The notes beneath the pieces were generated by a model, which saw only the letters and a program-made list of their open reading frames with translations, did not search any database and was not told where the DNA came from. Position numbers and translations under genes: made by a program. 44,265 bases of DNA from Flexilinea sp. (GTDB lineage Bacteria > Bacillota > Clostridia > Peptostreptococcales > Anaerovoracaceae): positions 1-44,265 of the forward strand of contig CAVGSW010000001.1 in the NCBI GenBank assembly GCA_963631945.1, written 5' to 3'. Below are positions 1 to 44,265 of this stretch, piece after piece. How positions within the stretch are numbered: position 1 is the stretch's first letter; every line of letters starts with the position of its first letter.

Positions 1-1830
1 GTTATTGATATAACTGCGGAGAAAGACCGTGCCATCACAACCGCTGAGGAGTGTTTCACGCAGATTGATAGCATCATGGAAAGCAACAAAGCTGACAAAG
101 AAGAAGTAGAGGAAGAATACAGTGCGTCCGCACTTAAGTCTGCGGAAGAAGTTGCATATATCTTAGAGGAAAATCCTGATGCAATCAAGGATATCGATGA
201 ACTGAAGAAAATCGCTGAACTTTGCGAAATCGAGGAAATTCACATTTTCGATGAGACGGGAACCATCGTTTACGGCACGGTTCCGGAGTATTATGGATAT
301 AACTTCGGCTCAGGCTCGCAGATGAGCTTCTTCCTACCTTTGCTGGAGTCCAAGGGACTCAAGCTCGTGCAGGATGTTACGCCGAACACCGCTGAAGGCA
401 AGTCAATGCAATATTCAGCTCTTTGGATGGATAACGGCAAGTACATCGTCCAGATCGGTATCAACCCGAACGAAATCCTCAAGGCGACCGCAAAGAACGA
501 GATTTCATATATTTTCTCGCAGATGCAGGCAAACCCGAACATTCGCTACTATGCGATCGATAAGCAGTGGGGCAAAATTGAAGGTGCTAGCGATGTGTCT
601 TGTGTGGATGAAAAGATTTCTAGAATTATCGGGCAGGAGCTTGATTTGGAAGATGTTCCTGAGAGTATGACTTGCACTATCGATGGCGAGAGGACGCTAT
701 GCGTTTTCCACGAGACGGATGATAATTATATAATTTACACGATTCCGACCTCGGATGTTTACGAGCGTTTGCCGCACAACATGCTGACTATGGCTGTGTC
801 GCTCATTCTGGCGACGGTGCTCATGTTCCTCTCAATTAGGAGAAACCTCAACAAACTCGTTGTTGACAGCATAGACAAAGTTAACGAAAAACTCCGTAAA
901 ATCACTCGCGGCAATTACGACCAGCGCGTTGACGTGACTGGAAGTGAGGAGTTTGAGGAGTTGTCGGATCACATCAACGCTATGGTTCAGTCGCTTCTCA
1001 GCAACAGTGAGAACCTATCATATACGCTCAGCACTTCGGGCATCCGAATTGCTACATATCAATATAATAAGAATTCGGAAACTGTTACAGTTGCAGGCGC
1101 CATGACTTCGGTTCTGCCGCTCACGGAGGAGGAGGTAAGGCTCATCATTTCGGATTCTAAGAAGTTCCACGAGATGATTGAGGCCATCAAGGCTCATCCA
1201 TTCGACGTTAAGGATTACATTTATCGCACGAGCGCTGAGGGCGAACATTACGTTAAGCTGAAGGAAAAGACGAACAGCGAAGGCACGTTCGGCGTAATCA
1301 TAGACATGACGGAAAGCGTTCTTTTGCTGAAGAAAGCCGAGAAGGAGCGCGATACGGATATCTTGACTGGCATCGCGAACAGGCGCGGCATGGATGCGAA
1401 GATTCAAGATTTAATAAGCGAAGATGGCGGACATGAGCTGTGCGCAATCGTAATGATAGACGTTGATAACCTCAAGTGCATCAACGACAATGTCGGACAC
1501 AACGCTGGTGATAAATACATTCGCACGATTGCTCATAAGTTGAGAGACTTGGCGCCTGGCAAGTGTTTCGCATCGAGGCAGGGCGGAGACGAGTTCGTGC
1601 TTCTGATTCACAATGTGACGCAGGATGAAATAGACGAAATCATGAACAAGATTGATGATTTCAACGACAAGCCGCTGTACGGCCTGCCACCAGACATACC
1701 GCTGAGCTTCTCGTATGGACTCGCGGTTTCCGACGACCTGAACAAGTACTCGTCGATGTTCTCCAAGGCCGACTATCGGATGTACGAAAACAAAAAAGCC
1801 CGCAAAAGCAAACAGTGTAAAGACAAATAG
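1..1830 (+). CDS. Membrane-anchored sensor diguanylate cyclase (extracellular sensor region, TM helix, HAMP, GGDEF); 5' end lies outside the window
   Basis: Frame is open from base 1 (VIDITAEKD...), upstream of the listed Met at 76. TM helix (MLTMAVSLILATVLMFLSI), HAMP-like segment (KITRGNYDQRV...EEFEELSDHINAM), DILTGIANRR, MIDVDNLKCIND..GH..GD and RQGGDEF motifs. Confidence 0.9.
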   Translation, partial: VIDITAEKDRAITTAEECFTQIDSIMESNKADKEEVEEEYSASALKSAEEVAYILEENPDAIKDIDELKKIAELCEIEEIHIFDETGTIVYGTVPEYYGYNFGSGSQMSFFLPLLESKGLKLVQDVTPNTAEGKSMQYSALWMDNGKYIVQIGINPNEILKATAKNEISYIFSQMQANPNIRYYAIDKQWGKIEGASDVSCVDEKISRIIGQELDLEDVPESMTCTIDGERTLCVFHETDDNYIIYTIPTSDVYERLPHNMLTMAVSLILATVLMFLSIRRNLNKLVVDSIDKVNEKLRKITRGNYDQRVDVTGSEEFEELSDHINAMVQSLLSNSENLSYTLSTSGIRIATYQYNKNSETVTVAGAMTSVLPLTEEEVRLIISDSKKFHEMIEAIKAHPFDVKDYIYRTSAEGEHYVKLKEKTNSEGTFGVIIDMTESVLLLKKAEKERDTDILTGIANRRGMDAKIQDLISEDGGHELCAIVMIDVDNLKCINDNVGHNAGDKYIRTIAHKLRDLAPGKCFASRQGGDEFVLLIHNVTQDEIDEIMNKIDDFNDKPLYGLPPDIPLSFSYGLAVSDDLNKYSSMFSKADYRMYENKKARKSKQCKDK

Positions 1831-1835
1831 AAAAA

Positions 1836-1866
1836 TGAAGCCCTCCGAATTATCGGAGGGCTTTTT
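1836..1866. terminator. Bidirectional intrinsic terminator between convergent GGDEF and PBP1A genes
   Basis: AAGCCCTCCGA-atta-TCGGAGGGCTT perfect stem, T-run on the right and A-run on the left. Confidence 0.85.
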
Positions 1867-1871
1867 CGTCG

Positions 1872-4868
1872 CTATTCCGCAGGGTGCGGGTTGTAGTTCG
1901 GGTCGTCGGGGTCGTCGATTATGTCGTCGTCGCTCTCGTCATCCGTCGCTGGGTCGTCTGGGTTGTCTGGCTCAACGTATATCGGGTCGATAGGGTAGGC
2001 CTCAGTATCGGAGTTATGCATGTTGCAGTAATACTGCGGAACTGGGTTGCCATCCTCGTCCGTCGCTTCGCCTTCGTAATATTTAATCTTCTTCGTGTTC
2101 GGACAGTCCGGAGTTGCGAGGTAGCCGCTGTCTACGCATACCTTCGCTTTTATCTGCTTAACCGCGCCCTTCGTAGGCTGAGTGCCGTCCGTGAAGTACT
2201 CGGTACGAGTTTTCTCCGTCGAAGCTGTTGGCAGCTGGCCTGTCTCAGCGTCTATCTTAACTGCCACTACGTTGCTCGGTCTGGATGAATAGCTTCCGCC
2301 TCGAGCTCCGTTGATCTGCGCCATTATCTTGCCCCAGAGGGTAGCTGCCTTCGGGGACATGGACGAAAGCTTGATGTTTACGTCGTTACCGATCCAAATG
2401 GATGCGGAATAATTTGCTGTAAATCCGTCGAACCAAATATCGTAACTATCTGATGTAGTACCAGTCTTACCACCGACGCTTTCACCAGAAATCGCTGCAT
2501 AGTAACCGATACCATCGGATACTACGCTCTGGAGAATGTCTCTCATAATCCATGCAACGCCAGAATTGAGGACTTCTGTCTCCTTGACCGTTGGCTCGAG
2601 GAGAACGTCGCCTGCTTTGTTCGTAACCTTCGTGTAGCAAGTATAGCTCTTGTGTACGCCGTCGTTTACGAATGTCGTGTAGGCACTTGCCATCTCAAGC
2701 GTCGTAGCGCCCTTTGTCAGGCCGCCCATGCCGAGTGCTGCAAGGTTCAGGTCGTTCACGTCACCTTCGGAAACGAGGGTAGTGAGACCAAATTTCTCAG
2801 CGAGGTTGTACGAATAATCAACGCCAACCTGTGAGAGGATCTTGACTGCACAGACGTTGATGGACTGCTGCAGTGCCTTACGGAACGATACGTCGCCGAG
2901 GTAGGAGTTGTACGAGTTCTTCGGCCAAACTCTGCCGTTTATCGTCGTCGGTTCGTCGACTACGATCGAGGCTGCTGTGATGTAATCGCCCCAAAGCTTC
3001 GTTCCTTGCTCGTCTATACCGTTGTCAACGAGAGGGAAGGTCTCGCCGTTCGCCGCACAATCGTAACTCTTCTGGAGAGCTGCCGAGTAAACTGCGAGTG
3101 GCTTGATTGAGGAACCTGGCTGTCTCGGTGCAGTCGCTCTGTTGTAGAGCATTCTGCCCGTGGTCTTACGGCCGCCAATCATTGCCTTTACTTGGCCTGT
3201 TTGGTTGTCGATGATTGTCATAGCTGCTTGCGGCTGGATGACCTTTTGTCTGAGGCTGTATTCTGTCGTCTTCAGCTTCTTGCCGTCCTGAACGAAGAAG
3301 TCTGGATAGTCTTCGAAGAACTTCGCGCTTACAACTAGGTTGCCATCGGAATCTTTGCTCTTGTATTCCTGCGGGATGTTGATGTAGCCACCGGAAATGG
3401 AGTAGAGCTTGCCGTTTTCTATCGTGTACATGTTCTTGAACTCGACGCTGTAATCAGTCGTGCCTTGAACAGTCGTGTCGTAAATCGCAAGGCGCTTGCC
3501 TGCGTATATCGTCAGCGAGCCGTCGTCGTTCCATTTGTATTCGCTCTTTCTGAGCTTGAACGAGCCGTCTTTGCTGATGTAGTTCGAGTATTTGTACAGC
3601 AGGACGCCGCTTCCGTTGGAGCTCAGGATATTGCCTTTGCTGTCCGTGCTGTAGCCGACTGGGTCAGGGAAGTTCGAGTCGTCCTTAAATTCCTTCTCGA
3701 CGACTGACTGTGCCTGCGAGTCCATGGTCGTGTAAATTTCAACTCCGCCTTTGTAGACTACATTGTAGGCTTTCTCGTAATCGTAGCCGTATTCTTCCTG
3801 AAGGTCGCTGATGACCTCGGTGATTACGTAGTCTGCGAAGTAGTTCGAAACCTCGTTGAGCGCGTCGACGTTCGGATTAACCATGTCCTTGATTTCGGTA
3901 TCTTTTGCTTCTTCGTATTCCTCATCTGAGATATAGCCTTGCTCGTGCATGAGGGCGAGGCAGGTCTTGATACGGTCTGCCGCCGCGTCGTTCCATACGT
4001 AAGCGTAGTCGCCGACGATTTTGATGATGTTATCCATATCCTCGGTTACTTCGCTTGCGGAAATCGTCTGAACGAGCTTGTATGCGGAAGGAGCCTGTGG
4101 CATAGCCGCGAGTGCTGCCGCCTCTGCAATCGTTACATCTTCGATATCCTTGGAGAAATACGCTTGTGCTGCTGTCTGCACACCATAGCCGCAGCCGAAG
4201 TTTACCGTGTTCAGGTAAGCCTCGAGGATTTCGCTCTTGCTGAGTTTTTCCTCCAAGATGACTGAGTAATATGCCTCGGTTATCTTACGGCTGAGCGTTC
4301 GCTCCGACATCTCGTCCGTCAGATAAAGGTTTCTGGCGAGCTGCTGTGTGATCGTACTCGTGCCGCTGATGTGTCCGCCGTTGAAAAACGCGTCTTTGAT
4401 TGCGCCGAAGATTCTGACGATGTTGAAGCCGTGATGCTCCTCGAATGTCTTGTCTTCAAGGGCGATGAATGCGTATTGAACGTGCTTCGGAATCTTGTCA
4501 ATGCTGACTATCGTTCTGTTTTCTTCGGCGAAAACGTTGTCGATTACTTGTCCGTCGTCATCGTAGAGCACCGAACTCTGGGAGAGGAGACTGTAGATGT
4601 TGCTCGTGTCAATCTCCGGTGCCTTCATGATGATGGTCGCTACATAGGCTGTTATCCCAAGTGCGATAACTATGAATATGCAAATCAGGAATTTTATGAA
4701 TTGCTTCTTATTCAATTTGTATTTTTTCTTCTTTTTGCGGGAGGTTGTTGCTGCTGTCTCGGTGCTAAGCGCTGCGTCTGCATCTGTGCTTACGTTTACG
4801 CCTGCTGCCTCGGCTGCTTCGAGCTCGTGCCTCCGTTCGCGTCTTGACTTGTGCGTAGTTTCGCTCAA
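1872..4868 (-). CDS. Class A penicillin-binding protein (PBP1A family; transglycosylase + transpeptidase)
   Basis: N-terminal TM; GT motifs EDKTFEEHHG, GTSTITQQLARN, RKITE; TP motifs SSIK, SIN, KTGT; TTG start with GGTGA SD. Confidence 0.93.
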   Translation of the reverse strand: MSETTHKSRRERRHELEAAEAAGVNVSTDADAALSTETAATTSRKKKKKYKLNKKQFIKFLICIFIVIALGITAYVATIIMKAPEIDTSNIYSLLSQSSVLYDDDGQVIDNVFAEENRTIVSIDKIPKHVQYAFIALEDKTFEEHHGFNIVRIFGAIKDAFFNGGHISGTSTITQQLARNLYLTDEMSERTLSRKITEAYYSVILEEKLSKSEILEAYLNTVNFGCGYGVQTAAQAYFSKDIEDVTIAEAAALAAMPQAPSAYKLVQTISASEVTEDMDNIIKIVGDYAYVWNDAAADRIKTCLALMHEQGYISDEEYEEAKDTEIKDMVNPNVDALNEVSNYFADYVITEVISDLQEEYGYDYEKAYNVVYKGGVEIYTTMDSQAQSVVEKEFKDDSNFPDPVGYSTDSKGNILSSNGSGVLLYKYSNYISKDGSFKLRKSEYKWNDDGSLTIYAGKRLAIYDTTVQGTTDYSVEFKNMYTIENGKLYSISGGYINIPQEYKSKDSDGNLVVSAKFFEDYPDFFVQDGKKLKTTEYSLRQKVIQPQAAMTIIDNQTGQVKAMIGGRKTTGRMLYNRATAPRQPGSSIKPLAVYSAALQKSYDCAANGETFPLVDNGIDEQGTKLWGDYITAASIVVDEPTTINGRVWPKNSYNSYLGDVSFRKALQQSINVCAVKILSQVGVDYSYNLAEKFGLTTLVSEGDVNDLNLAALGMGGLTKGATTLEMASAYTTFVNDGVHKSYTCYTKVTNKAGDVLLEPTVKETEVLNSGVAWIMRDILQSVVSDGIGYYAAISGESVGGKTGTTSDSYDIWFDGFTANYSASIWIGNDVNIKLSSMSPKAATLWGKIMAQINGARGGSYSSRPSNVVAVKIDAETGQLPTASTEKTRTEYFTDGTQPTKGAVKQIKAKVCVDSGYLATPDCPNTKKIKYYEGEATDEDGNPVPQYYCNMHNSDTEAYPIDPIYVEPDNPDDPATDDESDDDIIDDPDDPNYNPHPAE

Positions 4869-4943
4869 TCAAATCACCCGCTTTCTATCTAAATTCATAA
4901 TCTCATCCAAAATCCGTTAATTACTTTGGATACATACGAAATT

Positions 4944-4972
4944 AGTATACCATATTTCATACGATAAAACAA
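4944..4972 (-). promoter_or_regulatory. Putative sigma-A promoter of the PBP1A gene
   Basis: Minus strand TTGTTT-17bp-TATACT with extended TG. Confidence 0.55.
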
Positions 4973-5004
4973 ATACTTATGAGAAAAAACATAAAAAATA
5001 GCGC

Positions 5005-5033
5005 TTGCCAATTACTGTAATTCAGGATATAAT
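5005..5033 (+). promoter_or_regulatory. Putative sigma-A promoter of comEC
   Basis: TTGCCA-17bp-TATAAT; spacer contains the palindrome AATTAC-T-GTAATT. Confidence 0.65.
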
Positions 5034-5095
5034 ATTACACGGGATTATAAAAAGGATTTATTCAGATTTCTTTGCATTTAGAATGGAATGAAGAG

Positions 5096-7306
5096 ATGCG
5101 AAGAAAATGTTTTGATATTATTTTGGTTTTGATTATGGTGCTGGTGGCGGCCGACGCGGTTGGGCTGCCGCTGAAGGCTGGGATGCTCGCGCAGGCGGGC
5201 GGCCGTGCCAACGTAAGCTCTGGGGGCACGGCCGCGGCCGACGCCTGCACCGCAATCGTTTTTGATGAGGCGGTGCAGTGCGTCGGCAAAATCGTCAGCG
5301 TCAAGGAAGACGAGGATAGGATAACGCTGACGATTCGCCTGCGCTCTTGCAACAACCAGCCCGTAAGCTACAGCGAGGACGTGCTCGCGTACATCTACGG
5401 TGATTACAGCTGGTCAGGGAGTAGCGCTGATACAGAAGCAGAATCTGCGTCTGCCAGCGGTCTTCAGGGCGCAGATTTCGTGCGCCAGACAATCTCATTT
5501 AAATCTGTACTGTCCAACGCAGCAGAGGCAGGCAATCCGCACTGTTTCAACTACCGCAAGTACCTGAAAAGCAAGAAAATCGGCAAGACGACGACCATCA
5601 AGTCTTACACGTTCATCGACGAACCCGAGAGCCTGCGTGACAAGTACGAAAAGGCGATATACAGCGCTCGCAAAAGCTTCCTCGATAACGTTTCAGATAA
5701 CGCGAAGGGCATGATTTCTGGAGTTCTGTTCGGCGACACGAGCTATATCGAGGACGAAGTGTACGAGGAGTTTCGGCACAACGGCACCGCGCATATCCTC
5801 GCTGTCAGCGGACTTCACGTCAGCATACTCTACGGAATGTATAAGAGATTCGTGGGGCGGAGGAGAAACGCAATCGCGCTTATCCTCTTGCTTGCAATGC
5901 TATTTCTCTACGGCTCGCTTGCCATGTGGAGCACATCAGCATGTCGAGCAATTATAATGATAATCATCAGCGTCACTGGAAGATATATGGATAGGCGCTA
6001 CGACATGCTGACAGCGCTGAGCATAGCAGCGTTTATTTTGATATGCTATAATCCTTATGTCATATTCGGGGCGGGGTTTCAGATGTCGTTCCTTGCGATA
6101 ACTTCTATTGCGTTTCTGCAGCCAATTGTGCCAGAGCGCATCCCTGAGTGGCTCACGACCGCACTTGCTGTGAACATCGGGCTTCTCGCATATCAATGGT
6201 ACAATTTCAACTATGTTTCGCTCGTGAGCCTCATCGCAAATATTCCGATTATATACATGACTGGGTACTTTGTGCCGGCCGCATTACTTGGATTTTGCGT
6301 TTTCAACATCGGAATAGGATGGGAGGTAATGCGGCCCGTGGTCGAGGGATTTGCCCTCATGCTCCAGAAGACGAACCACTGGCTGACATTCGGTGGGCAT
6401 TCGGGCACGGATGCTGTCTCACTGCCGACATTTGTAGTAATTGCAACGGCTGCGGGGATTTTCTTCCTCGCATCGGAGAGCTTTTTCATCATGCGGACGA
6501 GGAAGCAATACAAGAAAATTATTGTAGTGTTTACGATAATTTTTATCTGTTCACTTGTGGGCGAGACGTTCACATACTCGCCGATTACGCACGACGACGT
6601 GATTTTCGTGGATGTGGGGCAGGGCGATTGCATCCACATCAAGGCGGATGGCAGAAACGTCCTCATAGATGGCGGTGGCGATGCGGATTACAATGTCGGC
6701 AAGAACAAGCTGAAGCCATATCTGCTCAAGAACGGCGTCGCGGAGGTGGATGCGGCGCTCGCAACTCATAAGCATACGGATCATTACAAAGGTTTGACGG
6801 AGCTTTCAGCTGAGATGGATAATTTTTCGATATACACTGGAATGACAGCGGGAAAGCGCGTTAGGATTTCCGAGTCTGACAGCGTGTACATCGAAGCGCT
6901 GTGGCCGCTAACGCTTGCGGAAGGCCAGGAGCAGGAAGAAAACAAGGATTGCAGCGTGTTCATGGTTCACTATGGCTCGTATAAAGTACTCGTGACGGGA
7001 GATCTCGACAGCGAGGGCGAGGCCGAGCTCATCAAGTACTACGGCTCGGGTGAGACCCTGCGCGCAGATGTACTCAAGGTCGGCCATCACGGCAGCAAAA
7101 CGAGTACATCAGCGGAACTGCTAGCAGTTGTGCGCCCCAAGATTGCTGTAATTCAGGTTGGGAAGAACAATTACGGTCATCCAACTTCGGAAACTCTGGA
7201 TAGATTGGAAAATGCGGGATGTATGATTTTTCGTAATGACCAAGACGGCGCGGTCGGCATTAAATTCAGCAAAAGCGGCATGAAGGTGCACAGAAATCTT
7301 TCGTAA
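5096..7306 (+). CDS. comEC: DNA internalization competence protein ComEC/Rec2
   Basis: NPHCFNYRKYL, HILAVSGLHV competence motif, multiple TMs, C-terminal metallo-beta-lactamase domain (DVGQGD, THKHTDH, GHHGS, NNYGHP). ATG at 5096 preferred over TTG 5072. Confidence 0.93.
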   Translation: MRRKCFDIILVLIMVLVAADAVGLPLKAGMLAQAGGRANVSSGGTAAADACTAIVFDEAVQCVGKIVSVKEDEDRITLTIRLRSCNNQPVSYSEDVLAYIYGDYSWSGSSADTEAESASASGLQGADFVRQTISFKSVLSNAAEAGNPHCFNYRKYLKSKKIGKTTTIKSYTFIDEPESLRDKYEKAIYSARKSFLDNVSDNAKGMISGVLFGDTSYIEDEVYEEFRHNGTAHILAVSGLHVSILYGMYKRFVGRRRNAIALILLLAMLFLYGSLAMWSTSACRAIIMIIISVTGRYMDRRYDMLTALSIAAFILICYNPYVIFGAGFQMSFLAITSIAFLQPIVPERIPEWLTTALAVNIGLLAYQWYNFNYVSLVSLIANIPIIYMTGYFVPAALLGFCVFNIGIGWEVMRPVVEGFALMLQKTNHWLTFGGHSGTDAVSLPTFVVIATAAGIFFLASESFFIMRTRKQYKKIIVVFTIIFICSLVGETFTYSPITHDDVIFVDVGQGDCIHIKADGRNVLIDGGGDADYNVGKNKLKPYLLKNGVAEVDAALATHKHTDHYKGLTELSAEMDNFSIYTGMTAGKRVRISESDSVYIEALWPLTLAEGQEQEENKDCSVFMVHYGSYKVLVTGDLDSEGEAELIKYYGSGETLRADVLKVGHHGSKTSTSAELLAVVRPKIAVIQVGKNNYGHPTSETLDRLENAGCMIFRNDQDGAVGIKFSKSGMKVHRNLS

Positions 7307-7328
7307 GTAAAAATATTTTCAAAGGCTG

Positions 7329-7357
7329 TTGAAAAAGCTTGTGAACGCATATATAAT
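7329..7357 (+). promoter_or_regulatory. Putative sigma-A promoter of holA
   Basis: TTGAAA-17bp-TATAAT directly upstream of the GGTGA SD. Confidence 0.6.
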
Positions 7358-7373
7358 AATAGTTGGTGATATT

Positions 7374-8435
7374 ATGGCAAATAGGGCATATAACAACGAA
7401 AAAGCAGAGCACGCTTACAAGAAATTCGGGACAGACTTAAAAGAAAACAATTTCGGGCCGGTTCTTTTTTTGTATGGCGTTGAGCAATATTTGGTGGAGT
7501 GGGCGGTTAGTGCGCTCGTGAAGAAGTACGTGAACCCTGCAGCTACCACATTTGATTTCGTGAAAATTGACGAGGATGATGCACCTATTGATGAGATGAT
7601 TACGGCTTGCGAGACATTTTCCATGTTTTCGGAGAGAAAGGTCGTTTGGTTGAAGAACCACGTTTTGCTGAAGACGGCGAATCCGAGGGGATTCACGGAG
7701 AGCGACAAGCAGGCAATCCTCGACTATATTGCAAGCCCGTCCGAGCAGACAATCCTAGTGATTTCAACGGAGCAAGAGCAAAAGACGCTTGACCTCTTCA
7801 AGGAAATCAAGGCAAAATCGCAGTGCTATAACTTCAGTCAGCTCGACAGGAAGCAGCTCGTGGCGTTTGCGGAGAAGCGCTTCAAGGCGGCGCAGGTTGC
7901 AATTCGCAAGGATGTCCTGTGGGACATGATCGAAGAGACTGGCTATTTCAACAAGGAAACGGACTACAGAATCTTTAATCTCGAGAACGATATCAAGAAA
8001 GTCATTGCTCACAGCGATGGAATAGAGGTAAAACGTGAGGATGTTTCGGCGGCACTCAACGGCGACATGGATACGTTTATTTTCAACTTCCTCGATGCGG
8101 TGTCCAACAAGCGGAAGGATTCGGCTTTCATGATAATGCACAACATGCTTGGTTCTGGCGGGAGCGTCTATCAGATACTCGCAATGCTTGTGGGTCAGTT
8201 TGAGCTTCTACTCGAGACAAAGGAATTCAAAGAAGACGCGATGTCGCTGCAGGAGATGGCAAAGACTATGAAAGTCAACGAATTTCGTCTGAAAAAGGCG
8301 CTTCAGACCGAGGCGAAGTTTACGAAGGCGAAGCTGCGCGACATACTTTCGCAGCTTTACGAAATAGATAGGAATATCAAGACTGGCGCTCTGGATGGCA
8401 ATTTGGCACTGGAGCTACTCGTTGGCAAAATTTGA
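7374..8435 (+). CDS. holA: DNA polymerase III delta subunit
   Basis: LFLYGVEQYL, SMFSERKVV, C-terminal DRNIKTG..LALE; conserved comEC-holA synteny; ATG 7374 with SD. Confidence 0.88.
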   Translation: MANRAYNNEKAEHAYKKFGTDLKENNFGPVLFLYGVEQYLVEWAVSALVKKYVNPAATTFDFVKIDEDDAPIDEMITACETFSMFSERKVVWLKNHVLLKTANPRGFTESDKQAILDYIASPSEQTILVISTEQEQKTLDLFKEIKAKSQCYNFSQLDRKQLVAFAEKRFKAAQVAIRKDVLWDMIEETGYFNKETDYRIFNLENDIKKVIAHSDGIEVKREDVSAALNGDMDTFIFNFLDAVSNKRKDSAFMIMHNMLGSGGSVYQILAMLVGQFELLLETKEFKEDAMSLQEMAKTMKVNEFRLKKALQTEAKFTKAKLRDILSQLYEIDRNIKTGALDGNLALELLVGKI

Positions 8436-8456
8436 TTTTATTGGAGGGAGAGTTTG

Positions 8457-9386
8457 ATGGATCATGGTAAACAGAGACGGGCGGACCTGATGCTCGTTCT
8501 CGTGACGCTTTGCTGGGGCGTTTCGTATTATTTGATGGATCTTAGCCTTGCGGACATGGACCCATTTACGCTGAATTCGTACAGGTTTCTGATAGCGTTC
8601 GTAATCGCGGCACTGTTTGCTTGGAAAACTGGCAAGCTGAAGAATATAAGTAAGGCCACGCTGATATACGGCTTCTTTGCGGGATTCACACTCATGTTTG
8701 TCTACATCGGAGCTACGTTCGGCGTTAAGTACACGACTCTGTCGAACTCGGGCTTCCTGTGTGCGCTTACGGTTATATTTACGCCGATATTCGGTTGGAT
8801 TTTCCTGAAACAGAAGCCAGACAAAAAGCTGACGCTCGTCGTAATAATGTGCACGATTGGCATTGCATTCCTGACATTGAAGGAAGATTTTTCGATAAAT
8901 ATGGCAAATCTCAAGGGTGACCTGCTTTGCATCAGTTGCGGTGTGGCATATGCGGTTAACCTTCTGATTACAGAGAAAGCCGTGGAACGCGAGGACGTGG
9001 ATGCCTTCCAGCTCGGCGTTTTCCAGCTCGGTGTGACGGGTGCGCTCAACCTGATAATGGCTCTGATTACTGAAGTTCCGCATCTTCCAGGCAGCGGAAC
9101 CGTGTGGGGAAGCGTGCTTTTCCTCGCTGTATTCTGCACGGGCGTTGCGTTCATCGTTCAGCCGATTGCGCTTCAGTACACGACGGCATCGCACTCGGGT
9201 GTTATATTCACGCTCGAGCCAGTGTTCTCTGGCATTGTCGCAGCGATATTCGCCCACGAGATTCTTTCTGCTCGCTCGTATTTCGGTGCGTTCCTGATGA
9301 TGGCTAGCATCTTGATCATGGAAGTCGACTTCAAGTCGCTACTCGGCAAAGGCGGCAGCGGTAGCTCGGAAACTGATATTAAATAA
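8457..9386 (+). CDS. DMT/EamA family transporter
   Basis: About 10 hydrophobic helices in two EamA-like repeats; WGVSY, LEPVFS motifs; GGAGG SD. Confidence 0.88.
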   Translation: MDHGKQRRADLMLVLVTLCWGVSYYLMDLSLADMDPFTLNSYRFLIAFVIAALFAWKTGKLKNISKATLIYGFFAGFTLMFVYIGATFGVKYTTLSNSGFLCALTVIFTPIFGWIFLKQKPDKKLTLVVIMCTIGIAFLTLKEDFSINMANLKGDLLCISCGVAYAVNLLITEKAVEREDVDAFQLGVFQLGVTGALNLIMALITEVPHLPGSGTVWGSVLFLAVFCTGVAFIVQPIALQYTTASHSGVIFTLEPVFSGIVAAIFAHEILSARSYFGAFLMMASILIMEVDFKSLLGKGGSGSSETDIK

Positions 9387-9387
9387 A

Positions 9388-9423
9388 ATGAAAGGACTAT
9401 TCGGTTCGAATAGTCCTTTTCCT
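9388..9423. terminator. Bidirectional intrinsic terminator between DMT and recN
   Basis: AAAGGACTATTCG-gtt-CGAATAGTCCTTT perfect stem. Confidence 0.85.
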
Positions 9424-11046
9424 TTATTGTTGTGAGCTTGCAATGAGCTCGCGGGCGCTGGCCAGGGTGGTTTCTGTTACCGTAGCGCCGCCGAGGAGCC
9501 TTGCAATTTCTTCGATTCGGCCATCTTCTGACAGCTTCTGAATGTTCGTATATGTCTTTTCGTCATCCGTTTCCTTGTAGATGCGGTAGTTGCTGTCTGC
9601 GCAGGCCGCAATCTGCGGAAGGTGAGTGATGCAGATTATTTGGTGATGTTTGGATATCTCTTTCAGCTTGCGGCCGACGATGCTCGCCGTGATTCCGCTG
9701 ATTCCAGCATCGATTTCGTCGAATATGAGGGTAGGGATGTTGTCGCATGAGCTGATTACGTTCTTGAAGGCGAGCATGATTCTGGACATCTCGCCGCCGG
9801 ACGCGATTTTGGCAAGTGGCTTGAGCGGCTCGCCGCGGTTCGTCGCTATGAGAATCTCGACATTATCCATTCCGTTCTCCGTAGGGGCGGCGAGCGGTGT
9901 AATTGAAATCTCGAGCTTCGCGTCCTTGAAATTAAGGTCGGAAAGCTCCGAGGTGATCCTCTCCTCAAGCTCCCCCGCGGTCGCTTTCCTAATATCCGAA
10001 AGCTCCTTAGATACTTCGAGGAGCTCTTTCTTAGCCTTGCCGAGCTCCGCCTCCAGTCTCGCTTTCTCTTCATCGAAGTTCTCAATTTTGTCGAGCTCTT
10101 CAGCAATGTGCTGCTCGTATGCCAAGATCTCTTCGATGCTGTTTCCGTATTTTTTCTTGAGATTGTCAATCGTGTTCAGGCGGTTAATGGCTCTGTCCAT
10201 CTCGTCAGGTGAGAAGTTGAGACCATCCAGCACGCCCCTGAGCGAACCGGAAAGATCCCTGAGTCTATAATAGATGTCGCTAAATTCGCTATTTATTTCT
10301 TCGAGTTCATCGGAGCAGGACGAAACATCGGAAAGCGAATTTAGGCAAATGCCGAGCTCGTCGATAGCAGACGGTGTATTTTCGAAGAGAAGCGAATATG
10401 TTCTCTCGACATTTTCGAAGATCTTCTCGCTGTTCTGAAGCAGGTAAATTCGCTTCTCGAGCTCGGCGTCTTCGCCCGCCCTTAGATTTGCCTTCTGAAT
10501 CTCGGCAACTTCGTACCTGTAGAAATCCTGGCGGCGGGCGTTCTCCTTCTCATGCGACAGAAGGGAAGACAGCGCCGTGCGTATCTCCTGATACTTATGA
10601 AAACAAGCGGCTACTTCGGCCTTTTTGCTAGCGGAAGCGTCGCTGCGATACATGTCTAATAGAATTATGTGATAGTCGGGATTGAGCAGAGATTGGTTGT
10701 CGTACTGCCCGTGGATGTCGGCGAGACGGCGCGACACAGCGTTCAGCTGAGCGAGCGTCACAATTTCGCCGTTGAGTTTACAGATATTCTTGCCAGTGGA
10801 GGAGACTTCGCGCGTGATGAGCACTTCCTCGCCGTCGAGGCTCCCAAGCAGCTGAACTACAGCCTTGTCGGCACCCGTGCGAATGCTCGAAGTGTCTGCA
10901 CGGCTGCCGAGCGCGAGGCTTATCGCCTCGACCGCAATGGACTTGCCGCTGCCAGTCTCGCCCGTGATGATGTTGAGCCCGTCCTCAAAGTCGACCTCGG
11001 TGTTTTCGATTATAGCAAAATTCTTGATGCTGATATGGTCAATCAT
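9424..11046 (-). CDS. recN: DNA repair protein RecN
   Basis: IKNFAII, Walker A TGETGSGKS, DIHGQ, coiled coil, ASGGEMSR, FDEIDAG, ITHLPQIA; true start ATG 11046 with AGAGGGG SD. Confidence 0.96.
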   Translation of the reverse strand: MIDHISIKNFAIIENTEVDFEDGLNIITGETGSGKSIAVEAISLALGSRADTSSIRTGADKAVVQLLGSLDGEEVLITREVSSTGKNICKLNGEIVTLAQLNAVSRRLADIHGQYDNQSLLNPDYHIILLDMYRSDASASKKAEVAACFHKYQEIRTALSSLLSHEKENARRQDFYRYEVAEIQKANLRAGEDAELEKRIYLLQNSEKIFENVERTYSLLFENTPSAIDELGICLNSLSDVSSCSDELEEINSEFSDIYYRLRDLSGSLRGVLDGLNFSPDEMDRAINRLNTIDNLKKKYGNSIEEILAYEQHIAEELDKIENFDEEKARLEAELGKAKKELLEVSKELSDIRKATAGELEERITSELSDLNFKDAKLEISITPLAAPTENGMDNVEILIATNRGEPLKPLAKIASGGEMSRIMLAFKNVISSCDNIPTLIFDEIDAGISGITASIVGRKLKEISKHHQIICITHLPQIAACADSNYRIYKETDDEKTYTNIQKLSEDGRIEEIARLLGGATVTETTLASARELIASSQQ

Positions 11047-11065
11047 AGTTTCCCCTCTAATACCC

Positions 11066-11097
11066 CTCTTCACTCTCCACTCTCCACACTCCAAACT
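11066..11097. repeat. CTCTCCA-type heptamer array (copy 1)
   Basis: ctcttca ctctcca ctctcca cactcca aact between argR and recN. Confidence 0.8.
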
Positions 11098-11117
11098 ACG
11101 CGCAAGGCCTTAAAATA

Positions 11118-11585
11118 TTATTCTGCCTTGCCCGTCTTTTTAAGCATTTCGTTGAACCCGTCCACGATCTCAGGAACGTTAGCAGGGTCGTCCGCAACGA
11201 GCAGAAGCGTGTTGTCACCAGCAATCGAGCCGATGATGTGTTCGAAATTCGAAGTATCGATAGCCTCGCCAGCCGCGTTCGCGCAGCCCGAGAGCGTCTT
11301 CACAACGATGATATTGCCAGACGAAGCGATGGAAGTGATCGTCTCGCGGAAAATTTTGATGAATCTATCGGAAACCGGCAAATCCTGCGATTTGTGAACG
11401 GAATATTTGTATTTTCCTGTCGAGGAAAGCGTCTTGACGAGCTGAAGCTCTTTGATGTCCCTGGAAATCGTCGCCTGCGTGACTTCGTAGCCAGCAGCGC
11501 GGAGCATGGACGCGAGCTTCTCCTGCGTGTCAATCTCGTTGTTCGTGATGAGCTCAATTATCTTATTTTGTCTGGAATATCTCAT
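11118..11585 (-). CDS. argR: Arginine repressor ArgR
   Basis: TQEKL, VTQATISRDIKEL, KTLSGCA, GSIAGDNT; ATG 11585 with GGAGGT SD; argR-recN synteny. Confidence 0.95.
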   Translation of the reverse strand: MRYSRQNKIIELITNNEIDTQEKLASMLRAAGYEVTQATISRDIKELQLVKTLSSTGKYKYSVHKSQDLPVSDRFIKIFRETITSIASSGNIIVVKTLSGCANAAGEAIDTSNFEHIIGSIAGDNTLLLVADDPANVPEIVDGFNEMLKKTGKAE

Positions 11586-11646
11586 ATTTACCTCCGAATT
11601 CGCCTCCGAACGAAAAATTCGTATGCTGAACATTTCTATTACCGAA

Positions 11647-11675
11647 ATTTTAACATATCGAGCCGAAAATATCAA
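11647..11675 (-). promoter_or_regulatory. Putative sigma-A promoter of argR-recN
   Basis: Minus strand TTGATA-17bp-TAAAAT with extended TG. Confidence 0.6.
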
Positions 11676-11689
11676 CAAAAAATTAGAGG

Positions 11690-11718
11690 TAGACAAACAA
11701 ATGTTTGCGTGGTATAAT
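11690..11718 (+). promoter_or_regulatory. Sigma-A promoter of ruvCAB with a LexA-box-like palindrome in the spacer
   Basis: TAGACA-17bp-TATAAT with extended TG; CAAAC-AAAT-GTTTG at 11694-11707. Confidence 0.7.
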
Positions 11719-11774
11719 TTTTTCAGAACAAAAGGCGAACACGCCGCAGATTTTCGATTTGCAAGGAGAAATAT

Positions 11775-12281
11775 TTGAGAATCTTAGGGATCGACCCTGG
11801 CTATGCGATACTCGGCTACGGGGTTTTGGATATGAAAGGCAACCACTTTGAGGTTGTGACATACGGCTCGATTTTGACGGACAGCAAAATGGAAATGCCC
11901 GACAGGCTTTGCGTGCTCTACGACGGGCTCATGGAGATAATCGAGAAATACCACCCAGAAGAAGCCTCGATTGAGGAACTTTTCTTCAATAATAATGCAA
12001 AGACAGCGATCCTCGTCGGCGAGGCGAGAGGCGTTGCGGTGCTTGCGTGCGCGAAGCAGGGATTGAAGATATTCGAGTACACGCCTCTGCAGATCAAGCA
12101 GGCACTCGTTGGATACGGCCGCGCGGACAAGAAGCAGGTGCAGGCGATGGTAAAGGCGATACTGAACCTCGAAGAAGTCCCGAAGCCAGACGACACAGCG
12201 GACGCAGTAGCCGCAGCGATTTGCCACGGACACGCAGGCGGCGCCCAGAAGCGCAAACTCAGAATCCGCGAGGGCATCTAA
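11775..12281 (+). CDS. ruvC: Holliday junction resolvase RuvC
   Basis: [32 protein letters not shown] start with AGGAG SD. Confidence 0.97.
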
Positions 12282-12303
12282 TTATAGCGAAGGAGGAATC
12301 AAT

Positions 12304-12912
12304 TTGATTCGATACATCAAAGGCACATACGCAATGACGGTGGAGACGGGGATTGTCGTTGAGACATCCTCTGGCATAGGCTTTGAGATAAGCATCCCAG
12401 CCGGCTCACCGATTTACAAATATTCAGAGGGCGACGAAGTGCTCGTCTACACGTACATGATGGTAAAGGAAGACGACATCAGCCTCTACGGCTTCCATAA
12501 CCGCGAGAGCCTCGATCTATTCAGACTGCTTATCACGGTGAACGGAGTGGGTGCAAAGGCCGCCATGGCAATCATGGGAAGCATGACAGCGGGCGAGCTC
12601 AGGCAGGCAGTCATCTTCGAAGATGCGAAGACGATTAGCAAGGCAAACGGAATCGGCAAGAAGACCGCCGAGCGCATCATTCTCGAGCTGAAGGATAAGC
12701 TCGGAAACCTTGAGCGAGGCGGTGCAATGCAGGCAGCCGCACTCAACGACGAGACAGGAGCGGCAACCGGCGATGCGAGAGCAGAGGCAATCAGCGCGCT
12801 CGCGGCGCTTGGCTACACGAAGGCCGAGGCGTTCGCGGCGATTTCCGCAGTGCCAGACGAAGGACTCACATGCGAAGACTACATCAAGAAAGCTCTCAAG
12901 AATCTGTTTTAA
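12304..12912 (+). CDS. ruvA: Holliday junction branch migration protein RuvA
   Basis: EDDISLYGF, LITVNGVGAK, GIGKKTAERIILELKDK, ALAALGY. Confidence 0.97.
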   Translation: MIRYIKGTYAMTVETGIVVETSSGIGFEISIPAGSPIYKYSEGDEVLVYTYMMVKEDDISLYGFHNRESLDLFRLLITVNGVGAKAAMAIMGSMTAGELRQAVIFEDAKTISKANGIGKKTAERIILELKDKLGNLERGGAMQAAALNDETGAATGDARAEAISALAALGYTKAEAFAAISAVPDEGLTCEDYIKKALKNLF

Positions 12913-12925
12913 GAAGGAAGCATAA

Positions 12926-13948
12926 ATGGAAAACGAAAGAATCACATCCGCAGGCATCAATCCAGGCGAGGCAAGGCAGGAAGCCACGATTCGCCCGCAA
13001 TACTTAGAGGATTACATCGGCCAAAAGGGTGTTAAAGACAATTTGAAAGTATTCATAGAGGCGGCTAGACAGAGGGGCGAGCCTCTGGATCACGTGCTTT
13101 TCTATGGGCCGCCGGGACTGGGTAAGACGACGCTCGCGGGCATCATCGCAAACGAGCTCGGCGTTAACATCAAGATTACCTCAGGTCCAGCAATAGAGCG
13201 AGCAGGAGACCTTGCCGCTATCCTCACGAACTTAGAAGAAAACGACGTGCTTTTCATCGACGAAATCCACAGACTGAATCGCTCGGTCGAGGAAGTACTG
13301 TACTCCGCGATGGAAGACTACGCCCTCGATATTATAATAGGAAAGGGACCATCCGCGCGTTCCATCAGACTCGACCTCGCGAGGTTCACGCTGATTGGCG
13401 CAACTACGCGAGCTGGTAGCCTTTCTGCACCGCTCAGAGATAGATTCGGTGTCATCAGCAAATTCGAGCTCTACACGACCGACGAGCTGACTGAGATCAT
13501 CAAGAGAACCGCCAGAATCCTTGGCGTTACTGCGGATGAGGAATCTCTCATCGAGATGGCAAAGCGCTCGCGAGGAACCCCTCGTGTAGCCAATCGCATG
13601 CTGAAGCGAATCAGGGACTTTTCACAGGTCAAAGGCAATGGTATAATAGACATGGAAATCACGAAGGAAGCTCTGGACGCACTCGGAGTTGACGAGCTCG
13701 GACTCGAGAGGCTCGACCGCGAGATTCTCAGCGGAATCATCGAGCGCTTCAACGGCGGACCTGTTGGAATCGACACGATTGCCGCATCCATCGGCGAAGA
13801 GAGAGTCACGATTGAGGATGTCTACGAGCCATATCTCATCCAGACAGGGCTTTTATATCGTACACAGAAAGGAAGAATGGTTTCCCCAGCAGGCTATAAG
13901 CACATGGGTCTGACGCCAATCGGCGAAGAGCCCGAGGAAACCGAATAA
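12926..13948 (+). CDS. ruvB: Holliday junction helicase RuvB
   Basis: [32 protein letters not shown]. Confidence 0.98.
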
Positions 13949-13950
13949 AC

Positions 13951-15042
13951 ATGCACATTAACGATTTTGATTATGATTTGCCGCAGGAGCTCATTGCGCA
14001 GACTCCCGCAGAAAAACGCGATTTTTCGAGGCTTATGGTTGTAGACAGGGCTACAGGCAATGTCGAGCATAAGCACTTTTACGATATCGTAGATTATTTA
14101 CAAGAGGGCGACTGCCTCGTTCTGAACAATTCCAAGGTTCTGCCAGCAAGACTGTATGGCAAGAAAGAGGGAACAGGCGCGAACGTCGAGTTCCTCCTGA
14201 TTAAGAGAATAGAAGGCGACACGTGGGAGACCATGGTTAGACCAGGCAAGAGGCTGAAACCAGGCGACTCGGTAATCTTCTCGGGCGAGAGCGACTCCGA
14301 GGCAAACGGCAGCAGTGAGTCAGGTAGCGGCAAGCTCTTCCGCGCGAGAATCAAAGACTACGGCGAGGACGGAACGAGAATCGTCGAATTCGAGTACGAA
14401 GGAATTTTCCTCGAAAGGTTAGAAGAGCTCGGCAAAATGCCGCTCCCGCCATATATCGAGCGTGAGAACAATTCCGAAGACAAGGATAGATACCAGACTG
14501 TTTATGCGAAGAACGAAGGCTCGGTAGCCGCACCGACGGCGGGGTTGCATTTCACGCCAGAGCTCCTCGAGAAGGCAAAGGCAAAGGGCGTCAAGCTCGC
14601 ATACGTCACACTCCACGTAGGAATTGGAACGTTTAGACCGGTCAAGGTAGAGAATATCGAAGAGCATCACATGCACTTCGAAGAGTATTTCGTGGATGAG
14701 GAGACTGCAAACACGATAAACGAGACAATCAAAGCAGGAGGCAGAATCGTTTCCGTCGGAACGACATCCACCAGAACAGTGGAGAGCGCAGCATATTTCG
14801 ATGAAGACTGCGGCAAGTACCTCGTGAAGGCAGGCCACGGCTCCACAGGCATCTTCATCTACCCAGGCTACGAGTTCAAGATCATCAAAGCGCTCATCAC
14901 GAACTTCCACCTGCCGAAATCGACGCTCCTGATGCTAATCTCCGCACTCTACAACCGCGAAGACATCCTCCGCGTCTACAAAATCGCCGTTGAGGAACGC
15001 TACCGCTTCTTCAGCTACGGCGACGCCATGTTCATCAAATAG
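13951..15042 (+). CDS. queA: S-adenosylmethionine:tRNA ribosyltransferase-isomerase
   Basis: [47 protein letters not shown]. Confidence 0.97.
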
Positions 15043-15100
15043 CAACAACGCACATAAATGAACATTCAGTGATTAACAATCATCAATCAATAGCAAAAGC

Positions 15101-15136
15101 AAAAGCATGTACCAACCGCGGCACATGCTTTTCTTT
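15101..15136 (+). terminator. Intrinsic terminator of ruvCAB-queA
   Basis: AAAAGCATGT...ACATGCTTTT stem followed by CTTT. Confidence 0.75.
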
Positions 15137-15137
15137 A

Positions 15138-15192
15138 CTCTTCACTCTCCACATTCCACTCTTTGATGAAGTTCTTCACTCTCCACTCTCAA
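15138..15192. repeat. CTCTCCA-type heptamer array (copy 2)
   Basis: ctcttca ctctcca cattcca ctctttg ... ttcttca ctctcca ctctcaa directly after the queA terminator. Confidence 0.8.
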
Positions 15193-15277
15193 GAAGCACT
15201 CAACATTCGCGAAGCTCTGCACACGCGTGAAATTGCATTTTTTTTGGATAATCCGAGGCAATTAACGCAATTTGAAC

Positions 15278-15306
15278 TTGTGAACATTGTATACATGTGT
15301 TAAAAT
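15278..15306 (+). promoter_or_regulatory. Putative promoter of the hydrogenase operon
   Basis: TTGTGA-17bp-TAAAAT with extended TG. Confidence 0.55.
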
Positions 15307-15433
15307 GATGTCACAGCTGAATACGACAGTTGAACAAGTCAGCTTGACGAGCGTGACAAAGTAACAAAGCTGCTAAGAGGCTAAGCAAGCTAAATAGCTG
15401 ATCAAGAATGAAAAAGAAAAAAGGAGAAAAAGT

Positions 15434-15931
15434 ATGTGCTGCAGTGAACAAACCCAGATGCAACAGCTGGAAGAAGTGATCGAAAAATACAGAGATACGG
15501 CGGGCGCTTTGATACCGGTCCTGCATGAGGCGCAGGATATTTTCGGGTATCTGCCGCCAGAAGTCATGAAAAAAGTGGCAAGAGGGCTGGAAATTTCAGA
15601 GGCCAAGGTTTACGGCGTCGCGACGTTCTATTCGCAGTTTTCCCTGACACAGAAGGGAAAATACCGCGTCAGCGTTTGCCTCGGAACGGCATGCTATGTC
15701 AAGGGCGCTGCAGAGATTTTGGATAAACTGAAGGAAAGACTGATGATCGAAGTCGGGGAATGCACGGAAGACGGGCTGTTTTCGCTCGATTCCTGCCGCT
15801 GCATCGGGGCATGCAGCCTGGCACCAGTCATGACCATCAACGACGAGGTTTACGGTAGACTGACCGTAGACGACATTGACGGAATCATCAGCAAATACGA
15901 AGAGATGGAAAAGGAAGGAGTAGGCGCATGA
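15434..15931 (+). CDS. hydC: [FeFe]-hydrogenase NuoE-like [2Fe-2S] subunit (HydC/gamma)
   Basis: VATFYSQF, VCLGTAC, CIGACSLAP; AGGAG SD. Confidence 0.9.
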   Translation: MCCSEQTQMQQLEEVIEKYRDTAGALIPVLHEAQDIFGYLPPEVMKKVARGLEISEAKVYGVATFYSQFSLTQKGKYRVSVCLGTACYVKGAAEILDKLKERLMIEVGECTEDGLFSLDSCRCIGACSLAPVMTINDEVYGRLTVDDIDGIISKYEEMEKEGVGA

Positions 15932-17838
15932 CTGACAAGATGACGAATAACGCTGGTGCAGAGAATTTGCAGGCAAGCAAAAGAGTTCGCAGCAAAATCA
16001 AATCAGCGGAAGAATTGAAGCAAATCAAAGAAGAAACGATTGCGCAGATTGGCCATCGCTTCGATGCGCAGGTAGCAAGCCATGCGAGACTTTCGCTCAT
16101 GGTCTGCGGCGGAGGCGGATGCCACTCCTCCGGTTCAGGCAAGCTAATCGAGCGCCTCAAAGAACTTGCTGAACGCGACAATATGCAAGACGAAATTGAG
16201 ATTGTAAGAACTGGCTGCTTCGGGCTCTGCTCCGAGGGACCGATTTTGGTCGTTCAGCCAGAAGGCATCATGTACACAAAGGTCGCAGAAGAAGATATAG
16301 ACGAAATCTGGGAGAGCCATGTCAAGAACGGCAGGATGGTAGGACACCTGCTTTCCCCACACGAAAAAGATTTCTTCTCCAAGCAGAATCGTATCGCACT
16401 CAAGAACTGCGGTAAGATTAACCCGGAATGCATCGAAGAATACATCGCCCTCGACGGCTATGCCGCGCTCGCCAAGGCGCTGTACGAAATGCAGCCAGAG
16501 GACGTCATTGAAGTCGTTAAGGATTCTGGTTTGCGCGGCAGAGGCGGCGGCGGCTTCCCTGCAGGAGTTAAGTGGGAAGTAGCCGCACAGCAGCAGACAG
16601 CCGAAAAGAACGTAGTCTGCAATGCTGACGAGGGCGACCCAGGCGCTTTCATGGACCGTTCGATTTTGGAAGACGACCCGCACTCGGTACTGGAAGCTAT
16701 GGCAATCACTGCTTACGCTATCGGAGCAGAGTCAGGATATATCTACGTGCGTGCAGAATATCCGACCGCTGTAGAGCGCCTGAAGATTGCAATTGCGCAG
16801 GCACGCGAGTATGGACTTCTGGGCAAAGATATCCTCGGCAAGGGACTGAATTTTGATATTGAGATTCGTCTTGGTGCAGGCGCATTCGTTTGCGGAGAGG
16901 CGACAGCGCTGATGATATCCATAGAAGGCAATCGTGGCGAGCCGCGTCTCAAACCGCCATCATCAGCGGTACGCGGCCTGTTCGGACAGCCGACAATACT
17001 CAACAATGTAGAGACGTTTGCAAATGTGCCACAGATCCTGCTGAAGGGCGCAGACTGGTTCCGCAGCATCGGCACTGAGAAGTCCTCAGGCACGAAGGTT
17101 TTCGCACTCGGTGGCAAAATCAACAACTCTGGTCTGGTTGAAATTCCGATGGGCACGACCATGAGAGAGATGATATACGACATAGGCGGAGGAATTCCAA
17201 ACGGCAAGAAATTCAAGGCAGTTCAGACTGGCGGACCGTCGGGCGGCTGCATTCCAGCTGAGCACCTCGATACGCCGATCGACTATGATTCGCTGAGCAA
17301 ACTCGGCTCGATGATGGGTTCCGGCGGCATGATTGTCATGGATGAGAACACATGCATGGTCGATATTGCGAAGTTTTTCTTGGAATTTACGGTAGACGAA
17401 TCCTGCGGCAAATGCCCACCTTGCAGAATCGGCACGCGCAGAATGCTCGATATCCTCACGAGAATCACGGAAGGAAAGGGCACGATGGACGATTTGGACG
17501 AGCTGGAAGACCTGGCGCACACTATCAAGCGCGCATCGCTTTGCGGCCTCGGACAGTCCGCACCGAATCCAGTGCTTTCTACGATGAAATATTTCAAGGA
17601 CGAATACATCGCCCATGTACGCGACAAAAAATGCCCAGCTGGGGTTTGCGTTTCCATGCTGCGTTACGTTGTTGACAGCGAAATTTGTAAACGCTGCGGC
17701 ATCTGCGCGAAGAACTGTCCAGTTGGTGCAATCAGCGGCAGCAAGAACGAACCGTATGTTATTGATCAAGATAAATGTATCAAGTGCGGCGTCTGCATGG
17801 CTAAGTGTCCGTTCAAGTCTATCATGAAGAATGCGTAA
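15928..17838 (+). CDS. hydB: [FeFe]-hydrogenase NuoF-like diaphorase subunit (HydB/beta)
   Basis: N-terminal thioredoxin-like 2Fe-2S (CGGGGC, GCFGLC), GRGGGGF, NADEGDPGAFMD, GGPSG, ESCGKCPPCR, two C-terminal 4Fe-4S motifs; ATGA overlap with hydC. Confidence 0.92.
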   Translation: MTDKMTNNAGAENLQASKRVRSKIKSAEELKQIKEETIAQIGHRFDAQVASHARLSLMVCGGGGCHSSGSGKLIERLKELAERDNMQDEIEIVRTGCFGLCSEGPILVVQPEGIMYTKVAEEDIDEIWESHVKNGRMVGHLLSPHEKDFFSKQNRIALKNCGKINPECIEEYIALDGYAALAKALYEMQPEDVIEVVKDSGLRGRGGGGFPAGVKWEVAAQQQTAEKNVVCNADEGDPGAFMDRSILEDDPHSVLEAMAITAYAIGAESGYIYVRAEYPTAVERLKIAIAQAREYGLLGKDILGKGLNFDIEIRLGAGAFVCGEATALMISIEGNRGEPRLKPPSSAVRGLFGQPTILNNVETFANVPQILLKGADWFRSIGTEKSSGTKVFALGGKINNSGLVEIPMGTTMREMIYDIGGGIPNGKKFKAVQTGGPSGGCIPAEHLDTPIDYDSLSKLGSMMGSGGMIVMDENTCMVDIAKFFLEFTVDESCGKCPPCRIGTRRMLDILTRITEGKGTMDDLDELEDLAHTIKRASLCGLGQSAPNPVLSTMKYFKDEYIAHVRDKKCPAGVCVSMLRYVVDSEICKRCGICAKNCPVGAISGSKNEPYVIDQDKCIKCGVCMAKCPFKSIMKNA

Positions 17839-17852
17839 AGGGGGAAACTGAA

Positions 17853-19607
17853 ATGGGAAAAGTACATGTAACAATTGACGGAATACAGGTTTATGTTCCA
17901 GATACGTATACCATCTTGGAAGCGGCCAAGGAAATCAACATTCACATTCCGACCCTCTGCTTTCTGAAGGACGTCAGCGAAATCGGCTGCTGCAGAATGT
18001 GCCTCGTGGAAGTCAAGGGCTCCCGCGCGTTGCAGGCGGCATGCGGCTATCCAGTAAAGGACGGCATGGAAGTAAAGACGCACACGCCAGAGATCATGAA
18101 AGTCAGACAAAAGAATTTGGAGCTGATTTTATCGAATCACCCGGCAAGATGCCAGAGCTGCACCAGAGCTAACTCTTGCGAGCTGCAGATTCTGACGGAT
18201 ATGATGGACGTACATTTCGAAAATTATGTAAAATATCAAGAGCAAATCACCGCAGACCTGCCACTGTGTATCGACGACGGCATCTCGATTCAAAGAGACC
18301 CGAATCGCTGCATTCTCTGCAGACGATGCGTGAGCATGTGCAATAATATTCAGACAGTTGGCGCGATTTCAGCGATTAACCGCGGTTATCATACGGTAAT
18401 CGGAGCGGCAGAGAATCGCACGCTCGATGCTACAGTCTGCGTAAACTGCGGACAGTGCATCAACGTTTGCCCAACCGGCGCACTGCAGGAGCATCGCAAT
18501 ATCGATGAAGTATGGGATGCGCTTTATGATCCAGAAAAACACGTTGTCGTACAGACGGCTCCAGCTGTTCGTGCGGCGCTCGGCGAAGAATTCGGTAATC
18601 CAATCGGTACAGATGTGACGGGTAAGATGGTGACTGCACTGAGAATGCTAGGCTTCGACAAGGTATTCGATACGGACACCGCAGCGGATTTGACCATCAT
18701 GGAAGAGGGCACGGAGCTCATAGACCGCATTCGCGGCGGCGGCGTGCTGCCTCTGATCACATCCTGCTCGCCAGGTTGGATCAAGTTCTGCGAACACAAC
18801 TTCCCAGAAATGCTGCCGAATCTTTCGACATGCAAATCGCCGCATCAGATGATGGGCGCAATCATCAAGAGCTATTACGCAGAGAAAAACGACATCGACC
18901 CGAAGTCAATCTACGTGGTTTCCGTTATGCCATGCGTAGCGAAGAAATATGAAGCGCAGAGACCAGAGCTTTCGGTCAACGGACTTGCAGATGTAGACGC
19001 GGTTATCACGACGAGAGAACTTGCACGTATGATCAAAATGATCGGTATCGACTTCAATGCTCTCGGCGAAGGAGAGTTCGACAATCCGCTCGGCATATCG
19101 ACAGGCGCAGGTCTGATTTTCGGTACGACTGGCGGCGTAATGGAAGCAGCGCTCAGAACGGTAGCGGATCTTCTCAACGGCACAAGCTCCGATGCTATAG
19201 ACTATGTGCAGGTACGTGGCATAGAAGACGGAATCAAGATTGCTGAAGTCGAGATTGCTGACCTGAAGCTCAGGGCGGCGGTCGCACACGGACTTGGAAA
19301 TGCGCGTAGGCTCATCGAGCGCGTCAAGGCAGGAGAACACTTTGACTTTATCGAAATCATGGCTTGCCCAGGCGGCTGCATCAACGGTGGCGGACAGCCA
19401 CTCCAGGTTTCCGACGTGCGCAACTGGGTAGACTTTAAGGAAAAACGCGCCAGCGCCCTCTACAAAGGCGACCGCGAAAAGTATATACGCAAGGCGCATA
19501 ACAACCCGACAGTCAAGAAGCTCTACAAGGAGTACCTCGGCATGGCAGGCGGCATGCGCTCGCACCAGCTGCTGCACACCCACTACACCGACCGCAGCGA
19601 CATCTAA
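17853..19607 (+). CDS. hydA: [FeFe]-hydrogenase catalytic subunit (HydA/alpha, group A3 architecture)
   Basis: H-cluster motifs TSCSPGW, MPCVAKKYE, EIMACPGGCINGGG; N-terminal 2Fe-2S, HxxxCxxC and 2x4Fe-4S; ATG 17853 with AGGGGG SD. Confidence 0.95.
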   Translation: MGKVHVTIDGIQVYVPDTYTILEAAKEINIHIPTLCFLKDVSEIGCCRMCLVEVKGSRALQAACGYPVKDGMEVKTHTPEIMKVRQKNLELILSNHPARCQSCTRANSCELQILTDMMDVHFENYVKYQEQITADLPLCIDDGISIQRDPNRCILCRRCVSMCNNIQTVGAISAINRGYHTVIGAAENRTLDATVCVNCGQCINVCPTGALQEHRNIDEVWDALYDPEKHVVVQTAPAVRAALGEEFGNPIGTDVTGKMVTALRMLGFDKVFDTDTAADLTIMEEGTELIDRIRGGGVLPLITSCSPGWIKFCEHNFPEMLPNLSTCKSPHQMMGAIIKSYYAEKNDIDPKSIYVVSVMPCVAKKYEAQRPELSVNGLADVDAVITTRELARMIKMIGIDFNALGEGEFDNPLGISTGAGLIFGTTGGVMEAALRTVADLLNGTSSDAIDYVQVRGIEDGIKIAEVEIADLKLRAAVAHGLGNARRLIERVKAGEHFDFIEIMACPGGCINGGGQPLQVSDVRNWVDFKEKRASALYKGDREKYIRKAHNNPTVKKLYKEYLGMAGGMRSHQLLHTHYTDRSDI

Positions 19608-19613
19608 GCGCAT

Positions 19614-19660
19614 AAAAAACGAAGAGCTAAGAATTTGAAACATAATCCTTAGCTCTTTTA
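19614..19660. terminator. Bidirectional terminator between hydA and prfC
   Basis: AAGAGCTAAG...CTTAGCTCTT stem with flanking A- and T-runs. Confidence 0.75.
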
Positions 19661-19747
19661 CTTAGAATCTTAAAACTTGGAACTTCAAACTGGAAAACTT
19701 AAAAAACTCCACTCTCCACTCTCCAAACTCCACACTTCTTCAAACTC
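19660..19747. repeat. Bipartite heptamer array (copy 3): AACTTGG-like units then CTCTCCA units
   Basis: cttagaa tcttaaa acttgga acttcaa actggaa ... aactcca ctctcca ctctcca aactcca. Confidence 0.8.
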
Positions 19748-19772
19748 GAATTAAGCCCTAAGTCAATCCAGC

Positions 19773-21365
19773 TTAATTCGTGACGTCGAGCGCTTCGATA
19801 AGCTTAATCTCCGGATGCTTCTCACTGAAGTACTGCAGAGTAAACTGATTTGCAAACAGCACGATAGGACGCTTGAAATGGTCGAACACGAGCATCTCTC
19901 TCGAGTCGAGTGCGTCCTTAACTGTGTCGAGATCACTGTTCTCCTTCGTGTCGATCCATCTCGCAACGCTGAAGTCGAGCCTGTCCATGCGAACCTCGGC
20001 ATTGTACTCGTTCTTCAGGCGGTATTCGAATACTTCGAACTGGAGCTGACCAACGGCGCCGATTACAACTTCGTTATACTGATTTCTGTAGACCTGAACG
20101 GCACCTTCCTGAGCGAGCTGGTCAACGCCTTTCTGGAACTGCTTTGCCTTCATCGTGTCCTTCGGCATAACGAGGCAGAAAAGCTCAGGTGGGAATGTCG
20201 GAAGCGGCTCGAAGAAAAGCGGATCCTTCGTCGTGGTCAGCGTGTCGCCAATCTGATAATTTCCTGTATCATAAATTCCGATTATATCGCCAGCGATTGC
20301 TGTTTCAACGTTTTCGCGCTCGTTCGCCATGAGCATGGTCGACTGAGCAAGCTTCATTTCCTTGCCAGTTCTGGAGAGACGAACGCTCATGCCGCGCTCA
20401 AACGTTCCGGAGCAAACTCTAAGGAAAGCAAGCCTATCGCGGTGAGCAGGGTTCATGTTCGCCTGGATTTTAAATATAAATCCACTGAAGAAATCATCCG
20501 TCGGCAGAACTTCGCCATCCGTGGTCTTACGAGCGCCAGGAGCAGGGGACATCACGAGGAAATGCTCCAGGAACGAAGTCGTTCCAAAGTCCGCAAGCGC
20601 TGACCCGAAGAAAACAGGGGAGAGCTTGCCAGCGGTAACTTTCTCCATGTCGAGGTCGTTTCCCGCACCCTGAATGAGCTCAATCTCATCGCGGAGAGCC
20701 GAAAGGTTATATCCAGCGATTTTGTCCTCGAGTTCAGGACCGAACACTCCGTCATCGCCAAGCGCGATAACTTCTGTTTCCTTGCCATTTTTGTAGAGGC
20801 GGACTTCATTTTTCAGGATATCGTAAATTCCTTCGAAGTTCATGCCATTTCCGATAGGCCAAGTGATTGGAACGGAAGGAAGGCCGAGAACGTCTTCGAG
20901 CTCCTGCACGAGGTCGAACGGATCCTTTGTTTCTCTATCTATTTTGTTGATGAACGTGAAGATTGGAATTCCGCGCATGGAGCAGACTTTGAAGAGCTTC
21001 TTCGTCTGTGCCTCAATACCTTTTGCTCCGTCGATAACCATGACCGCGCTGTCTACGGAAGTTAGGATTCTGTACGTATCCTCACCGAAGTCGTTGTGGC
21101 CTGGCGTATCCATGATGGAAATGACCTTGTCTGCGTATTCGAATTGCATGACGGAGGACGTAACGGAAATTCCTCTTTGTTTCTCGATTTCCATCCAGTC
21201 GGATGTTGCAAATTTGCTGTTTCTGCGGGCTTTGACCGTGCCCGCTTGGCGAATTGCGCCGCCGTGCAGCAAGAGTTTCTCAGTCAGAGTCGTTTTACCT
21301 GCGTCCGGGTGGGAAATGATGCCGAAAATCCTTCTTCTATTGATTTCTTCTAAACGAGTTGCCAT
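19773..21365 (-). CDS. prfC: Peptide chain release factor 3
   Basis: IISHPDAGKTTLTEKLL, SDWMEIEKQRGISV, DTPGH, FKIQANMNPAHRDR, GAVGQLQFEV; ATG 21365 with AAAGGA SD. Confidence 0.97.
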   Translation of the reverse strand: MATRLEEINRRRIFGIISHPDAGKTTLTEKLLLHGGAIRQAGTVKARRNSKFATSDWMEIEKQRGISVTSSVMQFEYADKVISIMDTPGHNDFGEDTYRILTSVDSAVMVIDGAKGIEAQTKKLFKVCSMRGIPIFTFINKIDRETKDPFDLVQELEDVLGLPSVPITWPIGNGMNFEGIYDILKNEVRLYKNGKETEVIALGDDGVFGPELEDKIAGYNLSALRDEIELIQGAGNDLDMEKVTAGKLSPVFFGSALADFGTTSFLEHFLVMSPAPGARKTTDGEVLPTDDFFSGFIFKIQANMNPAHRDRLAFLRVCSGTFERGMSVRLSRTGKEMKLAQSTMLMANERENVETAIAGDIIGIYDTGNYQIGDTLTTTKDPLFFEPLPTFPPELFCLVMPKDTMKAKQFQKGVDQLAQEGAVQVYRNQYNEVVIGAVGQLQFEVFEYRLKNEYNAEVRMDRLDFSVARWIDTKENSDLDTVKDALDSREMLVFDHFKRPIVLFANQFTLQYFSEKHPEIKLIEALDVTN

Positions 21366-21441
21366 ATATATGAATCCTTTCACATGATAATTGACAATAA
21401 AAAATAGTAGTGGCGATAATCACCAAAACTTCATATTTAAT

Positions 21442-21485
21442 ATAATACCATAAATCTTGAATTTGTAAATATAATCTTGTATAAT
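21442..21485. promoter_or_regulatory. Overlapping divergent promoters for prfC (-) and the MATE gene (+)
   Basis: Plus strand TTGAAT-17bp-TATAAT (21457-21485); minus strand TTTACA-16bp-TATTAT with TG (21469-21442). Confidence 0.5.
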
Positions 21486-21517
21486 ATCTCTTTGTGAATT
21501 ATATGAAGAGGTAAGAA

Positions 21518-22915
21518 ATGAAAGAAAATTTAGAGGTTCAGAATTCAGAAAAACTCGTTGACGAAACAGAGCACATCAACAAAATGGGCGTAATGCCGAT
21601 TAAGAAATTGCTCCTTGACATGGCATGGCCAGCGATTTTGTCGATGACGATAAACGCGCTGTACAATATCGTAGACAGCATATTCGTAGCGCAGATAAGC
21701 GAAGACGCACTGACTGCGGTTTCGATAGTAAACCCGATTCAGATGCTCATCATCGCGCTTTCAGTAGGCAGCGGCGTAGGCATAAATTCGCTCATAGCTA
21801 GAAGACTCGGAGCCCGCAACCAGGAGGCGGCTGACCAGGCGGCGAGCACAGGCCTGAGAATCGGCGTGCTGAACTACTTCGTGTTCCTGATCGTCGGCAT
21901 TTTCTTCACAGGAATATTCGTATCGGGATATGCTGAGAAGGGTACATTCATATATGAGGAAGCATGCAAATACATGGCAATCGTAACGATTGGCTCGTTT
22001 TTCCTTAACGTAGAAGTCGTATTCGAGAAAATCCTGCAGGCGACGGGCAACATGATGGCGCCGATGTTCTGCAGCTTGACGGGTGCAGTTGTAAACATCA
22101 TCCTCGATCCAATACTCATCTTCGGGCTGCTCGGAGCACCAGAGATGGGAGTTGCAGGTGCTGCAATTGCAACGGTTATCGGACAGGTTTGCAGCATGAT
22201 AGTGGGTGCAATCGTTATTTTCCGCGGAGATCATCTCGTATCGATTAAGATAAAGGGCTTCAAGGTCGACTGGAAAATCGTTGCTGATATATATAAGGTA
22301 GGCCTTCCGTCAATCGTAATGCAGTCGATCGGTTCGGTCATGATCATATTCTACAACATGATTTTGGTAGCGTACTCGTCGACAGCGGTTGCGGTTCTGG
22401 GTGTATACTTCAAGATTCAGTCGTTCGTATTCATGCCGGTATTTGGTCTCAACCAAGGCGCAATGCCGATCATGGGCTACAACTACGGCGCACGCAACAA
22501 GGATAGACTCATGCTCGCATACAAGGAAGCCCTCAAGGTTGCAATCGTTGTTATGACACTCGGAACTCTCATTTTCCAGACGCTTCCGACTCAGCTTTTG
22601 TTAATGTTCGATGCATCGGATGAGATGCTCGCTATCGGCGTGCCGGCGCTGAGAATCATCAGTATTTGCTTCATTCCAGCGGCATTCGGCATCATCAACG
22701 GAACGCTGTTCCAGGGCACTGGACACGGCATATATAGCCTCATGTGCTCACTGATCAGACAGCTCGTCGGCATCCTGCCGCTCGCGTATATTCTCATCAG
22801 AATCGGTGGCGTAACGCTCTCATGGGCATCGTTCCCACTGGCAGAGGCTATCGGCTTGGTATATAGTGCGCTCATGCTCCGCAAGCTCTATAGAAACGAA
22901 ATCAAGAACATGTAG
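21518..22915 (+). CDS. MATE family efflux transporter
   Basis: LYNIVDSIFV, NIILDPILIFG..G.PEMGVAGAAIATVIGQ, GYNYGA; about 12 TMs. Confidence 0.93.
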   Translation: MKENLEVQNSEKLVDETEHINKMGVMPIKKLLLDMAWPAILSMTINALYNIVDSIFVAQISEDALTAVSIVNPIQMLIIALSVGSGVGINSLIARRLGARNQEAADQAASTGLRIGVLNYFVFLIVGIFFTGIFVSGYAEKGTFIYEEACKYMAIVTIGSFFLNVEVVFEKILQATGNMMAPMFCSLTGAVVNIILDPILIFGLLGAPEMGVAGAAIATVIGQVCSMIVGAIVIFRGDHLVSIKIKGFKVDWKIVADIYKVGLPSIVMQSIGSVMIIFYNMILVAYSSTAVAVLGVYFKIQSFVFMPVFGLNQGAMPIMGYNYGARNKDRLMLAYKEALKVAIVVMTLGTLIFQTLPTQLLLMFDASDEMLAIGVPALRIISICFIPAAFGIINGTLFQGTGHGIYSLMCSLIRQLVGILPLAYILIRIGGVTLSWASFPLAEAIGLVYSALMLRKLYRNEIKNM

Positions 22916-23061
22916 CAAAGAGTACGCAAGAACAAAATATAAACAATAAGCAAAATAAGTGCAAAACACGAACATTACACGCCTAGACAAATAGGCAACG
23001 TTCGGGCGTGCTAAAATTGTGCTAAAATTTCATACGAAAAATGACTGAAACCATTGCAAAT

Positions 23062-23096
23062 AAAGGTGTTAGGGCGAATAACCTTAACACCTTTTT
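23062..23096 (+). terminator. Intrinsic terminator downstream of the MATE gene
   Basis: AAAGGTGTTAGGG-cgaataa-CCTTAACACCTTTTT. Confidence 0.75.
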
Positions 23097-23267
23097 AACG
23101 TGAATTTTCCTGATTTAGTGATAGAATTATATTAGGCAAATTGTAAAATCTCAAGGAAAAAGTCGGATTATCTTAGATTTTTTCCAAACGAAGAAATGCT
23201 GGAAATTAGCGACATTTCAAGACGGATTTTATCAAAAACCTTCAGACATAAAGATGAGGAAAAAAAG

Positions 23268-26200
23268 ATGAGATTAGGAATTGACGTTGGTTCAACAACC
23301 GTAAAATTGGTTTTACTAGATGACAATGGCAGAATAATTTACAGCAGATACGAACGCCATATGTCTAGTGTATTTAGCAAAGTAAGCGAGCTCCTGGAGA
23401 ATTTGCTGGCAGAGAAAGGCGATATTGAGATCAAGCCTGTAATCACCGGCTCTGGTGGCCTGTCGCTCGCAGAGAAAATCGGTGCAAAGTTCGAGCAAGA
23501 AGTTGTTACATGCTCGCTCGCAGTTCAGAGGCTCATTCCGCAGACAGACGTAGTAATTGAGCTTGGCGGCGAAGACGCGAAGATCACATACTTCGGCAAC
23601 ACCGTGGAGCAGCGTATGAACGGAACATGCGCAGGCGGCACGGGCGCGTTCATCGACCAGATGGCTATACTTCTGAACACAGACGCTGCGGGACTTAACG
23701 AAGCAGCGAAGAATTACGATACGATTTATCCAATCGCGGCTCGCTGCGGCGTATTTGCAAAGACAGACATTCAGCCCCTCATCAACGAAGGAGCGCCAAT
23801 AGAGAACTTGGCCGCATCCATCTTCCAGGCAGTAGTAAATCAGACGATAAGCGGCCTCGCATGCGGACATAAGATCCGCGGAAACGTGGCATTCCTCGGT
23901 GGCCCGCTGACATACCTTTCAGAATTAAGAAAAAGATTCGCAGAGACACTCGAGCTCGAGCCGGAAGAGATCATCTTCCCAGAGAACTCGAAGTATTTCG
24001 TTGCAATCGGCGCCGCATTCATGGCAGACAAAGAACAGAGCATCCAGCTCAGCGAGCTCCTCGACAGGATCCAGCATACTGATGTAAATGCTGGCCTTTC
24101 GACCAAACACGTTGAGGCGCTGTTCGCAAGCGACGCAGAATACGAAGAATTCAAGGAAAGACACGCGAGAGCTAAGGTTCGCCGCAAAGAACTCTCAGAG
24201 AGTAGCGGCCCGCTTTTCCTCGGAATAGACGCAGGCTCCACTACGACGAAGTCCGCACTCATCGACCGCGAAGGCAATTTATTATACTCATTCTACAAAA
24301 ATAACGAAGGCAATCCGCTCGAGTCCACGAGACAGATGCTCACAGACCTTTATTCGAAGATGCCAGAGAACGCATATATCGCAAACACGACGGTAACTGG
24401 CTACGGTGAAGGCCTCATCAAGGCTGGCTTCCGTGCAGACTTCGGCATCATCGAGACGATGGCTCACTACAAGGGCGCAGAGGAATTCCTGCCAGGCGTT
24501 GACTTTATCCTCGACATCGGCGGACAGGACATGAAGTGCATGAGAATCAAAGACCATGCGATTTACAGCATCATGCTGAACGAAGCATGCTCCTCTGGCT
24601 GCGGATCCTTTATCGAAACATACGCAAAGTCGGTTAACATGCCGGTTGAAGAGTTCGCGAAAGTTGGTTTACATTCCAAGAATCCTGTAGACCTCGGCAC
24701 GAGATGCACGGTATTCATGAACTCCATGGTTAAGCAGGCGCAGAAGGAAGGCGCAAGCATTGGCGACATCGCTGCAGGTCTGTCATACTCAGTAATCAAG
24801 AACGCATTATATAAAGTTATCAAACTCAGAAACCCAGACGAAGCAGGCGAGAAAATCGTCGTTCAAGGCGGCACATTCCTCAACGAATCCGTGCTCAGAG
24901 CAATTGAGAAAGTTCTCGGCAAGGACGTCGTTCGTCCTGACATAGCAGGAATCATGGGCGCATACGGTTGCGCACTCAACTCGAAGGCGAACTGGTCGGA
25001 AGGCTATAGGTCGACGATTCTCAGCGCAGATGAACTCGACACGTTCGGTGCAACGAGCAACAACACGAGATGCCAGGGTTGCGAGAATCGCTGCATGCTC
25101 ACGGTAACGAAATTCAACGGAAACGAAAAATACATCACAGGAAATCGCTGCGAAAAGGGAAGCGGCAAGAAGACTTCCATCAGCGATCTTCCAGATATTT
25201 ATGAATACAAGCTGAAGAGACTCTTCGGTTACAAGCCGCTCACAGAGGAAGAAGCAAGCCGCGGAAGCGTTGCAATTCCTCGTGTTTTGAACATGTACGA
25301 GAACTATCCGTTCTGGTTCACGTTCTTCACACAGCTCGGCTACAGAGTAGTTCTCTCGCCGATGTCCTCGAAGGAACTCTACGAGAAGGGAATCGACAGC
25401 ATTTCCTCCGACACGGCTTGCTACCCAGCGAAGCTCGTTCACGGCCACATCAAGACGCTCGTCGAGATGGGCCAGAAGTGGATATTCTACCCATGCATCA
25501 ACTACGAGCAGGTAGAAGACGAAAAGTCCCAGAACCATTACAATTGCCCAGTTGTAGCGACATATCCAGAGGTAATCGCAAACAACATGAGCGACATATT
25601 CCATGAATACGGAGTAGAATTCTCGCATCCGTTCGTTCCATATGATAACGATGACAGACTCATCAGAAGAATGGCAGAGATCCTCGCTCCGAAGGGCGTA
25701 ACTCGCTCAGAGGTTAAGAAGGCGGTTCGCGCAGCGAGAGCAGAGCAGCACGCATTCAAGGCCGATGTCCGCAAGGCAGGAAAGGAAGCCCTTGACTTCG
25801 CTAAGAAAAACGGCAAGAAGGCGATCATCCTCGCAGGCAGACCTTATCACCTCGACACAGAGATCAACCACGGCATAAACAAGATGATCACATCCTTTGA
25901 TATGGTCGTTCTTTCAGAGGATTCCGTATGTGAACTGAACAGCCTGCCGAGACCAATCAGAGTTCTCGACCAGTGGACATACCACTCGAGACTGTACAAG
26001 GCAGCTGATTTTGCTGGAAAGGTAGACGGCGTAGAGCTCGTACAGCTCAACTCATTCGGCTGCGGCGTAGATGCTGTAACGACGGACGAAGTAGAGGAAA
26101 TCCTTGAGAATTCCAACAAATTATATACAGTGCTGAAGATAGACGAGGGCAACAACCTCGGTGCTATAAGAATCAGAATCCGCTCGCTGAAGGCGGCGAT

Positions 26201-27641
26201 GGAAGAGCGCGACAAGAACAACGTCAAGGCTAAACATTCGGACAAGCCTTACGAGAGAGTTTTCTTTACTAAGAAAATGAAGGAAGAGTACACGCTTCTC
26301 GTTCCGCAGATGTCGCCAGTTCACTTCCAGTACCTCGAAGTTGCAATCAGAGAGTGCGGCTACAACGCAGTAATCGTGCCGACGGACGACGACCACGCAG
26401 TGGACGAAGGCCTCAAGTACGTTAACAACGACGCATGCTACCCGACGCTCGTAACGCTCGGCAAGATGATCAGCGCACTGAAGTCAGGCAATTACGACCT
26501 GAACAGGACGGCGCTCCTCATGTCGCAGACGGGCGGCGGCTGCAGAGCCAGCAACTACATCGCGCTCCTCAGAAAGGCCCTCAAGGACCTTAACATGGAG
26601 CAGGTTCCAGTTGTTTCGTTCAACACAGTCGGCCTCGAGTCCAACCCAGGTTTCAAGATCGACATCAAGATGGGCAAGCGCCTCGTAATGGCTGCTATCT
26701 ACGGCGACCTTTTCCAGAGACTCATCTATGCGACGAGACCGTACGAGAAGGAGCCTGGTTCAGCAGAAGCTATAATGAAAAAATACGAAGCGCAGATTTT
26801 CCAGAACTGCAAGGACGGCAAGCTCAGCACGTTCAAGCGCCTCATCCCACAGATCGTTGAGGAATACGACAATCTGCCGCTGTATGATATCCAGAAGCCG
26901 AAGGTAGGTGTGGTTGGAGAGATTTTGGTAAAATACCATCCAGATGCGAACAACCATATCGTTGACATAATCGAAAAAGAAGGCGGCGAGGCAGTCGTTC
27001 TGGAGCTCGTAGATTTCTTCATGTACAGCATGTATAACAAGAAATTCAACCTTGAGAAGCTTTCGGGGACGCGCAAGGCGTACATCCTCAACATGCTTGG
27101 AATCAAGTTAGTTGAATGGTTCCGCAAGCCTTACAGGAAGGCTCTGAGGGAGAGCAAGAGATTCGATGAACCTTCGCATATTCAGCAGACGGCAGAGGAA
27201 GCATCGGAGATTGCTGCACTCGGCAACCAGTGCGGCGAGGGCTGGCTCCTCACGGGCGAGATGATTGAGCTCATAAAGGGCGGAGCACCGAACATCGCGT
27301 GCTTGCAGCCATTTGCGTGCCTGCCAAATCACGTTACAGGCAAGGGCATGATGAAGGCAATCCGCGAGAGATATCCGAGTGCGAACATCGTTGCTATCGA
27401 CTACGATCCGGGCGCAAGCAATGTCAACCAGCTCAACCGAATCAAGCTGATGATGGCAACAGCGCACAAGAATTTGCAAAAGGATGAAACAAACCTCTTG
27501 AAAGTATCGGACAACAGTGATATAATGTCTGAGTTACAATACAAATACACAGAGGTTAGGAGGTGTCTCCATGGGAAGACACGGTACGATAGCGGGCAGG
27601 AAGGCCGCACAGGACTCCAAGCGAGCAGCAATGTTCACTAA
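23268..27641 (+). CDS. 2-hydroxyacyl-CoA dehydratase activator-related fusion protein (two BadF/BadG/BcrA/BcrD ASKHA ATPase domains plus DUF2229-like region)
   Basis: Two GID(V/A)GSTT motifs, ELGGED/DIGGQD, MNGTCAGGTG and LNEACSSGCG, RCGVFA/RCTVF, C-terminal QPFACLPNH; ATG 23268 with GAGG SD. The 3' end is probably overextended (see findings). Confidence 0.88.
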   Translation: MRLGIDVGSTTVKLVLLDDNGRIIYSRYERHMSSVFSKVSELLENLLAEKGDIEIKPVITGSGGLSLAEKIGAKFEQEVVTCSLAVQRLIPQTDVVIELGGEDAKITYFGNTVEQRMNGTCAGGTGAFIDQMAILLNTDAAGLNEAAKNYDTIYPIAARCGVFAKTDIQPLINEGAPIENLAASIFQAVVNQTISGLACGHKIRGNVAFLGGPLTYLSELRKRFAETLELEPEEIIFPENSKYFVAIGAAFMADKEQSIQLSELLDRIQHTDVNAGLSTKHVEALFASDAEYEEFKERHARAKVRRKELSESSGPLFLGIDAGSTTTKSALIDREGNLLYSFYKNNEGNPLESTRQMLTDLYSKMPENAYIANTTVTGYGEGLIKAGFRADFGIIETMAHYKGAEEFLPGVDFILDIGGQDMKCMRIKDHAIYSIMLNEACSSGCGSFIETYAKSVNMPVEEFAKVGLHSKNPVDLGTRCTVFMNSMVKQAQKEGASIGDIAAGLSYSVIKNALYKVIKLRNPDEAGEKIVVQGGTFLNESVLRAIEKVLGKDVVRPDIAGIMGAYGCALNSKANWSEGYRSTILSADELDTFGATSNNTRCQGCENRCMLTVTKFNGNEKYITGNRCEKGSGKKTSISDLPDIYEYKLKRLFGYKPLTEEEASRGSVAIPRVLNMYENYPFWFTFFTQLGYRVVLSPMSSKELYEKGIDSISSDTACYPAKLVHGHIKTLVEMGQKWIFYPCINYEQVEDEKSQNHYNCPVVATYPEVIANNMSDIFHEYGVEFSHPFVPYDNDDRLIRRMAEILAPKGVTRSEVKKAVRAARAEQHAFKADVRKAGKEALDFAKKNGKKAIILAGRPYHLDTEINHGINKMITSFDMVVLSEDSVCELNSLPRPIRVLDQWTYHSRLYKAADFAGKVDGVELVQLNSFGCGVDAVTTDEVEEILENSNKLYTVLKIDEGNNLGAIRIRIRSLKAAMEERDKNNVKAKHSDKPYERVFFTKKMKEEYTLLVPQMSPVHFQYLEVAIRECGYNAVIVPTDDDHAVDEGLKYVNNDACYPTLVTLGKMISALKSGNYDLNRTALLMSQTGGGCRASNYIALLRKALKDLNMEQVPVVSFNTVGLESNPGFKIDIKMGKRLVMAAIYGDLFQRLIYATRPYEKEPGSAEAIMKKYEAQIFQNCKDGKLSTFKRLIPQIVEEYDNLPLYDIQKPKVGVVGEILVKYHPDANNHIVDIIEKEGGEAVVLELVDFFMYSMYNKKFNLEKLSGTRKAYILNMLGIKLVEWFRKPYRKALRESKRFDEPSHIQQTAEEASEIAALGNQCGEGWLLTGEMIELIKGGAPNIACLQPFACLPNHVTGKGMMKAIRERYPSANIVAIDYDPGASNVNQLNRIKLMMATAHKNLQKDETNLLKVSDNSDIMSELQYKYTEVRRCLHGKTRYDSGQEGRTGLQASSNVH
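27498..27526 (+). promoter_or_regulatory. Sigma-A promoter of yebC (inside the annotated end of the upstream CDS)
   Basis: TTGAAA-17bp-TATAAT with extended TG. Confidence 0.75.
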
Positions 27642-28302
27642 GTATGCTAGAGCAATCACAGTAGCAGCTAAGGACGGCGGAGATCCAGAGTACAATGCAA
27701 CATTAAGACTGGCAATTGAGAAGGCAAAGGCTATCTCGATGCCTAATGATAACATCAACAGAGCTATCAAGAAGGGAACTGGCGAACTCGCTGGCGAAAC
27801 TTACGAAGAACTTAGCTTTGAGGGCTATGGCGTTGGCGGAGTTGCAGTCATCGTTGAGGCTCTTACAGACAACACAAACAGAACAACTTCAGCAGTTCGT
27901 TCTACATTCGACAAATACGGTGGAAACCTCGGAACTCCAGGTTGCGTATCGTATATGTTCTCCAGAAAGGGCATCATTCTCATCGAGAAGACAGACGCTG
28001 TAGATGAAGATGCTTTGATGGAAACTGCATTAGAAGCAGGCGCAGATGACATGGTCGTTAACGAAGACAGCTTCGAGATCGTAACTGATCCAGCTGCTTA
28101 CACTGACGTTCACCACGCAATTTCTGGCGCTGGCTATGAGATCGTTGAATCCGATATCGAGTACGTTCCATCCATGGAAGCTGCTCCTAAGGACGAGCAC
28201 GACATCAAGAAATTAGCGAAGATGATCGGTCTCCTCGAGGACAACGACGACGTGCAGAAAGTTTACACGAATTGCTCAATCGACCTCGAAGACTACGAGT
28301 AG
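27571..28302 (+). CDS. yebC: YebC/PmpR family protein
   Basis: MGRH...K..QD.KR, MPNDNINRAIKK, EGYGVGGVA, TDNTNRT, LEDNDDVQKVY; AGGAGGT SD. Confidence 0.95.
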   Translation: MGRHGTIAGRKAAQDSKRAAMFTKYARAITVAAKDGGDPEYNATLRLAIEKAKAISMPNDNINRAIKKGTGELAGETYEELSFEGYGVGGVAVIVEALTDNTNRTTSAVRSTFDKYGGNLGTPGCVSYMFSRKGIILIEKTDAVDEDALMETALEAGADDMVVNEDSFEIVTDPAAYTDVHHAISGAGYEIVESDIEYVPSMEAAPKDEHDIKKLAKMIGLLEDNDDVQKVYTNCSIDLEDYE

Positions 28303-28328
28303 TCGAATAGACAAATAGTCGAATACAT

Positions 28329-28356
28329 GTCGAATTCGGTAAAAACCGAATTCGAC
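28329..28356. other. Perfect hairpin without U-tract between yebC and 6S RNA
   Basis: GTCGAATTCGGT-aaaa-ACCGAATTCGAC. Confidence 0.7.
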
Positions 28357-28362
28357 TGACTC

Positions 28363-28539
28363 AATCCTGGGTTATTCGTTGAGGACACATAATTGAACCT
28401 ACACTTTATGAACGGGATTCCGAGTCCGCATTAGCATTATGTCAGGCCTCCTCAGAGTGGAAGACAGAAGCTGGGCGGCAGGGCACCCACCTATCGAACG
28501 ATAGGGCGTCAATTATATCCTTAACGGTAATTTGGGATT
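28363..28539 (+). ncRNA. ssrS: 6S RNA
   Basis: About 177 nt; 5' AATCCTGGGTTATTCGTTGAGGA pairs with 3' TCCTTAACGGTAATTTGGGATT; Firmicute 6S-like elements TTGAACC.ACA...GGGA and GGCACCCACCT...AGGG. Confidence 0.85.
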
Positions 28540-28544
28540 TTATT

Positions 28545-28573
28545 TTGCAAAAAATGCGATTATATAATATAAT
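28545..28573 (+). promoter_or_regulatory. Putative sigma-A promoter of polA-coaE
   Basis: TTGCAA-17bp-TATAAT. Confidence 0.7.
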
Positions 28574-28650
28574 AGTCGTAGAAAAAATCGATGAAATCTC
28601 AGCTTACGATTTTGATAGATATTTGAGCTTGTACGAGAGGGAATATTGGA

Positions 28651-31302
28651 ATGGACAAAATTGTTATTATCGACGGAAACAGCCTGGTGAATAGAGCGTA
28701 TTACGCTATGCAAAAGCCGATGATCACGCGTGAGGGAATCTACACGCAGGGCATCTACGGCTTTATCAGCATGCTTAACAAAATTGAAAAGGACTATGAG
28801 CCAGAGTACATCACCGTCGCATTCGACCTGAAGGCGCCGACATTCCGCCATCTCGAATACGATCAATATAAGGCGGGGCGCAAGCCTATGCCGCCAGAAC
28901 TTGTCATGCAAATTCCGCTACTGAAGGATGTTCTTCATGCAATGAATATCAAGACGCTCGAGCTTGAAGGTTTCGAAGCGGACGATATCATCGGAACGGT
29001 TGCGAGAATCGCAGAAGAAGAGGGGCTTGCACCGCTCATCATCACGGGAGACAAGGACGCGCTGCAGCTCGCAACGGACAAGACTCATATCATCATCACG
29101 AAAAAGGGCATAAGCAGCTTCGATGAATACGACCATGACAAGATGCTCGAGGTTTACGGGCTGACGCCGACGCAGTTCATCGACCTGAAGGGACTTATGG
29201 GCGATGCGTCGGACAATATACCGGGAATTCCAGGCGTCGGCGAGAAGACTGGAATTCAGCTGCTGGAGCAGTTCGGTTCCATCGAGAACATGCTCGAGCA
29301 TACGGACGAGATTGCGAAAAAAGGCCTGCGTGCGAAGGTAGAGGAGAACGCTCAGCTTGCGGTTATGAGCAAGCGGCTCGCTACGATCAATCGCTTTGTG
29401 CCATTCGACATAGAAATTGAGGATTTCAGGTCGGTTGAGCCTGATTTCGAGAAGCTCGCCGCGCTGTACACGAAGCTCGAGCTCAACAGCTTCCTGAAGA
29501 AGCTCAAGACAACCGAGGAGGCGAGCGATGCTAAGGCTGAGGCGCCAGAGATTAAGATTGAGTATATCAATTCGGAGGCTGAACTTGGGGGCCTGCCTAG
29601 CGGCAGGCAGGCGTTTATCAAGACATTTGGGAACTTCTCACACGTTGAGAAACCTCGGGTTTACGGGATTTTCCTCATGCCTGTGGAATGCAATACCGCA
29701 TACTATATCGCTTGCGAGAAGACTGGCATGGATGCGGCTGTGAAAGCCTTGAATTCGCTGAATTTGAGCCTTGTCGGACACGATATCAAGGACGATTTAT
29801 TCGCGCTCATGTCCTACGGATATGAGAATTTCTCAGCGTCATTCGACACGGCGATTGCTGAATATATAATAGATGCTTCGAGGAGCAAGTACGATCTCAA
29901 GTCGCTTGGAATCGAGAAGCTTCACGTTGTTCTCCCAGAATTAGAGGAGTTCATCGCTGGAAACGGCGAGCAGATGGACATGTTCGCTGACTTTACTGCG
30001 AAGTACGCTGAATATGCGGCGATTTGCGCAGGATTAACATTGAAAATTGCGGAAATCCAGAAGGAGACGATTGAAGCTGAAAATCTCCAGAAGGTTTTCT
30101 ATGAGATAGAGATGCCACTCATCGAAGTACTTGCTGCAATGGAAGTTGCGGGCATTACGACGAGCAAGGATTTCCTCGACGAGTTCGGAGCAGACCTCAA
30201 GGGCAAAATCGCGGCTCTTGAGGAGGAAATCCACTCGCTTGCGGGACATGATTTCAACATTCAGTCGCCTACTCAGCTCGGCGAAGTTCTGTTCGAGGAA
30301 CTCGGTCTTCCAGCTGGCAAGAAGACGAAGCGCGGCTACAGCACGAGCGCTGAGACGCTCGAAAAAGTCAAGGATAAGCATCCGATTGTGCCAGCTGTGC
30401 TTGAATACAGGAATTTAACTAAGCTTAACTCGACATATGTAGAGGGAATGAAACCGCTCGTTGCAATTGACGGGAAAATCAGGGCGCATTTCCAGCAGAC
30501 CGTAACGACAACGGGCAGAATCAGCTGCACGGAGCCGAACCTGCAGAACATCCCTGTTCGTCAGGAGCTCGGCAGGAACCTTCGGAAGGCGTTTACTGCC
30601 TCAGAAGGTCATATCCTCGTCGGTGCGGACTATTCGCAGATTGAGCTCAGGGTGCTCGCGCATCTTTCACAGGATGAGAGCCTGATTGAGGCTTTCAACA
30701 ATGGCGAGGATATTCACAAGACGACTGCATCTCGCGTGCTCGGAATCCCAAAGGAGAATGTAACTTCTGCGGACAGAAGCCGCGCGAAGGCTGTAAACTT
30801 TGGCGTAATCTACGGAATGAGCAGCTTCGGACTTTCCGAGGAACTGCACATCACTCGCAAGGACGCTGATGACTATATCAAGACATATTTCGCGAAACAC
30901 ACGAAGGTCAAGGAATACATGGACGAGCAGGTTAGACTTGCTCGCGAGACTGGCGTTGCAATGACTATGATGGGGCGCAAGCGGACTATCCGAGAGATAA
31001 ATGCGTCTGCGTACATGGTCCGCCAGCTCGGCGAGAGACTTGCGATGAACACGCCAATTCAAGGTAGTGCTGCCGACATAATCAAGCTCGCTATGATTAA
31101 GGTTTACGATGAGCTGAAGGAGAAGCATCCGAATTCGAAGCTCATACTGCAGGTTCACGACGAGCTCATCATAGATGCGGATTTGAGTGAGGCTGAGGAG
31201 ATCAAGGAGCTTCTCACTCGCAATATGGAGAGCGCTGTGGAGCTTTCGGTGAAGCTGATCGCAGAACTCAATGCGGGAAACACTTGGTATGAGCTAAAGT
31301 AG
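28651..31302 (+). CDS. polA: DNA polymerase I
   Basis: IIDGNSL..RAYYA, EADDIIGT, GDASDNIPG; polymerase motifs DYSQIELR, KAVNFGVIYG, QVHDEL. Confidence 0.98.
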   Translation: MDKIVIIDGNSLVNRAYYAMQKPMITREGIYTQGIYGFISMLNKIEKDYEPEYITVAFDLKAPTFRHLEYDQYKAGRKPMPPELVMQIPLLKDVLHAMNIKTLELEGFEADDIIGTVARIAEEEGLAPLIITGDKDALQLATDKTHIIITKKGISSFDEYDHDKMLEVYGLTPTQFIDLKGLMGDASDNIPGIPGVGEKTGIQLLEQFGSIENMLEHTDEIAKKGLRAKVEENAQLAVMSKRLATINRFVPFDIEIEDFRSVEPDFEKLAALYTKLELNSFLKKLKTTEEASDAKAEAPEIKIEYINSEAELGGLPSGRQAFIKTFGNFSHVEKPRVYGIFLMPVECNTAYYIACEKTGMDAAVKALNSLNLSLVGHDIKDDLFALMSYGYENFSASFDTAIAEYIIDASRSKYDLKSLGIEKLHVVLPELEEFIAGNGEQMDMFADFTAKYAEYAAICAGLTLKIAEIQKETIEAENLQKVFYEIEMPLIEVLAAMEVAGITTSKDFLDEFGADLKGKIAALEEEIHSLAGHDFNIQSPTQLGEVLFEELGLPAGKKTKRGYSTSAETLEKVKDKHPIVPAVLEYRNLTKLNSTYVEGMKPLVAIDGKIRAHFQQTVTTTGRISCTEPNLQNIPVRQELGRNLRKAFTASEGHILVGADYSQIELRVLAHLSQDESLIEAFNNGEDIHKTTASRVLGIPKENVTSADRSRAKAVNFGVIYGMSSFGLSEELHITRKDADDYIKTYFAKHTKVKEYMDEQVRLARETGVAMTMMGRKRTIREINASAYMVRQLGERLAMNTPIQGSAADIIKLAMIKVYDELKEKHPNSKLILQVHDELIIDADLSEAEEIKELLTRNMESAVELSVKLIAELNAGNTWYELK

Positions 31303-31314
31303 AGAGTGTTTCCC

Positions 31315-31398
31315 GAGAGTGGAGTGTGAAGAGTGGAGAGTGGAGTTTCCAGGTTTCCAAGTTTCAAAGTTCAAAGTTAGAAGGTTCAGAGTTTAGAG
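31315..31398. repeat. Bipartite heptamer array (copy 4, inverted: TGGAGAG units)
   Basis: tggagtg tgaagag tggagag tggagtt tccaggtt tccaagtt tcaaagt tcaaagt tagaagg ttcagag tttagag; reverse-complement of the copy 3 architecture. Confidence 0.8.
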
Positions 31399-31462
31399 GC
31401 TTTATTTTAGGTTCTGAGTTCATAATGTATATAAATTAGGGCAAAGTTGGAGAACAGGTATA

Positions 31463-32053
31463 GTGAGAGTTATTGGTTTGACTGGTGGTATTGGGAGCGG
31501 GAAGTCTACCGCTTCGGAATATTTGGAGCAGAAGGGCTGTTTGATCGTGGATGCGGATGCGATTTCGCGGGGGCTCACGGCAAGCGGCAGTCCTTATCTT
31601 GCGACTATTAGAAAAACTTTCGGAGATGAATATTTTTTCGATGATGGGAGCCTCGACAGGCAGAAGCTTGGCCGCCTCGTGTTCGAAAACCCTGAGAAGA
31701 AGGCTGAGCTTGAGAGGATAATCACGGATGAAGTCATTAGAATAGTCCTTGAGAAGTTCGATAATCTGCGGGCTGAGGGCTTTGATGGAATAGCCGTGCT
31801 CGATGCGCCGCTTTTCTTCGAATGTAATATGCAAAGATATACGGACGAAGCTTGGCTCGTGGCCGCTGAGCCCGATATAGTGATAGAACGCGTGAAATCG
31901 CGCGACGGACTCTCGGAAGAGGACATCAGGAGCCGAATCACCAGCCAGATGTCGCTTGCCGAGAAAAAGGCTCTCGCAAGCAGAGTCATTGATAATTCAA
32001 CAGATTTGCCGCATTTGTACGCGCAACTCGATGAAGCACTTGCTAATATTTAA
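31463..32053 (+). CDS. coaE: Dephospho-CoA kinase
   Basis: IGLTGGIGSGKST, DAD, LDRQKLG, DAPLFFE; GTG start. Confidence 0.95.
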   Translation: MRVIGLTGGIGSGKSTASEYLEQKGCLIVDADAISRGLTASGSPYLATIRKTFGDEYFFDDGSLDRQKLGRLVFENPEKKAELERIITDEVIRIVLEKFDNLRAEGFDGIAVLDAPLFFECNMQRYTDEAWLVAAEPDIVIERVKSRDGLSEEDIRSRITSQMSLAEKKALASRVIDNSTDLPHLYAQLDEALANI

Positions 32054-32074
32054 TGTATATAAAAGGAAATAAAC

Positions 32075-33715
32075 ATGTCAAAGTTTTCGAATTTTATTAA
32101 AAAAAGTTGGATATTTATTCTCATAGCGATCCTGATTTTGGCCGTTGTGCTTTCTTCGGTCGAAATTTACAAGGAGGAAGTGCTGGAAATTGACCCAGAC
32201 GTCGAATACAAGGAAAAGACGACATTGTATTTCGCTGCGGAGAGGTTCGACACGCTCAATCCGCTCATTTCGCAGAACGAGGACGTGTACTACATTTCCA
32301 AGCTTATATACGACGGGCTTTTCGAGTTCGATGAGAACATGAACGCGGCGCCGAAACTCGTGTCCAAGTATGAGGTAAACACTGAGAAGGCTTCGATTTA
32401 CATCAAGCTGAAGAAGGGCGTTAAGTGGCATAACGGCGGCACCCTGAAGGCTTCTGACGTGAAGTACACCGTAGATGCGATTAAGCAGGCGGGCAGCAAG
32501 TCCGTTTACTACGAGAAGGCTTCCAAAATCATGTATGTAAATGTGAAGAACAATAGGGAGCTTACGATTTATTTCAACAACAATTACAACTGTTCGATAG
32601 ACATGCTCACGTTCCCAATCGTCTGCTCATCCGATTATGGCACGGCGTACCAATTTGCTAGCAAATCGAGTGGCTTCAAGCCGAACGGGACAGGCATGTA
32701 CATGTATTCGTCGTACAATTATCTCAAGCGTTTGAACCTCAAGCCGAATGAGAACTACTACGATGAGCCAGCGACGAACAAGATCAAAATCAATATTTTG
32801 CCGGATTCGTCCTACGCGTCGTCGCTCACTGAGATAAACGACGTAACTTGCTATATCGACAAGACGACGGACAGATACTCTATCGTTAAGGACAAGAACC
32901 TCAGCATGTACGACATCACGTCGAGCCAGGTTGAGTTCGTATATTTCAATAAGAATAAAACTTATCTTTCGACGAAGGAAGCGCGCCAGGCGATTGCTTA
33001 CGGCATCGATTCCGAGAAAATCATCAACAATGCATACGCTTCGGACGCAGTCCTTGCGGATACTTTGTATTACCCGAACTTCCTCGGCGTTGCGGAGACA
33101 GGGGAGTACAGCGCGTACAACTATGACAAGGCGGTTGAGCTTCTGGAGGAGGCGAACATCAGGGATACGAACGATGATGGCAAGCTCGAAGACAGCTATG
33201 GCAACGAGATTACGCTGAAGCTTGTAGTGAAGAAATCGAATGCGCAGAGGGCTTCTGCGTGCAGAATCATTGCGAAAAACCTGGAAACGCTGGGCTTCGA
33301 TACGGAGGTTTGCGAGCTGACGACCCAGAAATATAAGGCGGCTGTGGCTTCTGGCGACTATGACCTGTTGCTTGCGGGCTGCGAGATGGAGGCGACGTAT
33401 GACCTCAGGGAGTTCTTCAATGGAAGGAGCGATTGGGGTTATTACAACGCGAGTCTCTTTTCGAAGGCTAGGGAGCTTGAGCGTTTGTACTCTGAGGAGG
33501 ATCAGAAGGCGAAGTACAGCGATTTGAAGGAAGCACTGCTGGACGAGATGCCGTATTACACGCTTTGCTACAAGAAGATGGGCCTCGTCGGAATCTCAAC
33601 ATTCACGGCAGAGCAGCTCCCGACATTCGAAAACATCTACAAGAACTGCAATACCTGGTCCTGGAAAGAAATCGTCAAAGACGAATCTGAGGACGCCGGC
33701 AGCAAGACAGAATAG
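32075..33715 (+). CDS. ABC transporter substrate-binding protein, family 5 (peptide/nickel-like), orphan
   Basis: TLNPL, IYDGLF, LKKGVKWHNG..LKASDVKYT, PNGTGMY, RQAIAYGID; N-terminal hydrophobic anchor; no permease or ATPase adjacent. Confidence 0.85.
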   Translation: MSKFSNFIKKSWIFILIAILILAVVLSSVEIYKEEVLEIDPDVEYKEKTTLYFAAERFDTLNPLISQNEDVYYISKLIYDGLFEFDENMNAAPKLVSKYEVNTEKASIYIKLKKGVKWHNGGTLKASDVKYTVDAIKQAGSKSVYYEKASKIMYVNVKNNRELTIYFNNNYNCSIDMLTFPIVCSSDYGTAYQFASKSSGFKPNGTGMYMYSSYNYLKRLNLKPNENYYDEPATNKIKINILPDSSYASSLTEINDVTCYIDKTTDRYSIVKDKNLSMYDITSSQVEFVYFNKNKTYLSTKEARQAIAYGIDSEKIINNAYASDAVLADTLYYPNFLGVAETGEYSAYNYDKAVELLEEANIRDTNDDGKLEDSYGNEITLKLVVKKSNAQRASACRIIAKNLETLGFDTEVCELTTQKYKAAVASGDYDLLLAGCEMEATYDLREFFNGRSDWGYYNASLFSKARELERLYSEEDQKAKYSDLKEALLDEMPYYTLCYKKMGLVGISTFTAEQLPTFENIYKNCNTWSWKEIVKDESEDAGSKTE

Positions 33716-33870
33716 AAGCATATCAAAATGCTCCGTGCCACAGAAAGAATATTTGCTCACTTGGTCTTAAAGTGCACTGCGACGAGGACTAAGTGAAGGA
33801 AATATCTTTGCTTCGCCATCCACCTTACTGTTCTGAATTCAAAAAAATCGTCATGAGCGCAAAAAAATAA

Positions 33871-33899
33871 TTGTAATATTCGCGACTTTATGCTATAAT
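33871..33899 (+). promoter_or_regulatory. Sigma-A promoter of tRNA-Leu/yajC
   Basis: TTGTAA-17bp-TATAAT with extended TG and an A-rich UP region. Confidence 0.75.
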
Positions 33900-33948
33900 C
33901 AGTTTTGGTCGCACGGAAATGTGTGCTGCGGCCGAATCGAAAAGGTGT

Positions 33949-34035
33949 GCCGGCGTGATGGAATTGGCAGACGTGCGGGACTCAAAATCCCGTGGTGGCA
34001 ACACCGTATGGGTTCGACCCCCATCGCCGGCACCA
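33949..34035 (+). tRNA. tRNA-Leu(CAA)
   Basis: Acceptor GCCGGCG/CGCCGGC plus ACCA; anticodon arm CGGGA-ctCAAaa-TCCCG; long variable arm GGTG-gcaa-CACC; GGTTCGAC T-loop; 87 nt. Confidence 0.97.
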
Positions 34036-34072
34036 TTACCCCAAATATACTATCTCGAGAGGAGAACTTTTT

Positions 34073-34531
34073 ATGGAAACATTAGTTAATCTTTCACCGT
34101 TTATATTATTAATCGTACTTATGTACTTCTTGATGATTCGTCCTCAGAAGAAAAAAGATAAGCAGATTAAGGATATGAGAAACAGCCTCACTGTTGGCGA
34201 CGAGATTATCACTATCGGTGGTATCTGCGGTAAGATCGTTAAGACAAAGGATGAGACGATCGTTATCCAGGTTGGCGCTGACAAGGTTAAATTTGAGATG
34301 ACAAGATGGGCAGTTTCGTCCGTAGTTAAGGAATCCCCTAAGCGCGGAACTCAGAAGGAAACTGTCGAAGAGGAAGAAGAGCCAAAGAAGGCTATGCCTA
34401 AGAAGCTCAGAAAGTCCTCAGATGTAGCTGAAGCAGAAGCTGCAGCACCTGCAGCAGAGGCAGAAGTAGAAGCACCTGCAGAGGCTGAGGCACCAGTTGA
34501 AGAAGCAGAGGCTCCAGCAACAGAAGAGTAG
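34073..34531 (+). CDS. yajC: Preprotein translocase subunit YajC with Ala/Glu/Pro-rich tail
   Basis: MYFLMIRPQKKK, LTVGDEIITIGGICG; ATG 34073 with GAGGAG SD (the listed ORF start runs into the tRNA). Confidence 0.93.
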   Translation: METLVNLSPFILLIVLMYFLMIRPQKKKDKQIKDMRNSLTVGDEIITIGGICGKIVKTKDETIVIQVGADKVKFEMTRWAVSSVVKESPKRGTQKETVEEEEEPKKAMPKKLRKSSDVAEAEAAAPAAEAEVEAPAEAEAPVEEAEAPATEE

Positions 34532-34566
34532 GATTCATAGATAAATCCAATAAAAAAGAAAACAAT

Positions 34567-34598
34567 GCCCTCTGGGATATGTACCCCAGGGGGTTTTT
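34567..34598 (+). terminator. Intrinsic terminator of yajC
   Basis: GCCCTCTGGG-atatgtac-CCCAGGGGGT followed by TTTT. Confidence 0.75.
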
Positions 34599-34611
34599 GA
34601 TTGCGCGGGGA

Positions 34612-34688
34612 GCGGCCGCTGGCACGGGTCTTGCGGCTGAGGGCCAAGTCGGCTGGGCAGCCCTCGCAAGACCCGTGCCAGCGGCCGC
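34612..34688. repeat. GC-rich 24-bp perfect inverted repeat (REP/MITE-like)
   Basis: GCGGCCGCTGGCACGGGTCTTGCG (34612-34635) and CGCAAGACCCGTGCCAGCGGCCGC (34665-34688). Confidence 0.85.
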
Positions 34689-34730
34689 CTCAATTTTCCT
34701 GGAAAAATGCAAAAAACTCTCGCATAACAC

Positions 34731-34759
34731 TTGTATCCCGCGCCAAAAAGTTGTACAAT
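34731..34759 (+). promoter_or_regulatory. Putative promoter of secDF
   Basis: TTGTAT-17bp-TACAAT. Confidence 0.55.
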
Positions 34760-34837
34760 GTAATGTAAAATAAAATGCCCGAAATAGGGCATTGCATAAT
34801 GTTTTAATAAATTTTAATTTATGAGAGGTTTTGAAAA

Positions 34838-37057
34838 ATGAGTGTAAAACTGAAAAAAATCTTAGCCGCACTGGTAATCATTGTACTCGTGTTCGGCTGG
34901 TATGTCACCTTGTTTGGCATAGGTGACTCATCTAAAGACGATGCCATCACATCGGTCAAGTCAGCCTTGAAATACGGTCTTGACATCAATGGTGGTGTAT
35001 ACGTTGTAATGGAAGCGCAGACGGACGCTACAGGCGACGAGCTCGATGAACTCATGGAGCAGACGAGAGCCGTAATCGACAACCGTGTTAACCAGCTCGG
35101 TGTTGCAGAAGCATCCGTAACTATCGAAGGTACGAACCGCATCAGAGTAGAGATGCCAGGCGTTGAAGACGCAGACGAAGCTATCGAGGCTATCGGCCAG
35201 ACAGCACAGCTGTCCTTCATCCTCGCAGATGGTTCCACAGTTCTGACAGGTTCGAACGTAAAGGACGCGCAGGTTGCAACAGACGGAAGTTACTACAAGA
35301 TTCTGCTCGAGTTTGACGACGAAGGCACGACGCTGTTCGAAGAGGGTACACGCAAGGCATATAACCAGGAAGTTACTCCAACTATCGACGGCATGAGCGC
35401 TAACGAAATCGCAATCGTACTCGACGGTGAAATCGTAGTAAGCCCTACAGTACAGCAGGTAATCAGCGGCGGTAGCTGCGAAATGACAGGTAACTACTCC
35501 AAGGAAGAAGCTACAACTACTGCAGCCCTCATCAGAGGCGGCGCACTTCCTGTAGACCTCGTTGAAGTACAGTCATCCGTACAGGCAGCAACAGTAGGCG
35601 CAGATGCCCTCGACAAGTCAATCGTTGCAGGTGCAATCGGCCTCGGAATCGTATTCCTTCTGATGCTCGCATTCTACGGCATGCTCGGATTCATTGCAGA
35701 CATCGCACTTTTGCTCTATGTAATCATGTTCATGTGGTCCATGGTAGCATTCAACGTAGTACTTACATTGCCTGGCATTGCGGCGTTGATACTGTCCATA
35801 GGTATGGCGGTAGACGCGAACGTTATCATCTTTGCTAGAATCAAAGAAGAAATCGCAGCAGGCAAGTCCATCAGAGTCGCTGTAGACGCAGGTTTCAAGA
35901 ACGCGCTCAGCACAGTACTCGATGCACAGATCACAACACTTATCGCTGCAGTTGTACTTTACGAAGTTGGTACGACATCGGTTAAGGGCTTCGCGCTCAC
36001 ATTGATGATCGGTATCATCATCAGTATTTTCACAGCAGTTGTTATAACTCAGCTTTTCATTTCGCTGCTGGCAGAAAGTCCAAAGTTCTGCAAGAACAAA
36101 TACTTCGGATGCAACGAGGACGGTTCGCCTAAGCAAATACTTAACAAGACTTTCTCATTTATTAAACATAGAAAGGTATTCTACATCATCAGCTGCACAA
36201 TCATCGGCGTTGGTATGCTTTGGTCAGTCATTTTCGGCATGAACTATGGTATCGACTTCACTGGTGGTACGACATTCCAGATTGAATTTGGTCAGGAAAT
36301 GGATATCGACGAAGTAGAAGACACGCTCGCAGACTACGAACTTGATCCACAGATCATCTACGCAGGCGAGAACAATACTCAGCTCATCATCAAGACGATC
36401 AAATCACTTGAGAATGCTGACAGAAACGAAATCATCGCTACATTAGAAGACGCTTACGGAATCACGGACGACGACATCCTCGCATCAGAGCAGTTCGGTC
36501 CATCCGTTGGTAACGAACTGAAGGTAAACGCACTCAAGGCTGTAATCATCGCATCCCTTGGCATGCTGATTTACATCATCTTCAGATTCAAATCCTGGAA
36601 ATACGGACTTTCCGCAGTTACTGGCGTAGTACATGACGTACTCGTTGTAATCGCGTTCTACGCAATCTTCGGATACACAGTAAACAACCCGTTCATTGCA
36701 GCAATCCTCACACTCGTAGGTTACTCGATAAACGACACAATCGTAATATTCGACAGAATCAGAGAGAACAAGGCAATTCACCCGAGAAACAGCAACGAGG
36801 AGAATATCGACCTGAGTATCAACCAGACGTTGAACAGAACGATTATGACATCACTGACAACGCTCGTTGTAATGATACCGCTTTGCATCATGGTTTCGTC
36901 ATCCATCAGAGAGTTCATCATTCCACTTATGGTCGGCGTAATCGTAGGTTGCGCATCCTCAATCTTCGTCTGCAGCCCGCTCTACTATGACCTCTGCAAG
37001 AAGGACGAGGGTTCGAAGTACCTGAAGAACAATGCAAAGAAAGCAAAGGCTAAATAA
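34838..37057 (+). CDS. secDF: Fused protein translocase subunit SecDF
   Basis: YGLDINGG, RVNQLGVAE, GMAVDANVIIFARIKEE, GIDFTGG, GYSINDTIVIFDRIREN. Confidence 0.96.
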   Translation: MSVKLKKILAALVIIVLVFGWYVTLFGIGDSSKDDAITSVKSALKYGLDINGGVYVVMEAQTDATGDELDELMEQTRAVIDNRVNQLGVAEASVTIEGTNRIRVEMPGVEDADEAIEAIGQTAQLSFILADGSTVLTGSNVKDAQVATDGSYYKILLEFDDEGTTLFEEGTRKAYNQEVTPTIDGMSANEIAIVLDGEIVVSPTVQQVISGGSCEMTGNYSKEEATTTAALIRGGALPVDLVEVQSSVQAATVGADALDKSIVAGAIGLGIVFLLMLAFYGMLGFIADIALLLYVIMFMWSMVAFNVVLTLPGIAALILSIGMAVDANVIIFARIKEEIAAGKSIRVAVDAGFKNALSTVLDAQITTLIAAVVLYEVGTTSVKGFALTLMIGIIISIFTAVVITQLFISLLAESPKFCKNKYFGCNEDGSPKQILNKTFSFIKHRKVFYIISCTIIGVGMLWSVIFGMNYGIDFTGGTTFQIEFGQEMDIDEVEDTLADYELDPQIIYAGENNTQLIIKTIKSLENADRNEIIATLEDAYGITDDDILASEQFGPSVGNELKVNALKAVIIASLGMLIYIIFRFKSWKYGLSAVTGVVHDVLVVIAFYAIFGYTVNNPFIAAILTLVGYSINDTIVIFDRIRENKAIHPRNSNEENIDLSINQTLNRTIMTSLTTLVVMIPLCIMVSSSIREFIIPLMVGVIVGCASSIFVCSPLYYDLCKKDEGSKYLKNNAKKAKAK

Positions 37058-37104
37058 AAAATTTAGCAGCAAAATTCTAAAAAAACAAATTATTAGGAGA
37101 AAAG

Positions 37105-39306
37105 ATGTTAACAAAGGCCGAGTTTTTAGAAAAAATATTAAGTATGAATTCTAAATACAACACCGAACTGATTGGAAGAGCGTTCGATACAGCCAAGACT
37201 CTGCACGAGGGGCAGCTGCGCAAGAGCGGTGAACCGTATTTTATTCACCCGATAAACGTAGCGCTGATACTCGCAGAGATGGGCATGGACGATGCGACAA
37301 TCGTCGGTGGGCTTTTGCATGACGTCGTTGAAGACACGGAATATACCAGAGAGCAGCTCGTCGCCGACTTTGGCGAGGAGATTGCTCTTTTGGTAGATGG
37401 TGTCACCAAGTTGGGCGCCATCAAATTCGAAAGCAAAGAAGAAATCCAGGCGGAGAACTTCCGCAAGATGTTCCTGGCGATGAGCAAGGACATCCGCGTT
37501 CTCATCATCAAGCTTGCCGACAGGCTGCACAACATGAGAACGATGAAATACATGAAACCAGAGAAAATCGTTGAAAAATGCAACGAAACCCTGGAGATTT
37601 ACGCACCGCTTGCATCGAGACTCGGTATATTCACCATCAAATTCGAACTTGAAGATCTGGCACTGCAATACCTGCATCCAGAGGAATTCGAAGACCTCAA
37701 GCAGAAAGTCAGCAAGCGCAAAGAAGAAAGAGAAGAGACCATCAACACCGTAATCGGTGAAATTAAGGAGTCTCTCGATGATATGGACCTGCATTATGAT
37801 ATTTACGGCAGGGCGAAACACTATTACAGCATTTACCGTAAGATGAAGTTCCAGCACAAGCAAATCGACGAAATCTTCGACCTAATCGCTGTAAGAATAA
37901 TAGTAGATAGCATCAAGGAATGCTACGCAGTGCTTGGAATCGTCCACACTATGTGGAAGCCGATCCCAGGCAGATTCAAGGATTACATTGCAATGCCGAA
38001 GCCGAACATGTACCAGTCGCTTCACACGACGGTAATCGGCGATAACGGCGAACCATTCGAAATTCAGATAAGAACATATGAGATGCACAAAGTTGCTGAA
38101 TATGGTATCGCAGCCCACTGGAAGTACAAGGAAGGCGATACATCCGGCACCGCATCCAATGATGACATAAAATTAGCATGGCTCAGGCAATCGCTTGAGT
38201 GGCAGAAAGACATAAACGACCCGAAGGACTTCCTCGAGACGATGAAAATGGACCTGTTCGCAAGTCAGGTATTCGTATTCACGCCGCAAGGGGACGTTAT
38301 CGAGCTCCCAGCGGGTTCCACACCGCTTGACTTCGCGTTCAAGATTCACTCGGCCATCGGCTGCAAGTGCGTAGGCGCGAAGGTAAACGGCAAAATGGTT
38401 ACGATTGACTATACGCTTCAGAACGGCGATATCGTTGAAATTGTAACATCCGCCAACTCGTCTGGTCCGAGCGTAGACTGGCTGAAGATCGCCAAGAGCT
38501 CCAACGCCAGAAACAAGATTAGAGCTTGGCTAAAGAAAGAAAACAAGTCAGACAATATAGATAAGGGCAAAGACCTGCTCGACAAATACGTTCGCAAGAA
38601 GGGCTACGACCCATCGAATGTAATCAAATCCGCATACGTAACGAAGGCCGCAAAGGCTCTCAATTACGCAAACACGGACGAGGCATATGCACAGCTTGCA
38701 AACGGCGGAACGCTCGTAAGTAAATTCGCGAACCTGCTTTTCAGCTACTACGCTGAGGAAAAGCCAGCTGAAATCAAGTCAAACGAAGCGGTTATCGACG
38801 AGATTAAGGCAGCCGAGGCTCGCAAGGCGAAACTCAATCGCCGCCAGAAGGATAACCCTGGCATCGTAGTCGAAGGCATGGATAACCTGATGGTTAAGCT
38901 CGCTAAGTGCTGCAACCCAGTACCTGGCGACGATATCATAGGCTTTATCACGAAGGGCAGAGGGATTTCCGTTCACAGATGCGACTGTTCGAACATCGTG
39001 GCGCTTCCTGAGGCTGAGAAGCAGAGATTCATCCACGTTGAGTGGGAGAACCTCAAGGAAGGAAAGTCCTACAACGCAGATATTTGCATCATAGGTAACG
39101 ACAGAAAGGGCATACTCTCCGATATTTCGAGGGTTTGCGAGGATATGGACATCCACCTTTCCGGAGTAAATGCGAAGAGCGGCAAGGACGGAAGTCTGAT
39201 GATGACGATTACGCTGTCGATTTCCAGTACGCAGGAGATGCAGAAGGTACTCCGCAGTCTGAGGAACATCAGCGGAGTTACGCAGGTTTACAGAGCCAAA
39301 TCTTAA
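37105..39306 (+). CDS. rel: Bifunctional (p)ppGpp synthetase/hydrolase Rel
   Basis: RKSGEPYFIHP, HDVVED, KLADRLHNMRT, RFKDYI, EIQIRT, AAHWKYK, TGS, CC and ACT domains. Confidence 0.97.
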   Translation: MLTKAEFLEKILSMNSKYNTELIGRAFDTAKTLHEGQLRKSGEPYFIHPINVALILAEMGMDDATIVGGLLHDVVEDTEYTREQLVADFGEEIALLVDGVTKLGAIKFESKEEIQAENFRKMFLAMSKDIRVLIIKLADRLHNMRTMKYMKPEKIVEKCNETLEIYAPLASRLGIFTIKFELEDLALQYLHPEEFEDLKQKVSKRKEEREETINTVIGEIKESLDDMDLHYDIYGRAKHYYSIYRKMKFQHKQIDEIFDLIAVRIIVDSIKECYAVLGIVHTMWKPIPGRFKDYIAMPKPNMYQSLHTTVIGDNGEPFEIQIRTYEMHKVAEYGIAAHWKYKEGDTSGTASNDDIKLAWLRQSLEWQKDINDPKDFLETMKMDLFASQVFVFTPQGDVIELPAGSTPLDFAFKIHSAIGCKCVGAKVNGKMVTIDYTLQNGDIVEIVTSANSSGPSVDWLKIAKSSNARNKIRAWLKKENKSDNIDKGKDLLDKYVRKKGYDPSNVIKSAYVTKAAKALNYANTDEAYAQLANGGTLVSKFANLLFSYYAEEKPAEIKSNEAVIDEIKAAEARKAKLNRRQKDNPGIVVEGMDNLMVKLAKCCNPVPGDDIIGFITKGRGISVHRCDCSNIVALPEAEKQRFIHVEWENLKEGKSYNADICIIGNDRKGILSDISRVCEDMDIHLSGVNAKSGKDGSLMMTITLSISSTQEMQKVLRSLRNISGVTQVYRAKS

Positions 39307-39321
39307 TTCAAGAGGTAATAT

Positions 39322-39771
39322 ATGAGGGCTGTAGTGCAGCGCGTTACGGAAGGTAGCGTTAGCGTTGAAAATAAGATAGTTGGCCAGATTGGAGCTGGCA
39401 TGGTCATTCTCCTCGGCGTTGAAGATGGCGATACGGAGAAGGACGCGGATTACATAGCAGACAAGGTCGCAGGTTTACGCATTTTCGACGATGAGAACGG
39501 CGTTATGAACATCTCAATCACGGATGCAGGCGGCGAGATTCTCTCGATTTCGCAGTTTACGCTTTTGGCGGACGCTCGCAAGGGCAAGAGACCGAGCTAT
39601 ATCAAGGCTGCTCGCCCAGAGGAAGCGAATAAGCTCTACGAGTACTTCAACGAGAAGCTCGAGGATAAGGGCATCCACGTGGAGACAGGGATTTTCCAGA
39701 CGGATATGCTCGTGAAGATAAACAACGATGGACCAGTTACAATTTTGTTAGACAGCAAGAAATTGTTTTAG
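39322..39771 (+). CDS. dtd: D-aminoacyl-tRNA deacylase
   Basis: MRAVVQRV, LRIF, SQFTL, NDGPVT. Confidence 0.97.
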   Translation: MRAVVQRVTEGSVSVENKIVGQIGAGMVILLGVEDGDTEKDADYIADKVAGLRIFDDENGVMNISITDAGGEILSISQFTLLADARKGKRPSYIKAARPEEANKLYEYFNEKLEDKGIHVETGIFQTDMLVKINNDGPVTILLDSKKLF

Positions 39772-39781
39772 GAGTGTGGAG

Positions 39782-40402
39782 ATGAAGATATTTTCATATA
39801 TTACTGGGCCGATTCAGGTCAATACATATTTAGTTTATGATGAGATCACAATGAAGGGATTCATCGTCGATCCTGGCGATTACTCGCCGAAGCTTAGCAA
39901 GATGGCGATGGACCTTGGAATTGACATAGAGTACATAATTCTCACGCACGGTCACGGCGACCATATCGGCGGAGTTGAAAGGTTCAAACGCGACTTTTCG
40001 TCCGCTAAGCTCGTGGCGCATGAGAAGGAGAAGGAGATGCTCTCAGACGCAGTTATGAACTGCTCCGCAGAGTTTTTCCCTGGTGGCGTAACGCTTACAC
40101 CTGACATTTGGGTCAAGGATGGCGATAAGCTTCAGGTCGGCGACATGGAGCTGAAGATCATCCATACACCTGGACATACGCCAGGCGGCATGAGCATATA
40201 CGTTGATAACACACTGTTCAGCGGCGATACGCTCTTCAGATATTCCGTTGGCAGAACAGACTTCCCAGGCGGCGACCAGAGAGCGCTCATCAATTCGATC
40301 AAGGACAGGCTCTTCCACTTGCCAGACGACACGAGGGTGCTTCCGGGACACATGGGAGAGACCACGATTGGAGACGAGAAGAAAGGAAATCCTTTTGTAT
40401 AA
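39782..40402 (+). CDS. MBL-fold metallo-hydrolase (glyoxalase II-like)
   Basis: THGHGDHIGG, HTPGHTPG, FSGDTLF, GRTDFPGG, PGH; ATG 39782. Confidence 0.92.
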   Translation: MKIFSYITGPIQVNTYLVYDEITMKGFIVDPGDYSPKLSKMAMDLGIDIEYIILTHGHGDHIGGVERFKRDFSSAKLVAHEKEKEMLSDAVMNCSAEFFPGGVTLTPDIWVKDGDKLQVGDMELKIIHTPGHTPGGMSIYVDNTLFSGDTLFRYSVGRTDFPGGDQRALINSIKDRLFHLPDDTRVLPGHMGETTIGDEKKGNPFV

Positions 40403-41801
40403 TATCATCTTAAGAAACGTCGAGAACAAATACGATTTCGCGGAGCTCATCAAGATTTTCCTTAGGCCAGAGGAGTTCACGCTATACACAGAGGCGGAAC
40501 TCGCAGAGGTCGAGAAGCAAGCTGAAGCCGTTGAAAATACTGGCTCAGAGCAAATCGTATTTAACGAGAAACTCTCGACAGATAAAAACGAAATCAAGCG
40601 AGAGATTTACAATAAATTATTTTCGTTAACTGGCGAGAAACCCGAGTGGGGAATACTCACAGGCGTCAGACCGGTCAAACTCACAGGCGAAATCTTTGAT
40701 AGAGCCGGCGATAAGAAGAGGGTCGAGGAAATCCTCAGAACCGAGTACTTGCTCGCTGATGAGAAGATAAAGCTCCTCATTGACACATACACATATCAGC
40801 AGGAATGCTTCGGCAAACCCGCCAGAAGCTCAGTTGGACTTTACATCGGAATTCCATTTTGCCCGACGAGATGCCTATATTGCTCGTTCACATCCAACCA
40901 AGTTGGCGATGCAGAGATAGCAAGGTATCTGGAAGCTTTGAGGACAGAGATCCAGTACGTCGGCAGGCGAATGAGGGAGACAGGGCTCTTTGCTGAGAGC
41001 ATATACATAGGCGGCGGAACGCCGACGACGCTGACGGCAGAGCAGCTCGATGATTTGCTCACAACGGTCGAGGAGAATATTGACCTAGCTAGCGTCAAGG
41101 AGTTCACCGTAGAAGCTGGTCGCCCAGAGACCATCACATACGAGAAGCTGAGGACAATCAAGTCACACAATATTGAAAGAATCAGCATAAACCCGCAGAC
41201 GATGCACCAGAAGACGCTCGAGATAATCGGAAGGCAGCATAAGCCAGAAGACATAATCGAGGCTTTTGAGAGAGCAAAGGAAGTGGGGATTGGCATAATA
41301 AACGCTGATCTTATAACAGGACTGCCGGGTGAGAGCCCAGAAGACTTTGAGGAGACACTTGACAAGGTCATGGTTCTTGACCCAGAGAACATAACAGTCC
41401 ATACGCTGGCGGTCAAGCGTGCATCTAGGCTTGTCGAGCTTGATAAAGATTTTCATTATAAGCAAGCCCAGACGGTCAAGGATATGCTTGGAATCGCCAA
41501 AGAAAAGCTCGCAGAGAACGGCTTTCGCCCGTATTACCTTTATCGGCAGAAGCACATGGCGGGAGCATTCGAAAACACAGGATATTGCAAGGACGGCGCA
41601 GCAAGCCTTTACAATGTCCGCATAATGGAAGAAAAACAGACCATAATCGCACTCGGAGCAGGCGGCATCAGCAAGATGTACTACCCAGACGAGAACAGAC
41701 TCGAGCGAGTGCCAAATGTATCAAATTACGAAATCTATATTTCCCGATTAGAGGAAATGCTGGATAGAAAAGAACAAAAAATTTTTAAGGAGGTAAACTA
41801 G
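40395..41801 (+). CDS. hemZ: HemZ-like radical SAM protein (coproporphyrinogen dehydrogenase family)
   Basis: WGILTGVRP, CPTRCLYC, YIGGGTPT, EAGRPET, PYYLYRQK; TTG start 40395 with AAAGGA SD. Confidence 0.9.
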   Translation: MYNIILRNVENKYDFAELIKIFLRPEEFTLYTEAELAEVEKQAEAVENTGSEQIVFNEKLSTDKNEIKREIYNKLFSLTGEKPEWGILTGVRPVKLTGEIFDRAGDKKRVEEILRTEYLLADEKIKLLIDTYTYQQECFGKPARSSVGLYIGIPFCPTRCLYCSFTSNQVGDAEIARYLEALRTEIQYVGRRMRETGLFAESIYIGGGTPTTLTAEQLDDLLTTVEENIDLASVKEFTVEAGRPETITYEKLRTIKSHNIERISINPQTMHQKTLEIIGRQHKPEDIIEAFERAKEVGIGIINADLITGLPGESPEDFEETLDKVMVLDPENITVHTLAVKRASRLVELDKDFHYKQAQTVKDMLGIAKEKLAENGFRPYYLYRQKHMAGAFENTGYCKDGAASLYNVRIMEEKQTIIALGAGGISKMYYPDENRLERVPNVSNYEIYISRLEEMLDRKEQKIFKEVN

Positions 41802-41802
41802 C

Positions 41803-43074
41803 ATGTTAACAAATGCCCCAAAGGGAACCAAAGACATTATGATGGATCAGGTGTATAAGTGGCATTACATCGAAAAGAAATGGAAAGAAATTTGTGCAAG
41901 ATACGGCTTCAAAGAGATAAGGACGCCGATGTTTGAACATACAGAACTTCTTCAGAGAGGCGTAGGTGATACTACAGATATAGTTCAGAAGGAAATGTAT
42001 ACTTTCAACGACCACGGTGGACGTTCAATCACGCTTAAGCCAGAGGGAACATCCCCTGCAGTTCGTGCTTTCATCGAGCACAAGCAATACGCAGAGGTAC
42101 AGCCAATCAAGCTTTACTACGACATTCCTTGCTTCCGTTACGAGAAGCCGCAATCAGGTCGTCTGAGACAGTTCCACCAGTTCGGTGTTGAGACATTCGG
42201 AACTCCGAACATGATCGCAGACGCAGAGATTATCGCAATCGGCTATGATTTCCTGACATCCATGGGAGTAACTGACCTCACACTTGAGATTAACTCCGTT
42301 GGCTGCCCACACTGCCGTGCTGAGCACAGAAAAGCGCTCAAGGAATTCCTCAAGCCAAAGTACGACCAGCTTTGCGATACTTGCAAGTCAAGATACGAGA
42401 AGAACCCGATGAGAATTCTCGACTGCAAGAGCCCAATCGACCAGGAGCTCGTACAGGGAGCACCTATGATGATCGACTTCCTTTGCGACGAATGTAAGGA
42501 AGCATTCGATGACCTTCAGAAGAACCTCAAGGCACTCGAGATTCCATTCGTAATCAATCCAAAGATCGTAAGAGGACTTGACTATTACACAAAGACAGCG
42601 TTCGAATTCGTTACAAACAGCCTTGGTGCACAGGGCACAGTTTGCGGCGGAGGCAGATATGATAACCTTGTATCCGAGGTAGGCGGACCTCCAATCCCAG
42701 GCGTAGGCTTCGGTCTCGGCAAGGAAAGACTCCTCATGCTCATGGAAGCAAACGGCGTTGAAATTCCAAAGCCAAGAGATTGCGATGTTTTCGTAGCAAC
42801 TATGGGCGAGAAGGCAAGACTCTACGGACAGAAGCTCCTCTTTGATATGAGAAGAGCAGGTCTGAATGCGCAGATTGACGACCTTCAGAGAAACTTCAAG
42901 GGTCAGTTCAAGTATGCAGACAGACTCGGTGCAATCTACACTGTAGTAATCGGTGACAACGAGCTTGAGTCAGGCGTTGCAACGCTCAAGGACATGACAA
43001 AGGGCGAGCAGACAGAAGTTAAGTTTGCTGACCTCATCGACGAGCTCAAGAAAAAGCTTGAAGCAGAAGCATAG
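41803..43074 (+). CDS. hisS: Histidine--tRNA ligase
   Basis: PKGTKD, KEMYTF, FRYEKPQSGRLRQFHQ, VRGLDYY, GGGRYD. Confidence 0.98.
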   Translation: MLTNAPKGTKDIMMDQVYKWHYIEKKWKEICARYGFKEIRTPMFEHTELLQRGVGDTTDIVQKEMYTFNDHGGRSITLKPEGTSPAVRAFIEHKQYAEVQPIKLYYDIPCFRYEKPQSGRLRQFHQFGVETFGTPNMIADAEIIAIGYDFLTSMGVTDLTLEINSVGCPHCRAEHRKALKEFLKPKYDQLCDTCKSRYEKNPMRILDCKSPIDQELVQGAPMMIDFLCDECKEAFDDLQKNLKALEIPFVINPKIVRGLDYYTKTAFEFVTNSLGAQGTVCGGGRYDNLVSEVGGPPIPGVGFGLGKERLLMLMEANGVEIPKPRDCDVFVATMGEKARLYGQKLLFDMRRAGLNAQIDDLQRNFKGQFKYADRLGAIYTVVIGDNELESGVATLKDMTKGEQTEVKFADLIDELKKKLEAEA

Positions 43075-43084
43075 ATAAAAATTT

Positions 43085-43130
43085 AGGCGAGATCTGGCGG
43101 AAACATGAGATTTTCGGTCAGGTCTTGCTT
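43085..43130 (+). other. G.U-rich stem-loop between hisS and aspS
   Basis: AGGCGAGATCTGGCGGAAA / TTTCGGTCAGGTCTTGCTT. Confidence 0.6.
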
Positions 43131-43177
43131 TGATGTTTTGATAAAAAATATTTAAGATAAATTAAGGAAAAAGAAAA

Positions 43178-44265
43178 ATGAGTGAAATTTTTAAGAGAAC
43201 GCATATGTGCGGCACTTTGAACATCAGCAACGTTGGACAGGACGTAGTCCTCAACGGCTGGGTAGCAAAGAGAAGAAACCTCGGCGGACTTATTTTCGTT
43301 GACCTGAGAGACAAGACTGGTATCGTTCAGGTTACATTTGATGATAAGATTCCGCAGGAGCTCTTTGACAAGGCTGACGCACTCAGAAGCGAGTATGTAA
43401 TCGGAGTCAAGGGTGTAGTAAAGGAAAGAAGCGCAAAGAACGAGAACCTGCCAACAGGCGAAATCGAAGTATTTGCAAACGATCTCGTGCTTTACTCAGA
43501 GGCTGACACACCGCCGATTTACATCAAGGACGACGACAACGTAGACGACAACCTGAGACTGAAATATAGATATCTCGACCTCAGAAAGACGAAGATGCAG
43601 AGAAACCTCACATTCAGACACAAAGTTTGCAAGTGTGCGCGTGACTACTTCGACGAAAACGGCTTTACAGAGGTTGAAACTCCAATGCTCATCAAGTCAA
43701 CTCCAGAGGGTGCGCGTGACTACATCGTTCCTTCGAGAGTTTATCCAGGAGAATTCTACGCACTTCCGCAATCACCGCAGCTCTTCAAGCAGCTCCTCAT
43801 GGTAGGCGGAACTGATAGATATATGCAAATCGTAAAGTGCTTCCGTGACGAGGACCTCAGAGCAGACAGACAGCCTGAGTTCACACAGATTGACCTTGAG
43901 ATGTCATTCGTTGACCAGGACGATGTAATCGCAATTCAGGAAGGATTCCTTAAGAAGGTATTCCATGACCTCAAGGGCGTAGACATCCAGACTCCGCTTC
44001 CAAGAATGACTTGGGACGAGGCTATGGAGCGTTACGGCTCGGATAAGCCAGATACGAGATTCGGATTTGAACTCAAGAAGCTCAATGACGTTGTAGCAGG
44101 CTGCGGATTCAAGGTATTTACTGATTGCTTGGCTAACGGCGGAGATGTTAGAGGCATCTGCGTAACAGGTGGCTCAGAGGCATTCAGCCGCAAGGATATC
44201 GACAAACTCACTGATATGACAAAGTCCTATGGTGCAAAGGGACTCGTATGGATCAGAGTAAACGA
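43178..44265 (+). CDS. aspS: Aspartate--tRNA ligase, 3' end beyond the window (absent from the ORF track)
   Basis: My translation: MSEIFKRTHMCG..., NGWVAKRRNLGGLIFVDLRD, RLKYRYLDLR, STPEGARDY, ALPQSPQLFKQLLM, CFRDEDLRADRQPEFTQID; hisS-aspS synteny. Confidence 0.97.
   Translation, partial: MSEIFKRTHMCGTLNISNVGQDVVLNGWVAKRRNLGGLIFVDLRDKTGIVQVTFDDKIPQELFDKADALRSEYVIGVKGVVKERSAKNENLPTGEIEVFANDLVLYSEADTPPIYIKDDDNVDDNLRLKYRYLDLRKTKMQRNLTFRHKVCKCARDYFDENGFTEVETPMLIKSTPEGARDYIVPSRVYPGEFYALPQSPQLFKQLLMVGGTDRYMQIVKCFRDEDLRADRQPEFTQIDLEMSFVDQDDVIAIQEGFLKKVFHDLKGVDIQTPLPRMTWDEAMERYGSDKPDTRFGFELKKLNDVVAGCGFKVFTDCLANGGDVRGICVTGGSEAFSRKDIDKLTDMTKSYGAKGLVWIRVN

Follow-up and report, generated by a model that had tools for sequence, protein, structure and literature searches.

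A putatively NADP(H)-accepting HydABC hydrogenase of the bifurcating type with an arginine-free cofactor pocket from a genus with few detectable maturases

The window analysed here, a stretch of DNA of 44,265 nucleotides, encodes an intact HydABC complex whose diaphorase subunit HydB lacks the Phe/Glu/Phe adenosine pocket of the NAD type and has Val218, Ala325 and Ser345 instead. With a probability of roughly 50%, we expect this pocket to accept NADP(H) with relaxed specificity and probably NAD(H) as well. The complex most likely would work like the NADP enzyme of T. kivui, though we file it as a variant. The Ser in place of an Arg at position 345 is the unusual feature and suggests relaxed NADP/NAD use. 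Compared with the stand-alone NADP-type HydABC already known, the window and its relatives appear to add an Arg-free pocket, repeated pocket switches within one family, and maturase-less hosts with a candidate importer. Genes, pocket residues and flanking signals are compiled in Table 1.

Table 1. Positions of the hyd genes, selected HydB residues and putative flanking signals in the window.
Feature	Position	Strand	Remarks
Sigma-70-like promoter candidate, extended -10, upstream of hydC	15278..15306	+	consensus match only
hydC, thioredoxin-like [2Fe-2S] subunit	15434..15931	+	165 aa; PF01257 E 8e-55; NuoE family TIGR01958 over cut-off
hydB, FMN/NAD(P) diaphorase subunit	15928..17838	+	636 aa; N-terminal 2Fe-2S, C-terminal 2x[4Fe-4S] (Pfam)
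Phe210, kept; corresponds to T. kivui Phe205	16555..16557	+	gap-free offset; invariant in clade
Val218, third changed pocket position; Gly213 in T. kivui	16579..16581	+	
Ala325 (GCG), NuoF E183-equivalent; Ser320 in T. kivui, Glu289 in A. woodii	16900..16902	+	
Ser345-Ser346; Phe-Pro in NAD type, Arg-Thr in T. kivui (Arg340)	16960..16965	+	
GGPSG, SLBB region, bifurcating beta subunits	17230..17244	+	residues 435-439
hydA, H-cluster catalytic subunit	17853..19607	+	584 aa; NF040763 881 bits vs cut-off 765; TIGR02512 over cut-off
14-bp hairpin between convergent hydA and prfC	19622..19657	.	scored on - strand

Judged by every sequence criterion tested, the complex is a member of the electron-bifurcating HydABC family. 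The criteria for the bifurcating type (Bfu type 1, group A3) were derived from section 17 of PMC7311640. Ala240 and Met242 correspond to the Ala/Glu and Met at T. maritima positions 232 and 234 with an offset of +8, and the Fe-S ligands of HydB are found at Cys60/65/97/101 and Cys587-627. The Phe that replaces Tyr near the FMN is represented by Phe320 in GAGAFVCGE; the published position 367 does not map there by offset, and residue 378, the other nearby candidate, is likewise Phe. All HydB motifs named in the preliminary description were recovered, i.e. DEGDPGAFM, KVFAL, GGPSG, the N-terminal thioredoxin-like 2Fe-2S domain and the C-terminal 2x[4Fe-4S] region. The H-cluster motifs of HydA (TSCSPGW, MPCVAKKYE and EIMACPGGC) are intact. 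The predicted reaction would be 2 H2 + NAD(P)+ + 2 Fd(ox) <-> NAD(P)H + 2 Fd(red) + 3 H+.

The three genes form a hydC-hydB-hydA operon with bifurcating-type motifs and an H-cluster in HydA, in agreement with the stand-alone trimer initially proposed. The end of hydC overlaps the start of hydB by 4 nt. For hydA, the ATG at 17853 is preceded by a purine-rich site, and a GTG at 17805 is the start of the longest frame. The operon lies between queA on one side and the convergent prfC on the other, and the hairpin downstream of hydA is likely a terminator. No convincing Rex-like operator was found upstream of hydC; the pattern gave 14 matches with 19.7 expected by chance. hydCBA is a three-gene unit in the window as well as in 40 regions from relatives, in which only the Hyd genes and recurring neighbours were labelled. 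A formate dehydrogenase neither adjoins the operon nor was found in the source genome (G000), as the preliminary description had anticipated from the locus. The sole PF00384 (molybdopterin-family) match in this genome is the large subunit of a Stn-like operon on contig C42, and the formate dehydrogenase and extra Fe-S subunits that mark Hyt/Hyl loci are replaced by queA and prfC as neighbours. The Stn-like operon has a Glu-type B subunit. The source genome also encodes RnfC, a GltD-linked hydrogenase on C22 and a monomeric hydrogenase on C48. Glycine reductase GrdB had no match in this genome and none in any control genome either.

The pocket of HydB was confirmed as first read, with C322-G-E-A325-T-A-L at 16891-16911 (codon GCG for Ala325) in place of CGEETAL, and K342-P-P-S345-S346 at 16951-16965 in place of KPPFP. 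The 48-residue fragment 314-361 aligns without gaps to residues 278-325 of A. woodii HydB, where Ala325 pairs with Glu289, and also without gaps to residues 309-356 of T. kivui HydB. The same fragment spans residues 173-219 of the 445-aa NuoF of 7awt, which we take to be E. coli complex I, and Ala325 falls on residue 183. The position of Val218 is occupied by Phe in 18 of 19 Glu-type subunits. T. kivui HydB reads CGES320TAL...RPPR340T and has Gly213. It thus differs from the NAD type at the same three positions (Gly213, Ser320, Arg340), which supports NADP(H) use by the window enzyme. Phe205 and Arg340 are named as nucleotide contacts of T. kivui HydB in the Fig. 4 legend of PMC10021017. Hence, the original proposal of NADP(H) or dual use holds in part. 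It is supported by the loss of the Glu, as in T. kivui Ser320, but Ser345 replaces Arg340, so that the signature is only partial.

A read error at Ala325 is ruled out by conservation. Orthologues of HydB are present in 13 of 20 genomes of the genus, and 12 of these 13 have the altered pocket, G003 alone being canonical. Seven of the 12, the window included, have Ala with PPSS, and five have Ser with PPSS. The six other genomes with Ala use their own codons (GCG/GCA), as do the five with Ser (TCC/TCG), so the conservation in relatives asked about at the outset is evident. Of the 121 proteins made up of the query and the top 120 of its 7994 protein matches, 43 combine Ala with Ser345, 12 Ser with Ser345, and 66 Gly with Arg345. 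Ser345 is fixed in all 67 rows of the clade. The nucleotide-site region yielded dN/dS values of 0.027 and 0.015 in two Ser clades (Nei-Gojobori, taking only pairs with dS 0.1-2). This strong purifying selection indicates that the nucleotide-site region is not decaying.

The presumed near-invariance of CGEETAL applies to NAD-type subunits but not beyond them. A pattern scan of a species-genome collection yielded at least 120 loci with non-Glu variants from many phyla, counting only codons whose second base is not A, which leaves out Gln, His, Asn, Asp, Lys and Tyr. Position 345 is Arg in 97, His in 18, Ser in 2, Pro in 2 and Gln in 1 of the 120 loci listed, the two Pro cases being one-residue insertions. 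As 115 of these 120 loci have Arg or His, the usual NADP-type signature consists of a small plus a basic residue and is widespread. The window HydB has the first half of this putative signature, the small residue, and lacks the second, basic half. No characterised natural enzyme with a small residue plus Ser was found. In the family, 175 of 401 genomes have a close HydB (188 matches). The best 89 of these 188 comprise 51 with Phe/Glu/Phe, 31 with a small residue plus Arg/His, and 7 with a small residue plus Ser, all seven from the genus of the window. None of these 89 is mixed (51 with all three NAD-type residues, 38 with none), which indicates that the three pocket positions change together. 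NAD-type and NADP-type HydB are encoded on one contig in 8 genomes, and the four such regions examined are all tandem hydCBA operons, pointing to two distinct functions.

Phylogenetic trees, for which FastTree was used with the large sets, suggest repeated switching between pocket types. When both pocket segments are left out, a Gly+Arg clade comes out as the sister of the Ser clade of HydB (75% identity, support 96/97), and at least 3 changes of the Glu state are seen in 30 family rows. A single origin of all non-Glu HydB was rejected by AU tests in a wider set of 31 rows (p 0.029), and so was a single non-Glu clade among the 30 family rows without the pocket segments (p-AU 0.005). The Glu-type HydB of G003 appeared as direct sister of the altered clade in the 31-row tree, a placement overturned by wider sampling. 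The nearest relative on the HydB tree (g38) has the full Arg signature. In the HydA tree, two genera with Arg (g38 and g37) join the genus with Ser (support 98), a grouping that favours a change from Arg to Ser at position 345. The fixed Ser codon, TCA, is no more distant from Phe TTC than from Arg, so this order of changes is tentative. Gene conversion between paralogues is possible.

Relaxed cofactor use might come about as follows. The loss of the Glu would remove a steric and charge clash with the 2'-phosphate, as with Ser320 of T. kivui. The loss of the two flanking Phe would open the adenosine site, and without an Arg at 345 the positive selection for the phosphate would be gone, resulting in a permissive rather than a strict site. 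Several points count against this explanation. An Arg at 345 may be needed for efficient NADP binding. A loss of Phe218 alone would not preclude NAD use, as StnB-type chains have Ala at this position. The Stn-like transhydrogenase and the GltD-linked hydrogenase of the source genome could provide the NADPH supply.

The same pocket may be strictly NADP(H)-specific, like that of T. kivui, if the 2'-phosphate is held by Ser345/Ser346 together with an existing basic residue (Lys215, Arg340, Lys342 or Arg349) and NAD binds poorly in the absence of the Glu and both Phe. Phosphate is commonly bound by Ser hydroxyls, and the loss of all three NAD-type residues, the fixation of Ser345 throughout the clade and the full Arg signature of the nearest relatives on both trees agree with this explanation. 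However, the nucleotide-contact Arg of T. kivui is absent. Among the fixed differences between the Ser clade and the Arg clade near the site, no gained basic residue offsetting it was found, and Lys/Arg349 occurs in NAD-type subunits too. We regard strict NADP(H) specificity as rather unlikely, though worth serious attention. An ordinary NAD-specific HydABC, in which the changes weaken adenosine binding or are neutral and the Arg was lost on a return to NAD, seems very improbable. The protein nests among NAD-type HydB with 67-68% identity, the three or more pocket switches in the family tree show that reversals happen, and few mutations are needed to turn Phe (TTC) into Ser (TCA) or Glu (GAR) into Ala (GCG). 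Yet all 51 Glu-type rows among the best 89 of the 188 family matches keep both Phe, and the window HydB has none of the three NAD residues and agrees there with the NADP enzyme.

The genome context, which the preliminary description could not take into account, matters for the activity of the enzyme. HydE, HydF and HydG were not found at profile cut-offs in the source genome, which is 87% complete, nor in any of the 12 congeneric genomes with the altered pocket, six of which are 90-98% complete. Each of the three exceeded the cut-off in only one of the 20 genus genomes, G003, the sole one with a canonical pocket, and the G003 proteins used as tblastn queries revealed no orthologue in the source genome. 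Neither a nitrogenase-like HydG substitute nor TM1266 was found there. Among 76 chosen genomes of the family, HydF is present in 61, HydG in 58, and neither in 14. When only retrieved copies are counted, NADP-type HydB occurs in 25 of 26 maturase-less and in 18 of 62 maturase-bearing genomes, but these 88 genomes are related to one another and one or two losses might account for the pattern, so that the comparison is no independent statistic. NADP-type HydB copies do occur alongside maturases.

Without a detected HydE, HydF or HydG the enzyme may be inactive. HydA would then lack the [2Fe] subcluster, and HydABC would act as an Fe-S/FMN redox module linking NAD(P)H with ferredoxin or another partner. 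The restriction of the maturases to one genus genome and the missing substitutes speak for such an apo-enzyme. The constraint on HydA speaks against it, as the motifs that contact the [2Fe] unit or transfer protons are invariant, all 44 HydA examined keep the H-cluster domain intact, the H-domain dN/dS is 0.014-0.043 in maturase-less groups vs 0.051-0.065 in maturase-bearing groups, and all three HydA-type genes of the source genome keep the H-cluster motifs. Moreover, PMC11216029 reports active [FeFe]-hydrogenases in maturase-less Giardia and Entamoeba and infers them in archaea. An enzyme that does not work as a hydrogenase is thus improbable.

Since hydE, hydF and hydG were not detected, an active HydABC would have to obtain its H-cluster by some non-canonical means, and an NMT1-type ABC importer is a candidate for this. 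The source genome encodes the binding protein at C127:2641-3606 and a second, 86%-identical copy on C139. C22 carries at its edge the end of the permease-ATPase gene, roughly 7 kb upstream of the gene pair for the GltD-linked hydrogenase. Homologues were found in all 18 genomes that had neither HydF nor HydG, compared with 7 of 62 others. Within the genus they are present in 16 of 20 genomes and in 11 of the 12 with the altered pocket, and are absent from G003. The binding-protein gene is located directly 3' of hydA on the same strand in 3 of 15 regions (G173, G098 and G021, all maturase-bearing) and tail-to-tail with the hyd operon in 2 of 15 (G157 and G203). It is followed by a gene for a 446-486-aa permease or permease-ATPase in 7 of 15 regions, and preceded in 4 of 15 by a small gene whose product is TM1266-like by eye. 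The Pfam matches of the binding protein are weak (NMT1/phosphonate/menaquinone-type), and its link is a candidate one, given by co-occurrence and gene order. An extended scenario, in which the hosts are H-cluster auxotrophs that have a dual-cofactor, Arg-free HydABC, lost hydE, hydF and hydG, and take up the diiron cofactor or a precursor from the community via this importer, is speculative and appears unlikely as a whole. A search by titles and opening text, with most subscription journals outside its coverage, found no literature on this maturase-less lineage or on an importer-based route.

For bifurcating hydrogenases, NAD is the cofactor usually assumed. The family studied here offers close natural pairs (Phe/Glu/Phe, small+Arg and small+Ser) that are 67-77% identical and in part located in tandem in one genome. 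Such pairs would reveal the residues that set NAD versus NADP use, which is useful when redox flow is predicted from genome sequences and when NADPH is to be regenerated with H2. If the relaxed specificity proposed here is true, the NADH and NADPH pools would be joined at a single bifurcating hydrogenase that naturally uses both cofactors. A larger question is posed by whole genera that hold [FeFe]-hydrogenases under strong selection and lack hydE, hydF and hydG. An importer that tracks maturase loss is a concrete candidate for maturase-independent supply of the H-cluster.

The closest functional precedent is the HydABC of T. kivui. According to PMC8578170, this enzyme was purified in 2021 as a stand-alone, formate dehydrogenase-free, strictly NADP-specific and bifurcating complex with 20.8 U/mg with NADP+ and ferredoxin and <0.01 with NAD+. 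Its structure was solved with bound NADP+ (PDB 8a6t/8bew; PMC10021017). A stand-alone NADP-type HydABC is therefore not new, and the supplementary alignments of PMC10021017 and PMC7311640 may already note the pocket residues. Both complexes are stand-alone trimers encoded by hydCBA without a formate dehydrogenase and have the same domain layout. They share a small residue at the E183 position (Ser320 vs Ala325), the loss of a flanking Phe (Gly213 vs Val218) and the retained Phe205/210. They differ in Arg340 of T. kivui, which is Ser345 in the window and not one of the Arg or His residues that mark this type, as well as in the HydA motif TSCSPGW (TSCCP in the T. kivui comparison) and in the maturases, which were not found in the host of the window. 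Furthermore, the window proteins are closer to NAD-type A. woodii than to T. kivui, with 871 vs 735 bits for HydB and 687 vs 582 bits for HydA.

The NAD+-specific complex of A. woodii (7q4v/8a5e) is the closest solved relative of both HydB (7q4v_B, E 4e-261) and HydA. It shares with that of T. maritima (7p5h) and with the window complex all Fe-S motifs, A-F-M, GGPSG and TSCSPGW, whereas both known complexes retain the Glu and both Phe in the adenosine pocket. The StnB/NfnB chains compared keep the Glu together with a Phe (Tyr in 9n5u). Removal of the pocket Glu in E183 variants of E. coli NuoF is said to relax NAD specificity, and E341 of the C. necator SH is presumably the E183-equivalent. 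According to a review, the variant E341A/S342R of the latter showed an affinity for NADP+ similar to that for NAD+ and was thus relaxed rather than switched (PMC10127272; also PMC12809855). These engineered NuoF/HoxF proteins, relaxed in their NAD specificity, resemble the window HydB in that the pocket Glu is gone, but they are non-bifurcating enzymes with laboratory substitutions.

The HytA-E/FdhA complex of C. autoethanogenum also couples NADP and ferredoxin in electron bifurcation via a NuoF-like subunit, as described in the review PMC5861303. It is larger and bound to a formate dehydrogenase, whereas the operon in the window has three genes and no formate dehydrogenase was found. The archaea, Giardia and Entamoeba covered in PMC11216029 likewise combine intact catalytic subunits with genomes without hydE, hydF and hydG. 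The present case differs in that whole bacterial genera are concerned while other genera of the family keep hydEFG, and in that a co-occurring ABC importer is a candidate substitute.

The maturase genes hydE, hydF and hydG were detected neither in the genome of the window (G000, 87% complete) nor in the other genomes of its genus except G003, and likewise not in three further genera of the same family (g37, g38 and g62) or in genome G185. In these maturase-less hosts as many as three [FeFe]-hydrogenase genes remain intact and under purifying selection. An NMT1-type ABC binding protein, together with a permease-ATPase, correlates with maturase loss: homologues of the binding protein were found in all 18 genomes lacking both HydF and HydG vs. 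7 of the 62 others, and in G173, G098 and G021 its gene is located immediately downstream of hydA. In the family genomes G062, G151, G022 and G217, HydF was present and HydG was not detected.

Features in the window, its genome (G000) and relatives (L, locus; C, contig)
Feature	Region	Contig
Acyl-CoA dehydratase activase/DUF2229 fusion protein, 1481 aa	window 23196-27641	
StnABC-like (Nfn-Bfu) transhydrogenase operon	L318:2873-8671	G000:C42
Second [FeFe]-hydrogenase of G000 with its paired flavoprotein	L317:4076-7755	G000:C22
NMT1-type ABC binding protein	L286:1315-2280	G000:C127
NMT1-type ABC binding protein, other copy	L287	G000:C139
Permease-ATPase gene, end portion	L317 end	G000:C22:14891-15397
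Tandem hydCBA operons	L278-L281	G352:C4, G212:C8, G301:C8, G314:C9

The two binding-protein genes of G000 belong to one gene run, also comprising dCMP deaminase-like and glycosyltransferase-like genes, that occurs twice with 83-87% identity, which suggests that the assembly is a mixture of two related populations. The second hydrogenase of G000 is partnered by a 639-aa NADH_4Fe-4S/GltD-like flavoprotein, and the StnABC-like operon of this genome combines a Glu-type B subunit with a GltD/molybdopterin-fold subunit of 1152 aa.

NuoF-like subunits with the NADP-type signature (small residue plus Arg/His; loci L031-L150) are widespread. Many of these loci, in Desulfobacterota, Nitrospirota and Thermoplasmatota, have no H-cluster motif within 4 kb and are candidates for Bfu enzymes that use NADP but act on a different third substrate. 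Each tandem hydCBA locus pairs one operon with an NAD-type pocket and one with an NADP-type pocket. In G301 both HydA copies cluster together, suggesting conversion or recent duplication.

HydA of the window carries TSCSPGW followed, 21 residues on, by an invariant Cys in TCKSP (18759-18842). A. woodii HydA shares both features, whereas T. kivui HydA and CpI have TSCC and lack the TCKSP Cys, which in the window HydA may stand in for the missing cluster ligand.
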